Shown here one piece after another: positions 1 through 64,000 of a DNA stretch of 64,000 nt (the stretch's first letter is position 1; the number at the start of each line of letters is the position of its first letter). Position numbers and translations under genes: made by a program. The stretch is from Candidatus Doudnabacteria bacterium. Its GTDB lineage: Bacteria; Patescibacteriota; Doudnabacteria; UBA920. Below the pieces are notes generated by a model that searched no databases, had not been told where the DNA came from, and was given only the letters and a program-made list of their open reading frames with translations. The stretch covers positions 254,305 through 318,304 of the forward strand of contig CAVYGQ010000001.1 of the NCBI GenBank assembly GCA_963768175.1, in the 5' to 3' direction.

Positions 1-1496
1 CTAACACTAATATCGTAGAACAACTCAAAAACAAAATTGCTAATTTCCAGGCTGACGTTAAAATTGAGAAAGTCGGCACTGTACTGGAAGTAGGGGACGG
101 CGTGGCGAGGGTGAGCGGATTAAAAGAATGCGCCAGCATGGAAATGTTGGATTTTGGCAATGATGTTTTTGGCGTAGCTTTAAACTTGGAAGAAAGCGTT
201 ATCGGAGCGATTATCCTTGGGGAATATCAAAAGATTAAAGCCGGCGACACGGTTCGTTTAACCGGAAAAATTTTATCCGTGCCGGTTGGCGAAGCTGTTG
301 TTGGCCGCGTGGTTAATGCTCTTGGAGTGCCTATTGACGGCAAAGGCCCGGTGAAATCCGATAAATTTTATCCGGTGGAAAAAATTGCTCCCGGCGTTAT
401 TACCCGCCAAGGCGTCAGGTCGCCGGTGCAAACCGGGATAAAAGCCATTGACGCGCTAATTCCCATCGGCCGGGGACAGCGCGAACTTATAATCGGCGAC
501 AGGCAAACCGGCAAGACGGCCTTGGCCATAGACACCATCATTAACCAAAAAGGCCAAAATATGATTTGCATTTACGTTGCCATTGGCCAAAAAGAAGGCA
601 AAGTTGCCAAAATTGTCGACACTTTGGAACAAGCCGGAGCTATGGAATACACCACCGTGGTTTCCGCCGGCGCCAGCGAGCCGGCCGCGCTTTCTTACAT
701 TGCGCCTTATGCCGGCTGCGCCATGGGCGAATATTTTATGGACCAGGGTAAAGATGTTTTAGTGGTTTATGACGACTTATCCAAACAAGCCGTGGCCTAC
801 CGCGAAATTTCTTTGCTCTTAAGGCGCCCGCCGGGACGCGAGGCTTACCCGGGCGATGTTTTTTATCTCCACAGCCGCTTACTGGAGCGCGCGGCAAAAC
901 TCAACCCGGATTTTGGCGGCGGAAGTTTAACCGCTTTGCCGATTGTGGAAACCCAAGCCGGCGACGTTACCGCTTACATCCCGACAAACGTCATTTCTAT
1001 TACCGACGGACAGATATTTTTGGAGACCGATTTATTTTACAAAGGCATCCGTCCGGCTTTGAACGTCGGCATTTCCGTGTCCCGCGTAGGCTCTTCCGCC
1101 CAAACCAAAGCGATGAAGAAAGTTGCCGGAAAATTAAAACTACAGCTCGCGCAATTTCGTGAGCTGGAAGCTTTTGCCCAGTTTGGCTCCGATTTGGATC
1201 CTGAAACCCAAAAACAGCTTGACCTTGGCCGCCGAATGACGGAAATTTTAAAACAGCCGCAATATACACCGTATGCTTTGGAAAAAGAAGTTACCGTATT
1301 ATACGCGGTCAACAACGGCTACTTTAACCCCATTCCCGTAGACAAAATGGCTGAAACGGAAAAAGCCTTCCACCAGTATATGGCCACGCAGGCAAAGGAC
1401 GTTTTATCGGAAATCGCCAAAACCAAAGAACTTTCGGATTCAACGGAAGCCAAATTAAAGACAGCGATTGAGCAGTTTGTATCAAGCACTAAATAA
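1..1496 (+). CDS. atpA: F0F1 ATP synthase subunit alpha (5'-partial; reading frame is open from base 3)
   Basis: Translation ...[11 protein letters not shown]...[17 protein letters not shown]... matches the F1 alpha family throughout; the frame is open to the window edge. Confidence 0.93.
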
Positions 1497-1498
1497 AC

Positions 1499-1750
1499 AT
1501 GAACAATCCCGAAAAAGCGAGTCCCATATTTGACAAAAATGGCAAAGAGATCCAGAAAGGGAGCAAAGTCAGAATTTCTGAAGAAGGAAGGAAGGCTTTG
1601 GCGCTTCATAAACTGCCATATTTCGATAGCCTTCCAAATTTTAGAGGAAATGTAATCAGCCTCGAAAGAGGAAAGGTAATTATCGGACTCACGGAAATAA
1701 CTTCTTCAAGTAGATTTCAAATGGAACCGGAGTGGTTAATAGTTGAATAA
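1499..1750 (+). CDS. hypothetical 83-aa protein inserted between atpA and atpG
   Basis: ORF abuts atpA stop (2-nt gap) and atpG start (3-nt gap); no family recognised. Confidence 0.45.
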   Translation: MNNPEKASPIFDKNGKEIQKGSKVRISEEGRKALALHKLPYFDSLPNFRGNVISLERGKVIIGLTEITSSSRFQMEPEWLIVE

Positions 1751-1753
1751 TTT

Positions 1754-2782
1754 ATGCCCGGAATTAAGGAACTTAAAACCAGAATAAAGTCTATTGGCGG
1801 CACCCGCAAGGTGACGCGGGCTATGCAAATGGTCAGCGCGGCCAAAATGCGCAAGAGCCAAGACGCGACCATGAGAAGCCGCAGTTACGCTTCTTTGGCT
1901 TGGGAGTTGATTATAAGTTTAAGCGGTGTCATTCCCGCGCAAGCGGAAATCTTAAACCAGGATCGAGATTCCGGCTCGGAGACCGGAATGGCACAACAGA
2001 TTGCGCGCTTGCTCCAATCTTTCCCCAAGGCCTCCAAAATCGCTGTCTTAATTCTCACCACAAACAGGGGAATGGTGGGTAGTTTGAATGCAAATTTACT
2101 GATGATGGTGCAAAAAACAATTCAATCTGGGAACCAAGGGGCATCCTCGGACCAGGCAAAACCTAAGACCGAAGATGCCCCTTGGCTTGAGGCGGATATT
2201 ATTACCTACGGCCGCAAAGGGCGGGATGTAATGGTCAAGAGCCACAAAGAAGTTTTGGCCGATTTTGAGAAATTTGATCGCGTTATAACCACGCAGGACA
2301 TTGAGCCAATTGCGAATTTTATTACCAATCTATACCTTTCCGGAAAATACCAAAAAGTTTTGATTTTTTATAACCATTTTGTGTCCACGCTGGCACAAAA
2401 GCCGACGGTAAAGCAGCTTCTCCCGTTTGCCTCCGATGTCATTGCGAGGAGTGCATCCGACGAAGCAATCTTACCTAAGGATAAAAAGATTGCCTCGGCT
2501 GCACTCGCAATGACAGATAGAAGCACCGATTACCTTTTCGAGCCTAACCCCAAAGAAGTTTTAGAACACTTACTCCCGCGCATCATAGAATCGCAGATAT
2601 ATCAAACAATATTAGAAAGCGAAGCCTCCGAACAGTCCGCCCGTATGGTCATGATGAAAAATGCCACCGAAGCCGCTGACGATCTGATTTCCGACCTGAC
2701 GCTGACATATAACAAATTAAGGCAGAACAAAATAACGACCGAACTGGCGGAAATAACCGCCGGTAAGATCGCTGTTGAATAA
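1754..2782 (+). CDS. atpG: F0F1 ATP synthase subunit gamma
   Basis: N-terminus MPGIKELKTRIKSIGGTRKVTRAMQMVSAAKMRK is the canonical gamma start; carries an in-frame repeat insertion ([15 protein letters not shown]). Confidence 0.9.
   Translation: MPGIKELKTRIKSIGGTRKVTRAMQMVSAAKMRKSQDATMRSRSYASLAWELIISLSGVIPAQAEILNQDRDSGSETGMAQQIARLLQSFPKASKIAVLILTTNRGMVGSLNANLLMMVQKTIQSGNQGASSDQAKPKTEDAPWLEADIITYGRKGRDVMVKSHKEVLADFEKFDRVITTQDIEPIANFITNLYLSGKYQKVLIFYNHFVSTLAQKPTVKQLLPFASDVIARSASDEAILPKDKKIASAALAMTDRSTDYLFEPNPKEVLEHLLPRIIESQIYQTILESEASEQSARMVMMKNATEAADDLISDLTLTYNKLRQNKITTELAEITAGKIAVE
2134..2185. repeat. Family-1 palindromic element (52 bp) inside atpG coding sequence
   Basis: ccaaggggcatcctcgg...ccgaagatgccccttgg: near-perfect inverted termini; the same core recurs at 3087, 21658, 18463 and 60782. 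Confidence 0.85.
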
Positions 2783-2876
2783 TAATTAATAATAAATCTT
2801 AAATCCTTAATCTTTAATCCAATTATGAACAAAGAAACAATATCACAAGCGACAAACTTTAATTAATTTTATAGCT

Positions 2877-2948
2877 GTCGTCCTGAGCGAAGCGAAGGAT
2901 CCCTTAACACAAGATAAAGAGATTCCTCACTGCGTTCGGAATGACGCC
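2877..2948. repeat. Family-2 dispersed repeat (GTCCTGAGCGAAGCGAAGGATC ... AGAGATTCCTCACTGCGTTCGGAATGACGCC), intergenic atpG-atpD
   Basis: Near-identical architecture to the copy at 22338-22407; related copies at 4955, 16640-16790, 23880-23945, 28520, 47425, 50505, 56905, 57765, 59453, 63495. Confidence 0.8.
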
Positions 2949-2961
2949 TAAAGAGTATTAA

Positions 2962-4413
<1,452 letters not shown>

Positions 4414-4481
4414 GCATTGGATAACTAGACATTAGATGTTGGATTTCAGGCCAGGCACCTAACAACTAAAACCTAAAACCT

Positions 4482-4937
4482 ATGACAAAGCTCCACTTTC
4501 AATTAGTAACCCCCGAGCGCACTGTTCTTAACGAAGAACTGGACAGTTTGTCATGCCCTACAACTTTAGGGCAGATTACCATATTACCAGGGCATATTCC
4601 GCTGGTAGCCACTTTAGTGCCGGGAGAGCTAATAGCCCGCGTCGGCGGTAAAGAGCATTTTATTAACGTTACAGGCGGATTTATTGAAGTTAGGGCAAAT
4701 AACGAGGTGGCTGCGCTGGCGGATGCTGCTGAACATTATTATGAAATAAACGTGCAAAAAACCGAGGAAGCCGTAAAGCGAGCCCAGCAGGCCATGAAAG
4801 AAACCAAAATGTCTTCCGAGGAATATGCCAAAGTGGCGAGCAGTTTAAATCAAAGTCTTATGCGCCTGAACATAGCCCGTAAGCATGCACACCGAAGGAA
4901 TATGCCAATAACAGGGCAGGGGAATTTGCAGGAATGA
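4482..4937 (+). CDS. atpC: F0F1 ATP synthase subunit epsilon
   Basis: Last gene of the atp operon; N-terminal beta-sandwich sequence LVTPERTVLNEE...ITILPGHIPLV is typical of epsilon. Confidence 0.85.
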   Translation: MTKLHFQLVTPERTVLNEELDSLSCPTTLGQITILPGHIPLVATLVPGELIARVGGKEHFINVTGGFIEVRANNEVAALADAAEHYYEINVQKTEEAVKRAQQAMKETKMSSEEYAKVASSLNQSLMRLNIARKHAHRRNMPITGQGNLQE

Positions 4938-5006
4938 TTTTATATAAATAATATTGTTCGAGCCCTTCGACTCCGCTCAGGGCAGGCTTGTCGAGAACAA
5001 TGGTAA

Positions 5007-5042
5007 AAATATGCTTCTCTTCAGGGTCGAAGCATATTTTTT
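5007..5042 (+). terminator. intrinsic terminator after atpC
   Basis: aaatatgcttc-loop-gaagcatattt stem followed by a T6 run. Confidence 0.7.
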
Positions 5043-5726
5043 ATGAAAATAGATTACCAACCAAAATCCCAGCTTGAAAAGTTTGGCAAAAAAATTATTG
5101 ATTTGCTTGTGGACAACTTCCCGCAAACTTTTTTTGTTGGCGGCATGGTCCGAGACTTGCTACTAGGCAAAATTTTAACTGATATTGATATCGCGACACA
5201 AGCAACGCCTTCGGAAGTCATAAAGTTGCTAACCAATAACAATGTTGTCTGCGATGGCGCGTACAGCCTTTTTGGAATAGTTGTGGCAAAAAGAGGGCGC
5301 TATAAAATTGAAATCGCCACTTTTCGCAAAGACTTGCCAAGCAAAAACAGATACCCAAAAATTTGTTTTGTAAAAAACTTAAAACAAGATAGTAACCGCC
5401 GCGATTTTACTATAAATGCCTTATATTTAAGCCCGAAAAGTGGAAGAATCCTGGATTTCCATCAAGGATTGAAAGATTTAAAATTGAAGCTCTTAAAATT
5501 TATCGGCAACCCGGAAAAACGGATTAAAGAAGACCCTTTAAGAATAATCAGAGCTTTGCGCTTTGCGCAAACTTTAAACTTCAAGTTGGATGGCAGGGCG
5601 AAAAATGCCATGGAGAAAAATTTTCCACTTGTAAAAACTTTGACGAAATCGCGGATAAAAAATGAGTTAGAAAAAATCGCAAACCTAAATCATAAAAAAA
5701 TCATTTTAAACATAATGGGTAAATAA
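5043..5726 (+). CDS. tRNA nucleotidyltransferase/poly(A) polymerase family protein (head domain only, 227 aa)
   Basis: GGMVRD, DIDIAT (DxD) and RRDFTINA motifs of class II CCA-adding enzymes; unusually short. Confidence 0.7.
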   Translation: MKIDYQPKSQLEKFGKKIIDLLVDNFPQTFFVGGMVRDLLLGKILTDIDIATQATPSEVIKLLTNNNVVCDGAYSLFGIVVAKRGRYKIEIATFRKDLPSKNRYPKICFVKNLKQDSNRRDFTINALYLSPKSGRILDFHQGLKDLKLKLLKFIGNPEKRIKEDPLRIIRALRFAQTLNFKLDGRAKNAMEKNFPLVKTLTKSRIKNELEKIANLNHKKIILNIMGK

Positions 5727-5736
5727 AATTTGCTTG

Positions 5737-5765
5737 ACATAAAATAAAAAAAACTCTATAATAAA
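5737..5765 (+). promoter_or_regulatory. consensus sigma70-like promoter (TTGACA-17-TATAAT)
   Basis: ttgacataaaataaaaaaaactctataat: perfect -35 and -10 hexamers with a 17-nt spacer. Confidence 0.6.
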
Positions 5766-5984
5766 TTTATAATATAAATAATTACCGAAACGAAAAGATA
5801 ACTAACATAGAAAACAGAAAAAACTTATAAAGATAGAACTTGCAGTATCCAATAATCGCGTATTAGTTTCGCAAATAGTCTAAGATGACACTACTCAACT
5901 TGAGACATAAAGTTTCAAGATCCCAGGGTAGAAAATTAAGAAAGCTTGGCCAAAATTAGTCAAGCTTTCAGGGAGACTAGCCCA

Positions 5985-6047
5985 ATGGCTAAGAAAAGGA
6001 AAGTTGCAAAGAAGAAAAAGGGCGGTTCCAAAAAGAAGCGCCGCTAG
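5985..6047 (+). CDS. tiny, highly basic 20-aa ORF (MAKKRKVAKKKKGGSKKKRR)
   Basis: GGGAGA SD 8 nt upstream; followed by a hairpin plus T-run at 6076-6110; lies downstream of the strong promoter. Confidence 0.3.
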   Translation: MAKKRKVAKKKKGGSKKKRR

Positions 6048-6158
6048 TCTTTGCTTTCCGATGTTATCGGAATAACAAGGCCACCCCAAAATTAAGGGTG
6101 GTTTTGTTGTTTTTTTACGCAATAGACAAAAACGCCCAAAAAATTGGGCGTTTTTGTC

Positions 6159-6235
6159 TGGCGGACTGAACGGGACTCGAACCCGCGACCTCTCCCGTGA
6201 CAGGGGAGCGCTCTAACCAACTGAGCTACCAGTCC
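6159..6235 (-). tRNA. tRNA-Asp (anticodon GTC)
   Basis: Manual cloverleaf: acceptor GGACTGG/TCAGTCC, D-arm GCTC-AGTTGGTTA-GAGC, anticodon arm CTCCC-CTGTCAC-GGGAG, T-arm GCGGG-TTCGAGT-CCCGT, encoded CCA. Confidence 0.9.
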
Positions 6236-6380
6236 GTATTGTAAAACCTATTTCGTGCCCCCCCCGACTACGCTCGGGACACCACTCGACTCCGTTTAGA
6301 GTTTGTGGTTGGTTGAGGCCTATACTAGGCCGAAATCACGAGCGAGTTTTGACGATAGTCAAAACGAGTTGAGTGGTGCC

Positions 6381-6545
6381 GAAGAGAGGAATTGCACCTC
6401 TGACCTTGGGCTTACTTGCCCGCCCACCAAATTTGAGGCGTTTAGAAAGGTTTTTTTGGTAGCGGGAAGAGGAATTGCACCTCTGACCTTGGGCTTACTT
6501 GCCCGCCCACCAAATTTGAGGCGTTTAGAAAGGTTTTTTTGGTAG
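6381..6545 (-). repeat. tandem direct repeat of about 82 bp (two copies plus a third fused to a tRNA-like sequence) carrying a tRNA 3'-half-like segment
   Basis: agaggaattgcacctctgaccttgggcttacttgcccgcccaccaaatttgaggcgtttagaaaggtttttttggtagcgggaag repeated; the minus-strand reading contains AAGCCCAAGGTCAGAGGTGCAATTCCTCTTCCCGCTACCA. Confidence 0.8.
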
Positions 6546-6617
6546 CGGGAAGAGGAATTGCACCTCTGACCTTGGGCTTATGAGTTCCCACGCTCTAACT
6601 AACTGAGCTATCCCGCC
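6540..6617 (-). other. tRNA-like sequence (78 nt) with good acceptor, D and T stems but a non-canonical anticodon arm
   Basis: GGCGGGATAGCTCAGTTAGTTAGAGCGTGGGAACTCATAAGCCCAAGGTCAGAGGTGCAATTCCTCTTCCCGCTACCA; the anticodon stem does not pair canonically and the T-loop is TGCAATT. Confidence 0.4.
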
Positions 6618-6818
6618 ATGTAACATATTGTTGGGAAATTTGGTGGGCGGGTGAAAGTCCCACGCTCCCCGCCCGTACCGAACGGTATGTTCGGGCGGGT
6701 AACTAACTGAGCTATCCCGCCATGTAACATATTGTTGGGAAATTTGGTGGGCGGGTGAAAGTCCCACGCTCCCCGCCCGTACCGAACGGTACGTTCGGGC
6801 GGGTAACTAACTGAGCTA
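6595..6818 (-). repeat. tandem direct repeat of about 112 bp (two copies plus a partial) carrying a tRNA 5'-fragment and a GC-rich palindrome
   Basis: ctaactaactgagctatcccgccatgtaacatattgttgggaaatttggtgggcgggtgaaagtcccacgctccccgcccgtaccgaacggta(t/c)gttcgggcgggtaa occurs twice. Confidence 0.8.
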
Positions 6819-7188
6819 CCCCGGCACGCCGCAACTCGCTCCAAGCTCCAGAATTTGCTAAAGCAAATTACTTTCGCTTTCCGCGGTTGCTCCTCTTTCC
6901 CAAAAATCCGTGCTCGTCACCCTGAGGGTGACTGCGCTCCTAATTTTCAGGAGCCTTTTTTTATAAAAACCCTCGTGCAGAGGGTAAAATCTGTCACGAT
7001 TTTAACTTTTTTAGTTTAACAATGTCGCATTCGCAACCACGGATTAGCCATATGTTCCCAAATGGGCTCTCCAAATTTTCTTCCTGGAAATGTCCTAGGA
7101 AAATTTGGGGAGAGGGGCAACATTCCGAACGAAGTGGAGTATCTCGCCCAAAGCGCGATACAAAACGGAGTGAGGAATGATTAACCCG

Positions 7189-7264
7189 TGGTTGCGGGAC
7201 CCGGACTCGAACCGGGAACCTCAAGGTTATGAGCCTTGCGAGCTGCCAATTGCTCTATCCCGCG
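7189..7264 (-). tRNA. tRNA-Met (anticodon CAT), with initiator-like features
   Basis: Cloverleaf: acceptor CGCGGGA/TCCCGCA with C1xA72 mismatch, D-arm GAGC-AATTGGCA-GCTC (A11:U24), anticodon arm CAAGG-CTCATAA-CCTTG, T-arm CCCGG-TTCGAGT-CCGGG, encoded CCA. Confidence 0.85.
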
Positions 7265-7378
7265 ATAATAGCTGATATATTATACTACACAACCTTTTTA
7301 AAAGCAACCGGCTCTTTTTGACTTCAGCTTCGTTTAAAGCTAGACTTTGAATATCATACGGAAAGGAGGAGGCTTCCA

Positions 7379-7765
7379 ATGCCTCAACGCGGTTGTATCC
7401 TTGTTTTGATGCCCGGCACACTCGTGCCAGTAATGCCCCAAGTCTATGCCACCATTCGCCAGGGACCCGAAAAACATCCCGTGGAAGTCTATGTACCGCT
7501 AACAACACTAATAAAAGATAGGAAGAACTATTTCCACATCGAGGATGGGCCCCATTCTCTTTGTGCGGAACTCTATCCCAGAACCATAGCGGTACTGGAT
7601 ATGGGCAGCGGCAAGTTGTTGTGGCTGAACGAAGGTTTGCTGGCGCGCAACCCTCAAATTTGCGGGAGATGCTTTTGTGTACAACCAGTACACAAAGATG
7701 ACTGCCCCACCACAGGAAACGGCATCGACGGACCGCGGAATTCCGCGGCCGAGGTTGGGGGGTGA
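7379..7765 (+). CDS. hypothetical 128-aa Cys-containing protein
   Basis: Strong SD AAGGAGGAGG directly upstream; followed by an 18-bp perfect palindromic terminator; GC slightly raised; adjacent to the tRNA genes. Confidence 0.5.
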   Translation: MPQRGCILVLMPGTLVPVMPQVYATIRQGPEKHPVEVYVPLTTLIKDRKNYFHIEDGPHSLCAELYPRTIAVLDMGSGKLLWLNEGLLARNPQICGRCFCVQPVHKDDCPTTGNGIDGPRNSAAEVGG

Positions 7766-7791
7766 GACCATCTCCCTTCCATTTTTAAAAC

Positions 7792-7835
7792 AAACCATCC
7801 CGCCTCTTTAAAGAGGCGGGATGGTTTTAAATTAT
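7792..7835 (+). terminator. palindromic terminator (aaaccatcccgcctcttt/aaagaggcgggatggttt)
   Basis: 18-bp perfect inverted repeat followed by an AT-rich tract. Confidence 0.6.
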
Positions 7836-8047
7836 TTATTCCTTTTTTGCTTTAATTTCCCGCCTTTGGGCCAAAGGCTAGGGGAGGGCTCTCTTTCCCC
7901 TGATGTTATTCAGGATAATCCCGTCCTCTCCTAACCGCAAACCCAAAGGCGGAGATTAATGATTAGACTTCTGTTATCACTCTATACCCAAGATTGATAA
8001 TTTGTCAAGCGGTTGTTTTTGGCTAAAAAATATAGTATAATAAGCGC

Positions 8048-9082
8048 ATGCAAACAACCATTCTTTACGTAATAATCCTTGTACTTTTGGCAGGTTTTGG
8101 CTTGCTTTTTTATTTTTTAACCGACTTAAAAAAGAAGACAGAAAAACCTACTGATGACCAAGGCATGAAAGTTATGATGGAATGGATGAAAGAGATAAAG
8201 CAAGGCACGGATGCCACACGCGAAGGCATGCAAAAAACCATCGACCAGACCAACAAGGCAATAAATGAACGATTGGACAATGCCGGCCGTGTAATCGCCG
8301 CGCTTACCAAAGAATTGGGAGGCATATCACAAGTCGGCCCGGACATCCGCCGGCTCACGGAAACTTTGGCGTCGCCCAAATTAAGAGGCAACTTTGGCGA
8401 AGAGATGCTGGAAAACATGCTTTCCCAGGCTTTGCCGAAAAACGGTTACGAAATCCAGCACAAATTTAATAACGGCGAAGTGGTGGATGCGATTATTTAC
8501 GTTGGGGACAAGATTTTGCCCATAGACAGCAAATTCAGCATGGAAAACTTCCGGCTTTACAAAGAAGCCAAAACCGAAGAGGCCGCCGAGGGCTTAAAAA
8601 AATCTTTTTTAAAAGACGTTAAAAAACGAGTAGACGAAATCCACAAAAAATATATTCTGCCGCAGGAGAACACTTTTGATTTTGCATTAATGTACATCCC
8701 TTCCGAAGGCGTATTCAGCGAGGTACTGGACGATACGGCGACGTTAACTTACGGCAGGGAAAAAAAAGTCTATTTTGTCAGCCCGAACACCCTGTATCAT
8801 CATTTGCAAATAATTTTATTGTCGCTTCGCGGGCAAAAGGTTAACGAAGCAGCCCAGCAGATATTGGCAATGATAGCCGGTATTAAACAGGAATCCGATA
8901 AATTCGGCCGCAATTTGGAAGTCTTGGGCAGTCACATCAAAAACGCCGGCAACACCATGGGCACGGTCAACAACGACTTTGCCAAATTAAAAACCAGCAT
9001 TAGCAACGCCGCGACGCTAGAGCTAAAAGAAACCGGCGAGGTAGATAAAGCCGCTGAAAAACCCCAAAAGTTATTGGAATAA
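8048..9082 (+). CDS. rmuC: DNA recombination protein RmuC homologue
   Basis: N-terminal TM helix, a long coiled-coil region, and a C-terminal region LRGNFGEEMLENML...YIPSEGVF typical of the RmuC family. Confidence 0.75.
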   Translation: MQTTILYVIILVLLAGFGLLFYFLTDLKKKTEKPTDDQGMKVMMEWMKEIKQGTDATREGMQKTIDQTNKAINERLDNAGRVIAALTKELGGISQVGPDIRRLTETLASPKLRGNFGEEMLENMLSQALPKNGYEIQHKFNNGEVVDAIIYVGDKILPIDSKFSMENFRLYKEAKTEEAAEGLKKSFLKDVKKRVDEIHKKYILPQENTFDFALMYIPSEGVFSEVLDDTATLTYGREKKVYFVSPNTLYHHLQIILLSLRGQKVNEAAQQILAMIAGIKQESDKFGRNLEVLGSHIKNAGNTMGTVNNDFAKLKTSISNAATLELKETGEVDKAAEKPQKLLE

Positions 9083-9084
9083 TT

Positions 9085-9672
9085 ATGTCTGACTTAAAAC
9101 CATATGAGTTAGGAGAGATAAACAGTCAAATGTCGGCCATGGGGAAATTCGCCGATATTTACGAAGCCAAAAAAGATCCGGACATTTTAGTAAAAGAATT
9201 TGACTCCGATAACCTTGAAGAAATAAAAAAAGCTTACGCTTTTATTAAAAATAACTTTTCTGATTTTACCCCACGGCATCAATTAGTTATTTTTGCAGAA
9301 GATGGACAACCGACCCCGGCTATAATTACAGAAAGGGTGCAGCCTGCCCAAATGAAAGATTACAGAAAAACCGCGGAAAAACTGGAAAACTTGTTGGTAG
9401 GAGCCGTTACTCTTTACTTGAAAAATTTCAATGCTGGTTTCATCCCCGACATAAGCAAAACCGAAAATTTACTATATGGAACAACAAGAAGCAACCCCGA
9501 ACCAAAATGGTATTTAATAGATACTTTCCCCGTATTATGCATATCAGTTAAAGAACTAAGAGAGTCACTGGGCAAAATTACCGATCCATTTATGAATTAC
9601 TACCAGTTTCCAAAAATAAATCAATTAATTAATTTATTAAACCAAAAAGAAAATGAGCATAAGAAATCCTGA
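9085..9672 (+). CDS. hypothetical protein (195 aa), translationally coupled to rmuC
   Basis: Starts 2 nt after the rmuC stop; overlaps the next gene; no family recognised. Confidence 0.5.
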   Translation: MSDLKPYELGEINSQMSAMGKFADIYEAKKDPDILVKEFDSDNLEEIKKAYAFIKNNFSDFTPRHQLVIFAEDGQPTPAIITERVQPAQMKDYRKTAEKLENLLVGAVTLYLKNFNAGFIPDISKTENLLYGTTRSNPEPKWYLIDTFPVLCISVKELRESLGKITDPFMNYYQFPKINQLINLLNQKENEHKKS

Positions 9673-10171
9673 CCAGCGTGTCGGTGTGTTCGTGGACGTG
9701 CAGAATTTATATTATTCCGCGCGCAATATTTATAATGCCAGAGTAAAGTTTAACGAGGTCTTAGATGCGGCTGTGGCCGGGCGCAAGCTTATCCGCGCCA
9801 TTGCTTATGTCGTTAAAGCCGACATGCCCGAAGAGCACACTTTTTTTGAGGCTCTGGAAAAAGCCGGCTTTGAGGTAAAAATGAAGGATCTGCAAACTTA
9901 TGCCGGCGGGCACCAAAAAGGTGATTGGGACGTAGGCATTGCCATGGATATTATCAAGCTGATGAATAAGCTGGACGTGATAGTTTTGGCCAGCGGCGAC
10001 GGCGACTACTTGCCGCTACTTGAATATTTGCAAATGTCCGGCCAGTTTACCGAGACTCTGGCTTTTGGCAAATCCTGCTCCGGCAAAATTAAGGAAGTGA
10101 CCGACTTTTTTATAGATCTGGACGAAAACCCACGCAAATTTTTAATGCCAATAAAAACAGGGAGAAAATAA
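9653..10171 (+). CDS. NYN-domain (LabA-like) putative RNase
   Basis: VFVDVQNLYYS ... LASGDGDYLPL motifs of the NYN/DUF88 nuclease fold. Confidence 0.7.
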   Translation: MSIRNPDQRVGVFVDVQNLYYSARNIYNARVKFNEVLDAAVAGRKLIRAIAYVVKADMPEEHTFFEALEKAGFEVKMKDLQTYAGGHQKGDWDVGIAMDIIKLMNKLDVIVLASGDGDYLPLLEYLQMSGQFTETLAFGKSCSGKIKEVTDFFIDLDENPRKFLMPIKTGRK

Positions 10172-10174
10172 TGT

Positions 10175-10777
10175 ATGCCGGAATTTGACCCAAATAAAGA
10201 GCCTTCTTTGCGGCCGGAGCAAAAACAGCCTGAAGAGCAGCCCGCCAAACCGACACAAATTTCCGAAAAAACTTTGGTTACGCAATTGGCTATGCGAACA
10301 TTTGAGAAAGGCTTGCGGACAATCGTTTTAAAACAACGAGAATATACGGAGCAAGAATTGGAGAGACTCTTTAATTTAGATTTTGAAAGCGTATTACTAA
10401 AATTTTTACCAAGGCGAACCACGTTCCAAAAAGTCGCTAAGCCGGGACGATCTCCGGCTTATGTATTTACTAGTATAATTAACGAACCCTTAATAGACCC
10501 GGATATAGAACTTGAGGGGACGGTTGCGGCTGCCCACAGAAAGAAAGCTTCGCGGACAGCAGGACAAGATGAGGCTTTTAAAAAAGCTCGGGAACAAATA
10601 TCAGAATTTCTGCAAAATCAACCAAAACAAAGGTTTACATCCGTCCAAATCGCTGAAGCTCTGGGCATCCCCAAACCGCTTGTTACGTCCAGCCTGCAAA
10701 TTCTTATGAGGTCAAAAACCAGCCAACTCACTTCCGTAATAGAAAAAGGCACGACTTTTTTTACGCGTCGACAATAA
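10175..10777 (+). CDS. hypothetical protein (200 aa), possibly with a C-terminal HTH-like domain
   Basis: Starts 3 nt after the NYN gene stop; Glu/Lys-rich N-terminus; C-terminus SVQIAEALGIPKPLVTSSLQILMRS is helix-turn-helix-like. Confidence 0.45.
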   Translation: MPEFDPNKEPSLRPEQKQPEEQPAKPTQISEKTLVTQLAMRTFEKGLRTIVLKQREYTEQELERLFNLDFESVLLKFLPRRTTFQKVAKPGRSPAYVFTSIINEPLIDPDIELEGTVAAAHRKKASRTAGQDEAFKKAREQISEFLQNQPKQRFTSVQIAEALGIPKPLVTSSLQILMRSKTSQLTSVIEKGTTFFTRRQ

Positions 10778-10836
10778 GCAAGAATAAACATGAAAATAGT
10801 ATTGGTTACAAATATTAAGGGCAATAAAGGATAAAT

Positions 10837-11148
10837 ATGCCGATTCGTCATACTTTTTTTAATCAAAACGAAAAGGAGGCTGAAAAATATGAACATGCAA
10901 AAAAACTTTCTCCTGATGTTTTTAAAGAAAGACAAAAAATAGTTGATGAGCTTAAAGCCGACTTTCTTAGAAGGGCGCAAAATTTAAAATTGGGAATAAA
11001 ATATTCCAGCGATCACTTGGTAACAAATATATTTGAACTCCGTTTTGAGGAAGGATTGCAGAAATTGCTTAAAGACCATACGGAATATGAAAAAGTCGGC
11101 AATGATTTTATTTTTACGCACATAGACCCAATGCCAGATGGTGAATAA
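10837..11148 (+). CDS. putative antitoxin-like small protein (103 aa) upstream of the PIN gene
   Basis: Overlaps the PIN ORF start by 11 nt (typical toxin-antitoxin coupling); no recognisable fold from sequence alone. Confidence 0.4.
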   Translation: MPIRHTFFNQNEKEAEKYEHAKKLSPDVFKERQKIVDELKADFLRRAQNLKLGIKYSSDHLVTNIFELRFEEGLQKLLKDHTEYEKVGNDFIFTHIDPMPDGE

Positions 11149-11593
11149 CATAAAAATTGTTTTGGATACTAACGTTTTAATTAATGGCTTTAAAGACGAG
11201 TATTCTTACGAAAAAAAGATTATTGACGCCGTAATTGCTGGAGAAATTGAGGCATCCGCCAATAAGCAGACTTTGCGGGAAAACAGGCTCATAAGTTCGG
11301 AATTGATTGATAACGACGAATACAAAAACCAGCTCAACGATTTATTCGCGCAAATTAACTGGGTGAAAAACCTTCGGCAAATCCGCGTTGTTTCCGACCC
11401 GGAAGACAATAAAATTCTGGAAAGCGCTGTGGAAGCCGGCGCGGATTATTTAATTACTTCCGATAATGCACTGTTGGAAATAGGCAAATTCCAAAATGTG
11501 CAGATTGTAAACCCCGCCCAGTTTTGGGCAAATTATAAAGACGAAGGCATGGATTTGTGGAAACAGTGGACGAACTACATCAAAAACCGATAA
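11138..11593 (+). CDS. PIN-domain protein (putative VapC-like toxin)
   Basis: IVLDTNVLI at the N-terminus and ADYLITSD acidic motif. Confidence 0.65.
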   Translation: MVNNIKIVLDTNVLINGFKDEYSYEKKIIDAVIAGEIEASANKQTLRENRLISSELIDNDEYKNQLNDLFAQINWVKNLRQIRVVSDPEDNKILESAVEAGADYLITSDNALLEIGKFQNVQIVNPAQFWANYKDEGMDLWKQWTNYIKNR

Positions 11594-11672
11594 CCGACCC
11601 GAATCCACGAATTGTACCCGAATTATCCGAATTCGTGTCATTCGGGTGCTATTTGTATATTAGTGTCGCTTT

Positions 11673-14600
11673 ATGGATAAACTTCTGGAAAACTTAAATA
11701 AAGAACAAATTGAAGCCGTCACCCACAAAGACGGTCCATTGTTAATTGTGGCCGGGGCAGGGACCGGGAAGACCACGGTTATAACCCGCAGGATCGCTTA
11801 CCTTATAGAACAAAAATTGGCTAAGCCCGATGAAATTTTAGCAGTGACTTTTACCGACAAAGCGGCCGGCGAAATGCAGGAGCGGGTGGATGTGCTATTG
11901 CCCATCGGCTACGTGGACACCTGGGTTTCCACGTTCCATAGTTTTTGTGATCGCGTCTTAAAGACCCATGCTTTGGACATCGGGCTTTCCAATGACTTTG
12001 AACTTTTGGACGCCACAAAGCAATGGGTACTGGTTTATAACAATTTTGAAAAGTTCAATTTGGATTATTACCGCCCTTTGGGCAACCCGGGAAAATTTAT
12101 CGGCGGCCTGCTTTCGCATTTCTCCAAGTGCAAAGACGAACTTATTACACCGGAAGAATACATGGATTATGCCCAATCCTTACGCCTGCAAATGGATCAG
12201 CCCCAAATAACCCAAAAAAAAGATTTGGAGGGCGTGGACGAAACGGAAATTTCCCGTTTGGAGGAAGTTGCCAACGCCTATCACGTTTACCAAAAACTTT
12301 TGCTGGATAACAATTATTTAGATTTTGGCGATCTGATAAATTACACTCTACTGTTGTTTCAAAAACGCCCGCAAATTTTGAAATATTACCAAAGTAAATT
12401 CAAGTTTATAATGGTGGACGAATTCCAGGACACCAATTTTGCCCAGTACCAGCTGGTTAAACTTTTATCCGGGGAAAAACAAAACGTGGCGGTTGTGGGC
12501 GATGACGACCAATCCATTTACAAATTCCGCGGCGCCAGCGTGTCCAATATTCTAAAATTCAAGGACGATTATCCAAAACTTAAAGAAATTACGCTGGCGG
12601 AGAATTACCGCAGCGGCAAACAGATTCTGGACCTGGCTTATAAATTTATCCAGCAAAACAACCCCGACAGGCTGGAAATTAAACTTAAAATCAACAAGGA
12701 GCTTAAAGCCAACGTGACGGAGCCAGGGGCCGTGGAAGTTTTGGAAGCGCCAGATTTAAACGCAGAATTAAACGAGATTGTCAAAAGAACCATTAAAGTA
12801 AAAACCCAAAAAAAATCCTGGAATGATTTTGCTATTTTAATAAGGAGCAACAACATGGCCGAACTGCTTTTACCGGCACTGGAAAACGCCCAAATTCCCC
12901 ACACGTTTTTGGCTAATACGGGTTTGTATAAAAAGCCCATCATTTTGGATCTTTTGGCTTACTTAAAGCTTTTGGACAATGTCCATGACTCTTTTTCGCT
13001 TTACCGCGTTCTTAACATCCCTTTGTTTAAGTTAAGCGTCCACGACATAGCTGGTATCCTGGAATTTTCCCAGAAAAAAACATTGAGCCTGTTTGAAACT
13101 TTGGAGCAACTGAAAATCGGCACCATGCTTACCGAGCAGGCGCGAAAAAAATTGCAAATTTTAACGTCCAATTTGCACAGGCACCACGCTTTAGCGCAGG
13201 GCAAAAGCGCCGCGGAAACCGCGGTGGAAATAATCAAGGACTTAAAAATGGCCGAGCGGCTGGAAGACGAAACTCCGGAAAATGCCCAAAACAGGGAACT
13301 AATAGAACAGTTCTACAAAAAAATAGAAAATTTTGAGGGCGAAAGCAAAGACAAGAGCCTGCATAATTTTTTACGCATATTGGAGTTGGAAGAAGAGGCG
13401 GGCGACGAGGGGAAAATCAACTTTAACCCAGATGAAGGCCCTGAAAGCTTAAAAGTTTTAACCGTCCACAGTGCCAAGGGCTTGGAATTTGAAAATGTTT
13501 TTGTGATAAATTTGGTAGACAAACGATTCCCGACCCTGGGTAAAAAAGATCCCATAGAAATTCCCAAAGAGCTTATTAAGGATATTTTGCCGCAAGGCGA
13601 CTTTCATTTGCAGGAGGAGCGGCGCTTGTTTTATGTGGCGGTGACGCGCGCCAAAAAAAACCTGTTTCTGACCTGGGCAAAGGACTATGGCGGCAAGCTA
13701 ACCAAAAAACCTTCTCAGTTTTTAGTGGAATCCGGTTTGGTGCCGAGCGATAAAACAACGCGGGCAACGGGCAAAGTTGTTTTTAATAAGGCACCTGCCA
13801 AAAAATCCCAAACTTTTCAGGTTTTACCCGAAAAGTTTTCCTATTCCCAGCTTAAAGATTTTGAAGCCTGCCCGCTAAAATATAAATACCAATATTACTT
13901 AAAACTGCCCGTCCAAGGAAGCCCGTATTTAAGTTTCGGCAACACTATCCACAAAGTTTTTGAAGAATATTTGCGGCAGTTTAGGGACGCAGGCACTTTT
14001 GCCCAGCAAGATTTGTTCGGCAAAAGCAAAACTGTCCCCGCTTTGCCCTGTTTTGAGGTACTTGAAAAACTTTACGAAAAAAATTGGATAGACGAATGGT
14101 ATCAAACCAAAAAACAAAAAGAAGATTATTTTACGCGGGGCAAACAAATGCTAAAACAATTTTATGACGAATGCCAAGCCAATAAGCCGGCGCCTAAATA
14201 TATAGAACAATCGTTTAATTTATTTTTGGACAAATTCAGGCTCGTGGGAAGAATTGACAGGGCCGACAAAACTCCGCAAGGGCTGGTAATTTACGATTAT
14301 AAAACAGGCAGGCTCCCTAAAAAATCGGAAAAAAAGGATATTGACCAGCTGTATATTTACCAATGGGCCGCACAGGAATACTTAAAAGAAAAAGTTATCG
14401 ACCTTAGGTATTGGTATTTGCAGGAAAAGCATAAGCAGTTTTTGACGGAAGAACTGGCGTCAGCCGAAGATGTCGTGAAGTTAAAACATGAGCTTCTGGA
14501 ACTTATGCATCGAGTTGTGGAGACCATTAAATTTGATCGTTTCAAGGAAGAACACAAAAAAACCAGGGAGCATAAATGCGAATTTGAGGACTTGGAATGA
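11673..14600 (+). CDS. UvrD/PcrA-family SF1 helicase fused to a C-terminal PD-(D/E)XK (RecB/AddA-like) nuclease domain
   Basis: AGAGTGKT Walker A, DEFQDTN, VGDDDQSIYKFRGA, TVHSAKGLEF; C-terminal IYDYKTG...QLYIYQWAAQ nuclease motif. Confidence 0.85.
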   Translation: MDKLLENLNKEQIEAVTHKDGPLLIVAGAGTGKTTVITRRIAYLIEQKLAKPDEILAVTFTDKAAGEMQERVDVLLPIGYVDTWVSTFHSFCDRVLKTHALDIGLSNDFELLDATKQWVLVYNNFEKFNLDYYRPLGNPGKFIGGLLSHFSKCKDELITPEEYMDYAQSLRLQMDQPQITQKKDLEGVDETEISRLEEVANAYHVYQKLLLDNNYLDFGDLINYTLLLFQKRPQILKYYQSKFKFIMVDEFQDTNFAQYQLVKLLSGEKQNVAVVGDDDQSIYKFRGASVSNILKFKDDYPKLKEITLAENYRSGKQILDLAYKFIQQNNPDRLEIKLKINKELKANVTEPGAVEVLEAPDLNAELNEIVKRTIKVKTQKKSWNDFAILIRSNNMAELLLPALENAQIPHTFLANTGLYKKPIILDLLAYLKLLDNVHDSFSLYRVLNIPLFKLSVHDIAGILEFSQKKTLSLFETLEQLKIGTMLTEQARKKLQILTSNLHRHHALAQGKSAAETAVEIIKDLKMAERLEDETPENAQNRELIEQFYKKIENFEGESKDKSLHNFLRILELEEEAGDEGKINFNPDEGPESLKVLTVHSAKGLEFENVFVINLVDKRFPTLGKKDPIEIPKELIKDILPQGDFHLQEERRLFYVAVTRAKKNLFLTWAKDYGGKLTKKPSQFLVESGLVPSDKTTRATGKVVFNKAPAKKSQTFQVLPEKFSYSQLKDFEACPLKYKYQYYLKLPVQGSPYLSFGNTIHKVFEEYLRQFRDAGTFAQQDLFGKSKTVPALPCFEVLEKLYEKNWIDEWYQTKKQKEDYFTRGKQMLKQFYDECQANKPAPKYIEQSFNLFLDKFRLVGRIDRADKTPQGLVIYDYKTGRLPKKSEKKDIDQLYIYQWAAQEYLKEKVIDLRYWYLQEKHKQFLTEELASAEDVVKLKHELLELMHRVVETIKFDRFKEEHKKTREHKCEFEDLE

Positions 14601-14712
14601 TTTTGCTGTCTTTACTAACTACTAATCAATGCTAATATGCTAAACCCCGCAAAGGTAAGTTCGTATATTAGTAAAAATTCATAGTTAGCAAAACCAGAAT
14701 ATTTGTGGTATA

Positions 14713-15093
14713 ATGTTTATGTCAACAAGCCCAAAACAACAACTATTTTTAATTGCTTTTAGCACTTTTTTAGCCGCTTTCTCGCTCGGTTCCATAATTA
14801 GTTTTACCGATCCCACAAGTAGTTCTTGGGTGACATTTGGGTTTTTTTACGTAAGCTTGCTTATTTTTTGTTTAGGCTTGTTTGCGCTTATTGGCCTCGG
14901 GCTTAGGCAAAAACTTTACCCCGGGCATTACGTAATAAATTTGGGCAACAGCTTTAGGCAGGGATTTTTCATTGCTATTTTAGTAGTCGCCTCATTCGTG
15001 CTTTTGTCCAAACATTTGTTGTTTTGGTGGGTAGAGCTAAGCTTAATTTTATTTTTAGCGGCCGTGGAAGCCTTTTTGAACTTAAAAATTTGA
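14713..15093 (+). CDS. small integral membrane protein (126 aa)
   Basis: Four hydrophobic segments; no family recognised. Confidence 0.45.
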   Translation: MFMSTSPKQQLFLIAFSTFLAAFSLGSIISFTDPTSSSWVTFGFFYVSLLIFCLGLFALIGLGLRQKLYPGHYVINLGNSFRQGFFIAILVVASFVLLSKHLLFWWVELSLILFLAAVEAFLNLKI

Positions 15094-15115
15094 AACCAAT
15101 AAAATAAATACAAAT

Positions 15116-16633
15116 ATGGACGAACAAACACCTCTAAATTCTGATGCTTTTACTTCAAAATCGGAACCGCAAAGCGAAACTTTATCCTCCGCCCGGACCA
15201 AACCTCAAACAGGGGAGGATTTGGTATTTTTTAATGTCATGCCCAAAGCCAGCACCCAAAGCGCTTTTATTGAACCAAAAATGAAGGTTGCCGTAATATC
15301 TGAAGAAGCCCCTGCCAAAACCAAAAACGGCTTTATGGAAATTTTTAAAAAATATAAACTATATATATTTATCGGGTTAGGCATTCTGGTTGCCGGAGCC
15401 GGAATATATTTTTTGATAAATTTTATAACCACGATTGGCTTAAACAGCTACAAAGCTGAAAATCTCCTGGTACAGCACCAGGCAAACCAAGCCCAAAAAC
15501 CGCAAACCCAAAGTCCCCAAACCACAGGGCAAACGGATTTTACGACGCCACAAACATGGAGAGATCATTATTTTACGGGCTGTACTGACGTAAAAGTCTG
15601 CGGCGATGACGCCGACCCAGACCACGACGGGCTTACCAATCTCCAGGAATACAAGTTAGGCACCGACCCAAATAATCCTGACTCCGACCAGGATGGCCTG
15701 GCCGACGGCGACGAAGTTAATGTTTTCGGCACCGACCCTTTAAACAGCCACACGGCCAATAATCCCAAATACTCCGACGCAGACTTTTTTAAGGGAGGCT
15801 ACGATATAACCACAAATAATAAAATGTCTGCCGCTCAAATTTCTGCTATAACGGCCAAAATGCAACAATTCGGCCTGCACGAACCAACCATTACCACTTT
15901 AAGCGGCGTGCTAGGCCCGTTATATAACTTTGCCGTCCCAAATTCCACGACCACCTCCACTTCAACCCAACCAAGCATGGCCAGCTCCACGAATCCAAAC
16001 GGGTTGGATGAATCAGTGGAAGCTAAGCAAGACCGCGACGCCCAGCGCTCGGACACCATAAAAAATTTGGAAATTGCCTTGGTTAAATACCAAACCGACA
16101 ATCAAGCTTACCCAGCGACCAATGACTTTAACGTCATGTATTTGGGAGTCAAACTTTACCTAAAAGTCGCGACAAACCCAATAGACCCAATTAACAAACC
16201 GCCTTACGTTTACTCCTACAGTTCCAATGCCAGCAGCTCCGATTTCAGTTTGTCTTTTTACAGCGAAGTTGCGGGCCAGCCGATAAGCAAAAATGCCGCC
16301 GACGCCATAAAAGACGCAAATAACGAGCAGTCAGCCATTTACGACAACCAAAGGGAAACCGATCTGGAAAGCATCAGAACGGCCCTGCTTTTATATTCCC
16401 AAAATAACGTCGCGGGCGGCCAGGATTACGTTTTCCCGACCAAAGGCAAATACAAAACCGCGATTGTGCCACAATATATTTCGGTAATACCAGTTGACCC
16501 GAAAACGGGAGCCGATTACGATTATGAAGTTTCGCCAACTTTTAACACCTTTACTTTAAAAACTTTGCTTGATAACCCGCCAACGGGAACCACAGGCTAT
16601 ATGTGCAACCAGGAAAACTGCCAAAATTACTAA
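15116..16633 (+). CDS. membrane-anchored protein with Ca-binding TSP3-like D-x-D-x-D-G repeats and two pseudopilin-like domains
   Basis: One TM helix, then DPDHDGLTNLQEYKLGTDPNNPDSDQDGLADGDE, then two regions resembling GspG-type pilin C-terminal domains. Confidence 0.5.
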   Translation: MDEQTPLNSDAFTSKSEPQSETLSSARTKPQTGEDLVFFNVMPKASTQSAFIEPKMKVAVISEEAPAKTKNGFMEIFKKYKLYIFIGLGILVAGAGIYFLINFITTIGLNSYKAENLLVQHQANQAQKPQTQSPQTTGQTDFTTPQTWRDHYFTGCTDVKVCGDDADPDHDGLTNLQEYKLGTDPNNPDSDQDGLADGDEVNVFGTDPLNSHTANNPKYSDADFFKGGYDITTNNKMSAAQISAITAKMQQFGLHEPTITTLSGVLGPLYNFAVPNSTTTSTSTQPSMASSTNPNGLDESVEAKQDRDAQRSDTIKNLEIALVKYQTDNQAYPATNDFNVMYLGVKLYLKVATNPIDPINKPPYVYSYSSNASSSDFSLSFYSEVAGQPISKNAADAIKDANNEQSAIYDNQRETDLESIRTALLLYSQNNVAGGQDYVFPTKGKYKTAIVPQYISVIPVDPKTGADYDYEVSPTFNTFTLKTLLDNPPTGTTGYMCNQENCQNY

Positions 16634-16806
16634 ATACCCACCCTCGGCGTTATCCTGAGCGGAAGCGTTGTGATCTCAATCAAAGATTAAGAGGATTCTT
16701 CGCCCTTCACCCTTTCGGCTTCGCTCAGGGTGCCTTGAGCAAAGTCGAAAGGCAGATGCATTCGGGCTCAGAATGACGCCAATAAAATAAGATTACTTCA
16801 GCTTTA

Positions 16807-17226
16807 ATGAAATTTTTTAACCAACTTTTTAAACGACTTTTTGGTAATAAACAATCTAACTTTGACGGCATTATTGCCGCCAAAGTTTTAGAAATACAAA
16901 AACACCCTAACGCGGACCGCTTAAGGATTGTAAAAGTTGATGCCGGAGATAAAATAATAGAGCCGATTGTATGCGGCGCGTTTAACTTTGACGCCGGCGC
17001 TATGGTAGCTTTGGCCTTGCCCGGGGCGAAAATCGCCCAAGACATCCATTCGCCTGACCACCAACCATTCGTATTGGGAAAAGCCAAAATTCGCGGCGTA
17101 GAGAGCCAAGGAATGATCTGCGCGGCCTTTGAACTCGGTCTCGCCAAAGAGCCCGGGCAGGGGATTATGCTGTTAAAAGATAATATTACGCCGGGTAGCA
17201 CATTTTCTCCCGAAATGGTAAAATAA
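16807..17226 (+). CDS. tRNA-binding domain protein (EMAP/Myf/CsaA-type OB fold, as in the PheT N-terminus)
   Basis: KVLEIQKHPNADRLRIVKVDAGD...VCGA...RGVESQGMICAAFELG. Confidence 0.7.
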   Translation: MKFFNQLFKRLFGNKQSNFDGIIAAKVLEIQKHPNADRLRIVKVDAGDKIIEPIVCGAFNFDAGAMVALALPGAKIAQDIHSPDHQPFVLGKAKIRGVESQGMICAAFELGLAKEPGQGIMLLKDNITPGSTFSPEMVK

Positions 17227-17318
17227 TTTAACTATATGACCTCACTTTGGGTATCAATAATAACTTTCGTTTTGCTAACCCTGTTATATTGGTGGAGGCC
17301 TGGGAAAAAATAATTTTT

Positions 17319-18461
17319 ATGACTGAGAATATTGTTATTTCAACCACGGAAGAAAACCGTTTAAAAAAAGAACTGGAAAAACGCACCGACTTTGAGGCTC
17401 AGCGCATAAGGCGGTATTTAAGCATGCCGGATTTGTCGCGCACCCCTGGACACCCACTTTATGAAATTGTCCAGCGAATCTTAAATTGGCCTTATTTTAA
17501 AGACTTGGATGTAATCGAAGTACCGGAAATTGTTCCTGCCAATATAAGTTTTGATTTATTTGATTTTCCGGCAGACCATCCTGCCAGAAGCAAGTCAGAT
17601 ACTTATTACGTTGATGAAAAAAATATTTTGCGCACCCATACAACCGTAATGTGGTATTATTATCTGCGGGACGAAAAAATCAAAAAACGCATGGCTGCCG
17701 ACGAACCGGTCGGCTGTTTCAGTTTTGGCAAAGTTTATCGCAAGGACGAGATAGACCGATATCATATGAATGTTTTTCATCAAATTGATGGCTGGTATCT
17801 TGCGCCGAAAGACAAAAAAGTTATTGGGATAGACATTTTAAAAGAAGCTTTGTCAAATTTTGCACAAGCTGTTTTTGGAACAGATGTCCAAGTACGCTTT
17901 AACAAAGATACGTTCCCATATACTGATCCTTCTTTGGAAATGGAAGTGAAAAAAGGCGATCAATGGTTGGAAGTAGCCGGAGCCGGTGTAGTAAAAGGAA
18001 GTGTTTTGGAAAAATTCGGCGTTGATTCTTCAAAATGGAACGGCTGGGCTTTTGGGCCGGGCATAGAACGTTTTGCGCTTATTTCGATAGACTTGCCGGA
18101 CATCCGCCTATTATGGTCAACCGACCCAAGAGTAACCAAGCAATTACATCTTGGACAAAAATTTGTGGAAGTCAGCAAATACCCGCCAATTACCCGCGAT
18201 ATATCTTTTGTTGTCGGCAGCGATTTTGTGCCCAACAACTATTTTGACCTAATCCGCGACATTGGCGGCGACCTTGTGGAGCAAGTGAAGCTTTTGGATA
18301 AGTACCAGGACGAAAAAAAGTTCGGTCCGGGAAAAGTCAGCTATACCTACCGCGTGGTCTATCGCAGTCCCGAACGGACGCTGAAAACCGATGAAGTTGA
18401 GCCCTTGCAAAACAAGCTTTACGAGCAAACCAAAGAGCAATACAACGCCCAATTACGATAA
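17319..18461 (+). CDS. pheS: phenylalanine--tRNA ligase alpha chain with a C-terminal FDX-ACB anticodon-binding domain (monomeric, mitochondrial-type architecture)
   Basis: Class II catalytic core (FPADHPARS, RTHTT, GWAFGPGIERFA), then YPPITRDISFVV ... GKVSYTYRVVYRSPERTLKTDEV, which resembles the FDX-ACB domain normally found at the PheT C-terminus. Confidence 0.8.
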   Translation: MTENIVISTTEENRLKKELEKRTDFEAQRIRRYLSMPDLSRTPGHPLYEIVQRILNWPYFKDLDVIEVPEIVPANISFDLFDFPADHPARSKSDTYYVDEKNILRTHTTVMWYYYLRDEKIKKRMAADEPVGCFSFGKVYRKDEIDRYHMNVFHQIDGWYLAPKDKKVIGIDILKEALSNFAQAVFGTDVQVRFNKDTFPYTDPSLEMEVKKGDQWLEVAGAGVVKGSVLEKFGVDSSKWNGWAFGPGIERFALISIDLPDIRLLWSTDPRVTKQLHLGQKFVEVSKYPPITRDISFVVGSDFVPNNYFDLIRDIGGDLVEQVKLLDKYQDEKKFGPGKVSYTYRVVYRSPERTLKTDEVEPLQNKLYEQTKEQYNAQLR

Positions 18462-18462
18462 C

Positions 18463-18501
18463 ACAAGGGGCATCCTTTTGCTGCAAAAGGATGCCCCTTG
18501 T
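18463..18501. repeat. Family-1 variant palindromic element (39 bp perfect hairpin) 2 nt after the pheS stop
   Basis: acaaggggcatccttttgctgcaaaaggatgccccttgt: 16-bp stem, 5-nt loop; identical (inverted) copy at 60782-60820. Confidence 0.85.
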
Positions 18502-18531
18502 TGGTAAGTAATTGTTGATAACTTTAAACCC

Positions 18532-18570
18532 AAATATCCCTCTTATTTAAGAGGGATATTTTATATTTTA
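18532..18570 (+). terminator. intrinsic terminator after pheS
   Basis: aaatatccctctta/taagagggatattt palindrome followed by a T-rich tract. Confidence 0.6.
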
Positions 18571-18682
18571 CCTCTAGATTTTTGGCTCAAATTATGCTAC
18601 AATATTAAGGTAAAATGACTACTTTAATTCATCTAAAAAAGTTGTATCATGATACCTAATTCCTGATACTTATTTTTATTTT

Positions 18683-20755
18683 ATGGCTAAAAAAGAAGAC
18701 CAAAAAAAGAAACCCTCTGGCGGGTATACCGCGGAAAATATTACGGTATTAGAGGGGCTGGAGCCGGTGCGCAAGCGCCCGGGCATGTACATTGGATCAA
18801 CCAGCGAGAGCGGGCTTCACCATTTGGTATGGGAAGTCGTGGACAACTCCGTAGACGAAGCCATGGGCGGCAATGCCACAAAAATCGGCGTGTTGCTGCA
18901 AAAAGACGGCGGCGTTATGGTAGTGGACAACGGCCGCGGCATCCCGGTAGACATCCACAAAACCACCAAAAAATCCGCGCTGGAAACCGTGCTCACGGTT
19001 TTACATGCCGGCGGCAAATTCGGCGGAGCTGCTTCCGGCTACAAAGTATCCGGCGGTCTTCACGGCGTGGGCGTTAGTGTCGTCAACGCTTTGTCAACTT
19101 TATTAATCGCGCAAGTCAAACGCGACGGAAAAATCTACGAACAAAAATACAAAATTGGCAAGGCGCAAGGAGCAGTTAAAGTTATTGGCAAGGTAGACAA
19201 AGACGATCCCGACCAAACCGGAACTTCTATAACTTTTTATCCCGACACAAGCGTTTTTGAAACCACGGAGTTTAAGCTTAAAACCGTGCTGGAACATTTG
19301 CGCAGCCAGGCGTATTTGACCAAAGGCCTGCATTTTATCATAACCGACGAAAGAGTCGGGCTAACGTATCAATACTATTTTGAGGGCGGCATTTTAAGCT
19401 ATATCAAACAGCTCAACCGCAACAAAAAAGTAAAAAACGTCCCCATCTACATCAATAAATCGGTTGACGACATAATGGTGGAACTTGCCATCCAGTATAC
19501 GGACGATTTTGACGAACGGATTTTGGCTTACGCCAACAACGAATACAATCCCGAAGGCGGCATGCACGTTACGGGCTTCCGTACCGCCCTAACGCGGTCG
19601 ATTAACAACTACGCGACCAAAAACGGCTATGTTAAAGAAGCAGAGAAGCTGACCGGCGAAGATATGCGCGAAGGGTTAACCGCGATTATTTCCGTAAAAC
19701 TGCCTAACCCGCAATTTGAAGGGCAGACCAAAGCCAAGCTTGGAAACCCGGAAGTACGGACCGCGGTGGAGACCGTGGTCAACGATGCTTTGGAAATTTA
19801 TTTGGAAGAACATCCGCAGGAAGCCGGCAAAGTAATCGAAAAAGTTATTTTGGCGGCCAAAGCCCGCTTGGCGGCACGGGCGGCGCGCGATTCCGTAATC
19901 CGCAAGGGAGTTTTGGAAGGCTTAGCTTTGCCGGGTAAATTGGCCGATTGCAGCGAGAGTGACCCCGCAAAATGTGAAATGTACATTGTGGAGGGGGAAA
20001 GCGCCGGCGGCACGGCCAAACAGGGGCGCGACAGGCGGTTTCAGGCCATACTTTCCATGCGTGGTAAAATTTTAAACGTGGAGCGCGCGCGTTTAGACAG
20101 GATGCTCGGCAACCAAGAAATAAAAAATATTATCATCGCCTTGGGAGCCGGCATCGGCGATATGTTTGATGTTGCCAAATTAAGATATCATCGCATAGTA
20201 ATTATGACCGATGCCGACGTGGACGGCTCGCACATCCGTACGCTTTTACTGACGCTCTTTTATAGATATTTCCCGGACATTATCAAGAACGGCTACGTTT
20301 ACATTGCCCAGCCGCCGCTATTTAAAGTCCAGGTGGGTCGGGAATCCAAATACGCTTTTTCCGAAGACGAACGGGATAAAGTTCTAAAAGAATTGATCGC
20401 GCAGGTAAAAGATAAAAAAACGGCTGTCAAAAAAGGGAAAGCTGATGCCAAAAAAGCGCCTGGCGATGAGACGGCAGAGCCACAAGAAGAAATATCCACC
20501 GTGGAAGAAACCACAGGCGGCAACATTGACGGCGTAAGATATGGCATTCAGCGTTACAAAGGCCTTGGGGAAATGAACGCCGAACAGCTTTGGGAAACCA
20601 CCATGGATCCGCAAAACCGCGTCATGCTCCAGGTCAAACTGACCGATGCGGAAAAAGTCAGCGAAATTTTTGAAGTGTTGATGGGCGACGAAGTCGCTCC
20701 GCGAAAAAGATTTATTACCACCCACGCCAAGGCGGTGAAAAATCTAGATATCTAG
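18683..20755 (+). CDS. gyrB: DNA gyrase subunit B (type IIA topoisomerase ATPase subunit)
   Basis: GHKL ATPase motifs (GLHHLVWEVVDNSVDE, DNGRGIP), TOPRIM EGESAGG, PLFK; a 24-bp perfect palindrome overlaps the stop codon. Confidence 0.85.
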   Translation: MAKKEDQKKKPSGGYTAENITVLEGLEPVRKRPGMYIGSTSESGLHHLVWEVVDNSVDEAMGGNATKIGVLLQKDGGVMVVDNGRGIPVDIHKTTKKSALETVLTVLHAGGKFGGAASGYKVSGGLHGVGVSVVNALSTLLIAQVKRDGKIYEQKYKIGKAQGAVKVIGKVDKDDPDQTGTSITFYPDTSVFETTEFKLKTVLEHLRSQAYLTKGLHFIITDERVGLTYQYYFEGGILSYIKQLNRNKKVKNVPIYINKSVDDIMVELAIQYTDDFDERILAYANNEYNPEGGMHVTGFRTALTRSINNYATKNGYVKEAEKLTGEDMREGLTAIISVKLPNPQFEGQTKAKLGNPEVRTAVETVVNDALEIYLEEHPQEAGKVIEKVILAAKARLAARAARDSVIRKGVLEGLALPGKLADCSESDPAKCEMYIVEGESAGGTAKQGRDRRFQAILSMRGKILNVERARLDRMLGNQEIKNIIIALGAGIGDMFDVAKLRYHRIVIMTDADVDGSHIRTLLLTLFYRYFPDIIKNGYVYIAQPPLFKVQVGRESKYAFSEDERDKVLKELIAQVKDKKTAVKKGKADAKKAPGDETAEPQEEISTVEETTGGNIDGVRYGIQRYKGLGEMNAEQLWETTMDPQNRVMLQVKLTDAEKVSEIFEVLMGDEVAPRKRFITTHAKAVKNLDI

Positions 20756-20920
20756 ATTTTTCACCCTGAGCCTATTGAACGGGTTAAGAATTTGGATATC
20801 TAGTTTTTTTACCCTAAGCTTGCTGGTGGATAAAAAATCTACCCATTTAAGCACTTATTATATACACTAAAAATCAATTATATAATTAACCACATATACT
20901 TGTGGAGAAATTTTAATAAA

Positions 20921-21568
20921 ATGTCCAATAAAGAATCTTTAACATCGGAAGAAATTGAAGAAAACAAGAAAAAAAGTGATCAGGAATTAATAGAAGGCGG
21001 GGCAAAAGAAGTAATTTCTAAAAAACCAGTTAACTGGATGGATCCGGATCAACCACTCCGTTTGGAAGTTACCAAATCCCAGCTTGAAAATATACGAAAC
21101 GAGATGAATCAAGACTTAAAAATAAAGGAAGGCCAAAAAAGAAAATTATTGCAAGAACAGGAAGATAAAAGAATACAAGAAGAACAAAAAATTACGGAAC
21201 AGAAAGCAGGTGAAACATTAAAAAAAATCGCAAGTTTTTTTGATAACCCGAGGCAAGCCTTGCAAATGTTAAAAGATCATTATCATACAGGTCAGGCCAT
21301 TACTTTAGATGACGGCCAAATGATTCCATTGGACTCATTCTTTAAATGGCATTTGGAAGCGCACAAAAAAAGGGCAGCTCAAAACTTAGCTGGCTTAGTT
21401 AGACTTTTAAAAATAGAGCTAAAAGGACACCTCCGTATACCCCGTAATAGTTCTGCTAGCCTTCCTAGAACTGCCGAGAAACCAAACTTGGACAGATACG
21501 ACAAAAGGATTGACATAGGTACCCTTGTTACTAAAAAATACAGAAAGATCAGACCAACCGATAAATAA
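20921..21568 (+). CDS. hypothetical charged protein (the ORF extends to a TTG at 20900)
   Basis: Lys/Glu-rich coiled-coil-like sequence; ATG at 20921. Confidence 0.45.
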   Translation: MSNKESLTSEEIEENKKKSDQELIEGGAKEVISKKPVNWMDPDQPLRLEVTKSQLENIRNEMNQDLKIKEGQKRKLLQEQEDKRIQEEQKITEQKAGETLKKIASFFDNPRQALQMLKDHYHTGQAITLDDGQMIPLDSFFKWHLEAHKKRAAQNLAGLVRLLKIELKGHLRIPRNSSASLPRTAEKPNLDRYDKRIDIGTLVTKKYRKIRPTDK

Positions 21569-21592
21569 ATATATGAATTGGTTGGGTGTTGG

Positions 21593-21621
21593 GTTGACAC
21601 AAAAGCCAACCTCAAGTATCA
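21593..21621 (+). promoter_or_regulatory. sigma70-like promoter (TTGACA-17-TATCAT) upstream of greA
   Basis: ttgacacaaaagccaacctcaagtatcat. Confidence 0.5.
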
Positions 21622-21657
21622 TATACGCAGCTTATTAAATAATTGACGCTTCAAAGG

Positions 21658-21709
21658 CCAAGGGCCATCTTCGGCCGACGAATCTCCTAAGTCCGAGGAT
21701 GACCCTTGG
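21658..21709. repeat. Family-1 palindromic element (intergenic, greA leader)
   Basis: ccaagggccatcttcggccgacgaatctcctaagtccgaggatgacccttgg aligns position-for-position with the atpG and atpD copies. Confidence 0.8.
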
Positions 21710-21770
21710 GCTACATGGCGTTTATATTCGCGTTGCAGTCTTCGCGCTTATTCTCGCCTCTACAAAATCA

Positions 21771-22232
21771 ATGTCCAAAAAATATTTGCTTACGCAAGAC
21801 GGTTTGCAAAAGCTAAACGACGAATTAAAGGAACTCATAAGCCAAAAACGGCCGGATGTGATAGAGCGCATTCGGGAGGCAGCCAGCCACGGCGACTTGT
21901 CGGAAAATGCCGATTACGCTCAAGCCCGGGAAGAACAGAGCTTTATTGAAGGCCGGGTTTTGGAAATTGAAGACATAATCAAAAACGCGGAAATCATTTC
22001 CACGAGCAGCCACGGCAGCACTGTAACCATCGGCTCAACGGTAACCGTAAAAATCAACGGCAGCGAAAAAAAATATACCATTGTCGGCAGTAACGAGGCC
22101 AACCCCAAGGAAGGCAAAATTTCCAACGAATCTTTGGTCGGCAAAGCGCTTTTAGGCCGCAAAGCCCGTGAGAAATTTAAAATTTCCGCTCCAGCGGGAG
22201 AAATGGATTATGAGATAATTTTTATCGAGTAA
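21771..22232 (+). CDS. greA: transcription elongation factor GreA
   Basis: LTQDGLQKLNDELKEL ... ARE.GDLSENADYAQAREEQSFIEGRVLEIE; the annotated ORF start at 21699 lies inside the repeat, so the true start is probably 21771. Confidence 0.85.
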   Translation: MSKKYLLTQDGLQKLNDELKELISQKRPDVIERIREAASHGDLSENADYAQAREEQSFIEGRVLEIEDIIKNAEIISTSSHGSTVTIGSTVTVKINGSEKKYTIVGSNEANPKEGKISNESLVGKALLGRKAREKFKISAPAGEMDYEIIFIE

Positions 22233-22273
22233 CCGCCGATTTTAGCAGTGGATTAATATGGCGATGCGCCACT

Positions 22274-22307
22274 AAACCGCCTTTTTTGCTTAAGGGGGCG
22301 GTTTTTG
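22274..22307 (+). terminator. intrinsic terminator after greA
   Basis: aaaccgcc...ggcggttttt with a T-run. Confidence 0.65.
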
Positions 22308-22337
22308 TTATAATCAAAATAACTTATAAGTTATTTT

Positions 22338-22407
22338 GTCCCGAGCGTAGCGAGGGATCTCTCAAAATTGAAGCATAGAGATTCTTCACTTCGTTCGGAA
22401 TGACGCC
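22338..22407. repeat. Family-2 dispersed repeat, upstream of and overlapping the annotated lysS start
   Basis: gtcccgagcgtagcgagggatctctc...agagattcttcacttcgttcggaatgacgcc; its terminal ATGACGCC supplies a spurious ATG (MTP...). Confidence 0.8.
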
Positions 22408-22417
22408 AATAAAACCT

Positions 22418-23881
22418 ATGTCCGAACGTTTTGAAGATATCCTAGCCGCGAGGCGGAAAAAATTGGAAGAAATCAAAAAAGCCGGGATAGACCCATACCC
22501 GCCTTTTACGTCGCGCACCCACACCAACAAACAGGCGGTGGATAATTTTGACGAGCTTGAAGGCAAAAAAATTACCGTAGTCGGCCGCATCCGCAGCTGG
22601 CGCGATATGGGCAAAATCACGTTCGCGCAAATTGAAGACGGCACCGGAAAAATCCAAATTTTATTCAAGCAAGAGTCGGTTGGAGCCGATAATTACCAAT
22701 TTATAATAAACAACACCGACATTGGAGACTTTATTGAGGCCACGGGTACGCTGTTTAAAACAAAAACCGGCGAAAAAACCATACAAGCCACAAGCTACAA
22801 GCTACTGGCTAAATCCCTCCGCCCCTTGCCCGACCAGCATTCCGGTTTGGCTGATGAAGAAATCAAATTACGGAAACGCTATTTGGACATTCTAATGGAC
22901 CCTTCCACAAAGGAAATTTTTGTTAAAAAGAACAAATTTTGGTCTTCCATGCGTGAATTTCTGGTAAAGAAAGGGTTTTTGGAGCTGGAAATGCCTGTTT
23001 TGGAAACCGTGCCGGGGGGAGCCGAGGCAGAACCCTTTATTACCCACCACAATGCCTTAGGCCGCGATTTTTATCTTAGAATAAGTCTGGAACTGCCGCT
23101 AAAAAAAATGCTGGTGGCGGGTTTGGAAAAAGTTTTTGAAATCGGCAGGATTTTTAGGAACGAGGGTATCTCCCCGGAACATTTACAGGACTACACCCAA
23201 ATGGAATTTTACTGGGCTTACGGCGATTTTGAAAAGTTAATGGATTTTTTGCAGGAGATGTACCAGTATGTTATAGAGCAAACTTTCGGCACGCTTAAAA
23301 TCACAAGTGGCGAAACAGAAGTCAATTGGAGCGGAAGCTGGGACAAGTACAATTACATTGATCTTTTTAAAAAGCATACGGGCTTGGACTTAATGGATTG
23401 TTCCGATGGTGAGCTGAAAAAATTTGCCGATAAAAACCATATTACTTACGAAAACTTTGCCCGCAGGGGACGGTTCATAGATTTAATTTTTAAAAAGAAA
23501 GTCCGAGCGAACATTAAAACCAATAAACCCGCCTTTTTAATCAACCAGCCTTTAGAGCTGGAGCCTTTGGCTAAGCGCGATCCCAAAAATCCCAAAATTG
23601 TCCAAAGGCTGCAAATTTTAGCCTACGGTACGGAGCTTGGCAAAGGTTTTGGGGAGCTTAACGATCCCGTAGACCAACGTTCACGCTTTGAAGAGCAAAT
23701 GAAGCTTAGGGCTGCCGGCGACAGCGAAGCCCAAATGCTGGATGAAGACTACGTAGAAGCCATGGAATACGGCATGCCTCCAGCCGCGGGTTTTGGCGTA
23801 AGCGAAAGACTATTTAGCGTACTAATGGGCAAATCTATCCGCGAAACCATAATTTTTCCGCCGATGAAATCAGAAAAATGA
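22418..23881 (+). CDS. lysS: lysine--tRNA ligase (class II)
   Basis: OB-fold N-domain, class II motifs (FRNEG, GFGVSERL); true start probably the second Met (22418) rather than 22400. Confidence 0.88.
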   Translation: MSERFEDILAARRKKLEEIKKAGIDPYPPFTSRTHTNKQAVDNFDELEGKKITVVGRIRSWRDMGKITFAQIEDGTGKIQILFKQESVGADNYQFIINNTDIGDFIEATGTLFKTKTGEKTIQATSYKLLAKSLRPLPDQHSGLADEEIKLRKRYLDILMDPSTKEIFVKKNKFWSSMREFLVKKGFLELEMPVLETVPGGAEAEPFITHHNALGRDFYLRISLELPLKKMLVAGLEKVFEIGRIFRNEGISPEHLQDYTQMEFYWAYGDFEKLMDFLQEMYQYVIEQTFGTLKITSGETEVNWSGSWDKYNYIDLFKKHTGLDLMDCSDGELKKFADKNHITYENFARRGRFIDLIFKKKVRANIKTNKPAFLINQPLELEPLAKRDPKNPKIVQRLQILAYGTELGKGFGELNDPVDQRSRFEEQMKLRAAGDSEAQMLDEDYVEAMEYGMPPAAGFGVSERLFSVLMGKSIRETIIFPPMKSEK

Positions 23882-23949
23882 CGCCAATGCCTGGCGTCAT
23901 CCCTGAATCAAGTTCAGGGCAGGCTCTGAGCGTAGCGAAGGATCTCTTT

Positions 23950-24708
23950 ATGGATGTTAGGTCAAAATATTTTGAAGCTGACGGAATAAAACTGCACTAC
24001 CTGATCCTAGGACAGGGAAGACCATTGCTATTCTTACATGGTGTCGGGGTTTCAACGCTTTCTTATCGCCATGTTTTAGATTTACTGGCTTCAAAATTTA
24101 CGGTTTATGCCCCAGATATTCCTGGCTTCGGCAAATCCAGCGTTCCACAAACCATTTGGAGTTATGAAGATTACGCAGAATTTTTAAATAAGTTTGCCGC
24201 GGACTTAAAATTACAAAATCTGATTCTGGTTGGCCATTCCTTTGGCGGAGAGATCGCGCTGCGCATGGCAAAAAAAAATGCGGAAATTTCTAAATTGGTT
24301 TTAATTGCCGCAACCGGAAGTCCGGTTATCCACTCCATCCCAAAACTTCTTTATATCATTCTGTTTAAGAAACATAGGACTAATCTCAAAGCTTATCAAG
24401 ACCCGCAAAGATTACATCTAATCCGGAATGATTATTTAAGCAATATCTGGCGAAAATTTAGCCAATCAATCACCCTAGCCAGAATAATTTTAAGATCAAT
24501 TTATTCGTCTGTAATTTTGGAAGAAAAATTGCCCACCGAAACCTTGATTTTGTGGAGTGAAAAAGATGAAATATTAGACTATGAATCTATTAATAAATTA
24601 AGCCAAAAACTTGGTCCGCATACTATAAGAAAACTCGATGAACATCATGACTGGCTGTTATTCAAACCAGAACTTTTAATGGAAGAATTGGATAAGCTTG
24701 GATTATAA
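23950..24708 (+). CDS. alpha/beta-hydrolase fold protein
   Basis: HGVGVS...GHSFGG nucleophile elbow; the annotated ORF start at 23878 lies inside a Family-2 repeat (MTPMPG...), so the true start is probably MDVRS at 23950. Confidence 0.7.
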   Translation: MDVRSKYFEADGIKLHYLILGQGRPLLFLHGVGVSTLSYRHVLDLLASKFTVYAPDIPGFGKSSVPQTIWSYEDYAEFLNKFAADLKLQNLILVGHSFGGEIALRMAKKNAEISKLVLIAATGSPVIHSIPKLLYIILFKKHRTNLKAYQDPQRLHLIRNDYLSNIWRKFSQSITLARIILRSIYSSVILEEKLPTETLILWSEKDEILDYESINKLSQKLGPHTIRKLDEHHDWLLFKPELLMEELDKLGL

Positions 24709-24720
24709 AATTATCACATT

Positions 24721-25143
24721 ATGGCGCAAAAACAAATTACCATAGTTGCTGCAATAATCAGGAATGAAAAAGGAGAAGTGCTTTTGGCCAAAAGAAACCA
24801 GCCTGAAACTACCGAAATCCACGGCAAGTGGGAATTCGTGGGAGGAGGCGTGGATTTTGGCGAGGATCCGGTAGCTTCGTTAAAAAGGGAGGTTTTGGAA
24901 GAAATCGGGGTTGAGGTGGAAGTACTCAGGTTATTACCAAAAGTTATCAGCGACATCCAAAAATACGATAACGGCAATAGGCTTCAGGTTTTGGTGCTGT
25001 CGTACGAATGCAAAATAATTTCCGGCATCCCGAAACCCACAGATGCGGAAATAGGGCAAGTAAAATTTTTTTCTTTGGAAGAAATTAAAAACCTGGATGC
25101 TTTCCAAAATATTTATGAAACAATCAGCCTTCTTCAATCATAA
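24721..25143 (+). CDS. NUDIX hydrolase
   Basis: Nudix box GGGVDFGEDPVASLKREVLEEIG. Confidence 0.8.
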   Translation: MAQKQITIVAAIIRNEKGEVLLAKRNQPETTEIHGKWEFVGGGVDFGEDPVASLKREVLEEIGVEVEVLRLLPKVISDIQKYDNGNRLQVLVLSYECKIISGIPKPTDAEIGQVKFFSLEEIKNLDAFQNIYETISLLQS

Positions 25144-25166
25144 TTTTCAATTTTTAATTTTATCAT

Positions 25167-26519
25167 ATGCTGGACATAAAATTTATCCGCGATAACGCGG
25201 ACAAAGTTAAAGAAGCGGTAAAAAATAAACGCATAGATTTAAGCGTGGACCAGCTTTTGGATTTAGACACCAAGCGCCGTGATTTAATCACGGAACTCGA
25301 AAGCCTGCAGGCGGCAAAAAACCAGGCCTCCAAAGAAATCCCGAAACTTTCGGCCAAAGACAAAAAAATCAAACTTTTGGAAATGAAGGAGGTTGACACA
25401 AAGACAGGGGAGTTAAAAACTCGGCTAAAAGATGTTTGGCAGGAATATGAGAACCTGATGTATCTGGTACCCAATATTCCCAGCCAAGAAACGCCAATCG
25501 GAGCGGATCCTTCCGGCAATGTGCCGTGGCGCTATTGGAACTTGTCCCTAGGAATCGTTGACCCGACAAAGGACAAGGACAAAGCCAAAGAAATTCCGCC
25601 CAAATTCGATTTTGAAATTAAAGACCATCTGGCTCTAGGAAAAAGTTTAGATTTACTTGACACCGAAGCCGGAGTAAAAACTTCAGGCTTCCGCGGCTAT
25701 TATTTAAAGAACGAAGCGGTGTTGATGCAATACGGCCTGATTTGGCTGGCGCTGAAAAAGATGCAAGAAAAGGGTTTTACGCTGATGGTACCGCCTATGT
25801 TGGATAAGCCTTTCGCTTTTTACGGCAGCGGCCATTTCCCAGTCGGCAAGGCAGACCAATACCGCGTGCTGGACGGCGAAGAATTGGAAAAAGTCCAAAC
25901 AGGCACGGCCACGGAAGAAATTTATTTGGCCGGAACATCGGAGCCGGCGCTTTTGGCATATTACGCCGACAAAACTTTGGAGGAAAAAGATTTACCAATA
26001 AAAATTTGCGGCGTCAGCCCATGCTTTCGGGGAGAAATCGGCAGTTACGGCAAAGATACCAAGGGCATTTACCGCGTCCATGAATTTATGAAGGTTGAGC
26101 AGGTGGTCTTATGTAAAGCGGATATTATTGAAAGCGACAAGTGGCTGGAAAGTATGCGCGAGATTGCGGAAAGCCTGCTACAGGATTTGAAGTTGCCGTA
26201 TCGCGTAGTGAACATTTGCACCGCCGATATGGGCGCGGGTAAATACAAAATGTACGACATAGAAACCTGGATGCCCAGCCGCAAGGACTTTGGGGAAACG
26301 CATTCCGATTCCAACCTGACCGACTGGCAGGCGCGCCGGCTGAACATAAAATACAAAGCCACAGACGGCAAAACCAAATTTGTCTATACTTTAAACAACA
26401 CGGTTATCGCCAGCCCGCGCATTCTAATCGCCATTTTGGAAAATTATCAGCAAAAAGACGGCTCCATTATTGTGCCGGAAGTTTTAAGGCCGTATGTGGG
26501 GAAAGAGGTTATAAAATAA
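25167..26519 (+). CDS. serS: serine--tRNA ligase
   Basis: N-terminal coiled-coil arm, class II core FRGE...GxxxxxR, GTSEPAL. Confidence 0.88.
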   Translation: MLDIKFIRDNADKVKEAVKNKRIDLSVDQLLDLDTKRRDLITELESLQAAKNQASKEIPKLSAKDKKIKLLEMKEVDTKTGELKTRLKDVWQEYENLMYLVPNIPSQETPIGADPSGNVPWRYWNLSLGIVDPTKDKDKAKEIPPKFDFEIKDHLALGKSLDLLDTEAGVKTSGFRGYYLKNEAVLMQYGLIWLALKKMQEKGFTLMVPPMLDKPFAFYGSGHFPVGKADQYRVLDGEELEKVQTGTATEEIYLAGTSEPALLAYYADKTLEEKDLPIKICGVSPCFRGEIGSYGKDTKGIYRVHEFMKVEQVVLCKADIIESDKWLESMREIAESLLQDLKLPYRVVNICTADMGAGKYKMYDIETWMPSRKDFGETHSDSNLTDWQARRLNIKYKATDGKTKFVYTLNNTVIASPRILIAILENYQQKDGSIIVPEVLRPYVGKEVIK

Positions 26520-26661
26520 CACGGATTTACGGATCGGATTCGGATCTACAGATGTCTACTGATTCTAAATTGCGACGATTTGGTTAAATCTTCACGAACG
26601 GTGTTTTGCTTCATCCGTAGACATCCGTAGATCCGCATTTAATCAGTAGATCCGTGTTAAA

Positions 26662-27627
26662 ATGTTCAATAAAAACAAAAGAAAAATTGACTCCCGCATC
26701 CGTTTCCAAAACAGCCGGTTTAAGCAACGTCTGCGGGAGGCCCGCGGGTATAAAAGGCCCGTACGCAGCAGGCCTCTGGGAGCCGGCGAAATTTTTCTTT
26801 TTAAAATCGGTTTAGGTTCGTGGTTTTCAAGGCTCATTACTTTGCTTGTCTTTTTGCTTTTAATATATTTGGTATTTATACCAAATGTTTTTTTTGTTAA
26901 ACATATTATTATTAACGATACACATACCGACGATAAACCAACTATCGAAACATTGGTTAATTCCTACTTGTCAAAAAAACTTCCCTGGCCGCAAAAAAAT
27001 TTGGTTTTGCTTTCCAAAGCCGGACTCAAAAATTTTTTGCTGGAAAACGACCAAAAAATTCTGAACATAAACAGCATTAACAAAAGATTCCCGTCAACTT
27101 TGGTTTTAGACATAACCCCAAGAGTTGACCAATTTGTTATTCAAACCGCCAGCTCAACCGGCTTTTCGGTTTCAGGAGACGGTTTAATAACAAGCGAGGT
27201 GTCCTTAAACGCTTCCGGTACCTTGCCAAACGGCCTGACTTCCATTAAACTGGACAACAGCGAAGGTTTAATTATTGGTCATCAAGCCTTTAGCCAAACA
27301 GAGGTTGATTTTTTAAACCAAATGCAAACACAGCTGGCGGGGATTGCGAAATTGCCCGTAGCCTACTATGAACTTTCCGGGCTTCAAATACCTGATCTTA
27401 CCGTTTATTTTAAAAACGGCTTTAAGATAATGCTCAGCCTGGATTCAGATGTTGCGCAAACCTTAGGCCATTTAAAGCTGCTGTTTTCCCAGTTTGCCGA
27501 TTCCGATATCAACAAATTATTTTACATTGATATGCGATTTGGTAATAACGGATACGTTTGCTATAAGGGTACCGCCTGCGTGCAGGACATAAACCTTCCG
27601 GCGTCCAGCACCACGCCTGCTAATTAA
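26662..27627 (+). CDS. putative cell-division protein FtsQ/DivIB-like (single TM plus POTRA-like domain)
   Basis: Basic N-terminus, one TM helix, periplasmic beta-rich domain; weak family assignment. Confidence 0.45.
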   Translation: MFNKNKRKIDSRIRFQNSRFKQRLREARGYKRPVRSRPLGAGEIFLFKIGLGSWFSRLITLLVFLLLIYLVFIPNVFFVKHIIINDTHTDDKPTIETLVNSYLSKKLPWPQKNLVLLSKAGLKNFLLENDQKILNINSINKRFPSTLVLDITPRVDQFVIQTASSTGFSVSGDGLITSEVSLNASGTLPNGLTSIKLDNSEGLIIGHQAFSQTEVDFLNQMQTQLAGIAKLPVAYYELSGLQIPDLTVYFKNGFKIMLSLDSDVAQTLGHLKLLFSQFADSDINKLFYIDMRFGNNGYVCYKGTACVQDINLPASSTTPAN

Positions 27628-27642
27628 AACTATCCAGCGCGC

Positions 27643-27750
27643 TTGAAGACTGTCTTCTGGAAAAGAAAATTTATTGTTTAATTGGTAACTTTAAAAAACC
27701 AATATACGATTAAATGACAAAGCGCTTGCATCCCAGAAGACAGTCTTCAA
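27643..27750. repeat. inverted-repeat-flanked element (18-bp perfect TIRs, about 108 bp)
   Basis: ttgaagactgtcttctgg ... ccagaagacagtcttcaa flank a 72-bp AT-rich core. Confidence 0.7.
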
Positions 27751-27784
27751 GGGGTTGAGCATCTAACACTAACTACTGATACTT

Positions 27785-28471
27785 ATGCAACGAAAAAAAC
27801 TTTTTGTAATTTCCTTGGGCGGATCGCTAATAAACCCCGGTCAAGTGGACACGGCATTTCTAAAAAATTTCCGCCAGCTGATGATTAGCCAAGCAAAAAA
27901 AGGAAATCGCTTTGTTTTAATTACCGGCGGGGGAACCTTGTGCCGGCATTACCAAAACGCTCTAAGCGGCATCGGCAAACCCGCGAACAGCGATCTGGAC
28001 TGGCTCGGCATCTACACAACGCGCCTTAATGCGCAACTAGCACGTTTAAGTTTTGGCAAATTGGCCCATCCTGTCGTGGTTGAAGACCCGAATAAAAAAG
28101 TAAATTTTAAAGAAAAAATTTTGGTCGCCGGGGGCTGGATGCCGGGACGGAGCACGGACGACGACGCCGTAAGGCTGGCCCATATTTACGGTGCCAAAAC
28201 CGTAATTAATTTAAGCAACATAGATTACGTCTATACCAAAGATCCCCGCAAATTTAAAGACGCCAAAAAGATTAAGTTAGCCTCCTGGCCGGAATTCCGT
28301 AAAATTGTGGGGAGCCGTTGGAATCCGGGAAAAAACGCGCCGTTTGACCCCACTGCAGCCAAATTAGCACAGAAAAATAAGTTAAAAATAATTATTGCCA
28401 ATGGGAAAAACTTGAAGAATCTAAAAGATATTTTGGAAGGCAAAAAGTTTAAGGGAACAATAATTAAATAA
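27785..28471 (+). CDS. pyrH: uridylate (UMP) kinase
   Basis: Amino-acid kinase fold VISLGGSL ... LITGGG ... archaeal/bacterial PyrH-like. Confidence 0.75.
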   Translation: MQRKKLFVISLGGSLINPGQVDTAFLKNFRQLMISQAKKGNRFVLITGGGTLCRHYQNALSGIGKPANSDLDWLGIYTTRLNAQLARLSFGKLAHPVVVEDPNKKVNFKEKILVAGGWMPGRSTDDDAVRLAHIYGAKTVINLSNIDYVYTKDPRKFKDAKKIKLASWPEFRKIVGSRWNPGKNAPFDPTAAKLAQKNKLKIIIANGKNLKNLKDILEGKKFKGTIIK

Positions 28472-28485
28472 CGATGGCAAAATTA

Positions 28486-28528
28486 CAAAGATACTCTTTG
28501 CGCAGCGCAAAGAGTATCTTTGTTTTTT
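28486..28528 (+). terminator. intrinsic terminator after pyrH
   Basis: 18-bp perfect stem caaagatactctttgcgc/gcgcaaagagtatctttg plus T6. Confidence 0.8.
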
Positions 28529-28570
28529 AGATCCCTCGCTACGCTCGGGGTGAATTAATTTTTAACAAAA

Positions 28571-30208
28571 TTAATTCACCTTATATTCCGTCACATAAAT
28601 ATTGGTACCGACCCAAGGCCGGACATCGGGGAAGTCCCTCTTATCGACGGATGTCCAGTTGAGGGGCACTTGAGGCCCGTCGGGGTCAGACCCAAAAGCA
28701 TCAGTCCACAAAAGCCAGACTGTGTCTCCTGTATGCACGGCGTCCGAAAAACTTGGGAGCAAATCCTGATTGGTCAGCAGGGCTATGCCTTCCACATGCG
28801 AAATTTGGCTTATGTCGCCGCGCCCTCCGGTAAACAACAGAGGCTGCACGCCCTTGGGCAGGGGGTAATAGGTATAATCGTAATATTTGTAGTTAAAAAA
28901 TTCAAAACTACTGCCAACAAAAACATGGTCGTTTTCCGCGACTACGGAATGCAAAAAAATGGCCGCGCCGTTCATGCCAGGGTTTTTTGCAATGTCCAAC
29001 CCGTTCCAATAATGGAAAAACGCGCAAAAACTGAATAAACAGTAAGCGGTAAATAAAACTACAGATAGCCATTTTATGCGAATTTCGGAGAGCCAGGCGG
29101 CCAGGGCGACAATAAAAAATGTGCTGGAAAATAAAAAGTAGCGCTCTTCGTAAACCGAAACCGTGCTGCCTTTCAAGCGCGCCAACAAAACAAATAAAAT
29201 TGCACCGCCGAACGGGGCTATGGTCGCCAAAACCACCAGCCATTTTTCAAAATACTGGGTCTTGCGCAAAAACTGCCAAAAGAAAAAGATACAAAACAAA
29301 AATACAACCACTAGCATTTTTAAAGTAAAAGAATTGCTGTTGTCGTGCCCGATGCCCAAGAGCATAGCCCACAAAGTTCCGGGGATGCTCCAAATATCCA
29401 TTGGCGGAATCCAGTAGCCGGCAGAAACTTGCTTGTATTGGAAAATGAACTGTCTCAGCCAGGGGAGAAAAAATATAACTATCACAAGATACGACAGTAA
29501 TAACTCCCAGTAGCGCTTATAATTTGAGCGGTAATGATAGATGTGGTACACCAGCGCGTAAAAGCACAGCGCGGCCGTGGTAAACAAAAGATAGTAATGG
29601 GTAAAATTCATAATGCCGGCGCAAACCGCAAACCACAAATAGTGCCAAAGATAGGATTTTTTTAAGCTGATGTCCTGCGGTAGATTAGGCATGTTCAGTT
29701 TTTTATCATCGTAAAACTGTTTTTGCTCCCTAAGAGCACGGACCAAAAAGTAAGCTCCCAAAACCGAGAAAAACGCGCCCATGGTATACATTCTGGCTTC
29801 GGTGACGTATTGCAACTGAAAAGTACTGATGGCAACCAGCAAAGCCGCCCACAGAGCCATTTTTTCGCTCCTGCGCCCCGTACCTGAGGCTGTAGCCGAA
29901 TGGTGCGGGGTAAAGACGTATTTTACAAAAAGCCAGGTTGCCCAAATCGTCAAAACACCAAATAAAATGGAAAAGCCCCGCAAAGACAAAAGTTTGTCGC
30001 CAAAAACATAATGCCAAACTTTTAAGAAAATATAATACATCGGCGGGTGCACGTCCAAAGCCAGCCTCCGAAACATTTCCGGCCAGCTGTAGCGGATCAT
30101 CAGCGCCGAAAAAGCCTCGTCGTGCCAAAGCGAAATGGAAGTATTGTGATAAAACCTTAAAGCAGTTCCTACTGCTAAAATTACGATTAACCAAAAATAT
30201 TTTTTCAT
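28571..30208 (-). CDS. GT39/GT83-family membrane glycosyltransferase (ArnT/PMT-like)
   Basis: Multi-TM protein with N-terminal loop LWHDEAFSA...HPPMYY typical of ArnT/dolichyl-phosphate-mannose transferases. Confidence 0.75.
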   Translation of the reverse strand: MKKYFWLIVILAVGTALRFYHNTSISLWHDEAFSALMIRYSWPEMFRRLALDVHPPMYYIFLKVWHYVFGDKLLSLRGFSILFGVLTIWATWLFVKYVFTPHHSATASGTGRRSEKMALWAALLVAISTFQLQYVTEARMYTMGAFFSVLGAYFLVRALREQKQFYDDKKLNMPNLPQDISLKKSYLWHYLWFAVCAGIMNFTHYYLLFTTAALCFYALVYHIYHYRSNYKRYWELLLSYLVIVIFFLPWLRQFIFQYKQVSAGYWIPPMDIWSIPGTLWAMLLGIGHDNSNSFTLKMLVVVFLFCIFFFWQFLRKTQYFEKWLVVLATIAPFGGAILFVLLARLKGSTVSVYEERYFLFSSTFFIVALAAWLSEIRIKWLSVVLFTAYCLFSFCAFFHYWNGLDIAKNPGMNGAAIFLHSVVAENDHVFVGSSFEFFNYKYYDYTYYPLPKGVQPLLFTGGRGDISQISHVEGIALLTNQDLLPSFSDAVHTGDTVWLLWTDAFGSDPDGPQVPLNWTSVDKRDFPDVRPWVGTNIYVTEYKVN

Positions 30209-30285
30209 AGATTCTTCATTATTTTTCTCCCCAATTCATGGGGAGATGTCCCGCTTTTGGCGGGACAGAGAGGTTAAATCTAAAG

Positions 30286-30928
30286 TTAATTTGTAAATTT
30301 AAAAGAGGAAACGATTTTATTAAAAATGTTCACAGTATATGTATCAGAATCATCTTCAATCTCTAAATAATAAACCTTACCGTTATTTTCTATGAGTAAT
30401 TGATCTGAAGTAGTAACACCTGGCCAATAAACCATGTAAGCTTTTAGTCCACCCAAAGTACCAATAGAATAACTAGCCATAATTTCTGGATCTTTAGTAA
30501 TCTTTACCAGCCAATCTTCCAAGTTAGAAGCTTTTTCTTGGAAAAATAGTTGAGAAGGGTTTTCATAAATTCCTACACGAACAAGACCTTCATACAGTCC
30601 TGCATTATAATTTGTTGTATAAACCATCATCTCTGAATGTAATGGCGACCCTGAAACTGAAAAAGGATCAATATTCCAATCAGACGGATAATCCAAACTA
30701 AACCCATACTGGCTATTTGTATATGTTTTCCACCCATTGACTGCACTCGGGGACGATGACCCGCTGACATTGGTCTGCGATCTGGATTACTGATGAAGCA
30801 CCGGGTTTGGCCTGGTGATGAACAATAACCGGCCCCAAATCCGGTGCGGGTTGCTTTAAGTAGTAAAAAACACCGGCGCAAATTGTGGCGACTGCTAACA
30901 AAGTTAATGCCCAGTATTTTGGTTTCAT
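30286..30928 (-). pseudogene. secreted/lipoprotein-like hypothetical gene split by an apparent frameshift (ORFs 30713-30928 and 30286-30696)
   Basis: Upstream ORF has a signal-peptide-like N-terminus; the downstream ORF's frame is open across the junction (…YTNSQYGFSLDYPSDW…), so a 1-nt indel near 30700-30715 would fuse them. Confidence 0.4.
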
Positions 30929-30951
30929 AAAATGTTAATTGTTAATTGTGA

Positions 30952-32823
30952 TTAATGTATCTTATACACCGCCATTACATCTTGGTTAAATTGGTTGCGG
31001 TCTTCCTGGGCAAGATAGGCGTTGGAATGATATTGCTTAAATTTTACCGTGTCAAACAGACTGCTTTGGGTAAATACTATTTGGTCTTGTGAAGTTAGCC
31101 CCGAAAGCTCCCAGGCATGTTCCGGATCAACCTGGTGATAAGGCACATTGCACGGCTGGCTAAAATTGCCTTTTGGGTCGGAAGTCAAAAAATCCGTAGT
31201 TTGGATGGAAAATGAGTCCAAAACCAGATAGGTATGCTCTTTGGTTGAGCCAAGACCGGCAGCCACAGACTGATTGCAATGGTCAACCAAATATTGGCTG
31301 ACCGGCGTTAAATCCGCGCGGAAAGCGTAAAAATACTCCGGGCTATTTGCCGCGTACACAAAATATAAAAAGTAGGTTTGGAGCGTCAGGGCAACAAAGA
31401 AACAAACGACAAGAATTTTAAATGAAAAATTCACAATGCGTAACCGCGGCGGAGTAAAACTACTATCTTTCACCCAAGCAGGATCTTTATAATAATGCAA
31501 AACACTATTCCAAAGTTTTTTATGAAGTTTAATTATTATTTGAAAAAATTCATACAGCGCCCAAGCAGTAATAATAAACACCGGCGCAATGGCCCCGGCA
31601 CTGCGCAGTCCGTGCGGTATGCCTTCGGCTGTGGCCAACTCGGGCAACAGCATGCCCCAAAACCAACCAGTAAGCAAAAAATATCTCCAGTATTTTTGCC
31701 GTTTAGCCGGGGCAAAAAAATACCAAATCCCCAGCAGAGTTACAATTGCTAAACCAACCCCAAAAAACGGGCTGATTAACGGAGAAAGAAACGGATAGCC
31801 GGAAATGTTTTGCCGCCAATTTAAATCGCCCTGCGTAAAAAACCCGACTACCGATGCTTTTAGCACAGTCCAAAAAACCGCGGCTATAACCGGAAAAGAA
31901 GGCTTGCTGGTTAATTGCTGCCCGTTTACCAAATACAGGGATTGGTTGAAAATACTGACCTGGCCGCTGCGGCCGATAAAATAACCAAAATTGTGGTAAA
32001 AATAATCGGCAATCCAGGAAACAAAAACCGCAAAGGCCGCCACAAATACCAAAAACTGTTTCCGATATTTTTGTATTGCCACCTTTAGTTCATGTTTTTT
32101 AAATGATGCTAAAAGAGGCCAGAGCAAAACCATAAACAAAATCGGCACCATTATACGGTAGGCAATGTAAGTATAAAAACCCAGCGCAAAACTGGTTCCC
32201 AGTAAAAGTGAAAACCAATACCTGGCCTTTTGGCTTTGCGCCTGGTAAACGCGGAGCAAAAAATACAAGCTTATGGCGCCAAAAAGGGGAGTAAGGTTGG
32301 CTCTAAGCGCCGTGCGCGACAAAACAATGTGCCACGTGGAGACGGCCATTAAAAAGGATGCCAGCAAAGCAATACTTACTGCCCGCTTTTTTTTACGCTG
32401 CTCATCGTTTTCGCCTGAATCCGCCTTCGCTTCCATCTTCACTAAAGTTTCGTCGGACAAGAAAGCCCTAGCGGATGACCGGCTATTTTTATTTTCAAAG
32501 TCGGTCAAAAACAGGCGGTAGGCTACAAAAAATACCGCTATGACCGCAAGCACCCCGACCAAGGCGGAAGTCGCGTGCATTTGCCACTGGCCTTTGCCGA
32601 ATAAGGAGGTTGCTCCCCACTCCAAATAAAAAAACAAGGCTTCCCGTCCATTACCCCTTTCGTAAAAGGGCTGCAAGTGGCCCTGTTGCATTAAGTTGAC
32701 ATCCAGCCCATTAGCGGCTTCGTCCGGAAATAACCCGCCCGGCATACGGACAATTTGATAGAACCGAAAAAACACCGCTAAAAGAATTATCAGCATCAAG
32801 TAAACTTTTTGTTTCCTGCTCAT
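30952..32823 (-). CDS. GT39/GT83-family membrane glycosyltransferase (ArnT/PMT-like), second copy
   Basis: GGLFPDEAANG ... multi-TM; same family as 28571-30208. Confidence 0.75.
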   Translation of the reverse strand: MSRKQKVYLMLIILLAVFFRFYQIVRMPGGLFPDEAANGLDVNLMQQGHLQPFYERGNGREALFFYLEWGATSLFGKGQWQMHATSALVGVLAVIAVFFVAYRLFLTDFENKNSRSSARAFLSDETLVKMEAKADSGENDEQRKKKRAVSIALLASFLMAVSTWHIVLSRTALRANLTPLFGAISLYFLLRVYQAQSQKARYWFSLLLGTSFALGFYTYIAYRIMVPILFMVLLWPLLASFKKHELKVAIQKYRKQFLVFVAAFAVFVSWIADYFYHNFGYFIGRSGQVSIFNQSLYLVNGQQLTSKPSFPVIAAVFWTVLKASVVGFFTQGDLNWRQNISGYPFLSPLISPFFGVGLAIVTLLGIWYFFAPAKRQKYWRYFLLTGWFWGMLLPELATAEGIPHGLRSAGAIAPVFIITAWALYEFFQIIIKLHKKLWNSVLHYYKDPAWVKDSSFTPPRLRIVNFSFKILVVCFFVALTLQTYFLYFVYAANSPEYFYAFRADLTPVSQYLVDHCNQSVAAGLGSTKEHTYLVLDSFSIQTTDFLTSDPKGNFSQPCNVPYHQVDPEHAWELSGLTSQDQIVFTQSSLFDTVKFKQYHSNAYLAQEDRNQFNQDVMAVYKIH

Positions 32824-32943
32824 GGGTTGTAATTTTCCGGCTTAATTATAGTTTTTATTTTATTTTCAAATAAACTCTGGCAATGGAAATTAATCCCTTT
32901 TTTTGCTATAATTGGAAAGTAAAAAAACCGTTATCTAAATGAA

Positions 32944-33300
32944 ATGACGCTTAAGCGTACGGAAAAAATTAAAGCTTGGTTACTAAATATTTGGTTTCTA
33001 TGGGCCTTGTGCCTAATTTTTAATATTATAACATTTTTATTCATATATTTCAAAATTCACCCGGGCAATAAAACCCTGGCTTTGCACTATAACGTATTGG
33101 TCGGCGTGCAGTGGTATGGCAAAGGAAAAAATTTGTACCTTATCCCGGGAGTTGGGTTGGTTATATCAGCAGCCAATTTTACGCTCTATAGAGCTTTGCG
33201 TGACAATAAAAATTTTTTATCGGCGCTAACGGTTTTTGTCAGCCTTTGCGCACAAGTAATTTTGCTTGCCGTGTCTTTATTTTTGTCTAAAGTGAACTAA
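32944..33300 (+). CDS. small integral membrane protein (118 aa)
   Basis: Three or four TM segments; possibly a GtrA-like flippase accessory protein, but this is unproven. Confidence 0.4.
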   Translation: MTLKRTEKIKAWLLNIWFLWALCLIFNIITFLFIYFKIHPGNKTLALHYNVLVGVQWYGKGKNLYLIPGVGLVISAANFTLYRALRDNKNFLSALTVFVSLCAQVILLAVSLFLSKVN

Positions 33301-33415
33301 CGCGGATCTACTGATGGTACACGGATCAACGGATGACTACAGATACCGCTGGCAGTGCCCATCAGTAAACATCGGTAGATCCGAATTCAATCCGTAGATC
33401 CGTGTTAACTAAATT

Positions 33416-35074
33416 ATGTTTAGAAAAAGAACATTCCAAGAAAGACTGTGGGAAATTTTACCCGGGTTGCAATTTTGGGTGGTTTTCTTCGGATCCATTT
33501 TGCTTTCATTTTACTTGCCGGTGTGGGCGGCAATTTTTATTATTTGTTTTGATTTATACTGGGTCTTAAAGGCAATAAACGTCGCCGTCCATTTGTTGGC
33601 CAGTTATAGAAAATTTAAGTTTATTGTCACCATAAACTGGGAAGATTATATAAAACGACTGGGTAATTTCCAAAAGTTTACGGAATTTTTGCTGGTACAG
33701 GAAAAAGCCTCTAAAACATCCCTGGCAAAAACTTTTTTCAGCGAGGAAATAATAAAAATCCAAAGGCTAACGGCCTTGGGCAAAGCAGGCGGCGATTATT
33801 TAAATTACTACCAGCTGATTTTAATCCCGTTTATTGACGAAAGCTTTGAAGTTTTAGACTCAACTTTTAAGGCCTTGGGCGCCAGCAATTACCCCAAAGA
33901 AAAAATGATTGTGCTTTTGGCCAGCGAAGAACGCGCCGGGGCTAAAGCGCAGAAGGTGGCCGCGCAAATTAAGGAAAAATACCAAGGCCAATTTTATAAA
34001 TTTTTTGTCACCGTCCACCCGGATGGGCTTTTAGGCGAAATTAAGGGCAAAAGCGCCAACGCCAGTTTTGCGGTCCAGTCAATTTTGCCGGAATTACAAA
34101 AATTAGACATAAAGGATGAGCAGGTTTTAGTCTCCAACTTTGATTCCGACACAATCATCCACCCGCAATATTTTGCACGGGTTATGTACGAATTTTTAAC
34201 CGTGGACAAACCCTACCAAAAAAGCTACCAGCCCGTGGCTATTTACAATAATAATATCTGGGACAGCCCGGCAATCATTAGGGTAGTTTCGGTCTCCAAT
34301 TCCTTTTGGCAATTTACGGAAAGCAGCCGGCCTGACCGCCTGCGGACTTTTTCCTCGCACACTATGACTCTAAAAGCCTTAATTGAGGTGGGCTTTTGGG
34401 AAAAAGATATCGTTAATGAAGATGGTTATATTTACTGGCAATGCTATTTGCATTATAACGGCGACTACCAGGTGGTGCCATTGTTTATCCCAATTTCTTT
34501 GGATACCTGTTTGGCCAAAAGCACCTGGCAAACCTTAATTAACCAGTACAAGCAAAAACGCCGCTGGGCTTACAACGTAGAATACTACCCCCATTTAATC
34601 CCCGCACTTTTAAAATCCAAAGCTAAATTTTGGGACAAAATGTATAAACTTTACCAATACGCGGAAGGCAATTTTAACTGGGCAACCGCCAGCATACTTA
34701 TTACTCTCTTAGGCCGTTTGCCTTTGTATTTGGGCGGCGAAGCCTTTAACCAGAGCGTAGTCGGCTATAATTTGCCCAAAATAACGGTTATCCTGCTGGA
34801 TATAGCTTTGGTATTTTTGATTTTCAGCGTCTATGTAAACATGGTCCTACTGCCGCCGCGGCCGAAAAAATACAGCGTCTGGCGCTCTGTTATGATGTAC
34901 GTACAGTGGATTTTTGTGCCGTTTGTTTCGGTAATTTTCGGCAGCCTTCCGGCCGTGGAAGCCCAAACCCGCCTGATGTTCGGCAAATATCTGGAATTTT
35001 GGGTTACTCCCAAAGCCCGAAAAGGAGAAAACACCGGACTGACCATGAAGGAAATGCAAACCACGAATAAATAA
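33416..35074 (+). CDS. family 2 glycosyltransferase, processive type (cellulose/chitin-synthase-like, membrane-embedded)
   Basis: DSD (NFDSD) and QxxRW (QYKQKRRW) motifs, TM helices at both ends. Confidence 0.75.
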   Translation: MFRKRTFQERLWEILPGLQFWVVFFGSILLSFYLPVWAAIFIICFDLYWVLKAINVAVHLLASYRKFKFIVTINWEDYIKRLGNFQKFTEFLLVQEKASKTSLAKTFFSEEIIKIQRLTALGKAGGDYLNYYQLILIPFIDESFEVLDSTFKALGASNYPKEKMIVLLASEERAGAKAQKVAAQIKEKYQGQFYKFFVTVHPDGLLGEIKGKSANASFAVQSILPELQKLDIKDEQVLVSNFDSDTIIHPQYFARVMYEFLTVDKPYQKSYQPVAIYNNNIWDSPAIIRVVSVSNSFWQFTESSRPDRLRTFSSHTMTLKALIEVGFWEKDIVNEDGYIYWQCYLHYNGDYQVVPLFIPISLDTCLAKSTWQTLINQYKQKRRWAYNVEYYPHLIPALLKSKAKFWDKMYKLYQYAEGNFNWATASILITLLGRLPLYLGGEAFNQSVVGYNLPKITVILLDIALVFLIFSVYVNMVLLPPRPKKYSVWRSVMMYVQWIFVPFVSVIFGSLPAVEAQTRLMFGKYLEFWVTPKARKGENTGLTMKEMQTTNK

Positions 35075-35083
35075 TATACTTTT

Positions 35084-37507
35084 GTGCGGAAACTTTTTTT
35101 ACAAATTGAAGATAAAATTAATTTACGGCCAAACTCTGCCGCCGCAGTTATTTTAAGCTTGCTGGTTTTAATTTTTATTTCACCCTCGTTTTTTCAAGGA
35201 CGCTTTTTGGCGCCGGTGGATACCACCCATTACGTGGCGCCGTATTTGGATATAACCACCCAGATGCTGCCGTGGTGGAAACTTTCCGGTGAGCTGGTCA
35301 AATCCGGCCATTTGCCGTTTTGGAACATTTTTTCCGGCAACGGTTTGCCTCTTTTAGCCAATATGCAGTCCGCGGTTTTTTTTCCGCTAACCTGGCTGTT
35401 TTATATTTTTAACGTCCGTTTCGCGCTGGATGCTTACGCGTTTTTAAAATTGCTTTTGATGGGTTTGCTTACCTATTTTTATTTGCGCGAACTGAAATTA
35501 AAGTATTACCCCTGTTTGCTCGGGGCAATTTTATTCGCTTTTTGTAATAGCAACGTCATCTGGTTTTTATGGCCCCTGACTTCGGTAATTTTAATTTTGC
35601 CTTTATCGTTTTTCCTGCTGGAGCGGTATTTTAATACTCGCGATATTAAAACCGCCTTCTGGCTTGCGCCAGTAACGGCTTTGGGTTTATTTGCCGGGCA
35701 CCCGCAAACCTTTTTTTATATTTTTTGCGCGATTTACGGCTATACGGTATTTAAATCGTTTTTCTTTGGCCAAAACTTAAGACAGGGGACTTACAAATTA
35801 ATTTTACTCTCGGCAATTTACCTCCTCGGCTTTATTATGTCCGCATTGGCGGTTTTGCCGTTTTTGGAATATTTAAAGCTAAGCGCCAATTTAAATTACC
35901 GCGCAGGCTTTACCGAAAACCCGTTTTATTTGCAGCCGCTGGTATTTTTGGCTAATTTAATTCCGGATTTTTACGGCAATACCGGCGTAAAAAACTTCAG
36001 CTATTTGCTGGTGCCGAATTACGGCGAACTGGCGCTGGGCTACATTGGCATTAGCGGTTTTATAATGGCACTGTTCGCCTTTGGCAAAAAGATGCGAAAA
36101 CAGATCTGGTTTTTCATTATCCTCGCGGTCTTTTGCTTATCCTTGATTTATCACGCGCCGATTATTTATTTTCTGATAAATAAATTTCCCGGTTTTAACC
36201 TGAATTACAATAACCGCCTGCTGTATTTATGGGCGTTTTGCGGCTCGGTGCTGGCGGCTTTCGGCTTGGAAAATTTGCTTGATAACAAAATTTGCCGCAA
36301 ACGCCTGAACTGGACCTTTGCCGGTTTTGCGATTTTTTCGTTGATTTTTATCGTGGCCAATAAAATTGCCACCAGACATTGGCAGTTCGCGCATAATCTT
36401 AACTGGCACACGGTCAGCCTGTGGCAAGACGCGCTAATTATTGCTTTTTTTGCCAACCTTCTGGTGGCGTATTTGATAATCAAAACTGCGGTTGCTTCGC
36501 CAAATAATAGTGTTCGACCAAGTGGAGAACCTATTATTTGGCCTGGTGACAAAAATATCTTCTCCACAAAGCCTGCCCTAAGCTTGCCGAAGGGGTCGAA
36601 GAATATTTTTGTTTTTCCCAAACTTTCCTTCCTTATGCTTTTTTTACTGATTATCATCGAAACCACCATCCACGGCATGATCTTTATGAAAACTTCTAAA
36701 CCGGCTAATTTTTACCCCAACGAGCCGGCCTTAAATTATCTGCAAAACCAGTATCCTCAAAATTTTTACCGGGTTTTTACTTATGGCGACAATTTACTGC
36801 CCAACATCGGCACCCGGTACCATATTAACGAGCTCAACGACCACGACACCATCTATTTAACCAGCAACAAACAGCTTAAGGCGGCGGTGGGCGATTACAA
36901 CTATTCGCCGGAATATACTTTTAGCGACCCGAATTTTAACGCCTTGCGCTTTTTAAGCGTAGGGTACTTGCTTTATCCCGCGCAGCAAGGCTTGGATTTT
37001 TTAAAATTCCACGCGGCCGATTTAAGTTTGGCTTTTAGCGATAATAATTACGCCGTATTAAAACTGAATAACCCCTTGCCCAGGGCTTTTACCATTAAAG
37101 CTTCCGATACTAATGATTTAATAACCAAACTGGCCGGTTTGCAAAACGGCAAAAATCTAAACTTGATAATACCAGCCGTAGGTTTTAGCATTTTGGAAGA
37201 CGGCGCGGAAAATATTGTCTATAACGCGCCCTCAGGCAGTTACTTGGTAACCACCGATAATTACTATCCCGGCTGGTTTGCGAAAATTGACGGTCGGCGC
37301 ATTCCGGTGCAGAATGTAATGGGCTTAAGGGCCGTGGCCGTCCCAGCAGGGAAGGGCAGCATTAAAATTGGTTATCATCCCAAAAACTACGCCTATGGCT
37401 TAGGCTGGAAATTATCGCTGGCCGCGGTTTTGCTTTGGCTTTTACTATACCTTTGGCTATCAAAAACTAACCATAAACCAAAACAAGCCGCTTTACCCAA
37501 TTTATGA
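35084..37507 (+). CDS. YfhO-family membrane protein
   Basis: About 800 aa, many N-terminal TM helices, conserved HLPFWN motif, C-terminal TM anchor. Confidence 0.65.
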   Translation: MRKLFLQIEDKINLRPNSAAAVILSLLVLIFISPSFFQGRFLAPVDTTHYVAPYLDITTQMLPWWKLSGELVKSGHLPFWNIFSGNGLPLLANMQSAVFFPLTWLFYIFNVRFALDAYAFLKLLLMGLLTYFYLRELKLKYYPCLLGAILFAFCNSNVIWFLWPLTSVILILPLSFFLLERYFNTRDIKTAFWLAPVTALGLFAGHPQTFFYIFCAIYGYTVFKSFFFGQNLRQGTYKLILLSAIYLLGFIMSALAVLPFLEYLKLSANLNYRAGFTENPFYLQPLVFLANLIPDFYGNTGVKNFSYLLVPNYGELALGYIGISGFIMALFAFGKKMRKQIWFFIILAVFCLSLIYHAPIIYFLINKFPGFNLNYNNRLLYLWAFCGSVLAAFGLENLLDNKICRKRLNWTFAGFAIFSLIFIVANKIATRHWQFAHNLNWHTVSLWQDALIIAFFANLLVAYLIIKTAVASPNNSVRPSGEPIIWPGDKNIFSTKPALSLPKGSKNIFVFPKLSFLMLFLLIIIETTIHGMIFMKTSKPANFYPNEPALNYLQNQYPQNFYRVFTYGDNLLPNIGTRYHINELNDHDTIYLTSNKQLKAAVGDYNYSPEYTFSDPNFNALRFLSVGYLLYPAQQGLDFLKFHAADLSLAFSDNNYAVLKLNNPLPRAFTIKASDTNDLITKLAGLQNGKNLNLIIPAVGFSILEDGAENIVYNAPSGSYLVTTDNYYPGWFAKIDGRRIPVQNVMGLRAVAVPAGKGSIKIGYHPKNYAYGLGWKLSLAAVLLWLLLYLWLSKTNHKPKQAALPNL

Positions 37508-38631
37508 TGTATTTACTTTTCTTTTTATTGGCTTTGTTGCTCTCGCTTGGCATTACACCTGTTATAAAAAAGCTTGCCTGGTGCCGGCGGGTTTTGGATT
37601 TACCCGACCAATCCCGAAAACTGCACCCAAATCCTACGCCGCTTTTGGGAGGGGCGGCTGTTTATTTGAGCATGCTTGTTGCACTATTGGCATACTTTGA
37701 ATTCGGACATCCGGATTTTAATATTGTGCCCATGCGATTTTTCTGCGGAATCATTTTTGGCGGCTTAATTTTAATTATCGGCGGCGCCTTAGACGACAAA
37801 TTTAACTTACCGCCAAAAATTTTGTGGCTGTTTCCGGCCTTGGCGTCTTTAATAATTATTTGGTCGGGCATTGGCGTAGGCATAACCCATATAAGCAACC
37901 CGTTTGGCTCGCCGATAAACATTAACCATAATTTTCAATTTTTAATTTTTAATTTTCGATTGTCTGCTATTTTGGTTTGGCTCTGGATGATGGGCATGAT
38001 TTTTACCACCAAGCTTTTGGACGGGCTGGACGGGCTATGCAGCGGAGTGGGGCTAATCGGCTCGCTGACCATGTTTGCTTTATCGCTGACAGCCAAAGTC
38101 AACCAGCCGATTACCGCCACCATCGCGATTATTTTTGCGGGATGCCTTTTAGGATTTTTGTTTTATAATTTTAACCCGGCTTCAATTTTTTTGGGGGAAT
38201 CGGGCAGCACATTAATTGGTTTTATGCTCGGCGTGCTGGCCATTATTTTAGGGGCAAAAATCGCCACGGCTTTGCTGGTTATGGGTATTCCGATCTTAGA
38301 CGTTGCCTGGGCCATTATCCGCCGGCTGTTTTACCGCCGCAGTCCCTTTAAAGGCGACCGCCAGCACCTGCATTTCAGGCTCCTGGATATTGGTTTAAGC
38401 CAGCGCCAGGCGGTTTTGGCGCTTTACGCGATATCAGTAGTTTTTGGCGGCGTCGCCATATTTTTGCAAAGCTACGGCAAACTAATCGCTCTGTTAATTT
38501 TATTTATAGTAATGATAATTATCGCTCTAACCACGGTGATTTTGTACAAAAAACAACACCCGCATTTGCCCGACTTGTTTGACTATGCGGAGTTGACGGA
38601 TAAACAAAAAGCTGATAAAATATCCGAGTAA
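37504..38631 (+). CDS. polyprenyl-phosphate N-acetylhexosamine-1-phosphate transferase (WecA/MraY family)
   Basis: KLHPNPTPLLGG and TKLLDGLDGL motifs; overlaps the YfhO gene stop by 4 nt. Confidence 0.75.
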   Translation: MMYLLFFLLALLLSLGITPVIKKLAWCRRVLDLPDQSRKLHPNPTPLLGGAAVYLSMLVALLAYFEFGHPDFNIVPMRFFCGIIFGGLILIIGGALDDKFNLPPKILWLFPALASLIIIWSGIGVGITHISNPFGSPININHNFQFLIFNFRLSAILVWLWMMGMIFTTKLLDGLDGLCSGVGLIGSLTMFALSLTAKVNQPITATIAIIFAGCLLGFLFYNFNPASIFLGESGSTLIGFMLGVLAIILGAKIATALLVMGIPILDVAWAIIRRLFYRRSPFKGDRQHLHFRLLDIGLSQRQAVLALYAISVVFGGVAIFLQSYGKLIALLILFIVMIIIALTTVILYKKQHPHLPDLFDYAELTDKQKADKISE

Positions 38632-38662
38632 CTTAAATCTTTAATCATAAATCTTTAATCTG

Positions 38663-38956
38663 ATGTTAGCTATCATAGAATCCGGCGGAAAACAATATTT
38701 GGTTAAAACCGGCGATAAAATCCAGGTAGAAAAGCTAAATGCGGAAGCCGGTAAGACCGTCACCTTTGATAAAGTTTTATTTCACGACGGCAAAGTCGGC
38801 AAACCCTACGTCTCCGGGGCGACCGTGACCGGCAAAGTCCTAAAGCAGGGCAGGGGAGACAAAGTCCACGTGCTCAAATACCGCGCCAAAAGCAAATATC
38901 GAAGGAAAATTGGGGCGAGGCAAGCTTATACCGAAATAGAGATTACCAAAGCATAA
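38663..38956 (+). CDS. rplU: 50S ribosomal protein L21
   Basis: [15 protein letters not shown]...VEKL. matches bL21. Confidence 0.9.
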
Positions 38957-38977
38957 ATATATACACCAATGAATAAA

Positions 38978-39012
38978 GGACTGCCAGGGCGACCGCCAAG
39001 GCAGTCCTTTTT
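38978..39012. terminator. bidirectional hairpin terminator between rplU and the GC-rich gene
   Basis: ggactgcc-loop-ggcagtcc + ttttt on the plus strand; T-rich on the minus strand as well. Confidence 0.65.
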
Positions 39013-39031
39013 CGTTTCCGCCAGTTCGTTC

Positions 39032-39337
39032 TTATCCCGTAACGAGGATGCAGCACGCATCGTCGAAGACGAGCGTTCTATTCTCCGGGTCGTCGCCGGC
39101 TCGCTGAAACCACCAAAGATGAGCGGCGACATCGTGGGCGGCCAGGATCTGCATCGCCTTCATGAAGTCAACAACATAGCCAATATCCAATGTCCGAGGT
39201 TTGCCACTTACTACGTCGGTCACCTGCATGTGGGGATAGGCTTCTTTGATCGGCAATTCGAGACCGACCCAGGCTTTCCTGACTTCCAACGGCGCTTCGC
39301 CACTGGGAACACTGACGATACGAATCCGTTCCTCCAT
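39032..39337 (-). CDS. hypothetical 101-aa protein, compositionally atypical (GC-rich), with its own promoter and SD
   Basis: AGGAGG 6 nt upstream of ATG; TTGCCC-17-TATAGT upstream on the minus strand; codon usage (CTG/GCG/GGC-rich) differs from neighbouring genes. Confidence 0.55.
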   Translation of the reverse strand: MEERIRIVSVPSGEAPLEVRKAWVGLELPIKEAYPHMQVTDVVSGKPRTLDIGYVVDFMKAMQILAAHDVAAHLWWFQRAGDDPENRTLVFDDACCILVTG

Positions 39338-39417
39338 TTCGGCCTCCTATCACAACTATAGTGTAATTCAAATATATGGGCAAGCCTGTTTGCATACCTA
39401 AGCTAAAGTGCTGATCA

Positions 39418-39449
39418 GAAAAACCGCCCTACTCTTAGGGCGGTTTTTT
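39418..39449 (-). terminator. intrinsic terminator downstream of recR
   Basis: aaaaaccgccc...gggcggtttttt. Confidence 0.7.
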
Positions 39450-39524
39450 ATTGATCAATTAATATTCCCTTCTACCTTCCAAAATTTAATGTACATTCAT
39501 ACAGTCGTGTATGAATGTACAAGC

Positions 39525-40139
39525 TTAATATTCACGACGACCTTCCATAGCGCGCATTAAAGTTATATCGTCGGCATACTCTAAATCTCCGCCCATGGGC
39601 AGGCCGCGGGCAATGCGGGTGATTTTTATTTTTGGGCTGGCCGCCTTGATAATTTTGGAAAGATGCATGGCCGTCGTTTCGCCTTCAAGCGACGGATTGG
39701 TTGCGATGATGATCTCGCTGACCGGCTTATCCGCTGACTTGCTTATCCGCTTGATTAATGACTCCACTTCCAAGTTCTCCGGCCCAATCCCTTCCAAAGG
39801 ATTTAGCACCCCACCCAGCACATGGAATACCCCGCTGTATTGTCCGGATTTATCTATGGCCTGCGCGTCCAGCGGCTCTTCCACCACGCAAATTAGGCTT
39901 TGGTCGCGCTTTGGGTCAGTACAAGTATTACAAGGGTCAGCTTCACCCATATTATGGCAAACGGAGCAAAAAACAATGCCTTCTTTAACTTGCGCGATGG
40001 ATTGTGAAAGGTTATTTAAATCTATACTGTCTTCTTTCAACAAATAAAAAGCCAAGCGTTGGGCGGTTTTTGGCCCAATGCCGGGAAGTTTTCCGAGTTC
40101 GTTAATCAATTTTTGGAGGGAGGAGGGGAGTTTGGTCAT
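39525..40139 (-). CDS. recR: recombination protein RecR
   Basis: HhH GIGPKTAQRLA, C4 zinc finger CSVCHN...CNTC, Toprim domain. Confidence 0.9.
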   Translation of the reverse strand: MTKLPSSLQKLINELGKLPGIGPKTAQRLAFYLLKEDSIDLNNLSQSIAQVKEGIVFCSVCHNMGEADPCNTCTDPKRDQSLICVVEEPLDAQAIDKSGQYSGVFHVLGGVLNPLEGIGPENLEVESLIKRISKSADKPVSEIIIATNPSLEGETTAMHLSKIIKAASPKIKITRIARGLPMGGDLEYADDITLMRAMEGRREY

Positions 40140-40240
40140 GAATCATTTTATCATACTATCATTTTAACATTTTAACATAACCGTAAAATTCCAGTTTGAT
40201 AACATGATAAAATGTTAAGATGTTAAGATGTTAAGATGAT

Positions 40241-41632
40241 TTACACCGGTTCTTCCGCCGGGATCATGCCCTCCATTACCGCTTGCGGGGAAACGTCAAA
40301 AGTCCGGTCTAAATTCTTAAACGAGGTCTTGTCCTGGTCAAAATATAAATCTATCTGGCCGGTGGGGCCGTTTCTGTGTTTTTTAATGTGGATTTCCGCG
40401 ATATGCGGGCGCCTGGCATCTTTGCCTTTATACATTTCTTCGCGGTAAATGAACATGACCACGTCCGCGTCCTGTTCAATGCTGCCGGATTCGCGCAAGT
40501 CGGCCAGCTGGGGAACTTTATCGGGACGGCTTTCCACGCCGCGGGATAATTGCGATAAAGCCAACACCGGCACGTTCAGTTCGCGGGCCAGCAGCTTTAA
40601 CGCGCGGGAAATTTCGGAAACTTCCTGCACGCGGTTTTCCTGGTTGCGTCCCTCCATCAATTGTAAATAGTCTACAATAATCAGCCCCGCGCCGTGCTCG
40701 GACTGGAGCCTGCGGGCTTTGGTGCGGAGCTCCATAATGTTGTTGCCGGCGGCGTCATCTATAAAAATAGGGGACTCGCTAAGTTCGCCCATGGCTTTGC
40801 CAATGTGGTCAAAGTCGTCTTCGTTTAAATGGCCGGTGCGGATTTTCCAAAGGTTAACGTCGCTTTGGCTGGAAAGCAGACGGTCCACCAACTGGTCTTT
40901 GCTCATTTCCAGAGAAAAAATTCCCACCGGCACTTTAACGTTTACCGCGACATGCCGCATAATGTCCAAAGCCAAGGAAGTCTTCCCCATAGAGGGGCGC
41001 GCGGCCAAAACCACCAAGTCCGATTTTTGCAAACCGCCAAGCAAGTTATCCAAATCCACGTAGCCAGTGGGAAGACCTCGCAATTTCCCTTTTTCACGAT
41101 GCAACTCGTCTATCCTTTCAAAGGTGGCGTGCAAAATATTGCCAATGGGGACAAAATTTTGTTTTAAATGTTTTTGCGAAATGCTGAATAATTTTTGTTC
41201 GGCAATATCTAAAATATCTTCCATTTCGCCTTCTTCCTTAAACGCGATATTGGAAATTTCTCCGGCGGCGGTAATTAATTTTCTTAACGTGCCTTTTTTC
41301 CGCACAATATAAGCGTAATGGGTTACGTGCGCGGCCGAGGGCACCGCGTTGACCAGCTGGGTTAAGTAAGAGCTGCCGCCGACTTTATCCAATAACTTTT
41401 TTTCTTCCAACCAGTTGGTCACGGTTAAAATATCAATTGAGGTATTTTTGGTATATAAATCCAAAATCGCCTCAAAAATCTGCTTGTTCTTTTCGTCGTA
41501 AAAATGGTCCGCGCTGACAATGTCGCCGATCTTGATAATCGCATCTTTATCCAGCATTAAACAACCGAGTACCGACATTTCGGCGTCCAGGTTTTGCGGC
41601 GGCATTCTTTGAATGAAGGAATTATCAGCCAT
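40241..41632 (-). CDS. dnaB: replicative DNA helicase DnaB
   Basis: N-terminal domain LPPQNLDAEMSVLG, RecA-like core GARPSMGKTSLAL, SLEMS, DYLQLM. Confidence 0.92.
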   Translation of the reverse strand: MADNSFIQRMPPQNLDAEMSVLGCLMLDKDAIIKIGDIVSADHFYDEKNKQIFEAILDLYTKNTSIDILTVTNWLEEKKLLDKVGGSSYLTQLVNAVPSAAHVTHYAYIVRKKGTLRKLITAAGEISNIAFKEEGEMEDILDIAEQKLFSISQKHLKQNFVPIGNILHATFERIDELHREKGKLRGLPTGYVDLDNLLGGLQKSDLVVLAARPSMGKTSLALDIMRHVAVNVKVPVGIFSLEMSKDQLVDRLLSSQSDVNLWKIRTGHLNEDDFDHIGKAMGELSESPIFIDDAAGNNIMELRTKARRLQSEHGAGLIIVDYLQLMEGRNQENRVQEVSEISRALKLLARELNVPVLALSQLSRGVESRPDKVPQLADLRESGSIEQDADVVMFIYREEMYKGKDARRPHIAEIHIKKHRNGPTGQIDLYFDQDKTSFKNLDRTFDVSPQAVMEGMIPAEEPV

Positions 41633-41921
41633 ACAAATCGTTTCCCTCTCCCTCCTGCAAGTCCGCCGAAGCTTCAGCGAAGGCGGATGGGAGAGGGATT
41701 AAAAGTGAGGGTTAAAAAGTAAGATAATACCATTATAGCCTGTTTCTCGTAGCCTTCCAAGACCAAAAATAGGCCAAAATCGGCCTATTTTGTGGGTATA
41801 GTGGGGAATACAGGTGGATGCCCCATTAGAGAATAACCAATAGTCTTATTTGATTGCCGTCGGTTCCAAACAGCAAGCCTTTATCATCGGCTTATTGATA
41901 ACATTCTCTAACGGGGTAAAC

Positions 41922-43301
41922 CTAAATTTGCAGCTTTTTCTTGACCTTTTGCCCTTCCGGCGTATCCATAACCTCATAGCCCAAGGCTTCTATTTGTTTT
42001 CTAAGTTTGTCTGATTTTACGAAATCTTTCTTCTGTTTTGCTTCATTTCTTTGGTCAAGCAATTTTGTTATCTCGCTCGGAATTATATTTGCTTTTTCTT
42101 CTTTTAACTTTAATGCGGAAACTAATTCGATTTTGTCGAGCAACTTTTCATCAGCAGTTTCAATTGCACCTCTTAGTAAAGGAAGGATCGCGGAAATATT
42201 TAAATCTTGGTTTATTCTACTTTCAAAATTTTCCAAAAGCCCCTTGGACAATTTCTCATCGAATTTACCTAAATATTTAGCTTTCTCAGATAATCTTTCC
42301 CTGCCTGTTTTTGCTGATTCTAGACTAAATATCGTAAAATTTTGTTGAAGATTATAAGTGGTATCAAAAAATACAGAACGCAAATCTAAACCATCAAATC
42401 CTTTTTCCTTTAAATCTTTCAGTGTATAAAAATTCCCCGCGCTCTTGGACATTTTTTTGCCGTCAACCAATAGGTGCTCGGAATGAAACCAATGCTTAAC
42501 AAAATTGCCTTTACCGACCAAAGCTTGCGACTGCGCGATTTCGTTGGTGTGGTGGGGGAAGATTAAGTCTACGCCGCCGGTGTGGATATCGGTGGGTTCG
42601 CCGTTGAAGCCGATTTGGTTTATCACCGAGCATTCAATGTGCCAACCCGGGCGGCCTTTGCCCAAAGACGGATGATCCCAATAAATGTTGGCGTCGGTAG
42701 ATTTATCCCAGGCTTTCCAAAGCGCGAAGTCTGATAAATTTTCTTTTTCATATTCGTCTACGGCCACGCGGGCGCCGACTTTTTTGCCTTCCAAAAATTT
42801 ATGCCCGACCAATTCGCCGTAATCGCCAAAATCTTTTTGGTATTTTTCAATGCTGAAATAAGTACTGCCGTCTTCGGCTTTGTAGGCATAGCCTTTCTCT
42901 ATCAGCTTGACAGTAAAATCCTGGACTTGCGGAATAACCTCAGTCACGCGGATAAATGTGATTTCGTCTTTTAAAACATTAACCCCCCCCAAATCTTTTA
43001 AAAATTTGTCCAAATAAAAGTTGGTAAACTCCCGTAAATTTTCTACCGTAGCGTTATTGCCATGTTTGGCAATCGTGCTTTTGATGGTTTTGTCATCTAT
43101 GTCTGTGACATTCATAACCCACTTGGGTTTGTAGCCGTCATATTTTAAAGTCCGATACAATAAATCGGCCATAATGTAACTGCGCAGATTGCCGATGTGC
43201 GCGTAATTATAAACCGTCGGCCCGCAAGTATAAAGGTTAAAGTGATCCTTTTTCGGGATTTCTTCAATTTTTCTGGACAGGGTATCGTAAAGTTTTAGCA
43301 T
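41922..43301 (-). CDS. cysS: cysteine--tRNA ligase
   Basis: HIGN (HIGH) and KMSKS motifs; class I catalytic core. Confidence 0.9.
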   Translation of the reverse strand: MLKLYDTLSRKIEEIPKKDHFNLYTCGPTVYNYAHIGNLRSYIMADLLYRTLKYDGYKPKWVMNVTDIDDKTIKSTIAKHGNNATVENLREFTNFYLDKFLKDLGGVNVLKDEITFIRVTEVIPQVQDFTVKLIEKGYAYKAEDGSTYFSIEKYQKDFGDYGELVGHKFLEGKKVGARVAVDEYEKENLSDFALWKAWDKSTDANIYWDHPSLGKGRPGWHIECSVINQIGFNGEPTDIHTGGVDLIFPHHTNEIAQSQALVGKGNFVKHWFHSEHLLVDGKKMSKSAGNFYTLKDLKEKGFDGLDLRSVFFDTTYNLQQNFTIFSLESAKTGRERLSEKAKYLGKFDEKLSKGLLENFESRINQDLNISAILPLLRGAIETADEKLLDKIELVSALKLKEEKANIIPSEITKLLDQRNEAKQKKDFVKSDKLRKQIEALGYEVMDTPEGQKVKKKLQI

Positions 43302-43339
43302 ACAACTATTTTAACAAAAAAGCTTCCGTTTTGGAAGCT

Positions 43340-45058
43340 TTAACGGCCATCGGTAAGTAAAATTTTCATATGCTGTTCGCGCAGTTTCCTAAGGTCAAAC
43401 GCCGCCTGTTTGCCTTCCAAAATTTTGGCCAAATGCATGCCGCCCATAAAATGCGGGGAAATAACGTAATCCACGCCTTCCTCATAAAACGCTTTGGTTT
43501 CCGTTTCATCCTGCGCGACAAAAATCAGCTTAGGCTTATACTGCTTACCCAAAGCCACCCTTCTTATGGCATGCAACAAAGCCATGTTATCAACAAAATC
43601 CGGCACCGTGGAAATTACCATTTTGGCTTTGGGCAAATTTACCTGCTCCTGGATAAAGCTGTCCGTAATGTCACCGCACAAGGCTAAAATTTCTTTTTCC
43701 GCATAAAATTCCGCGATTTCCGGATTAAAATCCACCACCACAAAAGGCGTTTTTTGACTTTGCAAAGTTTCAATTAAATGATGCCCAAGCCGGTGCGCTC
43801 CCACTAAAATAATATGATTCTTTAAAACCACATTATGCAAATGCTTTTCCGCGGCGCCCTTGCGGAAGTCAAAAATTTTAAGCAGGGGATGCAGCCGATC
43901 ATAAATCTTTCCGGCGTACATAATCAGGTAGGAAGATATGGCAATGGTTATCATGCCAATTAAAGTAACCAGGCTGACTTCGCTTTGCGATAAATTCCCC
44001 GAGGCGTAAGCCGCGCTGACCAAAATCAAACTAAACTCGGAGATTTGCCCCACCGTCACTCCGGCCAAAAAACTGGTCCTGGGCTTATAGCCGAACAGGC
44101 CGAGCAGAATCATAACAATTATAGGATTGCCGATGAGTACAAACAGAGAAAGAATAATTGCCGGGCGGGCCATTGTGCTTAAATTATTCAGCGCCAGGCC
44201 GGAGCCCAAAACGATAAAAAAGATAATAATAAAAAAGTCGCGGATCGGCTTGATTTTTCCGCCTATTTCATAATGCACCCCGGATCTTGCCAAAGACAGC
44301 CCAGCCAAAAACCCGCCGATTTCCAAACTAAAGCCCATTATGGGGGAGGCGACAAAGGACGCCAGCCCCAAAGCCCAGGCCAAGGAAACCACCAGCATCA
44401 ACTCGTCGTTTTTGCCGATGTATTCCATAATTTTGGGAAAAACTTTGGCGCTTAACCACCAAACCACCAAAATTAAAATCAGTCCCCGAACCAATGCCAT
44501 AATAATGTTCTCCCACAGCGGGAGGTTGGTATAAATACTGCCGCTGTTTGGCTGAAGGCTGGACAGGGAAATTAAAATTAATATGGCGACAAAATCCTGC
44601 GTCAAAAAAATACCCACAACCAGTTTACCGTAAAGGCTTTGTAGGTCTTTTTTCTCGCCCAAAAGTTTTACCACGATTATAGTGGAGGAAAAAGTCAGGG
44701 CGGGAGCGATGAATAAAGACGAAACCGCGCTAAACCCCAAAGCCCGCAAAATGCCGTAGCCAATTATGCTGGTAAAAAATACCTGGCCAAGCCCGGCTAG
44801 TAGCGCGGTTTTGCCGATGCGTTTTAGCTGGCCAATATCCAGCTGCAGGCCGACCATAAAGAGCAGCAAGGTTATGCCGATTTGCGCCAAAGCCGAAAAC
44901 ACGTCGCCCTGCTGCAGGCGATAATAGCCCAACGGCCCGACAATTAAACCGGTAAGGATGTAAGCGATGATGCTGGGCTGCTTAAGCAGGCTGACGATAA
45001 AAGATATCAGCCCCGCCAGAATTAAAACCGTTGTGAGTTCAAAAAAAATCCCGTTCAT
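43340..45058 (-). CDS. CPA2-family monovalent cation:proton antiporter (KefB/KefC-like) with a C-terminal RCK/TrkA-N domain
   Basis: 12-13 TM helices, then VGAHRLGHHLIETL Rossmann-like RCK domain. Confidence 0.75.
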   Translation of the reverse strand: MNGIFFELTTVLILAGLISFIVSLLKQPSIIAYILTGLIVGPLGYYRLQQGDVFSALAQIGITLLLFMVGLQLDIGQLKRIGKTALLAGLGQVFFTSIIGYGILRALGFSAVSSLFIAPALTFSSTIIVVKLLGEKKDLQSLYGKLVVGIFLTQDFVAILILISLSSLQPNSGSIYTNLPLWENIIMALVRGLILILVVWWLSAKVFPKIMEYIGKNDELMLVVSLAWALGLASFVASPIMGFSLEIGGFLAGLSLARSGVHYEIGGKIKPIRDFFIIIFFIVLGSGLALNNLSTMARPAIILSLFVLIGNPIIVMILLGLFGYKPRTSFLAGVTVGQISEFSLILVSAAYASGNLSQSEVSLVTLIGMITIAISSYLIMYAGKIYDRLHPLLKIFDFRKGAAEKHLHNVVLKNHIILVGAHRLGHHLIETLQSQKTPFVVVDFNPEIAEFYAEKEILALCGDITDSFIQEQVNLPKAKMVISTVPDFVDNMALLHAIRRVALGKQYKPKLIFVAQDETETKAFYEEGVDYVISPHFMGGMHLAKILEGKQAAFDLRKLREQHMKILLTDGR

Positions 45059-45237
45059 TTAAAATTTTTGCTTTTTGATTTCTAATGCAAGAATTTTAAA
45101 TATTATAACACAACTTGACCCCGTTAGAAAAGCCAATGACCGTTTACCACAAAAAAGTAGGCGTTTTTAGTGGGGTTTTGACCTAAAATTCGTTTTTTAA
45201 TTTTCTAACGGGGTTGATAAAAAGCCAAAATTAAGCT

Positions 45238-45352
45238 AAAATAAATCCAGCACCTTCCGGAATACCCCGCAGCTCTGCTCTATGGATAAATGATTTTAAT
45301 AAAATATTTCTATATAGTTGGATACTCAGCAGGAAGGTGCTGGATAAATACA
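45238..45352. repeat. Family-3 inverted-repeat element (ATAAATCCAGCACCTTCC ... GGAAGGTGCTGGATAAATA), intergenic upstream of adk
   Basis: 18-19-bp TIRs flanking about 73 bp; related copy at 58937-59047. Confidence 0.7.
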
Positions 45353-45365
45353 TTAACTTAATACC

Positions 45366-45938
45366 ATGGAATTAAATACAATATTTTTCATTGGACCGCA
45401 AGGAAGCGGCAAAGGCACGCAGGCAAAAATTTTGGCCAAGCGTTTGGATTTTTTCTATTGGGAAATGGGGGGGATTTTGCGCGAAGTGGCGGCAGGGGAT
45501 ACCATTTTGGGCATTAGGATTAAAAACTTGATAGATTCCGGGGTGCTTTTGCAAGATGACGATTTATACCAGGTGGTAAAAATGCGCCTTGGCGAAATCC
45601 CAAAAACCAAGGGGGTAATTTTTGACGGGATCCCCAGGCGCCTCGGACAGGCGGAATTCTTGCTTGATTTCCTAAAAAAGCAGGGGAGAGATAATTTTAC
45701 GACCCTTTATGTAAGTTTGCCGCGCGAGGAATCGCTGGCCCGCCTGCTTAAACGCGCCGAAACAGAAAAGCGCGCCGACGACACAAAAGAAAAAATAGAG
45801 TTTCGACTCAAGCAATACGAGGAAGAAACATTGCCGGTTTTGGATTTCCTAAAGCAAAATTCCCAATTTTTTGAAATTGACGGGACACCATCGATTGAAG
45901 AAGTGGTAAAAAAAATTAGCCAGACTTTGGGTCTGTAA
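45366..45938 (+). CDS. adk: adenylate kinase (short form)
   Basis: GPQGSGKGTQA P-loop; NMP-binding and short LID regions. Confidence 0.85.
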   Translation: MELNTIFFIGPQGSGKGTQAKILAKRLDFFYWEMGGILREVAAGDTILGIRIKNLIDSGVLLQDDDLYQVVKMRLGEIPKTKGVIFDGIPRRLGQAEFLLDFLKKQGRDNFTTLYVSLPREESLARLLKRAETEKRADDTKEKIEFRLKQYEEETLPVLDFLKQNSQFFEIDGTPSIEEVVKKISQTLGL

Positions 45939-45973
45939 ACAATAGGCACCGTTGTGCTATACAACGGTGCCCA

Positions 45974-46609
45974 TTGTGTAAAAAAATGTTTATGAATAAA
46001 ATGGGTTCGCAACCATTAAATATCATTCTTCTGGGTGACCCAGCGTCCGGGAAAGCCACTCACGGCGCGTTTTTGGCCAAAAAGTACCGGCTTTACGATT
46101 TGGACATGGGTAAGGAATTGCGCTCGCTGGAGCACAACCTCCCGCTGCGGAAAAAATACCGGCTGAATAAAACCTTGGACAGCGGCAAACTTACGCCCAC
46201 GGAATTGGTCAGAAACCTGCTGCACGACAGAATTCACTCTACCGAAAAAAAACGCGGCATCCTTTTTGACGGCACACCCAAAATGCTGGGAGAGGCCAAG
46301 CTGGTGGCCAAATGGCTTAGGCAGGAAAAGCGCAATCGTGTGCTTTTTATTTATTTGTCCATACCGATACAGGAAACCATCCGCCGCATGACAAGCCGCA
46401 AAACTTATTTTAAAGGAAAGTTCTCCAAAAGGCCGGACGACAACGGCAAAGCTTTAAAAAACCGGATTGCTTACTACAAAAAAAATATTACGGAAGTCGT
46501 GGCATTTTTCAAAAAACATTATCCATTTATAAAAATTTCGACCATGGGCAGCATACCGGAGGCAAGAGAAAGATTAAAAGAAAAGCTGCAAAATTTTAAT
46601 ACCGATTAA
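45974..46609 (+). CDS. adenylate kinase-family paralogue (divergent P-loop GDPASGKAT)
   Basis: Collinear with Adk but P-loop altered; start could be an internal Met (45986/45992). Confidence 0.6.
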   Translation: MCKKMFMNKMGSQPLNIILLGDPASGKATHGAFLAKKYRLYDLDMGKELRSLEHNLPLRKKYRLNKTLDSGKLTPTELVRNLLHDRIHSTEKKRGILFDGTPKMLGEAKLVAKWLRQEKRNRVLFIYLSIPIQETIRRMTSRKTYFKGKFSKRPDDNGKALKNRIAYYKKNITEVVAFFKKHYPFIKISTMGSIPEARERLKEKLQNFNTD

Positions 46610-46621
46610 TTTTTACCTTGT

Positions 46622-46653
46622 TGACAAAACGCGCGGCCGCGCGTTTTGTCAAC
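46622..46653. promoter_or_regulatory. 32-bp perfect palindrome (ttgacaaaacgcgcgg/ccgcgcgttttgtcaa) between the adk paralogue and map
   Basis: Perfect dyad; could serve as terminator and/or operator. Confidence 0.5.
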
Positions 46654-46664
46654 AGATACCCAAA

Positions 46665-47426
46665 ATGAAAAAAGGGTTAATTAAATCCCCATCGGAAATA
46701 AATATTATTGCCGAGGGCGGCAGGCTTATTCATAACATTTTATACGCCACAGCCGAGCTGGTCAGGCCCGGCATTTCTACGTGGGAGCTAAACGAATTTG
46801 CGGAAAAGGAAATAGAAAAAATCGGCGGGCGGCCGAGCTTTAAAAATTACGGCCCAAAAAAGAATCCCTTTCCCGCGGGGCTTTGCACCTCGGTAAACTC
46901 CGTTGTGGTCCACGGCATACCATCACGGAATACGATTTTAAAAGCCGGCGACCTTATCGGCCTGGACATTGGCATGGAATACAAAGGATTGTTTACCGAT
47001 ACCGCAATTACCGTCCCGGTCGGCAAAATATCAGAGACGGCCAAAAAATTAATAGACGTTACTAAAAAATCTTTATTTGCCGCCATTGACCAAGCCAAAG
47101 CGGGTAACACTACCGGCGATATAGCTTTTGCCACGCAAAAAACCGCCGAGGCGGCCGGTTTTTCCGCGATTCGCGATTTGGTCGGCCACGGCGTGGGCTA
47201 CGATGTGCACGAAGACCCAGCCGTGCCGAATTTTGGCAAAAAAGGCACCGGGGAAATTTTACGGGAAGGTATGGTTTTGGCCATTGAACCCATGATTTGC
47301 GAGCACGAATACTTTGTGCAATTTGAACCCAACGGCTGGGCCATTTCCACCCGTGACGGCGGCTTGGCCGCGCACTTTGAACACACAATTGCCATAACCA
47401 AAAACGGGGCGAGGATATTGACATAG
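46665..47426 (+). CDS. map: type I methionine aminopeptidase
   Basis: Pita-bread fold metal ligands D...D...H...E...E; VVVHGIP, GHGVG. Confidence 0.9.
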   Translation: MKKGLIKSPSEINIIAEGGRLIHNILYATAELVRPGISTWELNEFAEKEIEKIGGRPSFKNYGPKKNPFPAGLCTSVNSVVVHGIPSRNTILKAGDLIGLDIGMEYKGLFTDTAITVPVGKISETAKKLIDVTKKSLFAAIDQAKAGNTTGDIAFATQKTAEAAGFSAIRDLVGHGVGYDVHEDPAVPNFGKKGTGEILREGMVLAIEPMICEHEYFVQFEPNGWAISTRDGGLAAHFEHTIAITKNGARILT

Positions 47427-47450
47427 CAGATCCTTCGCTTCGCTTAGGAT

Positions 47451-47484
47451 AAAAAATTGGCGGCCGCCCGGCCGCCAATTTTCA
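47451..47484. terminator. bidirectional hairpin between map and thrS (convergent genes)
   Basis: aaaattggcggccgcccggccgccaatttt; preceded by a Family-2 repeat fragment. Confidence 0.65.
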
Positions 47485-49311
47485 CTTTTTCTTTTCAATT
47501 TCCATCTTAATCTTTTTCACAAACTTTTTCAGCGGCATAACACCCAAATCTTTGCCTTCGCGGGTCCTGACCGCGATTTTTCCGCCGGAGACGGATCCGC
47601 CTTTGGCGGATTTCGCTTCTTTTTCACCGACAATTATCTGGTATGGAATTTTTTGCATGCTGGCCTCGCGGATTTTTTTGCCTATTGATTCATCTCTGTC
47701 ATCAAGCTCAATTCTTAATTCTTGATTCATAATTCCTAATTCCTTCATAACTTTTTTAGCATAAACATTTTGCTTCCTTGAAATCGGCAAAATCTTTACC
47801 TGAACCGGTGACAACCACAAAGGCAAAGAGCCGGCGTAATGTTCAATGAGCAAACCGATAAAACGTTCAAGGGAGCCGTAAATTACGCGGTGAATGGCCA
47901 CAGGAGTCTTGCGCGATCCGTCTTGGGCAATGTATTCCAAACCAAACCGCTTGGGCTGTTGGAAATCCAACTGAATGGTCCCCGTTTGCCACTGCCGGCC
48001 GAGCGCGTCTTTCATTAAAATATCAATCTTCGGCCCGTAAAACGCGCCGTCGCCCGCTTCTATGGAATACTCTTTGCCGGATTTGTCCAATATCCGTTTT
48101 AGCGCGGCTTCGGCGTTATTCCAAGTGGCAACATCGCCCATAAATTTCTCCGGCCTGGTTCCCAAACGGTAGCGGTATTGCATTTTAAAAATCCCGTAAA
48201 ATAATTTGGTAATTTCAAATACCCTGGCGTATTCCGCTTCTATCATTTCTTCGGTAATAAAAATATGGGCGTCGTCCTGCCGAAACTCCCGCACGCGGAG
48301 CAATCCGTTTAAAGTTCCGGCCAGCTCATAACGGTGCAGCATATCGGTGTCGGAAAATCTTAGCGGGAGATCTTTGTAACTGCGCAGGCGAGAGCCAAAC
48401 ACCACCATGGCATTGGGACAGTTCATGGCCTTAATGCCGTATTCTTCGTTTTCCCCCATATTTGCCATAAACATATCGTGCCAATAGTGTTCAAAATGCC
48501 CCGAAGTCCGGAATAATTCTTTTTTATTAAGCAAAGGAGAGACAATTTCCTGATAACCGCGCTTGGCATGCTCCTTGCGCCAAAAATCTATCAGCTGATT
48601 GTACAAAATTACTCCCTTGGGCAGCCAATAAGGCATCCCGGGCGACGTGTGATGAAACATAAACAGTTCCAACTTGGGTCCCAAAACTTTATGGTCGCGC
48701 TTAGCGGCTTCTTCAAGCAATTTTAGATGCTTATCAAGTTCTTGTTTGGTCTCAAACGCGATGCCGTAAATCCGCTGCATTTGCGGGTTTTTTTGGTCGC
48801 CGCGCCAGTAAGCACCGCTAACTTTATCCAGCTTAAAGGCGTCGGTTCTTATTTGCGAAGTATTATCAACGTGCCCGCCGCGGCAGAGGTCTATAAACTT
48901 GCCGGTTTTATAAAGAGAAACTTGACTTACTGTTGGCGAAGGTGTGCCTCCAGTTGTAATCGCAAATTCTTGATCAAAAATTTTGTCAGTCCTACCATAT
49001 TTTTCTATATCTTCTATTAGCTGAACTTTAAACGGCTGGTTTTGTTTTTTAAAAAATTCTTTGGCTTCGGCCGTGGTCATCTCCATCCGTTCAAACGGCA
49101 ATTTGGATTGCGCCAACGCCCGCATTCTTTTTTCCAATACCTTAATATCTGAAGGCTGAAGGGGGCGGGGGAGCAGAAAATCATAAAAAAAGCCGTTTTC
49201 AATAACCGGCCCGACTCCCAATTGCGCCTTGGGAAATATTTCCAAAACCGCCGACGCAAGAAGGTGCGCGAGTGAGTGGCGTAAGTTATGTAATTTTTCG
49301 TTGCCATCCAT
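47482..49311 (-). CDS. thrS: threonine--tRNA ligase (no N-terminal TGS domain)
   Basis: Editing/second additional domain HSLAHLL, class II core, C-terminal anticodon-binding domain. Confidence 0.9.
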   Translation of the reverse strand: MDGNEKLHNLRHSLAHLLASAVLEIFPKAQLGVGPVIENGFFYDFLLPRPLQPSDIKVLEKRMRALAQSKLPFERMEMTTAEAKEFFKKQNQPFKVQLIEDIEKYGRTDKIFDQEFAITTGGTPSPTVSQVSLYKTGKFIDLCRGGHVDNTSQIRTDAFKLDKVSGAYWRGDQKNPQMQRIYGIAFETKQELDKHLKLLEEAAKRDHKVLGPKLELFMFHHTSPGMPYWLPKGVILYNQLIDFWRKEHAKRGYQEIVSPLLNKKELFRTSGHFEHYWHDMFMANMGENEEYGIKAMNCPNAMVVFGSRLRSYKDLPLRFSDTDMLHRYELAGTLNGLLRVREFRQDDAHIFITEEMIEAEYARVFEITKLFYGIFKMQYRYRLGTRPEKFMGDVATWNNAEAALKRILDKSGKEYSIEAGDGAFYGPKIDILMKDALGRQWQTGTIQLDFQQPKRFGLEYIAQDGSRKTPVAIHRVIYGSLERFIGLLIEHYAGSLPLWLSPVQVKILPISRKQNVYAKKVMKELGIMNQELRIELDDRDESIGKKIREASMQKIPYQIIVGEKEAKSAKGGSVSGGKIAVRTREGKDLGVMPLKKFVKKIKMEIEKKK

Positions 49312-49822
49312 AAAATTATTAGCGATATTAATAATACTAATCGCATACGAACGATACTAATTCGTGATTCGTGTCATTCGTATCCAATTCGTATATTCGT
49401 ATATTAGTGTCGGTTATAAACACAAAACCCCAGAACTTCACCATCGATACTCGATAATGAAATTCCGGGGTCTCAATGCGCCCTCCTTCGCTGAAGCTTC
49501 GGAGGACAAGAGACGTTTCCGTCCCAGAATATCCCCGATGATTTACATCGGAAATCTTTTCATCCGCTATGGCTCTAGAACCAAAACAGATTTATTGCCG
49601 TTTGTTTCAAACTCCCCGGTTGGTGGCCGGATCAACATTTGAAGAACTAAAATAACTATAACATATGCCTTAATTTGAAGCAACAACGTTTTCCACAATA
49701 AATTTAGGCTTATATAAACCAAATTTTTGGTAAAGCTTTGACAAAAAGGATTTTACGATATAGCTTATGCTTATCAGGCTCACTCGCAGTCAGGAGGTGA
49801 ACTGATAGAAAAGAGGAATTCT

Positions 49823-49927
49823 ATGTTGATCGCAGGCGCGATCGCAGTCGGTGTAATCGGGTTGGTGGCCCTATACATCACCCGCAAACGCAAAGGCGCC
49901 GACCTCAGCATGCACTTGAATGATTAG
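49823..49927 (+). CDS. 34-aa single-TM peptide (GC-rich island)
   Basis: AGAGGA SD; MLIAGAIAVGVIGLVALYITRKRKGADLSMHLND; directly followed by the SD of the next gene. Confidence 0.4.
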   Translation: MLIAGAIAVGVIGLVALYITRKRKGADLSMHLND

Positions 49928-49935
49928 GAGGGCTC

Positions 49936-50385
49936 ATGGGCATCCTGCGCAAAATCACCGCCATCGCGCGGTGGATCGGCGAGCACAACAGGGAGCCGCG
50001 CTACCCCTATTCAGGAGGGATGCCAACCTCCGAGTACCTGTGGTTCCTGTCGCTCGTGGTTGGAATTCTGTGTGTAGCAGCCATCTCTAAAGCCAGCCAG
50101 TACGGCTGGTGGGTGCCAGTACTCGTCTCGGCATTCTGGAGTGCGCTGTTTGGAGCCGGCCTATCGGTATACTTGCAGAGCCGCCGGGCGACGTGGGCAA
50201 TCATCGCCACGTACTTGCTGTGCGGGGCGATGGTAACCGGAGCCTTCCAGATTTCCCCAGCATTGAGCGCGATTATGGCCGCCCCGGTCGGGCCGCTATA
50301 CGTGCTGGCGGCGTTAACGACGAACCCGCCGGTTCAGCGAACCGGCGGTTCAACAACCAGCGGCCGCCGCAACACGGCCGCATAG
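49936..50385 (+). CDS. hypothetical 4-TM membrane protein, compositionally foreign (about 60% GC)
   Basis: TAGGAGGG SD; codon usage and GC differ sharply from flanking thrS and dnaE. Confidence 0.55.
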   Translation: MGILRKITAIARWIGEHNREPRYPYSGGMPTSEYLWFLSLVVGILCVAAISKASQYGWWVPVLVSAFWSALFGAGLSVYLQSRRATWAIIATYLLCGAMVTGAFQISPALSAIMAAPVGPLYVLAALTTNPPVQRTGGSTTSGRRNTAA

Positions 50386-50565
50386 CGGAAAGGAGGTCTA
50401 GATGAAAGCAAAACCGCCGCCGTGAGGTCCTATCCCTCCGGCGGCACGAATTTTTTACAGGGGTCTTTTTTTCTTCTGTACGCTACACGCTAACCGCTAT
50501 AAGCTTAATCCACCTCTCGACTACGCTCGGGGTGAATTAAAATTTTGTACAACAACGACAAAATT

Positions 50566-53500
50566 TTAATTCACATCCACCATATCTATCTGCGGAATCA
50601 GCCGCAATTTCGTCATCAGTTCGTTACTCATCGCCACTTGCGACTGGGTTTTTATTTTTTTTGCCCCCAAACCCGAGCCGACCGACAAATAAACCTGGAC
50701 GTTGCCCGGATGGGTTTGCAAAATATTTTTTATCTTGTTTAAAACATCTTTTTCGGCCAACGCCGACATATGCAAAACCACCTGCCGCTTTTTTTCCATT
50801 TGGCTCAGCGCCGTTGTGTATAAGTCGTCGTTCGGAAGCTCCGTAATTGTGTCCGCGATTAATTTAAACTCCTCGTCCTTGTCGGAAAGCCGGCCGGTAA
50901 CCTGCACAATTTTATCGTTTTCCAAAAACGGCAAACTTTTTTCCATGACTGTGGGGAAAACCAATACCTCTATGCTGCCGGTGAAATCTTCCAGGATAAA
51001 AAAGGCCATTGGGTCGTTCTTGCGCGTTAAAGTCCTCTTCATGCGGGAAACAATGCCCCCCATGACCACGTTTGCCCCAAGCTCGTCCAAAGTCAGGCTT
51101 TTAACCGTCCTTAAAGTAGCCAGCACTTTGCCGTAAGCATCCAGTGGATGCGCCGAAACATACATGCCCAAGTGCTCTTTTTCCCAAAGCAATTTTTCCT
51201 CTTTGGTGGCCGCCACAGATTCCCTTAATTTTAGTTTGCCGGCCTGCAAAGATTTGCCGAACAGGGAGTTTTGGCCGCTGGCTTCATTTTTAAAATGCTG
51301 CCGCACGAAGTCCAAAACTTCTTCGGTGTTATTAAGCAGCTGGCCGCGTTCGCCAAAAGCATCCAGCGCTCCGGCCTTAACCAAAGCTTCCCAGGACTTT
51401 TTGTTAAGATTTTTGGTATGAGATTTTATAAGGAAGTCTTCAAGGGATTGGAAATCGGCTTGGCCGGAAGTCGGACTTGATGAATTTTCCGATTTTCCGA
51501 TTTTCCGATTTTCCGATCTAACCTGTATAATCTTCTCTATCACATCGCTCCCCAAATTTTTAATCGCGTTTAGGCCAAAGCGGATAGTTTTGTCATCAAC
51601 TACGGTAAAATCGCCGAGCGATTCGTTTACATCCGGCGGCAAAACGGCAATACCCAAAGCCTGGCAGTCTTCCACGGCTTCGTAAATTTTTTCTTCGTCA
51701 CCGGACTCCGCGGTCATAAGCGCGGCCATAAATTCCACCGGAAAATTGGCCTTCATATAGGCGGTTTGGTAGCTGACAATGGCATACGAAGCCGAGTGCG
51801 CCTTGTTAAAACCATAAGCCGCAAACGGCTCTATCCACGTCCAAATTTGCGTAGCCTTTTCAAAGCTCCATTTGGAAGTTTCCTGGCAGCCCTGGATAAA
51901 CTTAATTTTTTGCTTGGCCATTTCCTCGGGAATTTTTTTGCCCACGGCTTTGCGGAACTTGTCCACCTCTTCCCAGGTATAGCCGGCCAAATCGTGCGCA
52001 ATAGTCAAAAGATCATCCTGGTAAACCAGCACCCCGTAAGTCCGGGAAAGGATTTTTTCCAGCGCCGGATCAAAGTATTTTATTAATTTTGGGTTGTTTT
52101 TGCGGGCAATGTACTCGGGAATAAACTGCATCGGACCAGGGCGGTAAAGCGCTATCATGGCCATAATGTCAAAAATTGACGACGGCTTGAGTTCGCGCAA
52201 ATACCGCGTCATGCCCGAAGAGCCCAGCTGGAACACGCCAAAAGTTAAACCCTCCGATAACAATTTAAAAGTTTTCGGGTCGGGATGGGGGAGATTGTAA
52301 ATATCTATCTTCACGCCGTGGCGCTGCTCCGTCATTTTTACCGCTGATTCCAGAATGCTAAGGTTGCGGATACCCAACAAATCCAGCTTGACCACGCCCA
52401 AAGCTTTGCCGTTGGCGTTAACGTCCAAAGCGTACATATCGTACTGGGTAATAATTCTTTCGCCGTCCGGCTCTTTTTGCAGCGGCATATAGTCGGTAAG
52501 GACGGTTGGGGTAATCACGATTCCGGCGGCGTGCATGGAGGCGTGGCGCGCGCAACCTTCCAGTTTTTTGGCGATTTCCAAAACGTGCCGGGTCTCCGGA
52601 TCATGGTCATAAATTTCCTTGAGCTCCGGACTTTTTCCCAAAGCCTTGTCCAAAGTCATTTGGAAACCCTGCTTGCCCAATCGGGATCATTTTGGCAATT
52701 TGGTCGCACTTGGAATAAGGCACGGCCAGCGCGCGGCCGGCATCGCGCACCGCGGCGCGCGCGGTCATGGTGCCAAAAGTAATAATTTGCGCGACTTTAT
52801 CTTTGCCGTAGTGTTCGGTAATATATTCTATGACCTCGTCACGGCGGTTGTCGGCAATATCCAAATCAATATCGGGCGGGGTGGGGCGATGCATGGTTAA
52901 AAAACGCTCAAACGGCAATTCATAATAAAGCGGGTCAACGTTGGTAATGCCCAAAATGCGCCCGACAATACTGCCGGCGGCGCTGCCCCTGGTGTTGGTA
53001 ATGGCGCCGATGTCATGCGCTCCCGCTACCACATCGGCCACCATTAAAAAATAAGTGTCAAAACCTTTTTTACAGATAATGTTCAGCTCGTAATCTATGC
53101 GCTGCTTGATGTCTTCGGGCAGGCGGCCGCTTTGGCCGTAAAGCGGCAACGCTTTTTCATAAGTAATCTTTTTAAGATATTCTTCGGATGTTTCGCCTTC
53201 CGGAATTTTAACTTTGGGAAAATATCGTCTGGTTAATTAATATTTCCAAATCGCACAGGTCGGCGACTTTTTGGGTGTTTTCCAAAGCTTCGGGCAAATC
53301 GGAAAACAGTTCCCACATCTTTTCCGGCGATTTTAAGGAAAGCTCGTAGCCGCGCATATCCAAACGGTCCTGGTCGTTTACCGTGCGTCCCGTGCCAATA
53401 CAAACCAGCACGTCCTGGGCCTCGGCGTCCTCGGGATAGATATAATGGCAGTCGGCGGTGGCGACAATGCCAAGATTATTCTTTTTGGCCAGAGCGATTA

Positions 53501-54074
53501 GTTTTTGGTTCAATTCTTCTTCCTTTGGATCTTTTGACTTGCTGTTTCTCTGAATTTCAATAAACAGCTTCTCGGGTCCAAAAATGTCCAAATATTTTCC
53601 CAAAACTTTTTGCGCCTCGGTTTCGGACTTGTTTGTTACCGCGCGCGCGATTTCCCCGCGCTGGCAACCGGACAGGCAAAGCAACCCTCCAGAGTGCTGT
53701 TTTAACAAAGCAAGGTCTATTCTCGGCTTATAATAAAACCCGCGTAAGTGGGCCTCGGTGGTGAGCTTGATTAAATTTTTATATCCGGAGTTGTTTTGGG
53801 CGAGCAAAATCAAATGATGGTAGTCCGCGTCCACCCTGCCTTCCTTTTCCTCCATGCCGCGCGGCGCTATGTAGGCTTCCAGCCCGACAATGGGTTTTAT
53901 TCCGGCTTCCCTACACTTGTTGTAAAATTCAATTGTCCCGTACATCACGCCGTGATCGGTAACGGCCAGCGCTTCCATACCGAGCTCTTTGGCGCGTTCA
54001 ATCAGCGGGTCAATTTTTGACAACCCGTCAAGCAGGGAATAATGGGAGTGGCAATGGAGATGGGTAAAGGTCAT
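50566..54074 (-). pseudogene. dnaE: DNA polymerase III alpha subunit (dnaE) interrupted by two apparent frameshifts (ORFs 53208-54074, 52607-53149(-53237), 50566-52680)
   Basis: PHP domain (HLHCHSHYSLLDG), palm/fingers, OB domain in three consecutive frames; shifts at about 53213-53224 (tattttcccaaa) and about 52650-52680 (cagggtttcc). Confidence 0.8.
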
Positions 54075-54240
54075 TGAGCAAAATTGACAAAAATGACATA
54101 AATGAGCAAAAATTAAGTGCAGACTATTCTTGTCAATTTTGTCATTTTTTTAATTTTTGTCATTTCCTCTCTAGTGTACCAAAAAACGGCCAACTTTGCT
54201 ATAATGACTTTAGCGAGAAAAATAAAAAATCAATCACCAA

Positions 54241-55116
54241 ATGTCCCTTTTAAAAGACAAAATCGAGCTGGATGTTCAGGAAGCCGAACTTTACACGCAA
54301 AAAAAATTAAGCCAGTTTCCGCCCGTGCTAATTTGGCTCATTGTTTTGGCACTTTTGGCGGTTATCCCGGCTTACTACATTTCCAGAAGCTTATCGCAAA
54401 AAATTTGGCTGGCCCGCTATGAGCAAGGCGCTATTGTGGCCAAACCAAGCTTTACCAATCCGCAAGCGCCACAAATTTCGCCTGTAACTTTAACCAATTC
54501 CGGCTCTGGGGGTATTGCCGCAGTAGTACAAATCAGCAATCAAAATTTGGATTTATCCATTGACAATGTCCCGTACAGTTTTACTTTTTATAACGCGCAA
54601 AAACAACAAATTTACCAGTACCAAAATACGCTCTTTTTGCTGCCAAACCAGGCCAAATATGTTACGGCGCCGAAGTTTACCCCAAGTCAGCCCATAGCTT
54701 ACAGCAATTTTGGGCTGCCCCAAACCCTTCCCTGGCAAAAGCGGCTGGCCATTCCTACCGTAAACTTCTCAACATCGCAACCCCAAACTTTTGAGCAAAC
54801 CTCTCCCATAGCCTTTGTGGCGCAAGGGGATTTTGTCAATAATAGCCCATACACTTTAGGCACAGTGCATTTAACTTTTGTTCTGTTTGACCAAAGCAAT
54901 AACATTATCGGCATAAGCCAGCGGGATGAATTTACCGTCGCCCCGTTTGAACGCCGCGCCTACAAACAGCTTTGGCCTAATATGGTTGCGCCCAATTTAA
55001 ACCGCATAGACGTAACCGCCGATACCAATACTTTAGACCCAAACAACCTTTCCGCGCCTGGAATAAATTCCAATTCTTCCTCCGATTTAAGCCGGCCTGC
55101 GACAAGGCAACAATAA
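54241..55116 (+). CDS. hypothetical membrane-anchored protein (291 aa)
   Basis: One N-terminal TM helix; Q/N/T-rich extracytoplasmic region. Confidence 0.45.
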   Translation: MSLLKDKIELDVQEAELYTQKKLSQFPPVLIWLIVLALLAVIPAYYISRSLSQKIWLARYEQGAIVAKPSFTNPQAPQISPVTLTNSGSGGIAAVVQISNQNLDLSIDNVPYSFTFYNAQKQQIYQYQNTLFLLPNQAKYVTAPKFTPSQPIAYSNFGLPQTLPWQKRLAIPTVNFSTSQPQTFEQTSPIAFVAQGDFVNNSPYTLGTVHLTFVLFDQSNNIIGISQRDEFTVAPFERRAYKQLWPNMVAPNLNRIDVTADTNTLDPNNLSAPGINSNSSSDLSRPATRQQ

Positions 55117-55182
55117 GCATCCTTAATCCATTATCCTCGGCACCGGTAAAAGATAAATGATTAAGGATAGAGGATAACCATT

Positions 55183-56283
55183 TTGTTTTCTTTTTTAAAC
55201 CGGTTTAAATATTTTGACGTGCCGCTTTTGGTTTGCACCCTGCTACTAGTAGCGGCGGGGCTGGCCACGCTGTACGCCACCACGCTCTCGGACGCGAGCT
55301 CCGCGGTGTTTTTCCGCCAGTTGTTATTTTTGGGTTTAGGCTTGGCGGCTTTTTTGTTTTTAAGTTTCTTTGATTACCACGCCTTGGCCAAAACCAACCG
55401 GATAATTTATGTCGTGCTGGTTTCTTTGCTTTTATATTTAACCGTGTTCGGCTCCTTAGTCCGCGGCGGCAGGCGCTGGGTAGATTTCGGGATTACCCGC
55501 TTCCAACCGGCCGAATTTGTAAAATTTACGGTAATTTTAGGTCTATCGCGTTTGCTTTATTTAAAACGCGGCCAAATCAATTCCTATAAAACCATCCTCT
55601 GGACTTTGGCTTACGCCTTGGTGCCGGCGGCACTAGTTGCGCTTGAGCCGGATTTGGGTTCGGCAATTATTATTTCCGGCATTTGGATTGGCATCATCTT
55701 AATTAGTCCGATTAAGAAAAAATATTTGGCGGTAATATTTGCCGCGTTTTTGGTTTTCACCGGTGTGACCTGGAAATTTGTTTTAAAAGATTTCCAAAAA
55801 GCCCGCATAGAGGTATTTTTAAACCCAGGGCTCGATCCGCGCGGCCGCGGTTATAATGTGCGTCAGGCGACCATTGCCGTGGGCAGCGGGGAATTTACCG
55901 GAACGGGGCTCGGGAAAGGCGTGGAAAGCCAGAGGAAATTTTTACCCGAACGCCAAACCGATTTTATTTTTGCCGCCAGCAGCGAAGAAATCGGCTTTTT
56001 AGGTTCCGCCAGCTTGCTTGGTTTATATTTTTTCCTCCTTTTTAGGCTGCTTAGAATTATGAAAAACGCCAAAGACGATTTAGGCATGTACTTGGCGGGC
56101 GGCATATTTTTCTTTTTCTTTCTGCACGTATTTATAAACATCGGCATGAACATCGGACTTTTGCCGGTAACCGGCATCCCCCTGCCCTTTGTTTCCGCCG
56201 GCGGCAGCTCGCTGGTTGTTTGCCTCATGCTTTTGGGCGTTTTGCAGAACGTGTCCATCCAGTCCAAAGCTTTGCGGTTTTAG
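55183..56283 (+). CDS. SEDS-family peptidoglycan glycosyltransferase (RodA/FtsW)
   Basis: 10 TM helices; EP.LGSA..., GxGxSxxK, PxxGIPLPFxSxGGSS motifs. Confidence 0.85.
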   Translation: MFSFLNRFKYFDVPLLVCTLLLVAAGLATLYATTLSDASSAVFFRQLLFLGLGLAAFLFLSFFDYHALAKTNRIIYVVLVSLLLYLTVFGSLVRGGRRWVDFGITRFQPAEFVKFTVILGLSRLLYLKRGQINSYKTILWTLAYALVPAALVALEPDLGSAIIISGIWIGIILISPIKKKYLAVIFAAFLVFTGVTWKFVLKDFQKARIEVFLNPGLDPRGRGYNVRQATIAVGSGEFTGTGLGKGVESQRKFLPERQTDFIFAASSEEIGFLGSASLLGLYFFLLFRLLRIMKNAKDDLGMYLAGGIFFFFFLHVFINIGMNIGLLPVTGIPLPFVSAGGSSLVVCLMLLGVLQNVSIQSKALRF

Positions 56284-56306
56284 GGTTTATCTGATAAAAT
56301 TAAGGC

Positions 56307-56717
56307 ATGAAAAACGATATGTCCCGCGGAGCGGGATCCGCCTTTGGCGGAAAAAACTTTGACTTTAAAAGGATCATCGAATGGCTCGGGGTAATTTTAA
56401 AGTGCCCAATTTGCGGCGCCAAGTACAACATCGATAAAACCCGGGTGGTGGAAAGCGAGCAGGACGAAGTTTACGGCGAGGCCAGAGTATTAATCCATTC
56501 CGACTGCGGCAAATGCAAAAGTTCGGTAATGTTCAATGTTGAAATCCGCGGACCGGAAGTTTTTAGCGTGGGCATGGTTACGGACCTCACCGGCCAGGAC
56601 AGCTCCAAGTTTAACAAGCTCGGCCCCATTAAAACCAACGAAATTATCAACATCCACCAAAACCTAAAAGGCTTTAAAGGGGATTTTGTCTCCTTGTTTA
56701 CCAGCAAGCCAAAATAG
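56307..56717 (+). CDS. hypothetical zinc-ribbon protein (CPICG...CGKC)
   Basis: Two CxxC pairs; no family assigned. Confidence 0.45.
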   Translation: MKNDMSRGAGSAFGGKNFDFKRIIEWLGVILKCPICGAKYNIDKTRVVESEQDEVYGEARVLIHSDCGKCKSSVMFNVEIRGPEVFSVGMVTDLTGQDSSKFNKLGPIKTNEIINIHQNLKGFKGDFVSLFTSKPK

Positions 56718-56956
56718 CAAAGTGGCATTTCTTACAAAGCCCTTGCCAAAGCAGGGGTTTTTTGATAGAATTATCAAGTCCCGCACCAATTTTAATAAGC
56801 CAACACTAATTAAAGTCATTAGTTCTAAAACGCAATCAATATCTTTCTATTGGAATGGTTTGTTGAAATTTGTACGGGATAAAATCTAAATTTTAAGGTT
56901 TTGTGAGTACCCTGAGCGTAGTCGAAGGGGATGGGCAAAGCCGGGCAAGGATCAAA

Positions 56957-57757
56957 ATGGAGAAACTCCAACTTAAAGCAGCCGTTCGCGACGTAAAAAA
57001 AGACAAGCCGGGAAAAATGCGCAAAAACGGACAGCTGCCCGCAATTTTGTATGGACACAAAATCCCTAATTTAACGCTATCGATAAATGCCAGAGAATTT
57101 GACAAGGTTCTCAAAAAAGCCGGCGAAAGCACTATCGTGGAATTAATAACCGATGACGGCAAAGTCCACCCGGTGCTGATTCACGAATTCCAAAAGCATT
57201 ATTTAACCAGCGTTCCTACCCACGTTGATTTTTACCAAATCAGCATGACCGAAAAACTCAAAGCCAAAGTTGCTTTGGACTTTGTCGGTGAAAGCAAAGC
57301 CGTAAAAGAACTGGGCGGGGTGCTGGTAAAAGTACTAAACGAAGTGGAAGTGGAATGTTTGCCGGTGGATTTGCCGCACAGCATTGCGGTAAGCTTAAAC
57401 TCCTTGGTAACCCTGCAGGATTCCGTCCACGTTAAAGACTTGTCCGCTCCGGCCAAAGTTAAAATTGTAACTCCGGGCGACGAAATGATTGTTAAAGTCC
57501 AGCCGCCCAGGGATGTGGAAGCCGAATTGGCGACTCCGGTAGTGGAAGATGTAAGCAAAGTTGAAGGCGCCGCGGAAGAAAAACCGGCTGCTGAAGGTGA
57601 AGTTAAAACGGCCGATAAGGGCGAAAAGGCAGAAAAGACCGATAAGCCGGAAAAAGCCGAGAAGGAACAAAAACCCGCCAAAGGCGGAACTCAGCCAAAG
57701 GCTGACCAGCCTCTGGCTGGCGCAAAAACCCCCGGCGGAAAAGAAGAAAAAAAGTAA
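56957..57757 (+). CDS. rplY: 50S ribosomal protein L25 / general stress protein Ctc (with a K/E/A-rich C-terminal tail)
   Basis: MEKLQLKAAVRD...GQLPAILYG; the annotated ORF start at 56903 lies inside a Family-2 repeat fragment. Confidence 0.8.
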   Translation: MEKLQLKAAVRDVKKDKPGKMRKNGQLPAILYGHKIPNLTLSINAREFDKVLKKAGESTIVELITDDGKVHPVLIHEFQKHYLTSVPTHVDFYQISMTEKLKAKVALDFVGESKAVKELGGVLVKVLNEVEVECLPVDLPHSIAVSLNSLVTLQDSVHVKDLSAPAKVKIVTPGDEMIVKVQPPRDVEAELATPVVEDVSKVEGAAEEKPAAEGEVKTADKGEKAEKTDKPEKAEKEQKPAKGGTQPKADQPLAGAKTPGGKEEKK

Positions 57758-57839
57758 AGGCTTTTTAACCCCGCCCCGAACGAAGTCGAGGGGCGGAGTT
57801 TTTGTATGTCGACAATATAATTTGATATACTTCCTAAGT

Positions 57840-58727
57840 ATGGGACTGGAAAAAAATAAATTTTCTATCTCCGTTTTAATCTTACTTATTTTGGCCTGCT
57901 TGGCTGCGGCTTATTTTTACCGTCAAAGGCTTGCGGGCCAATCAAATTCGGACGTTTTAAACTACAGCAGCATAGTCAAGCCGGAAGATTTTGCGCCTTT
58001 GCCGGTCTCGCCGCAGTCCCTAAAAAACGGCCGCACGCTGGCAATACCAATTTTAATGTACCATCACGTAGGGGATTGGCCTAAAGCTGCCGACGAAACC
58101 CTTGCGGACTTGACTGTCCCCACAGCCAATTTTGAAGCCGAGGTTAAATGGCTGAACAATAACGGCTACACCGGCATCAGTTTGGAAGACATCTATCTTT
58201 ACAGCCAAGGCAAATTCACCATGCCTCAAAAGCCGGTGGTCTTTACCTTTGACGACGGCTACCTAGACGCTTATGCAAATGCGGTGCCGATTTTAAAAAA
58301 ATACGGCTACACCGGCAGCTTTGGCATAATTACCCAAAACCCCGGAACCACAAACGGGAATAATGTCTACGCTTCCTGGAACGATATTGTCCAAGCTTAC
58401 CTGGGCGGCAATGAAATTGTCTCGCACACCCAAAATCACTTTGACGGCTCCAGCCCCAAATTCACCGCCGGCTATATTTTCCAAAACCTTTCCGGCTCAA
58501 TTTCCGACATAAAGCAGCACCTAAGTACAATCACAAATATCTTAATTTATCCCTATGGCCATTACACCGCAACCTACCTTGAGCAGGCAAAAAAAGCCGG
58601 CTTTGTAATGGGCATAACCGTCCATGAAGGCAAGTTTGTGGATTTGGATAATTTAATGGAAGTTCCGCGTATCCGAGTCCACGGCGCCGAGACTCTGGAA
58701 AAATTTGAAAAGTCAATATTAAAATAG
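57840..58727 (+). CDS. polysaccharide deacetylase (NodB-homology domain) with N-terminal TM anchor
   Basis: FTFDDGY, HT.NH motifs. Confidence 0.8.
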   Translation: MGLEKNKFSISVLILLILACLAAAYFYRQRLAGQSNSDVLNYSSIVKPEDFAPLPVSPQSLKNGRTLAIPILMYHHVGDWPKAADETLADLTVPTANFEAEVKWLNNNGYTGISLEDIYLYSQGKFTMPQKPVVFTFDDGYLDAYANAVPILKKYGYTGSFGIITQNPGTTNGNNVYASWNDIVQAYLGGNEIVSHTQNHFDGSSPKFTAGYIFQNLSGSISDIKQHLSTITNILIYPYGHYTATYLEQAKKAGFVMGITVHEGKFVDLDNLMEVPRIRVHGAETLEKFEKSILK

Positions 58728-58759
58728 TCCGGAATAGTCCAATTTCATGTTTCATGACT

Positions 58760-58793
58760 GTTAGCATAAAATGCGGCCGCATTTTATGCTAAC
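58760..58793. terminator. bidirectional 34-bp perfect palindrome between convergent pda and prmC
   Basis: gttagcataaaatgcggc/gccgcattttatgctaac. Confidence 0.7.
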
Positions 58794-58806
58794 ACGATAA
58801 GATAAA

Positions 58807-59817
58807 TTAAACCTTCATTTCAATTTCAACGTATCGCCACAAGTTGTTGTAGTCTTTATAAAATTTTGCTTTTGATCCCGGCAAGGATTTTTTTATTAAT
58901 TTCAACAATAGCAATTTTTGCCTAGGATCAAATTCCAAATAAATCCAGCACTTTTTTGCCGGACTTTCATCAACTGGCGAAGATTTTATTAAACCATCTT
59001 TTTTAATGGAAGATTTTTGGGATTTTTCAAAAAGTGCTGGATATACCAACTTTGGTTTTTGCTTTCTTTGTGCTATTTGCTCCAATAAAAGACGGATAAT
59101 CATCAGCCCCTTTTCTTTGGTAAACAACGCTCGCTTTGGCTCAAATTTTAAACCAGCCGATTCCGCCGCGCGGTTGTTTTTCCAGGCGTGCGACAAATAT
59201 GGCAGATTAGCGATGATTATATCAAAATTGTCATTGATATTTTTTAACAAATCGCTTTGGATAAATTTTACTTTGACGTGATGTTTTTTAGCGTTTTGTT
59301 TGGCGATTTTAAGCGCGACTGCGGAAATGTCAGAAGCATACCAGTGGGGAATTTGTATATTTGTACAATTTTTCCACTGGTTAAATTTTGAAGCCAGGCT
59401 AATAATAATGCACCCGCTGCCGGTGCCAATATCCAAAATCCTGATTTTGCCTGCGTCATCCTGAGGAGTCAGACGACGAAGGATCTTTTTATTCCTTTTT
59501 TGAGATTCTTCGGCTTCGGTTGCGCTCAGCCTCAGAATGACGCCGTCGACGAGGGACTCCGTCTCCGGGCGGGGGATTAGCACATGGCTATTAACTTTAA
59601 ACCTCATGCCGTAAAAATCCTTATATCCCAAAATATAAGCCACCGGCTCTCCCACCAATCTGCGCCTTATCAGTCTTGATAAAATGTTAAAATGATAAGA
59701 TGATAAAATGTATTCCGGATGCAAAAAAACAAACTCCTTGGGTTTCCGCAGAACATGCGCCAGCAGGAGTTCGATTTCTATTTTATGATATTTTTTTAAT
59801 ATTTCTTTTATTGTCAT
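58807..59817 (-). CDS. prmC: release-factor glutamine methyltransferase PrmC (HemK), carrying two in-frame repeat-element insertions
   Basis: ILDIGTGSGCI, NLPY (NPPY-type) motifs; Family-2 repeat at 59453-59553 and Family-3 element at 58937-59047 are both translated in frame. Confidence 0.8.
   Translation of the reverse strand: MTIKEILKKYHKIEIELLLAHVLRKPKEFVFLHPEYILSSYHFNILSRLIRRRLVGEPVAYILGYKDFYGMRFKVNSHVLIPRPETESLVDGVILRLSATEAEESQKRNKKILRRLTPQDDAGKIRILDIGTGSGCIIISLASKFNQWKNCTNIQIPHWYASDISAVALKIAKQNAKKHHVKVKFIQSDLLKNINDNFDIIIANLPYLSHAWKNNRAAESAGLKFEPKRALFTKEKGLMIIRLLLEQIAQRKQKPKLVYPALFEKSQKSSIKKDGLIKSSPVDESPAKKCWIYLEFDPRQKLLLLKLIKKSLPGSKAKFYKDYNNLWRYVEIEMKV
58937..59047. repeat. Family-3 inverted-repeat element within the prmC 3' coding region
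   Basis: aaataaatccagcactttttt ... caaaaagtgctggatatacc; encodes ...YPALFEKSQKSSIKKDGLIKSSPVDESPAKKCWIYLEF... Confidence 0.65.
59453..59553. repeat. Family-2 repeat inserted in frame in prmC
   Basis: gcgtcatcctgaggagtcagacgacgaaggatc...gagattcttcggcttcggttgcgctcagcctcagaatgacgcc; encodes LRLSATEAEESQKRNKKILRRLTPQDDAGK between PRPETE and ILDIGTGSG. Confidence 0.65.
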
Positions 59818-60218
59818 TCGCCTTTTTTCTCATTTCCAATGGTTTTTTTAATTAACTTATTGATATATTCCTTATCTTTTGGTAATAATTTTCCGTCTTC
59901 ATCAACCTTTAAGTTAGCTTTTAAATCTACATCAAACCCTACCAAATCACTAATCCATTTTTTTACAGCACGCATTGCTAAAGATTGTAATGAAGATGGA
60001 TCAAATTGTTTATAACTATAACCATCCCTCTGGATAGTATCTTTTAAGAACCCAAATACATACCCTCGAAGTCTTAGCAATATTGCATCTGGAAAATCAG
60101 CTACACCAATATTATATTGTTCTTTCAAATAAGAAATTGCGTATTGCAAAATAATGGGATAATCTCTTTCGAGATATTGGTGTATCTGTTCATTTTCTAG
60201 GCTTTCCATATATTTCAT
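59814..60218 (-). CDS. hypothetical protein (134 aa) between prfA and prmC
   Basis: Start and stop overlap the neighbours by 4 nt (ATGA); no family recognised. Confidence 0.45.
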
Positions 60219-61336
60219 TTTTTTAACGCCTCCTTTTTCAGTTCCAAATCCGCCTTTTGCAGGGCTTCGGCTATGGGGGTGAATTTACCTTCCATTATTA
60301 AATTTATCTGGTTAAAGTTCTGGTTTATTCGATGGTCAGTTACGCGATCTTGCGGGAAATTATAAGTGCGGATTTTTTCCGAGCGGTCGCCAGTGCCGAT
60401 TTGGGATTTGGTGAGGTCGCGGACTTTTTTATTTTCTATTTCCCCGTAATACGCGGCAACGCGGGCGCGGATGACTTCCAGAGCTTTTTCCCGGTTTTGC
60501 GCTTGCGATCTTTCGTCCTGGCACTGCGCGGTTATGCCGGTTGGGATGTGGGTAATGCGGATAGCCGAATAAGTCGTGTTAACCGACTGCCCGCCGTGCC
60601 CGCTGGAAGTGGTGGCTTCTATTTTTAAATCTTTTTCCGCAATGGCGTAATCTTTTTCTTCCAAAATCGGCAAAACCGCGACAGTTATAGTGGAAGTATG
60701 GACGCGGCCGCTTTTTTCCGTTTCCGGCACGCGCTGGACGCGGTGTACGCCGGATTCGTATTTGAAAACACTATACGGCCCACAAGGGGCATCCTTTTGC
60801 AGCAAAAGGATGCCCCTTGTGGCATGAATTTCAAAAATAATTTCCTTAAACCCGCCGGCGTCCGAACGCGAAGAAGAAACAATATGCGGCTTTAATCCCA
60901 GCTCTTCGGCAAATTTGCCGTAAGCGCGAAACATCTCGGCCGCGAACAATGTCGCTTCATCGCCGCCAGCCCCGGCGCGGATTTCCACAATGGCGTTTTT
61001 GGAGTCGTTGGGATTTTTGGGCAAGAGCATCTCTTCTATTTCGGATTTTAGATTTAAGATTTCGGATTCAAGCCGCCTGGATTCATCGAGAGCCATGGAC
61101 TTGATTTCCGGATTATTATCAGCCAATAATTTCTGGTTATCTTCAAGTTCTTTAATCTTTAATCCTAAATCTTTAATCTTTTCCACAACCGGCTCCAACT
61201 CCGCCTGTCGTTTGCCCAACTTGGCCATGCCTAAAGAGCCGCCCGACCTGTCCCCCGAAGCTTTAGCGAAGGGGGGAGACATGTCCGCGGTCAGCCGGTT
61301 ATATTCGTCTAAGATTTTTTGAAAAGCGATTTCCAT
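60215..61336 (-). CDS. prfA: peptide chain release factor 1
   Basis: GGQ motif (SGHGGQSVN), PET tripeptide in the RF1 PxT position, GVHRVQRVP; start is probably the Met at 61336 (MEIAFQKIL) directly after the conserved leader motif; contains in-frame 39-bp hairpin element ([13 protein letters not shown]). Confidence 0.88.
60782..60820. repeat. Family-1 variant 39-bp hairpin element inserted in frame in prfA
   Basis: acaaggggcatccttttgcagcaaaaggatgccccttgt is the exact reverse complement of the copy at 18463-18501. Confidence 0.85.
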
Positions 61337-61502
61337 AAAAGCGACACTAATGACACCAATTGCCACCCGAATGACACTAATTCGCGTTATTCGCGTCTTT
61401 TTCGCATATCCGTGTCGGTTATATTTTAACACAAAACCGCGCCAAAAAGGAGCGGTTATTGCTGCGCCCCGTACCCTTGGCGGTACGGGGTTATGGTTAT
61501 AG

Positions 61503-61763
61503 TTATTTCTTGGCTCTTGTTTTACGCTCTTTCTTCGGTTTTTTTGAAGCTTTAATGGCCACCGCGGCTTGCTTGCGCTTTTTGAACTTGTCGATACTGC
61601 CGGCGGTGTCCAGCAACTTTTGCTTGCCGGTATAAAACGGGTGGCACTGGCTGCAAACTTCCGTATGCAAAGACGCAGCGGTAGAGCCGGTAATAAAAGT
61701 GTTGCCGCAGGCACAGGTGACTTTCACGGCGGTATTGAATTGGGGATGAATATTGGGCTTCAT
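61503..61763 (-). CDS. rpmE: 50S ribosomal protein L31
   Basis: MKPNIHPQF...CxCG...[12 protein letters not shown]; the longer ORF to 61856 is probably an artefactual extension. Confidence 0.85.
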
Positions 61764-62066
61764 GTTTCTAAGTTTATTCTTAATTATCCGCTGATTAATC
61801 GCTGATTTGTACGCTGATAAAACGCTGATCAGCATAACTTCAGCGCTGGTGTTCAAATCAGCGTCGTTTCAGCATTATGCAATAATCATTAGAACTAATT
61901 ATAATAGCTATTGCATAAAACGTCAAGGCTTGATATAATAAGCAAGTTATAAACTAATCAAACATATCCCGCACACCCTGCACCACTTTCGGGTACAGGG
62001 CAAGTCTTCCTCACTTTTGGCAATCAGGCTACAAAGTGCCGCGGGATAAAAGGAAAGGTTAAGAGC

Positions 62067-62801
62067 ATGAGAGACATAACTCTTTTGGAGTTGATGAAAA
62101 GCGGCGCGCATTTTGGCCACACCACCTCGCGGTGGAACCCCAAAATGAAGCCGTATATTTTTACGACCCGCAACGACATCCACATATTGGATTTGGAACA
62201 AACCAAACAGGGGATGGAAAAAGCCGCCAAATTCGCCAAGGAAACGGTTTCCCGAGGCGGCGTGATTCTGTTTGTCGGCACCAAGCGCCAGAGCAAGGAC
62301 ATTTTAAAAAAGGCCGCGCTGGCCTGCAATGTGCCTTTTGTTAACGTGCGCTGGCTGGGCGGCACGTTTACCAACTTTAAGACCATCCAAAAAACCATCC
62401 GCAAAATGGAAAAGCTGGAAAGCCTAAAAGCTTCGGGCGAACTGGAAAGCCGCTACACCAAAAAAGAACGCCTATTAATAGAACGCGAAATCGAAAAGCT
62501 TAAAAAACTGTTTGAGGGCATCCAGAACATGAAAAAACTGCCAGACGCGATATTTGTCACCGACGTCAAGCACGATGCCATTGCCGTAAAAGAAGCCCAA
62601 AAAAGCAAAGTCAAGATTATCGGCCTGGTGGACACCAACTGCAGCCCCGAAGGGATAGACTATGTTATTCCCTGCAACGACGACGCCACCAAAACCATTG
62701 AGCTTATGTGTTCGGTAATTTCCGAAGCGGTTAACGAAGGCAGGCAGGCGCAGACGGTAATAAAGGAAGCGGATAAAGTTGCCGAGGTTAAACCAGTCTA
62801 A
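62067..62801 (+). CDS. rpsB: 30S ribosomal protein S2
   Basis: LLE.G.HFGH..RWNPKM..YIF, VLFVGTK matches uS2. Confidence 0.92.
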   Translation: MRDITLLELMKSGAHFGHTTSRWNPKMKPYIFTTRNDIHILDLEQTKQGMEKAAKFAKETVSRGGVILFVGTKRQSKDILKKAALACNVPFVNVRWLGGTFTNFKTIQKTIRKMEKLESLKASGELESRYTKKERLLIEREIEKLKKLFEGIQNMKKLPDAIFVTDVKHDAIAVKEAQKSKVKIIGLVDTNCSPEGIDYVIPCNDDATKTIELMCSVISEAVNEGRQAQTVIKEADKVAEVKPV

Positions 62802-62883
62802 CAATTCAACAATGTAGCAATACAACAATTGCTTCATTGCTAAATTGTTACATTGTTATTTACTAAACTTAAAATATAAATTT

Positions 62884-63486
62884 ATGGATAACAACCTAAT
62901 AAAACAGCTCCGGCAGCAGACCGGAGCGGGAATAATGGAAATTAAAAGCGCGCTTACCGAAAGTCAAGGCGACAAAAACAAAGCCGTAGAAATTCTGCGC
63001 AAAAAGGGCGCCCTAAAAGCCGGCAAAAAAGCGGACAGGGTCGCCAACGAAGGCCTGGTGGAAGCTTACATCCACCCGGGCGGCCGCGTGGGCGTTTTGG
63101 TGGAAGTCAACTGCGAAACCGATTTTGTGGCGCGAACTCAGGACTTTAAAAACCTGGTTAAGGAGCTGGCTTTGCACATTGCGGCCGCAAATCCGCTTTA
63201 TGTAAGCCCTGGCGACGTTCCGGCCGAGGTGGTGGAAAAAGAAAAAGAAATTTACAAGGAGTTCCGCCTCCGCCAAGGCTACGGCGGACAAGCAGGTCTC
63301 CGATGCAATCCTGAATAAAATAGTGGAAGGTAAGCTGGCAAAATATTACGAGGAAACCTGCTTAATGGAGCAGCCGTATTGTAAAAACCCCGACATTAAA
63401 GTTAAAGATTTAATCGGCGAAGCCGTGGCCAAAATGGGGGAAAAGGTAGAGGTTAAAAGATTCGCACGGTTTGTATTGGGAAATTG
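62884..63486 (+). pseudogene. tsf: elongation factor Ts with an apparent C-terminal frameshift (about 63275-63300)
   Basis: UBA-like N-terminus [19 protein letters not shown]; the conserved C-terminal segment ...[26 protein letters not shown]... continues in another frame to a stop at 63484-63486. Confidence 0.75.
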
Positions 63487-63494
63487 ACGCTAAT

Positions 63495-63615
63495 TTGTGG
63501 CGTCATTCTGAAGCCTGAATGCATCTGAAGGCTGAAGAATCCCATTTGCGACGAATAAAGAGATCCTTCGGTCGTTGCTACTTCCCTCAGGATGACGCCG
63601 ACGAATGGGATCCCA
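63495..63615. repeat. Family-2 repeat (long form) downstream of tsf
   Basis: ggcgtcattctgaagcctgaatgcatctgaaggc ... ccctcaggatgacgcc; shares gcgtcattctga-N-gaatgcatctg with the copy at 16745-16790. Confidence 0.7.
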
Positions 63616-63680
63616 AAAAGTTTGACCGTAAATTAAATAATTGACATAATTAAATTACAAACTTAACTTTGTCAATTCCT

Positions 63681-64000
63681 TTGAGCTACCAAATCCTTCC
63701 CAGCATCATATTTATTTTCGCGGTTTTGGGGATATTGCTGATTATTCTCAGGCGTTTGCCGGAGGCGGACTTTATTATGCGTCAAACGCCCGAGGAAGCC
63801 GACGCCCACGAAAAGCTTTTGGCTAAGGGGCTGCCGGCCCAGGCTTTTTCCAAAGTTGCCACGTTTTTAAAATTTTGGTCAAGGAAATTTTGGAACTTTA
63901 TTTTGGAAGCCAAGGACTTAAGGCCGCACGCGGCCGCCGGCTATCGCATGCAAAAAATCTTTAACGGCAAACTGCAGGACTTTAAGGCCCAGACCGCCCC
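63681..64000 (+). CDS. hypothetical protein, 3'-partial (possible N-terminal TM helix if the TTG at 63681 is used; otherwise ATG at 63777)
   Basis: Open frame to the window end; not in the ORF table because no stop is reached. Confidence 0.35.
   Translation, partial: MSYQILPSIIFIFAVLGILLIILRRLPEADFIMRQTPEEADAHEKLLAKGLPAQAFSKVATFLKFWSRKFWNFILEAKDLRPHAAAGYRMQKIFNGKLQDFKAQTA

Follow-up and report, generated by a model that had tools for sequence, protein, structure and literature searches.

A 64-kb stretch of DNA from Candidatus Doudnabacteria, referred to here as the window, contains two segments of roughly 110 bp with inverted ends, one in front of a predicted adenylate kinase gene and the other inside the reading frame of prmC. 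The locus raises the question of whether these segments are copies of a mobile DNA element, how one of them came to be translated, and by what means such an element might move. The initial annotation had proposed a MITE-like family with a translated copy. A family with a translated copy is supported here; the narrower sense of the term, a classical MITE of the DDE type, is not established. The two segments, termed element 1 and element 2, are read here as copies, old and diverged, of a palindromic mobile DNA element that is non-autonomous, and the reading that both belong to one mobile element family, with an in-frame insertion in prmC, is given a probability of about 0.85.

Table 1. Features of the two window copies and their host loci (positions within the window).
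Feature	Position	Strand	Remarks
Element 1 core, CCAGCAC...GTGCTGG (CCAGCACCTTCC...GGAAGGTGCTGG), 97 bp	45247-45343	+	Intergenic
Element 1 left flank, ATAAAT	45241-45246	+	Repeats the right flank directly; orientation opposite to that of the interior
Element 1 right flank, ATAAAT	45344-45349	+	
adk, predicted adenylate kinase, 190 aa	45366-45938	+	Starts 17 bp after the element 1 right flank
Element 2 core, CCAGCACTTTTT...AAAAAGTGCTGG, 96 bp	58945-59040	-	Interior orientation A; translated within PrmC
prmC, release-factor N5-glutamine methyltransferase, 336 aa	58807-59817	-	Homologues so named; PrmC_N and methyltransferase domains
Sequence added to prmC, 102 bp (96-bp core plus ATTTAT)	58939-59040	-	From empty sites L143, L144 and L145 and protein alignments
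Upstream target hexamer, sense GTATAT, codons Val258-Tyr259	59041-59046	-	

The two elements are related to each other in both their ends and their interiors. The 9-mer ATCCAGCAC occurs five times in the window where 0.25 occurrences are expected, a count reached in 0 of 100 shuffles, and four of the five sites are arranged as two inverted pairs that span 101 and 100 bp from end to end. Both elements fold far better than their shuffles (z about -4 to -5). The interiors align at about 60% identity when element 1 is read on the plus strand and element 2 on the minus strand (z = 4.9; 0 of 500 shuffles), and the homology is significant in this comparison only; element 2 therefore lies in the sense orientation of prmC. 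The initial annotation was right about the inverted arms and overestimated their length, which is 14 bp of perfect complementarity and not 18-20 bp. Beyond the shared 9-mer the stems differ with compensation, as CTTCC/GGAAG in element 1 and TTTTT/AAAAA in element 2. The outermost bases, which had been counted into the inverted repeat, are instead direct repeats of the target (ATAAAT / RTWTAT).

A covariance model, R2, was built from 29 sequences of other genomes and none from the window. It matches element 1 at 68.3 bits on the plus strand (E about 2e-15) versus 47.3 bits on the minus strand, and element 2 at 49.2 bits on the minus strand (E about 2e-10) versus 42.7 bits on the plus strand. 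R2 detects no third copy in the window, where its next best match scores 16.5 bits. The interior of element 1 is in family orientation A on the plus strand. Element 1, with mismatches in the internal hairpins P2 and P4, is a decayed copy of the very subfamily whose intact sequence is given below; element 2 is more diverged, and internal pairing is largely lost in both. The coordinates, the enrichment of ATCCAGCAC, the interior homology and the R2 matches all agree with the annotated pair of related inverted-repeat elements, and the coordinates and reading frames agree with the placement of one copy between genes before adk and the other, translated, in prmC. Element 1 lies between a minus-strand transporter gene ending at 45058 and adk, whose predicted product is adenylate kinase to judge by the P-loop motif GPQGSGKGT and the earlier naming of the gene.

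The prmC reading frame continues through element 2 without a stop, as had been noted, and the insert contributes 34 stop-free in-frame codons, corresponding to PrmC residues about 260-293 (PALFEKSQKSSIKKDGLIKSSPVDESPAKKCWIY). The closest named relatives of the window PrmC belong to Candidatus Doudnabacteria and other Patescibacteria. An alignment with 25 orthologues places about 34 additional residues of the window protein between KPKL and IYLEFDPRQK. Comparison with PrmC orthologues, the check proposed in the initial annotation, finds these residues absent from 117 of 120; the three proteins with residues at the insert position are the window protein, P0004 (13 residues) and P0102 (34 residues). 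Had the element reading been wrong, orthologues might have shared the C-terminal sequence without inverted repeats; both other insert-bearing orthologues have CCAGCAC...GTGCTGG ends, so the contrary is observed.

The nucleotide sequences of filled and empty sites define what was added. In the closest relatives the empty prmC site holds a single RTYTAT hexamer, as in CTC ATT TAT TTA GAA (L143) and TTG GTC TAT TTA GAA (L144 and L145), and the residues flanking the empty site in L144 and L145 are identical to those of the window. The filled sites read GTA TAT [core] ATT TAT TTG in the window, GTT TAT [core] ATT TAT TTG in L001 and ATT TAC [core] GTT TAT TTG in L142. Every prmC insertion is thus the core plus one extra hexamer, amounting to 102 bp in the window and in L142 and to 39 bp in L001, whose core is reduced to a 33-bp hairpin. 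R2 also detects the inserts of L142 and L001, both in sense orientation.

The same prmC site has been struck more than once. In a neighbour-joining tree of conserved columns, the window protein and P0004 fall in a five-member clade with three empty orthologues, and P0102 lies far from the window, beside empty orthologues. Between the L001 stem (CACCACTTTT) and the window stem (CACTTTTT) there is a 3-nt indel, matched in both arms. Tree placement and the matched indel together point to at least two, and probably three, independent insertions at this codon. Such recurrence need not imply a special hot spot. The occupancy of 3 in 120 is about 2.5%, the window alone holds 414 TTTAT sites, and by our own estimate a frequency of this order is to be expected in a small genome that has a few tens of copies distributed among its TTTAT sites, as long as the prmC site tolerates inserts.

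It is hardly conceivable that the segment in prmC, with ends inverted by chance, is no more than a lineage-specific insertion of the ordinary protein kind or an artefact of assembly. The orthologues of this group do have several other regions of variable length, as an ordinary insertion would lead one to expect. However, the independently built model detects element 2 at an E-value of about 2e-10, the interior is homologous to that of element 1, the inserts of two other orthologues have these ends as well, and an identical protein (P0001) comes from an independent assembly. The three further variable regions differ by 0-60 residues (alignment columns 113-170, 195-220 and 252-264). In the window PrmC, the region at residues of about 100-125 (about 59440-59520) adds to the 336-aa length, and the annotated view that the element accounts for the extra length therefore stands for 34 residues and not for all of it. 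The extra residues of these regions are partly low-complexity or rich in proline and glycine, such as SPSPNPSPSGRGKPQPPLS, and may be translated remnants of other repeat elements.

The position of the insert in the protein suggests why it is tolerated. An AlphaFold2 model of PrmC, computed from the orthologue alignment and of moderate quality (mean pLDDT 69), has the PrmC/HemK fold, with 2b3t_A, 1vq1, 1nv8 and 1t43 (264-276 residues) as the best Foldseek matches. Residues 251-288 are modelled as coil between a helix (239-250) and a strand (289-295), and pLDDT falls below 50 at residues 258-285. In this model the insert looks like a disordered loop leading from a helix to the next strand of the methyltransferase fold, where it would be tolerated, and we infer that PrmC carrying the insert is still functional.

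The family to which both copies belong has a core, CCAGCACC...GGTGCTGG, that is usually 96 bp long, with a terminal stem of 12-20 bp enclosing two or three hairpins; the outer 9-10 nt are fixed by the search pattern, and their conservation is in part ascertainment. An intact element reads TTTAT, CCAGCACCTTCC, AG, AATA, CCCCGCAG, CTTG and CTGCGGGG in its left part, continues with ATGAATGG, CTCAATATAGCC, TTC, a second CTGCGGGG and TGCAATA, and closes with CCCCGACAG, GGAAGGTGCTGG and then ATTTAT. The AATAC and GATGAA motifs between the hairpins are conserved. Searches of the literature on MITEs and palindromic repeats of Patescibacteria and the candidate phyla radiation found no description of this family.

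Its distribution was surveyed by scanning one genome per species with the pattern ATCCAGCACY...RGTGCTGGAT, and the lineages named here are those among the matches listed. These matches include chance stems of 9-11 nt, from GC-rich genomes, beside a clear signal made up of stems of 12-21 nt. Among them, long-stem copies occur in more than 15 lineages of Patescibacteria and in Methylococcales. The patescibacterial carriers listed are Doudna-, Falkow-, Moran-, Komeili-, Kerfeld-, Staskawicz-, Magasanik-, Kuenen-, Levy-, Roizman-, Kaiser-, Niyogi- and Ryan-bacteria, Saccharibacteria and Paceibacterota; the methanotrophic Gammaproteobacteria listed are a Gigantopelta symbiont and Methylomarinum. 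A metagenome scan with the flanks left free yielded 103 further stretches. In the Doudnabacteria MAG MFEF01 the 96-bp core occurs in 13 or more identical copies, a sign of a recent burst. No element match was found in the plasmid collection searched or in the second of two scans of viral contigs. The first of these, with the bare 18-nt core, gave 24 hits, a chance number, nearly all with stems of 9-12 nt and one of them an unrelated 24-bp hairpin; the 18-nt core alone is therefore not diagnostic.

Several variants accompany the main form. A subfamily from various Patescibacteria has a longer stem, ATCCAGCACCACTTT...AAAGTGGTGCTGGAT (16-18 bp; L045, L048, L060, L090, L095, L100, L101 and L122), interiors unrelated to the main family and less regular flanks. 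There are also short versions of 35-40 bp, each reduced to the terminal stem around a small loop (L001 7051-7087, the one at the prmC site; L042 2694-2733 and 4345-4384; L135 1015-1055). Their ends match those of the family and their flanks are AT-rich; they may be internal-deletion derivatives or a separate minimal form. In contigs of the Falkowbacteria PFAR01, runs of N begin inside element copies (L113 4805-4888; L064 4099-4116), and the element therefore breaks the public assemblies of these bacteria.

The secondary structure of the element is conserved. The fold of an intact reference copy was assessed by counting pairs in 31 non-redundant members: 79.5% of the cells are paired, versus 37-49% when the partners are slid by 1-3 columns, and the covariation score of 0.235 (0.151 in shuffles) was reached in 0 of 500 shuffles. 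Hairpin P2 begins 18 nt inside the left end; 82% of it is paired, and seven of its eight pairs show two-sided changes, with CCCCGCAG/CTGCGGGG, CCTCGCCA/TGGCGAGG and CCCTGCGG/CCGCAGGG as examples of compensated pairs. Hairpin P4, near the right end, is weaker (60% paired), and RNAalifold applied to the family recovers the terminal stem and fragments only. Mismatches of the G-T and A-C types are about equally common (99 versus 76) and pick out no single strand, so the folded strand is not indicated, and structure at the level of DNA is as likely as structure at the level of RNA.

Conserved structure, compensatory changes and conserved unpaired motifs are also what would be expected of a structured non-coding RNA, either a small RNA or a cis-regulatory leader, in which case element 1 would be the 5' leader of adk and no selfish DNA at all. 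Directly upstream of element 1, at 45214-45242, there is a promoter-like site (TTGATA, 17 nt, TAAAAT; 10 of 12 matches), and if this is the adk promoter, element 1 is transcribed as a structured 5' leader of that gene. A functional RNA is nevertheless very improbable as an account of the family. Copies lie in both orientations relative to genes and in coding regions in three frames, one genome holds at least 13 identical copies, filled sites have empty counterparts, G-U and A-C mismatches lack strand asymmetry, and both window copies have lost much of their internal pairing. No Rfam family matches the element at gathering or permissive thresholds in the window and ten loci, which comprise decayed and intact copies; the Rfam matches in these sequences are tRNAs and a 6S RNA, and the best E-values on the elements (0.1-0.5) are to unrelated microRNA models.

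The flanks of the element are as regular as its ends. Metagenome and genome hits were pooled and de-duplicated by flank, giving 104 distinct insertion sites. Read in the orientation of the interior, the flank on the left is nTTTAT: each base of the pentamer occurs at 93-100%, and position -6 is random. On the right, ATTTAT has its A at +1 in 99% of the sites and is followed by T in 86%. The target is non-palindromic at all five positions, and the positions beyond TTTAT are random. Flank and interior agree in orientation in 97 of the 104 sites and are reversed in four. Element 2, flanked by TATAT and TTTAT (ATATAC at 59041-59046 and ATAAAT at 58939-58944 on the plus strand), has the expected orientation. 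Element 1, with ATAAAT on both sides, belongs to the reversed class, which could have arisen if the interior was flipped between the inverted arms of the element. Deviant pentamers occur on the left only at three sites, on the right only at four, and on both sides at one (L152, with TATAT twice). Copies sharing a contig have the same orientation in 12 of 18 pairs and different orientations in six.

These sites bear directly on the classical MITE, a derivative of a DDE insertion sequence that would move by cut-and-paste through its terminal inverted repeats and leave a 5-bp duplication at TTTAT. Much about the family suits such an element. It is small, present in many copies and without coding capacity, it has inverted repeats of 12-20 bp and lies between direct TTTAT repeats, and some of its subfamilies share ends and differ in the interior, as the CACTTT-stem group does. 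Within the window there are two copies of about 100 bp with perfect arms, and more than 100 distinct sites are found elsewhere. The matching deviant pentamers of L152 are also what a duplication would produce; L152 is the only such site, however, and a true target-site duplication independent of orientation is not what the sites as a whole display. A two-fold symmetric transpososome should insert either way, against which stand the locked orientation and a strictly non-palindromic target, and the nearly invariant A after the right arm has no mirror at left position -6. Recognition through inverted repeats alone would not need the interior motifs and P2, which are conserved across phyla, and no parent insertion sequence was found in the fetched loci. 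A classical MITE is, on this evidence, rather unlikely. A likeness of GGAAGGTGC to the end of IS5 was considered and dropped, because the two are of opposite polarity and the subfamilies differ in that part of the stem.

The asymmetric, orientation-locked target suggests a single-strand-specific HUH-type transposase and not a classical DDE enzyme. Strict non-palindromic targets of 4-5 nt and a fixed orientation are typical of IS200/IS605, and the strict targets of DDE enzymes are short and palindromic (TA, TTAA, CTAG). The element would be moved in trans: as a single strand it would fold into the 12-20 bp terminal stem enclosing two or three hairpins, and an IS200/IS605- or RAYT-like enzyme would recognise the hairpins and cleave after TTTAT. 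Insertion itself occurs directly 3' of TTTAT, usually then T, in one orientation, and is followed by A and a second TTTAT. With the core, the A and the second TTTAT added, the insertion is therefore 102 bp, or exactly 34 codons. Judged from these comparisons of target and orientation, HUH-type mobilisation rather than DDE transposition with target-site duplication is put forward tentatively, at somewhat under even odds. Against it count the 12-20 bp terminal stem, the twofold TATAT of L152, the orientation agreement in only 12 of 18 same-contig pairs and the 99 versus 76 mismatch counts.

The enzyme itself was sought around the copies, and the negative outcome also weighs against the HUH reading. 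No candidate with the HUH...Y motifs of Y1 or RAYT proteins appears in the carrier genomes (4519 ORFs in 1.66 Mb, a few kb around the copies), and no transposase of any kind was found in this roughly 1.66 Mb. No autonomous insertion sequence with the same ends turned up in these loci, the plasmids or the viral contigs. The fetched loci hold no longer element with these ends either, their solo ends being scaffold gaps or locus edges, and long-range pairs of the same ends, considered as an autonomous element, turned out to be neighbouring small elements.

Two further mechanisms deserve mention. One is an undescribed hybrid, a cloverleaf single-stranded DNA element of about 100 nt that would combine a long terminal stem with IS200/IS605-like features, be moved by an HUH enzyme and have spread horizontally between Patescibacteria and methanotrophs. 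The IS200/IS605-like features may comprise the subterminal hairpins, a guide-like AATA at the foot of a hairpin and cleavage after TTTAT. As a complete account the hybrid is doubtful. The other is excision as a small circle followed by integration of the tyrosine-recombinase type at TTTAT. The joined ends, GGTGCTGG-ATTTAT-CCAGCACC (with the junction GGTGCTGGATTTAT joined to CCAGCACC), would then form the core site, in which two inverted arms surround a 6-bp asymmetric spacer. Read from the sequence, the end junction would indeed make a perfect arm-spacer-arm site, and the asymmetry of the spacer would account for the direct repeats as well as for the locked orientation. However, a tyrosine recombinase usually requires both partners to have arms, and no conserved arms lie beside the TTTAT targets, beyond which positions are random. 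Left position -6 is random although right position +1 is fixed, and no recombinase gene is linked to any copy. Circle integration is improbable. The mobilisation mechanism may prove to be unusual.

The insertion in prmC is not an isolated case. Ten of the 104 copies lie in frames that stay free of stops for at least 50 codons to either side, and all ten have the 96-bp core, compared with 64% of all copies. They use three combinations of frame and orientation, translated as IQHLPEYP...EGAG, PAPS...GRCW and SSTF...KVLD. By Pfam, an insert splits the QREF|IY motif of a GmrSD_N/HNH protein, and a His_Phos_1 domain is matched in two stretches around an in-frame insert (L048); in-frame copies also occur in a GT1 glycosyltransferase and in YfhO-like and Wzy_C-like membrane proteins. 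One of the coding copies comes from Methylomarinum. The initial suggestion that insertions in coding sequence are tolerated thus extends to real genes elsewhere. The carrier genomes are expected to be mostly coding. A coding fraction of about 10% is low for such genomes and suggests that most genic insertions are lost, and that the survivors are those in frame, stop-free and at permissive places such as surface loops.

Gene fusions of this kind have precedents in the Rickettsia palindromic elements (RPE) and other intragenic bacterial MITEs (PMC10969869). RPE are palindromes of about 100-150 bp present in many copies, a notable share of which are in frame and translated, apparently at positions tolerated by the fold (PMC10969869). 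The present family resembles them in being palindromic and in lying in frame, with the frame open, in unrelated genes (prmC in three lineages and the GmrSD-like, His_Phos_1, GT1, YfhO and Wzy_C genes). The resemblance as established is one of behaviour, and the hosts are free-living or episymbiotic Patescibacteria and Methylococcales instead of Rickettsia. About 10% of the copies are in genes, as opposed to nearly half for some RPE families. The family has a strict TTTAT target and a locked orientation, and we know of no such strict target for RPE.

Bacterial MITEs with known targets duplicate short symmetric sites, such as TA for Correia elements. The family is like QMITE1 of Coxiella burnetii, ERIC, BOX and Correia elements in being non-autonomous, bounded by inverted repeats, about 100 bp long and mostly intergenic, and differs from them in its asymmetric target, fixed orientation, internal hairpins conserved across phyla and lack of a known parent insertion sequence. 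Occasional in-frame fusions to genes are also described for bacterial MITEs such as QMITE1 (PMC10969869). In-frame palindromic elements as such are therefore already known, and what is new is the family, its orientation-locked TTTAT target, the 34-codon increment and the distribution.

IS200/IS605 elements insert 3' of an asymmetric target of 4-5 nt (TTAC, TTGAT), in one orientation and with no true duplication, and their ends normally lack long terminal inverted repeats. Both the PATEs derived from them and the REP/REPIN elements moved by RAYT depend on DNA hairpins for mobility; REPINs are hairpins of about 100 bp made from two inverted REPs, and REP elements reportedly carry GTAG or CGTC tags and are extragenic. 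The present family shares with IS200/IS605 an asymmetric target 5' of the left end, a fixed orientation and conserved subterminal hairpins, and departs from it in the 12-20 bp terminal stem. As to REP/REPIN, a motif screen of 1.66 Mb found no Y1 or RAYT gene near the copies.

Proteins of the candidate phyla radiation show odd length differences that complicate annotation and homology modelling. An element adding exactly 34 codons at TTTAT sites is a concrete and testable source for some of them. It could also mark recent mobility in uncultured lineages, as the burst of identical copies in one Doudnabacteria genome illustrates, and its presence in two very distant bacterial groups raises the question of DNA exchange between them. 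If the single-strand mechanism is true, the range of HUH transposase substrates is wider; if the hybrid is true, a 102-nt increment with three open frames would be a recurrent supply of new protein loops in very small genomes.

Other repeats in the window were noted alongside. At 60780-60822, on the minus strand inside prfA, a palindrome of a different family (core GGGGCATCC...GGATGCCCC, perfect 21-nt arms) is translated within release factor 1, and further copies lie at 2134-2185, 3087-3138 and 18450-18514; it looks like a second in-frame palindrome, in a gene neighbouring prmC in the same operon. A weak match to the family model (16.5-18 bits, E about 0.05-0.09) lies at 56773-56884, shortly before the gene for ribosomal protein L25. 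This inverted repeat, about 110 bp long (TCCCGCACCAATTT...AAATTTGTACGGGA), is perhaps a very old relative, perhaps a family of its own. Perfect 19-nt inverted arms 72 nt apart (CTTGAAGACTGTCTTCTGG / CCAGAAGACAGTCTTCAAG) bound another element of about 110 bp at 27642-27751, unrelated in sequence to the CCAGCACC...GGTGCTGG family. The longest inverted repeat of the window, at 26517-26659, has 47-nt arms that are 83% complementary and 49 nt apart, built from short repeats like GGATC and ACGGAT. At 6162-7264, three minus-strand tRNA genes are interspersed with CCCGCCCACCAAATTT repeats and their complement (6419, 6502 and 6636).

Follow-up and report, generated by a model that had tools for sequence, protein, structure and literature searches.

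Type I toxins such as PepA1/SprA1, Ldr, Fst and TxpA are peptides of 30-40 amino acids with one transmembrane (TM) helix and a tail that is basic or aromatic, encoded by structured mRNAs that have a bidirectional terminator in common with a convergent transcript. The 34-residue peptide ORF34 of the present locus resembles them in size, TM helix, tail, structured mRNA and common terminator. Unlike these toxins, it appears to be co-translated with a four-TM protein (ORF149), its ribosome-binding site is not sequestered, and no antitoxin RNA was found at the locus. Small holins and CidA/LrgA-like proteins are likewise small and multi-TM with hydrophilic termini, but the islet products have no Pfam, PHROG or NCBIfam match, no lysin partner and no phage context. 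Flexible islets and hypervariable regions share further properties with the locus, including a fixed position between conserved core genes, differences in genes or alleles between close strains, atypical composition and envelope-associated proteins. Unlike them, the islet described here is tiny (~0.7 kb), consists of one operon, keeps its own promoter and terminator while its cargo changes, and resides in a candidate phyla radiation (CPR) genome of ~0.95 Mb.

On the opposite strand, the closest described elements are T-box riboswitches (RF00230), especially those of actinobacterial ileS with a truncated Stem I, which stand 5' of an aminoacyl-tRNA synthetase gene as the present leader does. Their motif definitions include purines around Stem III (5'-RRRxG-Stem III, 3'-AA), the UGGN contact is reported to be fixed across all known T-boxes, and truncation of Stem I defines an actinobacterial type (PMC7583486). 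A full-text literature search for T-box leaders in CPR/Patescibacteria returned no paper.

Two divergent units between thrS and dnaE

The window, that is, the whole 64-kb stretch of Doudnabacteria DNA analysed here, carries the following elements around the thrS-dnaE junction:

47482-49311, minus strand: thrS (Pfam tRNA-synt_2b, HGTP_anticodon and tRNA_SAD), the predicted target of the leader
49416-49653, minus strand: T-box-type thrS leader RNA, whole element (from folding, covariance model R1 and covariation)
49738-50456, plus strand: islet operon with promoter, 5' stem-loop, two membrane ORFs, a 7-codon mini-ORF and a bidirectional terminator
50532-50574, both strands: perfect 17-bp inverted repeat across the dnaE stop codon, conserved in two relatives (L081, L083)
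50566-54074, minus strand: dnaE, which flanks the islet and converges on it; read as three ORFs, with interruptions near 52,660 and 53,200 that may be genuine frameshifts or assembly indels

We consider it probable that this arrangement represents a T-box-like thrS attenuator on the minus strand beside a resident hypervariable membrane operon on the plus strand. The original prediction described one GC-rich, foreign-looking islet at 49428-50470. Sliding-window analysis confirmed a GC content of 57-66% across ~49780-50450, and the islet holds the top-GC 400-nt window of the 64 kb (0.62 versus a mean of 0.443, sd 0.05). The 49428-49620 portion, however, has 42-51% GC against a background of 44% and is the thrS leader; the GC-rich unit therefore begins at ~49780 and not at 49428. 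The abrupt shift in composition and codon usage is real, with GC3 values of 0.76 (ORF149) and 0.74 (ORF34) versus 0.506 ± 0.067 (maximum 0.62) in 37 host ORFs with a length of 200 aa or more. Strong Shine-Dalgarno (SD) sequences, said to be otherwise rare, are indeed concentrated here: 4 of the 12 plus-strand AGGAGG copies in the window fall inside 600 bp at the islet, and none of its 50 long ORFs has a strong SD. The hairpin placed at the islet edge (50505-50572) exists as well, at the corrected position 50532-50574 spanning the dnaE stop codon.

The thrS leader RNA

The 49428-49620 segment had been suspected to be a structured RNA of the islet. It is structured, but on the minus strand (folding z = -7.2 versus -1.8 on the plus strand), over the longer interval 49416-49653, and our analysis assigns it to thrS and not to the islet, the two units standing back to back in divergent orientation. 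The parts of the minus-strand element are as follows:

49655-49683, minus strand: leader promoter, -35 TTGCTT (49678-49683) and extended -10 TGTTATAGT (49655-49663)
49606-49643, minus strand: ultrashort Stem I with a K-turn-like UGAU/GGAG and, in its terminal loop, the specifier ACC for Thr (49624-49622) with A next to it
49562-49591, minus strand: second hairpin with the conserved loop GGUUCUAGAG, absent in L074
49531-49561, minus strand: purine string GAAAAG and, 3' of it, the variable Stem III (from covariation)
49465-49527, minus strand: antiterminator composed of A1, an 8-nt bulge and A2, with an inserted hairpin (49482-49505)
49418-49472, minus strand: leader terminator, a 22-bp hairpin followed by UUUUGUGUUU, whose 5' arm holds the 3' strands of A1 and A2

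Covariance model R1 scores the window leader at 199 bits. Twelve loci have the element in the dnaE-thrS interval, always 5' of thrS and on the same strand, and the columns of its promoter vary little or not at all among 10 relatives. Four of the 12 loci (L003, L009, L012, L016) have an extra ORF between the leader terminator and thrS, so the coupling of leader and gene is indirect there. Among the 12 homologues, pairing extends to 96.8% of the cells and compensatory changes to 27 pairs, values equalled by none of 500 shuffles and compared with at most 56% pairing in slid controls, in an alignment that was fitted to the model and is thereby biased towards the leader structure. Compensatory changes occur in all four pairs of the inner stem of Stem I and in all ten pairs of Stem III, and ACC followed by A occupies the specifier loop in 12 of 12 sequences. 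Upstream of Stem III, AAAAG is present in 11 of the 12 (CAAAG in L001); the AA on its 3' side occurs in most sequences, with AUAUU in the window and L081.

The antiterminator is formed by pairing of A1 CUGGG (49523-49527) with CCCGG (49465-49469) and of A2 GUCUC (49510-49514) with GAGAC (49470-49474), separated by the invariant 8-nt bulge ACGGAAAC (49515-49522). Every homologue forms the whole of A1 (5 bp) and the initial 5 bp of A2, with compensatory changes at A2 positions 3, 4 and 5. Since the 3' strands of the antiterminator constitute the 5' arm of the terminator, the two folds are mutually exclusive; the minimum free energy structure is the antiterminator for window RNA lacking the terminator's 3' arm, and the terminator for the full RNA. 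The 5' strands can also be sequestered in a third fold, GGGACG-GAAA-CGUCUU. An alternative antiterminator register (A1 = AGA/UCU, with UGGG in the bulge) was rejected because the window and L081 read AUAUU and cannot pair. These data argue that the leader is probably a transcription-attenuating riboswitch built like a T-box.

Two other candidates were dismissed in the course of this analysis. A putative second riboswitch at 18449-18616 (minus strand) matches R1 only in a terminator hairpin between pheS and gyrB, and a thr-type leader-peptide attenuator was discarded, as the one ORF that spans the RNA is not rich in Thr and lacks a conserved frame. The previously noted leader motif at 49365-49400 is present and turned out to be a run of ACGAAT repeats between the leader terminator and the thrS start.

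Comparison with T-box riboswitches

An Rfam scan of the upstream RNA, proposed with the original prediction, produced no T-box match at E ≤ 10: searches of 48800-51200 (E ≤ 1) and 49400-49710 (E ≤ 10) returned only a chance AgrB match of 15 bits. The leader lies below the RF00230 gathering threshold (93 bits), and two relatives, L004 and L026, reach 28 and 53 bits. The thrS leaders of these two loci are recovered by model R1 too, and the Rfam T-box model gives them E values of 1e-4 and 7e-11. Their T-box alignments have the distal Stem I deleted (72-76 positions), the canonical GGGUGGAACC and a UGGAACC bulge. In both, the same specifier hairpin aligns onto the base of the Rfam Stem I, and UGAU...GGAG falls where Rfam aligns the K-turn. 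The window leader is a homologue of these T-box leaders.

Like a T-box, the leader lies 5' of thrS on the same strand and has a putative K-turn-like base, the cognate specifier codon ACC (third position C) with a purine next to it, a purine string (the GAAAAG fits the published definition) with Stem III, and an A1-bulge-A2 element which feeds the 5' arm of a mutually exclusive terminator. Its Stem I of ~38 nt resembles that of the truncated actinobacterial type. Unlike T-boxes, it lacks a long Stem I with the distal platform for the tRNA elbow, carries the specifier in a terminal hairpin loop, has no recognisable Stem IIA/B pseudoknot or F-box, and stays under the RF00230 threshold. Its bulge is the invariant 8-nt ACGGAAAC and not a 7-nt UGGN-ACC, and the third fold and ~115 nt of ACGAAT repeats between the terminator and the start codon are further differences. 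No tRNA-Thr gene for discriminator pairing was found in the window or in the 26 loci.

By analogy with T-boxes, uncharged tRNA-Thr(GGU) would pair with the ACC codon and stabilise the antiterminator, which would let RNA polymerase read through into thrS; the GGA of the bulge could still pair with U73-C74-C75 of the tRNA. The leader may tentatively be placed in an undescribed T-box class of Doudnabacteria that retains specifier, Stem III and the antiterminator/terminator logic and in which UGGN is replaced by ACGGAAAC; tRNA-Thr charging would then be sensed through a different contact to the tRNA 3' end, or another signal would be read. The competing view, that the RNA is not a tRNA sensor and represents a stand-alone sRNA or a leader binding a protein such as ThrRS which has kept T-box-like helices, draws on the missing UGGN bulge, the ORFs that part the RNA from thrS in four loci, its own conserved promoter and strong terminator, and the lack of an Rfam match. 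We regard this view as unlikely, given that the RNA is in every case 5' of thrS and co-oriented with it, has bona fide T-boxes of thrS as homologues, and has mutually exclusive antiterminator and terminator folds. Moreover, its loop presents the codon ACC and not the anticodon in 12 of 12 homologues and therefore does not mimic the anticodon arm of tRNA-Thr. T-box leaders are hardly documented in Patescibacteria, and the present clade does without the UGGN contact: if tRNA is still sensed, aminoacylation can be read by wider rules than those described, and if it does not, a riboswitch scaffold would have been repurposed. Either way, present Rfam-based annotation overlooks this leader.

The islet operon and its products

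The plus-strand unit at 49738-50456 has the organization of a real operon, with one predicted mRNA starting from a TTGACA promoter:

49738-49766, plus strand: islet promoter, -35 TTGACA (49738-49743), 17-nt spacer and -10 TAGCTT (49761-49766), from sequence
49771-49808, plus strand: 5'-UTR stem-loop UUAUCAG...CUGAUAG, immediately 5' of the first SD
49823-49927, plus strand: ORF34, MLIAGAIAVGVIGLVALYITRKRKGADLSMHLND, a membrane peptide with one TM pass and a basic tail; its SD is AGAGGA (49812-49817)
49936-50385, plus strand: ORF149, a protein with four TM helices; SD AGGAGG at 49926-49931
50389-50425, plus strand: mini-ORF MKAKPPP with its SD, AAAGGAGG (ORF at 50402-50425), from sequence
50414-50456, both strands: bidirectional intrinsic terminator GCCGCCG-U-GAGG / CCUC-CGGCGGC, preceded by an A-tract and followed by a T-tract

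The islet promoter is not listed in the consensus promoter scan because its -10 element is weak, and TTGACA followed by TAnnnT at 17-18 nt recurs in L081, L082, L002, L010, L001 and L085. The L083 copy combines TTGACA with either TAATTT at a distance of 17 nt or GATAAT at 15 nt. Covariation lends weak support to the 5'-UTR stem-loop, as the outer 6 bp are invariant and three inner pairs compensatory in three sequences only (the window, L081, L082). The terminator is 77-100% conserved in L081, L082, L083 and L086 despite the diverging coding DNA, and it probably ends the convergent dnaE transcript as well.

Both ORFs claimed in the original prediction exist, 8 nt apart. AGGAGG stands 4 nt 5' of the ORF149 ATG, and ORF149 is predicted to be translationally coupled to ORF34. 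Their coding nature was substantiated by conservation of the frame in five diverged alleles, a phmmer E value of 1e-16 and dN/dS ratios of 0.3-0.6. Hydropathy and AlphaFold2 (AF2) secondary structure agree with the earlier TM counts, one segment in the 34-aa and four in the 149-aa product. The putative topology is N-out, C-in for ORF34 and N-in, C-in for ORF149. ORF149 begins with an amphipathic helix bearing a conserved W[IV][DG][ED]HN[RK]EP motif, which is followed by the TM helices and a conserved YLQSRRA loop. Its AF2 model, built on a 4-sequence alignment, is of low confidence (pLDDT 56.5, pTM 0.33).

The homology search envisaged for the 149-aa protein retrieved members of a rare family but no match to a known one. 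Four database members and L086 make up five among ~15 billion proteins, and comparison of ORF149, its relatives and the positional analogues with Pfam, PHROGs, PADLOC, NCBIfam and PDB profiles gave only sub-threshold TM noise. A PADLOC search with four proteins returned no defence family at E ≤ 1. With no match from any of these resources, the toxin/immunity, holin-like or abortive-infection roles proposed in the original prediction are speculative.

A fixed site with variable content

The same ORF149 family is found between the thrS leader and dnaE in three independent metagenome contigs (L081, L083, L086), where the islet is also GC-rich. L082 carries the family on a contig too short to show the flanks and probably has it at the same site. 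More distant Doudnabacteria have unrelated small-TM ORFs in the same place, with the same promoter type, strong SDs and locally higher GC (positional analogues in L001, L002, L006, L009, L010, L074 and L085), and the site is empty in L008 and L016. Homology of the ORF149 family to the analogues in L074 and L002 was rejected as a claim, with hhalign probabilities below 1%.

Between the window and L081, DnaE is 87% identical and ORF149 only 38-40%. At the nucleotide level, identity is ~80% in the flanks, the flank used as a divergence yardstick being a constrained RNA itself, 67-70% in the promoter and 5' UTR, 77% in the terminator, and 27-55% in the coding DNA. The flanks of L081 and L083 show 3 differences in ~190 nt and their terminators are identical, but their first genes are non-homologous and their second genes have diverged to a dS of 0.54 (dN/dS 0.54). 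At the position of ORF34, L081 and L082 encode peptides of 35 and 36 aa, whereas L083 has a two-TM ORF of 78 aa that is not homologous to them. Peptides resembling ORF34, with one TM segment and a basic tail, are also present in L002, L006, L009 and L085, and in L006 and L085 they occur without a multi-TM partner; these lone peptides argue against an obligate pair of toxin and immunity protein. Comparative analysis thus shows a locus that is old and fixed in place, whose coding DNA changes far more quickly than its promoter, terminator and flanks, and whose gene content varies between close relatives.

Origin and possible function of the islet

We interpret the islet as a resident hypervariable locus and neither as a recent import nor as a chimera. 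Insertion of a recent foreign segment from a phage, plasmid or GC-rich donor, the foreign-looking origin or chimeric contig of the original prediction, has in its favour the strongly outlying GC, GC3 and SD usage and the orphan status of the proteins. This explanation is very improbable and largely refuted: the same family occupies the same site in three independent assemblies and probably in a fourth (L082), one of these relatives having a DnaE that is only 87% identical, and promoter and terminator are common to the positional analogues in other Doudnabacteria. The comparison with relatives at the thrS-dnaE junction did reveal the same genes at the same locus, though with a composition that is GC-rich there too and not host-like. 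Atypical composition and codon usage, as in genomic islands, is accompanied neither by absence of the islet from this site in relatives nor by mobility signatures. Only short, weak att-like pairs were found as flanking repeats, and there was no flanking direct repeat, integrase or mobility gene, or adjacent tRNA at the islet. No relative outside the clade was detected in tblastn searches of phage and plasmid collections, in an IMG/VR scan with the ORF149-family profile, or among the 15 billion proteins. In JGI metagenomes the protein-profile scan was empty and the terminator pattern had no match, in a collection that lacks even the L083 contig, so that these negatives carry little weight. An almost untenable alternative, a holin/antiholin-like or superinfection-exclusion remnant of a prophage, appeals to the small multi-TM proteins with hydrophilic tails, but the neighbours are thrS and dnaE, no lysin or phage gene lies nearby, and significant PHROG or PADLOC matches and phage or IMG/VR relatives are lacking.

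For a resident locus, divergent alleles could be exchanged by homologous recombination through conserved handles, namely the region of the leader promoter, the 5' ~90 nt of ORF149 and the terminator, and the high GC may be due to recombination-associated GC bias together with an Ala/Gly/Pro/Trp-rich composition, which would explain it better than a GC-rich donor. The allele tree matches the flank tree, with L081 and L083 closest in both, and local hypermutation or plain relaxed constraint would therefore also be compatible with the islet. We infer the function of the islet from sequence only: the peptide and its multi-TM partner may jointly form a membrane-located, strain-specific conflict or recognition module, whose diversity would be maintained by frequency-dependent selection. 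The products could instead be ordinary accessory small membrane proteins (subunits or modulators of complexes) under weak TM constraint, with no conflict or recombination, as would fit dN/dS values of 0.3-0.6 (below 1), conserved residues in predicted cytoplasmic parts (the N-terminal helix and the YLQSRRA loop), the congruent trees and the varying gene content of relatives. This is fairly unlikely, because relaxed protein constraint is inadequate to explain a dS of 0.54 beside a flank differing by ~1.5%, or the replacement of the first gene by a non-homologous one between near-identical strains, and leaves the raised GC3 unaccounted for. A type I toxin-antitoxin-like system, in which ORF34 would be a membrane-depolarising toxin like PepA1, Ldr or Fst controlled by an antisense or overlapping RNA, agrees with the design in size (<60 aa), TM segment, basic tail, structured 5' UTR and the bidirectional terminator common to the islet and the convergent transcript; the dnaE 3' end at the shared terminator could then act as antitoxin RNA, with ORF149 as an accessory. 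We judge this improbable, as no sRNA (Rfam) and no convincing antisense promoter were found, the 5' hairpin leaves the first SD free, the strong promoter and SDs suggest constitutive expression, and the overlap with the dnaE transcript is confined to the terminator.

If the islet is indeed a resident hypervariable locus that recombines, an abrupt anomaly in GC, codon usage and SDs can in CPR genomes point to such a locus of long standing and not to a fresh import, which bears on screens for horizontal gene transfer and on quality checks of metagenome-assembled genomes. Its small membrane proteins also constitute a very rare family (5 alleles among ~15 billion proteins) at a fixed, strain-variable site, and the ORF149 family is a candidate means of access to conflict or recognition between strains of not-yet-cultured episymbiotic bacteria.

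At the 3' end of the operon, the UGA of the mini-ORF sits within the 5' arm of the islet terminator, and a terminating ribosome would therefore mask the hairpin. Equivalents with SD, ATG, 7-8 codons and a final PP-UGA are present in L082, L086, L006 and L085, and two of seven cassettes (L081, L083) lack the ATG. The SD, the Pro-Pro-UGA end and the stop inside a terminator arm recall Pro-Pro-stop stalling and leader-peptide attenuation, but unlike in such systems the mini-ORF is located at the operon 3' end with no downstream gene on its strand. Its Lys and Pro codons could be no more than a by-product of the A-tract and GC stem that make up the bidirectional terminator.

Composition and layout of the thrS-dnaE interval

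The gap between thrS and dnaE spans 1254 bp and contains the islet together with the thrS leader RNA. The window has a GC content of 44.3%, and its ThrS and DnaE proteins find their best matches in Candidatus Doudnabacteria and other Patescibacteria MAGs (ThrS identity ≤76%). The interval is laid out as follows.

47482-49311, minus strand: thrS, left flank
49416-49653, minus strand: thrS leader RNA
49738-49766, plus strand: operon promoter (TTGACA, 17 nt, TAGCTT)
49771-49808, plus strand: 5' stem-loop, after the promoter and before the SD and ORF34
49823-49927, plus strand: ORF34 with its SD (34-aa one-TM peptide), followed by an 8-nt gap holding AGGAGG
49936-50385, plus strand: ORF149 (149-aa four-TM protein)
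50402-50425, plus strand: AAAGGAGG and mini-ORF MKAKPPP*, 3' of ORF149
Operon end: terminator hairpin GCCGCCG-U-GAGG / CCUC-CGGCGGC, with an A-tract on one side and a T-tract on the other
Ending at 50566, minus strand: dnaE, right flank

The original prediction described a GC-rich islet at 49428-50470 with an abrupt change of composition and unusually strong SDs. Both contrasts are borne out, but the left boundary was misplaced: GC enrichment begins at ~49780, and 49428-49620, taken to be GC-rich, has a near-background 42-51% GC. The GC-rich part is restricted to ~49780-50450 (57-66% GC in 100-nt windows) and includes the highest 400-nt GC value of all 64 kb (0.62, ~3.6 sd over the mean). Much of the excess is due to codon position 3, with GC3 values of 0.76 (ORF149) and 0.74 (ORF34) versus 0.506±0.067 (maximum 0.62) in 37 host ORFs with lengths of ≥200 aa. 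GC2 is also raised (0.57 versus ~0.34) because the proteins are rich in Ala, Gly, Pro and Trp. Four of the 12 plus-strand AGGAGG copies in the window lie within 49792-50396, whereas strong SDs are absent from all of 50 long ORFs.

The only other real-looking window ORFs with an AGGAGG-type SD are those at 7379 (plus strand, 128 aa, 53% GC, GC3 0.56) and 39337 (minus strand, 101 aa, 56% GC, GC3 0.64). Both are small and somewhat GC-rich, and might represent additional accessory genes in this style.

A divergent, probable T-box-type riboswitch upstream of thrS

The most clearly novel element of the interval is a divergent T-box-type thrS riboswitch missed by Rfam. Folding of 49415-49660 gave -99.6 kcal/mol (z = -7.2) for the minus strand and z = -1.8 for the plus strand. 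Thus, the hairpin-rich stretch upstream of the ORFs is a structured RNA as had been proposed, but it lies on the minus strand and is the leader of thrS, not part of the islet. The 3' end of the leader is a 22-bp hairpin with a U-run behind it, and the leader's own promoter (TTGCTT, 17 nt, TGTTATAGT) is near-invariant among relatives. Searches with blastn, nhmmer and R1, a covariance model built for this leader, located it between dnaE and thrS in 12 loci (L001, L002, L003, L006, L008, L009, L010, L012, L016, L074, L081 and L083). RNAalifold revealed compensatory changes at 29 of 60 pairs. In the 12-sequence alignment, which was itself fitted to the model, 96.8% of cells are paired compared to 82.3% in shuffles, with double changes in 27 pairs; none of 500 shuffles showed comparable pairing, and slid controls reached at most 56%.

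The first leader hairpin has a covarying inner stem and a loop that always contains the Thr codon ACC followed by A, in agreement with the third-position C and following purine typical of T-box specifiers (PMC7583486). Further downstream, AAAAG and a variable helix, all ten pairs of which covary, fit the RRRxG-Stem III motif of T-boxes (PMC7583486). The antiterminator helices A1 (CUGGG/CCCRG) and A2 (GUCUY/RAGAC, with compensatory changes at positions 3, 4 and 5) are paired in all 12 sequences, and their 3' strands form the beginning of the terminator 5' arm. The minimum free energy structure of the window RNA without the terminator 3' arm is exactly this antiterminator (-41.9 kcal/mol), whereas the full RNA folds to the terminator (-73.3 kcal/mol).

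R1 also matches RNAs directly upstream of thrS in two other relatives, L004 (45 bits) and L026 (31 bits), which Rfam calls T-box (E = 1e-4 and 7e-11, respectively). Compared to the Rfam model, 72-76 Stem I positions are deleted in these two leaders and GGGUGGAACC is canonical; their 5' domain, composed of UGAU...GGAG and the specifier hairpin, is shared by the window RNA. In the window leader, however, the bulge is an invariant ACGGAAAC in place of UGGN-ACC, and both the distal Stem I platform and the F-box pseudoknot are absent. The Rfam T-box model does not match it even at E ≤ 10. Since the leader shares T-box parts but departs in several features, we file it as T-box-like in its predicted working and probably derived from T-boxes, rather than as a canonical member. 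As a candidate contact, GGA of the bulge could still pair with U73-C74-C75 of tRNA-Thr.

Additional ORFs occur between the leader terminator and thrS in L003, L009, L012 and L016. The Stem III loop of L003 contains a GIY-YIG-like ORF (5119-5376) that separates the two parts of the RNA by ~270 nt, and in L085 a GIY-YIG-type small ORF (1805-2041, precomputed PF01541 hit) is located in or next to the riboswitch. The ~115 nt separating the riboswitch terminator from the thrS ATG are occupied by five to six ACGAAT-type repeats (49345-49402, minus strand), including three copies of ATACGAAT; similar repeats are found at the same place in L002, L006 and L012, and TACTAAA repeats in L003 and L009. Just upstream of the riboswitch promoter is a DnaA-box-like TTTTCCACA (49689-49697, plus strand), followed by the conserved GGCTTATWTAWR. 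The box is kept as TGTGGA[AC]AA in nine of ten aligned relatives and inverted in L074; it is a single site without enrichment in the window. An R1 match at 18449-18616 (minus strand, 24.5 bits) was rejected as spurious, being a strong bidirectional hairpin between pheS and gyrB (AAGGGGCATCCTTTTGC...GCAAAAGGATGCCCCTT).

An orphan, resident and hypervariable operon

ORF149 has a helix at its N-terminus, ahead of four hydrophobic ones (hydropathy, AF2), and the positive-inside rule suggests that its N-terminus, QSRRA loop and C-terminus are cytoplasmic. Run exhaustively against 1.84 billion representatives, phmmer revealed three relatives (E = 1e-16, 3e-13 and 5e-5); another listed match, to a 445-aa repeat protein (P0004), is unrelated, and a profile search added none. 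A fifth, truncated allele is present in the relative L086. ORF149 is coding: the reading frame is maintained in all alleles, dN/dS is 0.3-0.6, and the motifs W[IV][DG][ED]HN[RK]EP and Y[LF][QD][SN]RRA are conserved. The operon proteins had no match in Pfam, PHROGs, PADLOC, NCBIfam or PDB, and the AF2 model of ORF149 was too weak for fold searches.

The atypical composition and SDs are what foreign cargo, as originally proposed, would display. However, the family is found at the same site in L081 (Logan) and in the JGI loci L083 and L086, flanked on one side by the riboswitch and on the other by the dnaE-stop hairpin, and because these are independent assemblies, the islet junctions are not chimeric. 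A further family locus, L082, starts at GGCTTTATTTAAG, a motif adjoining the riboswitch promoter in other loci. The compositional contrast recurs in L081 (GC3 0.65 in ORF157 versus 0.51 in dnaE) and L082 (61% GC in the family ORF versus 34% in the flank). No repeats, integrase or tRNA were found flanking the islet, and phage, plasmid and IMG/VR searches returned no relative. Foreign cargo is only partly supported as an interpretation: the islet is a resident, hypervariable operon whose small membrane proteins are orphans.

Between the window and L081, identity is 87% for DnaE and ~80% (nucleotide) for the flanks, compared to 27-55% for cassette coding DNA and 38-40% for the ORF149 protein; the conserved parts of the cassette retain 67-70% (promoter and 5' UTR) and 77% (terminator). 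L081 and L083 differ at 3 of ~190 positions over the riboswitch and its promoter and have identical terminators, whereas their cassette promoters, 5' UTRs and first genes (a 35-aa one-TM peptide and a 78-aa two-TM protein, respectively) are non-homologous. Their second genes are 58% identical (dS 0.54), with the first ~90 nt almost identical. Synonymous divergence so far over the flank level cannot stem from protein-level selection, and points to old, divergent alleles imported by recombination or to local hypermutation.

In more distantly related Doudnabacteria (L001, L002, L006, L009, L010, L074 and L085), different small ORFs occupy this position in the same orientation, with TTGACA-type promoters, strong SDs and locally higher GC. 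They encode 30-51-aa one-TM peptides with basic tails, several with GRxGRxW, and some add two- to four-TM proteins; homology to ORF149 was not detectable. In L008 and L016 the slot is empty. Since relatives carry differing ORFs or none here, the site is a clade-wide variable slot.

Five cassettes share a mini-ORF with an SD, ATG, 7-8 codons and Pro-Pro-UGA, its stop lying inside the terminator 5' arm (MKAKPPP in the window, MKKKLPP in L082, MITRAPP in L086, MTSNKPP in L006 and MSSTIKPP in L085). A ribosome terminating at this stop would mask the terminator hairpin. On another reading, the A-tract and GC stem of the terminator, which convergent dnaE shares, could account for the Lys and Pro codons; in L081 and L083 the nucleotides are kept and the ATG is absent.

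Possible function

We hold the structural and evolutionary description of the operon with high confidence; its functional reading is tentative. In the reading we favour, the operon would specify a membrane module that is expressed constitutively and made up of a peptide, in some cases with a multi-TM partner; frequency-dependent selection would keep its sequence diverse and alleles would be exchanged via conserved handles, high GC being a by-product of recombination and amino-acid composition. Among the roles suggested for a small membrane pair, toxin/immunity loses weight because L006 and L085 have the peptide but no multi-TM partner. For a type I toxin, the antitoxin RNA is missing, in that Rfam gave no hit and no convincing antisense promoter was seen, and a holin reading finds no lysis context whatever.

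Additional features of the window

Spanning the dnaE stop codon is an inverted repeat (50532-50574; 17 bp, perfect, 9-nt loop) that is kept in L081 and L083; upstream of it, at 50505-50531, lies part of a dispersed repeat of CPR type (CTCGACTACGCTCGGGGTGAA). The minus-strand dnaE is split into three ORFs (53208-54074, 52607-53149 and 50566-52680), compared to a single 1152-aa ORF in L002. One pair of ORFs overlaps and one is gapped, indicating two frameshifts (52600-53260), which seem likelier to be indel errors of a long-read assembly than a broken essential gene. Between tRNA-Asp and tRNA-Met, ARAGORN reports a tRNA-like gene with a two-base anticodon (ca) at 6540-6617 on the minus strand.
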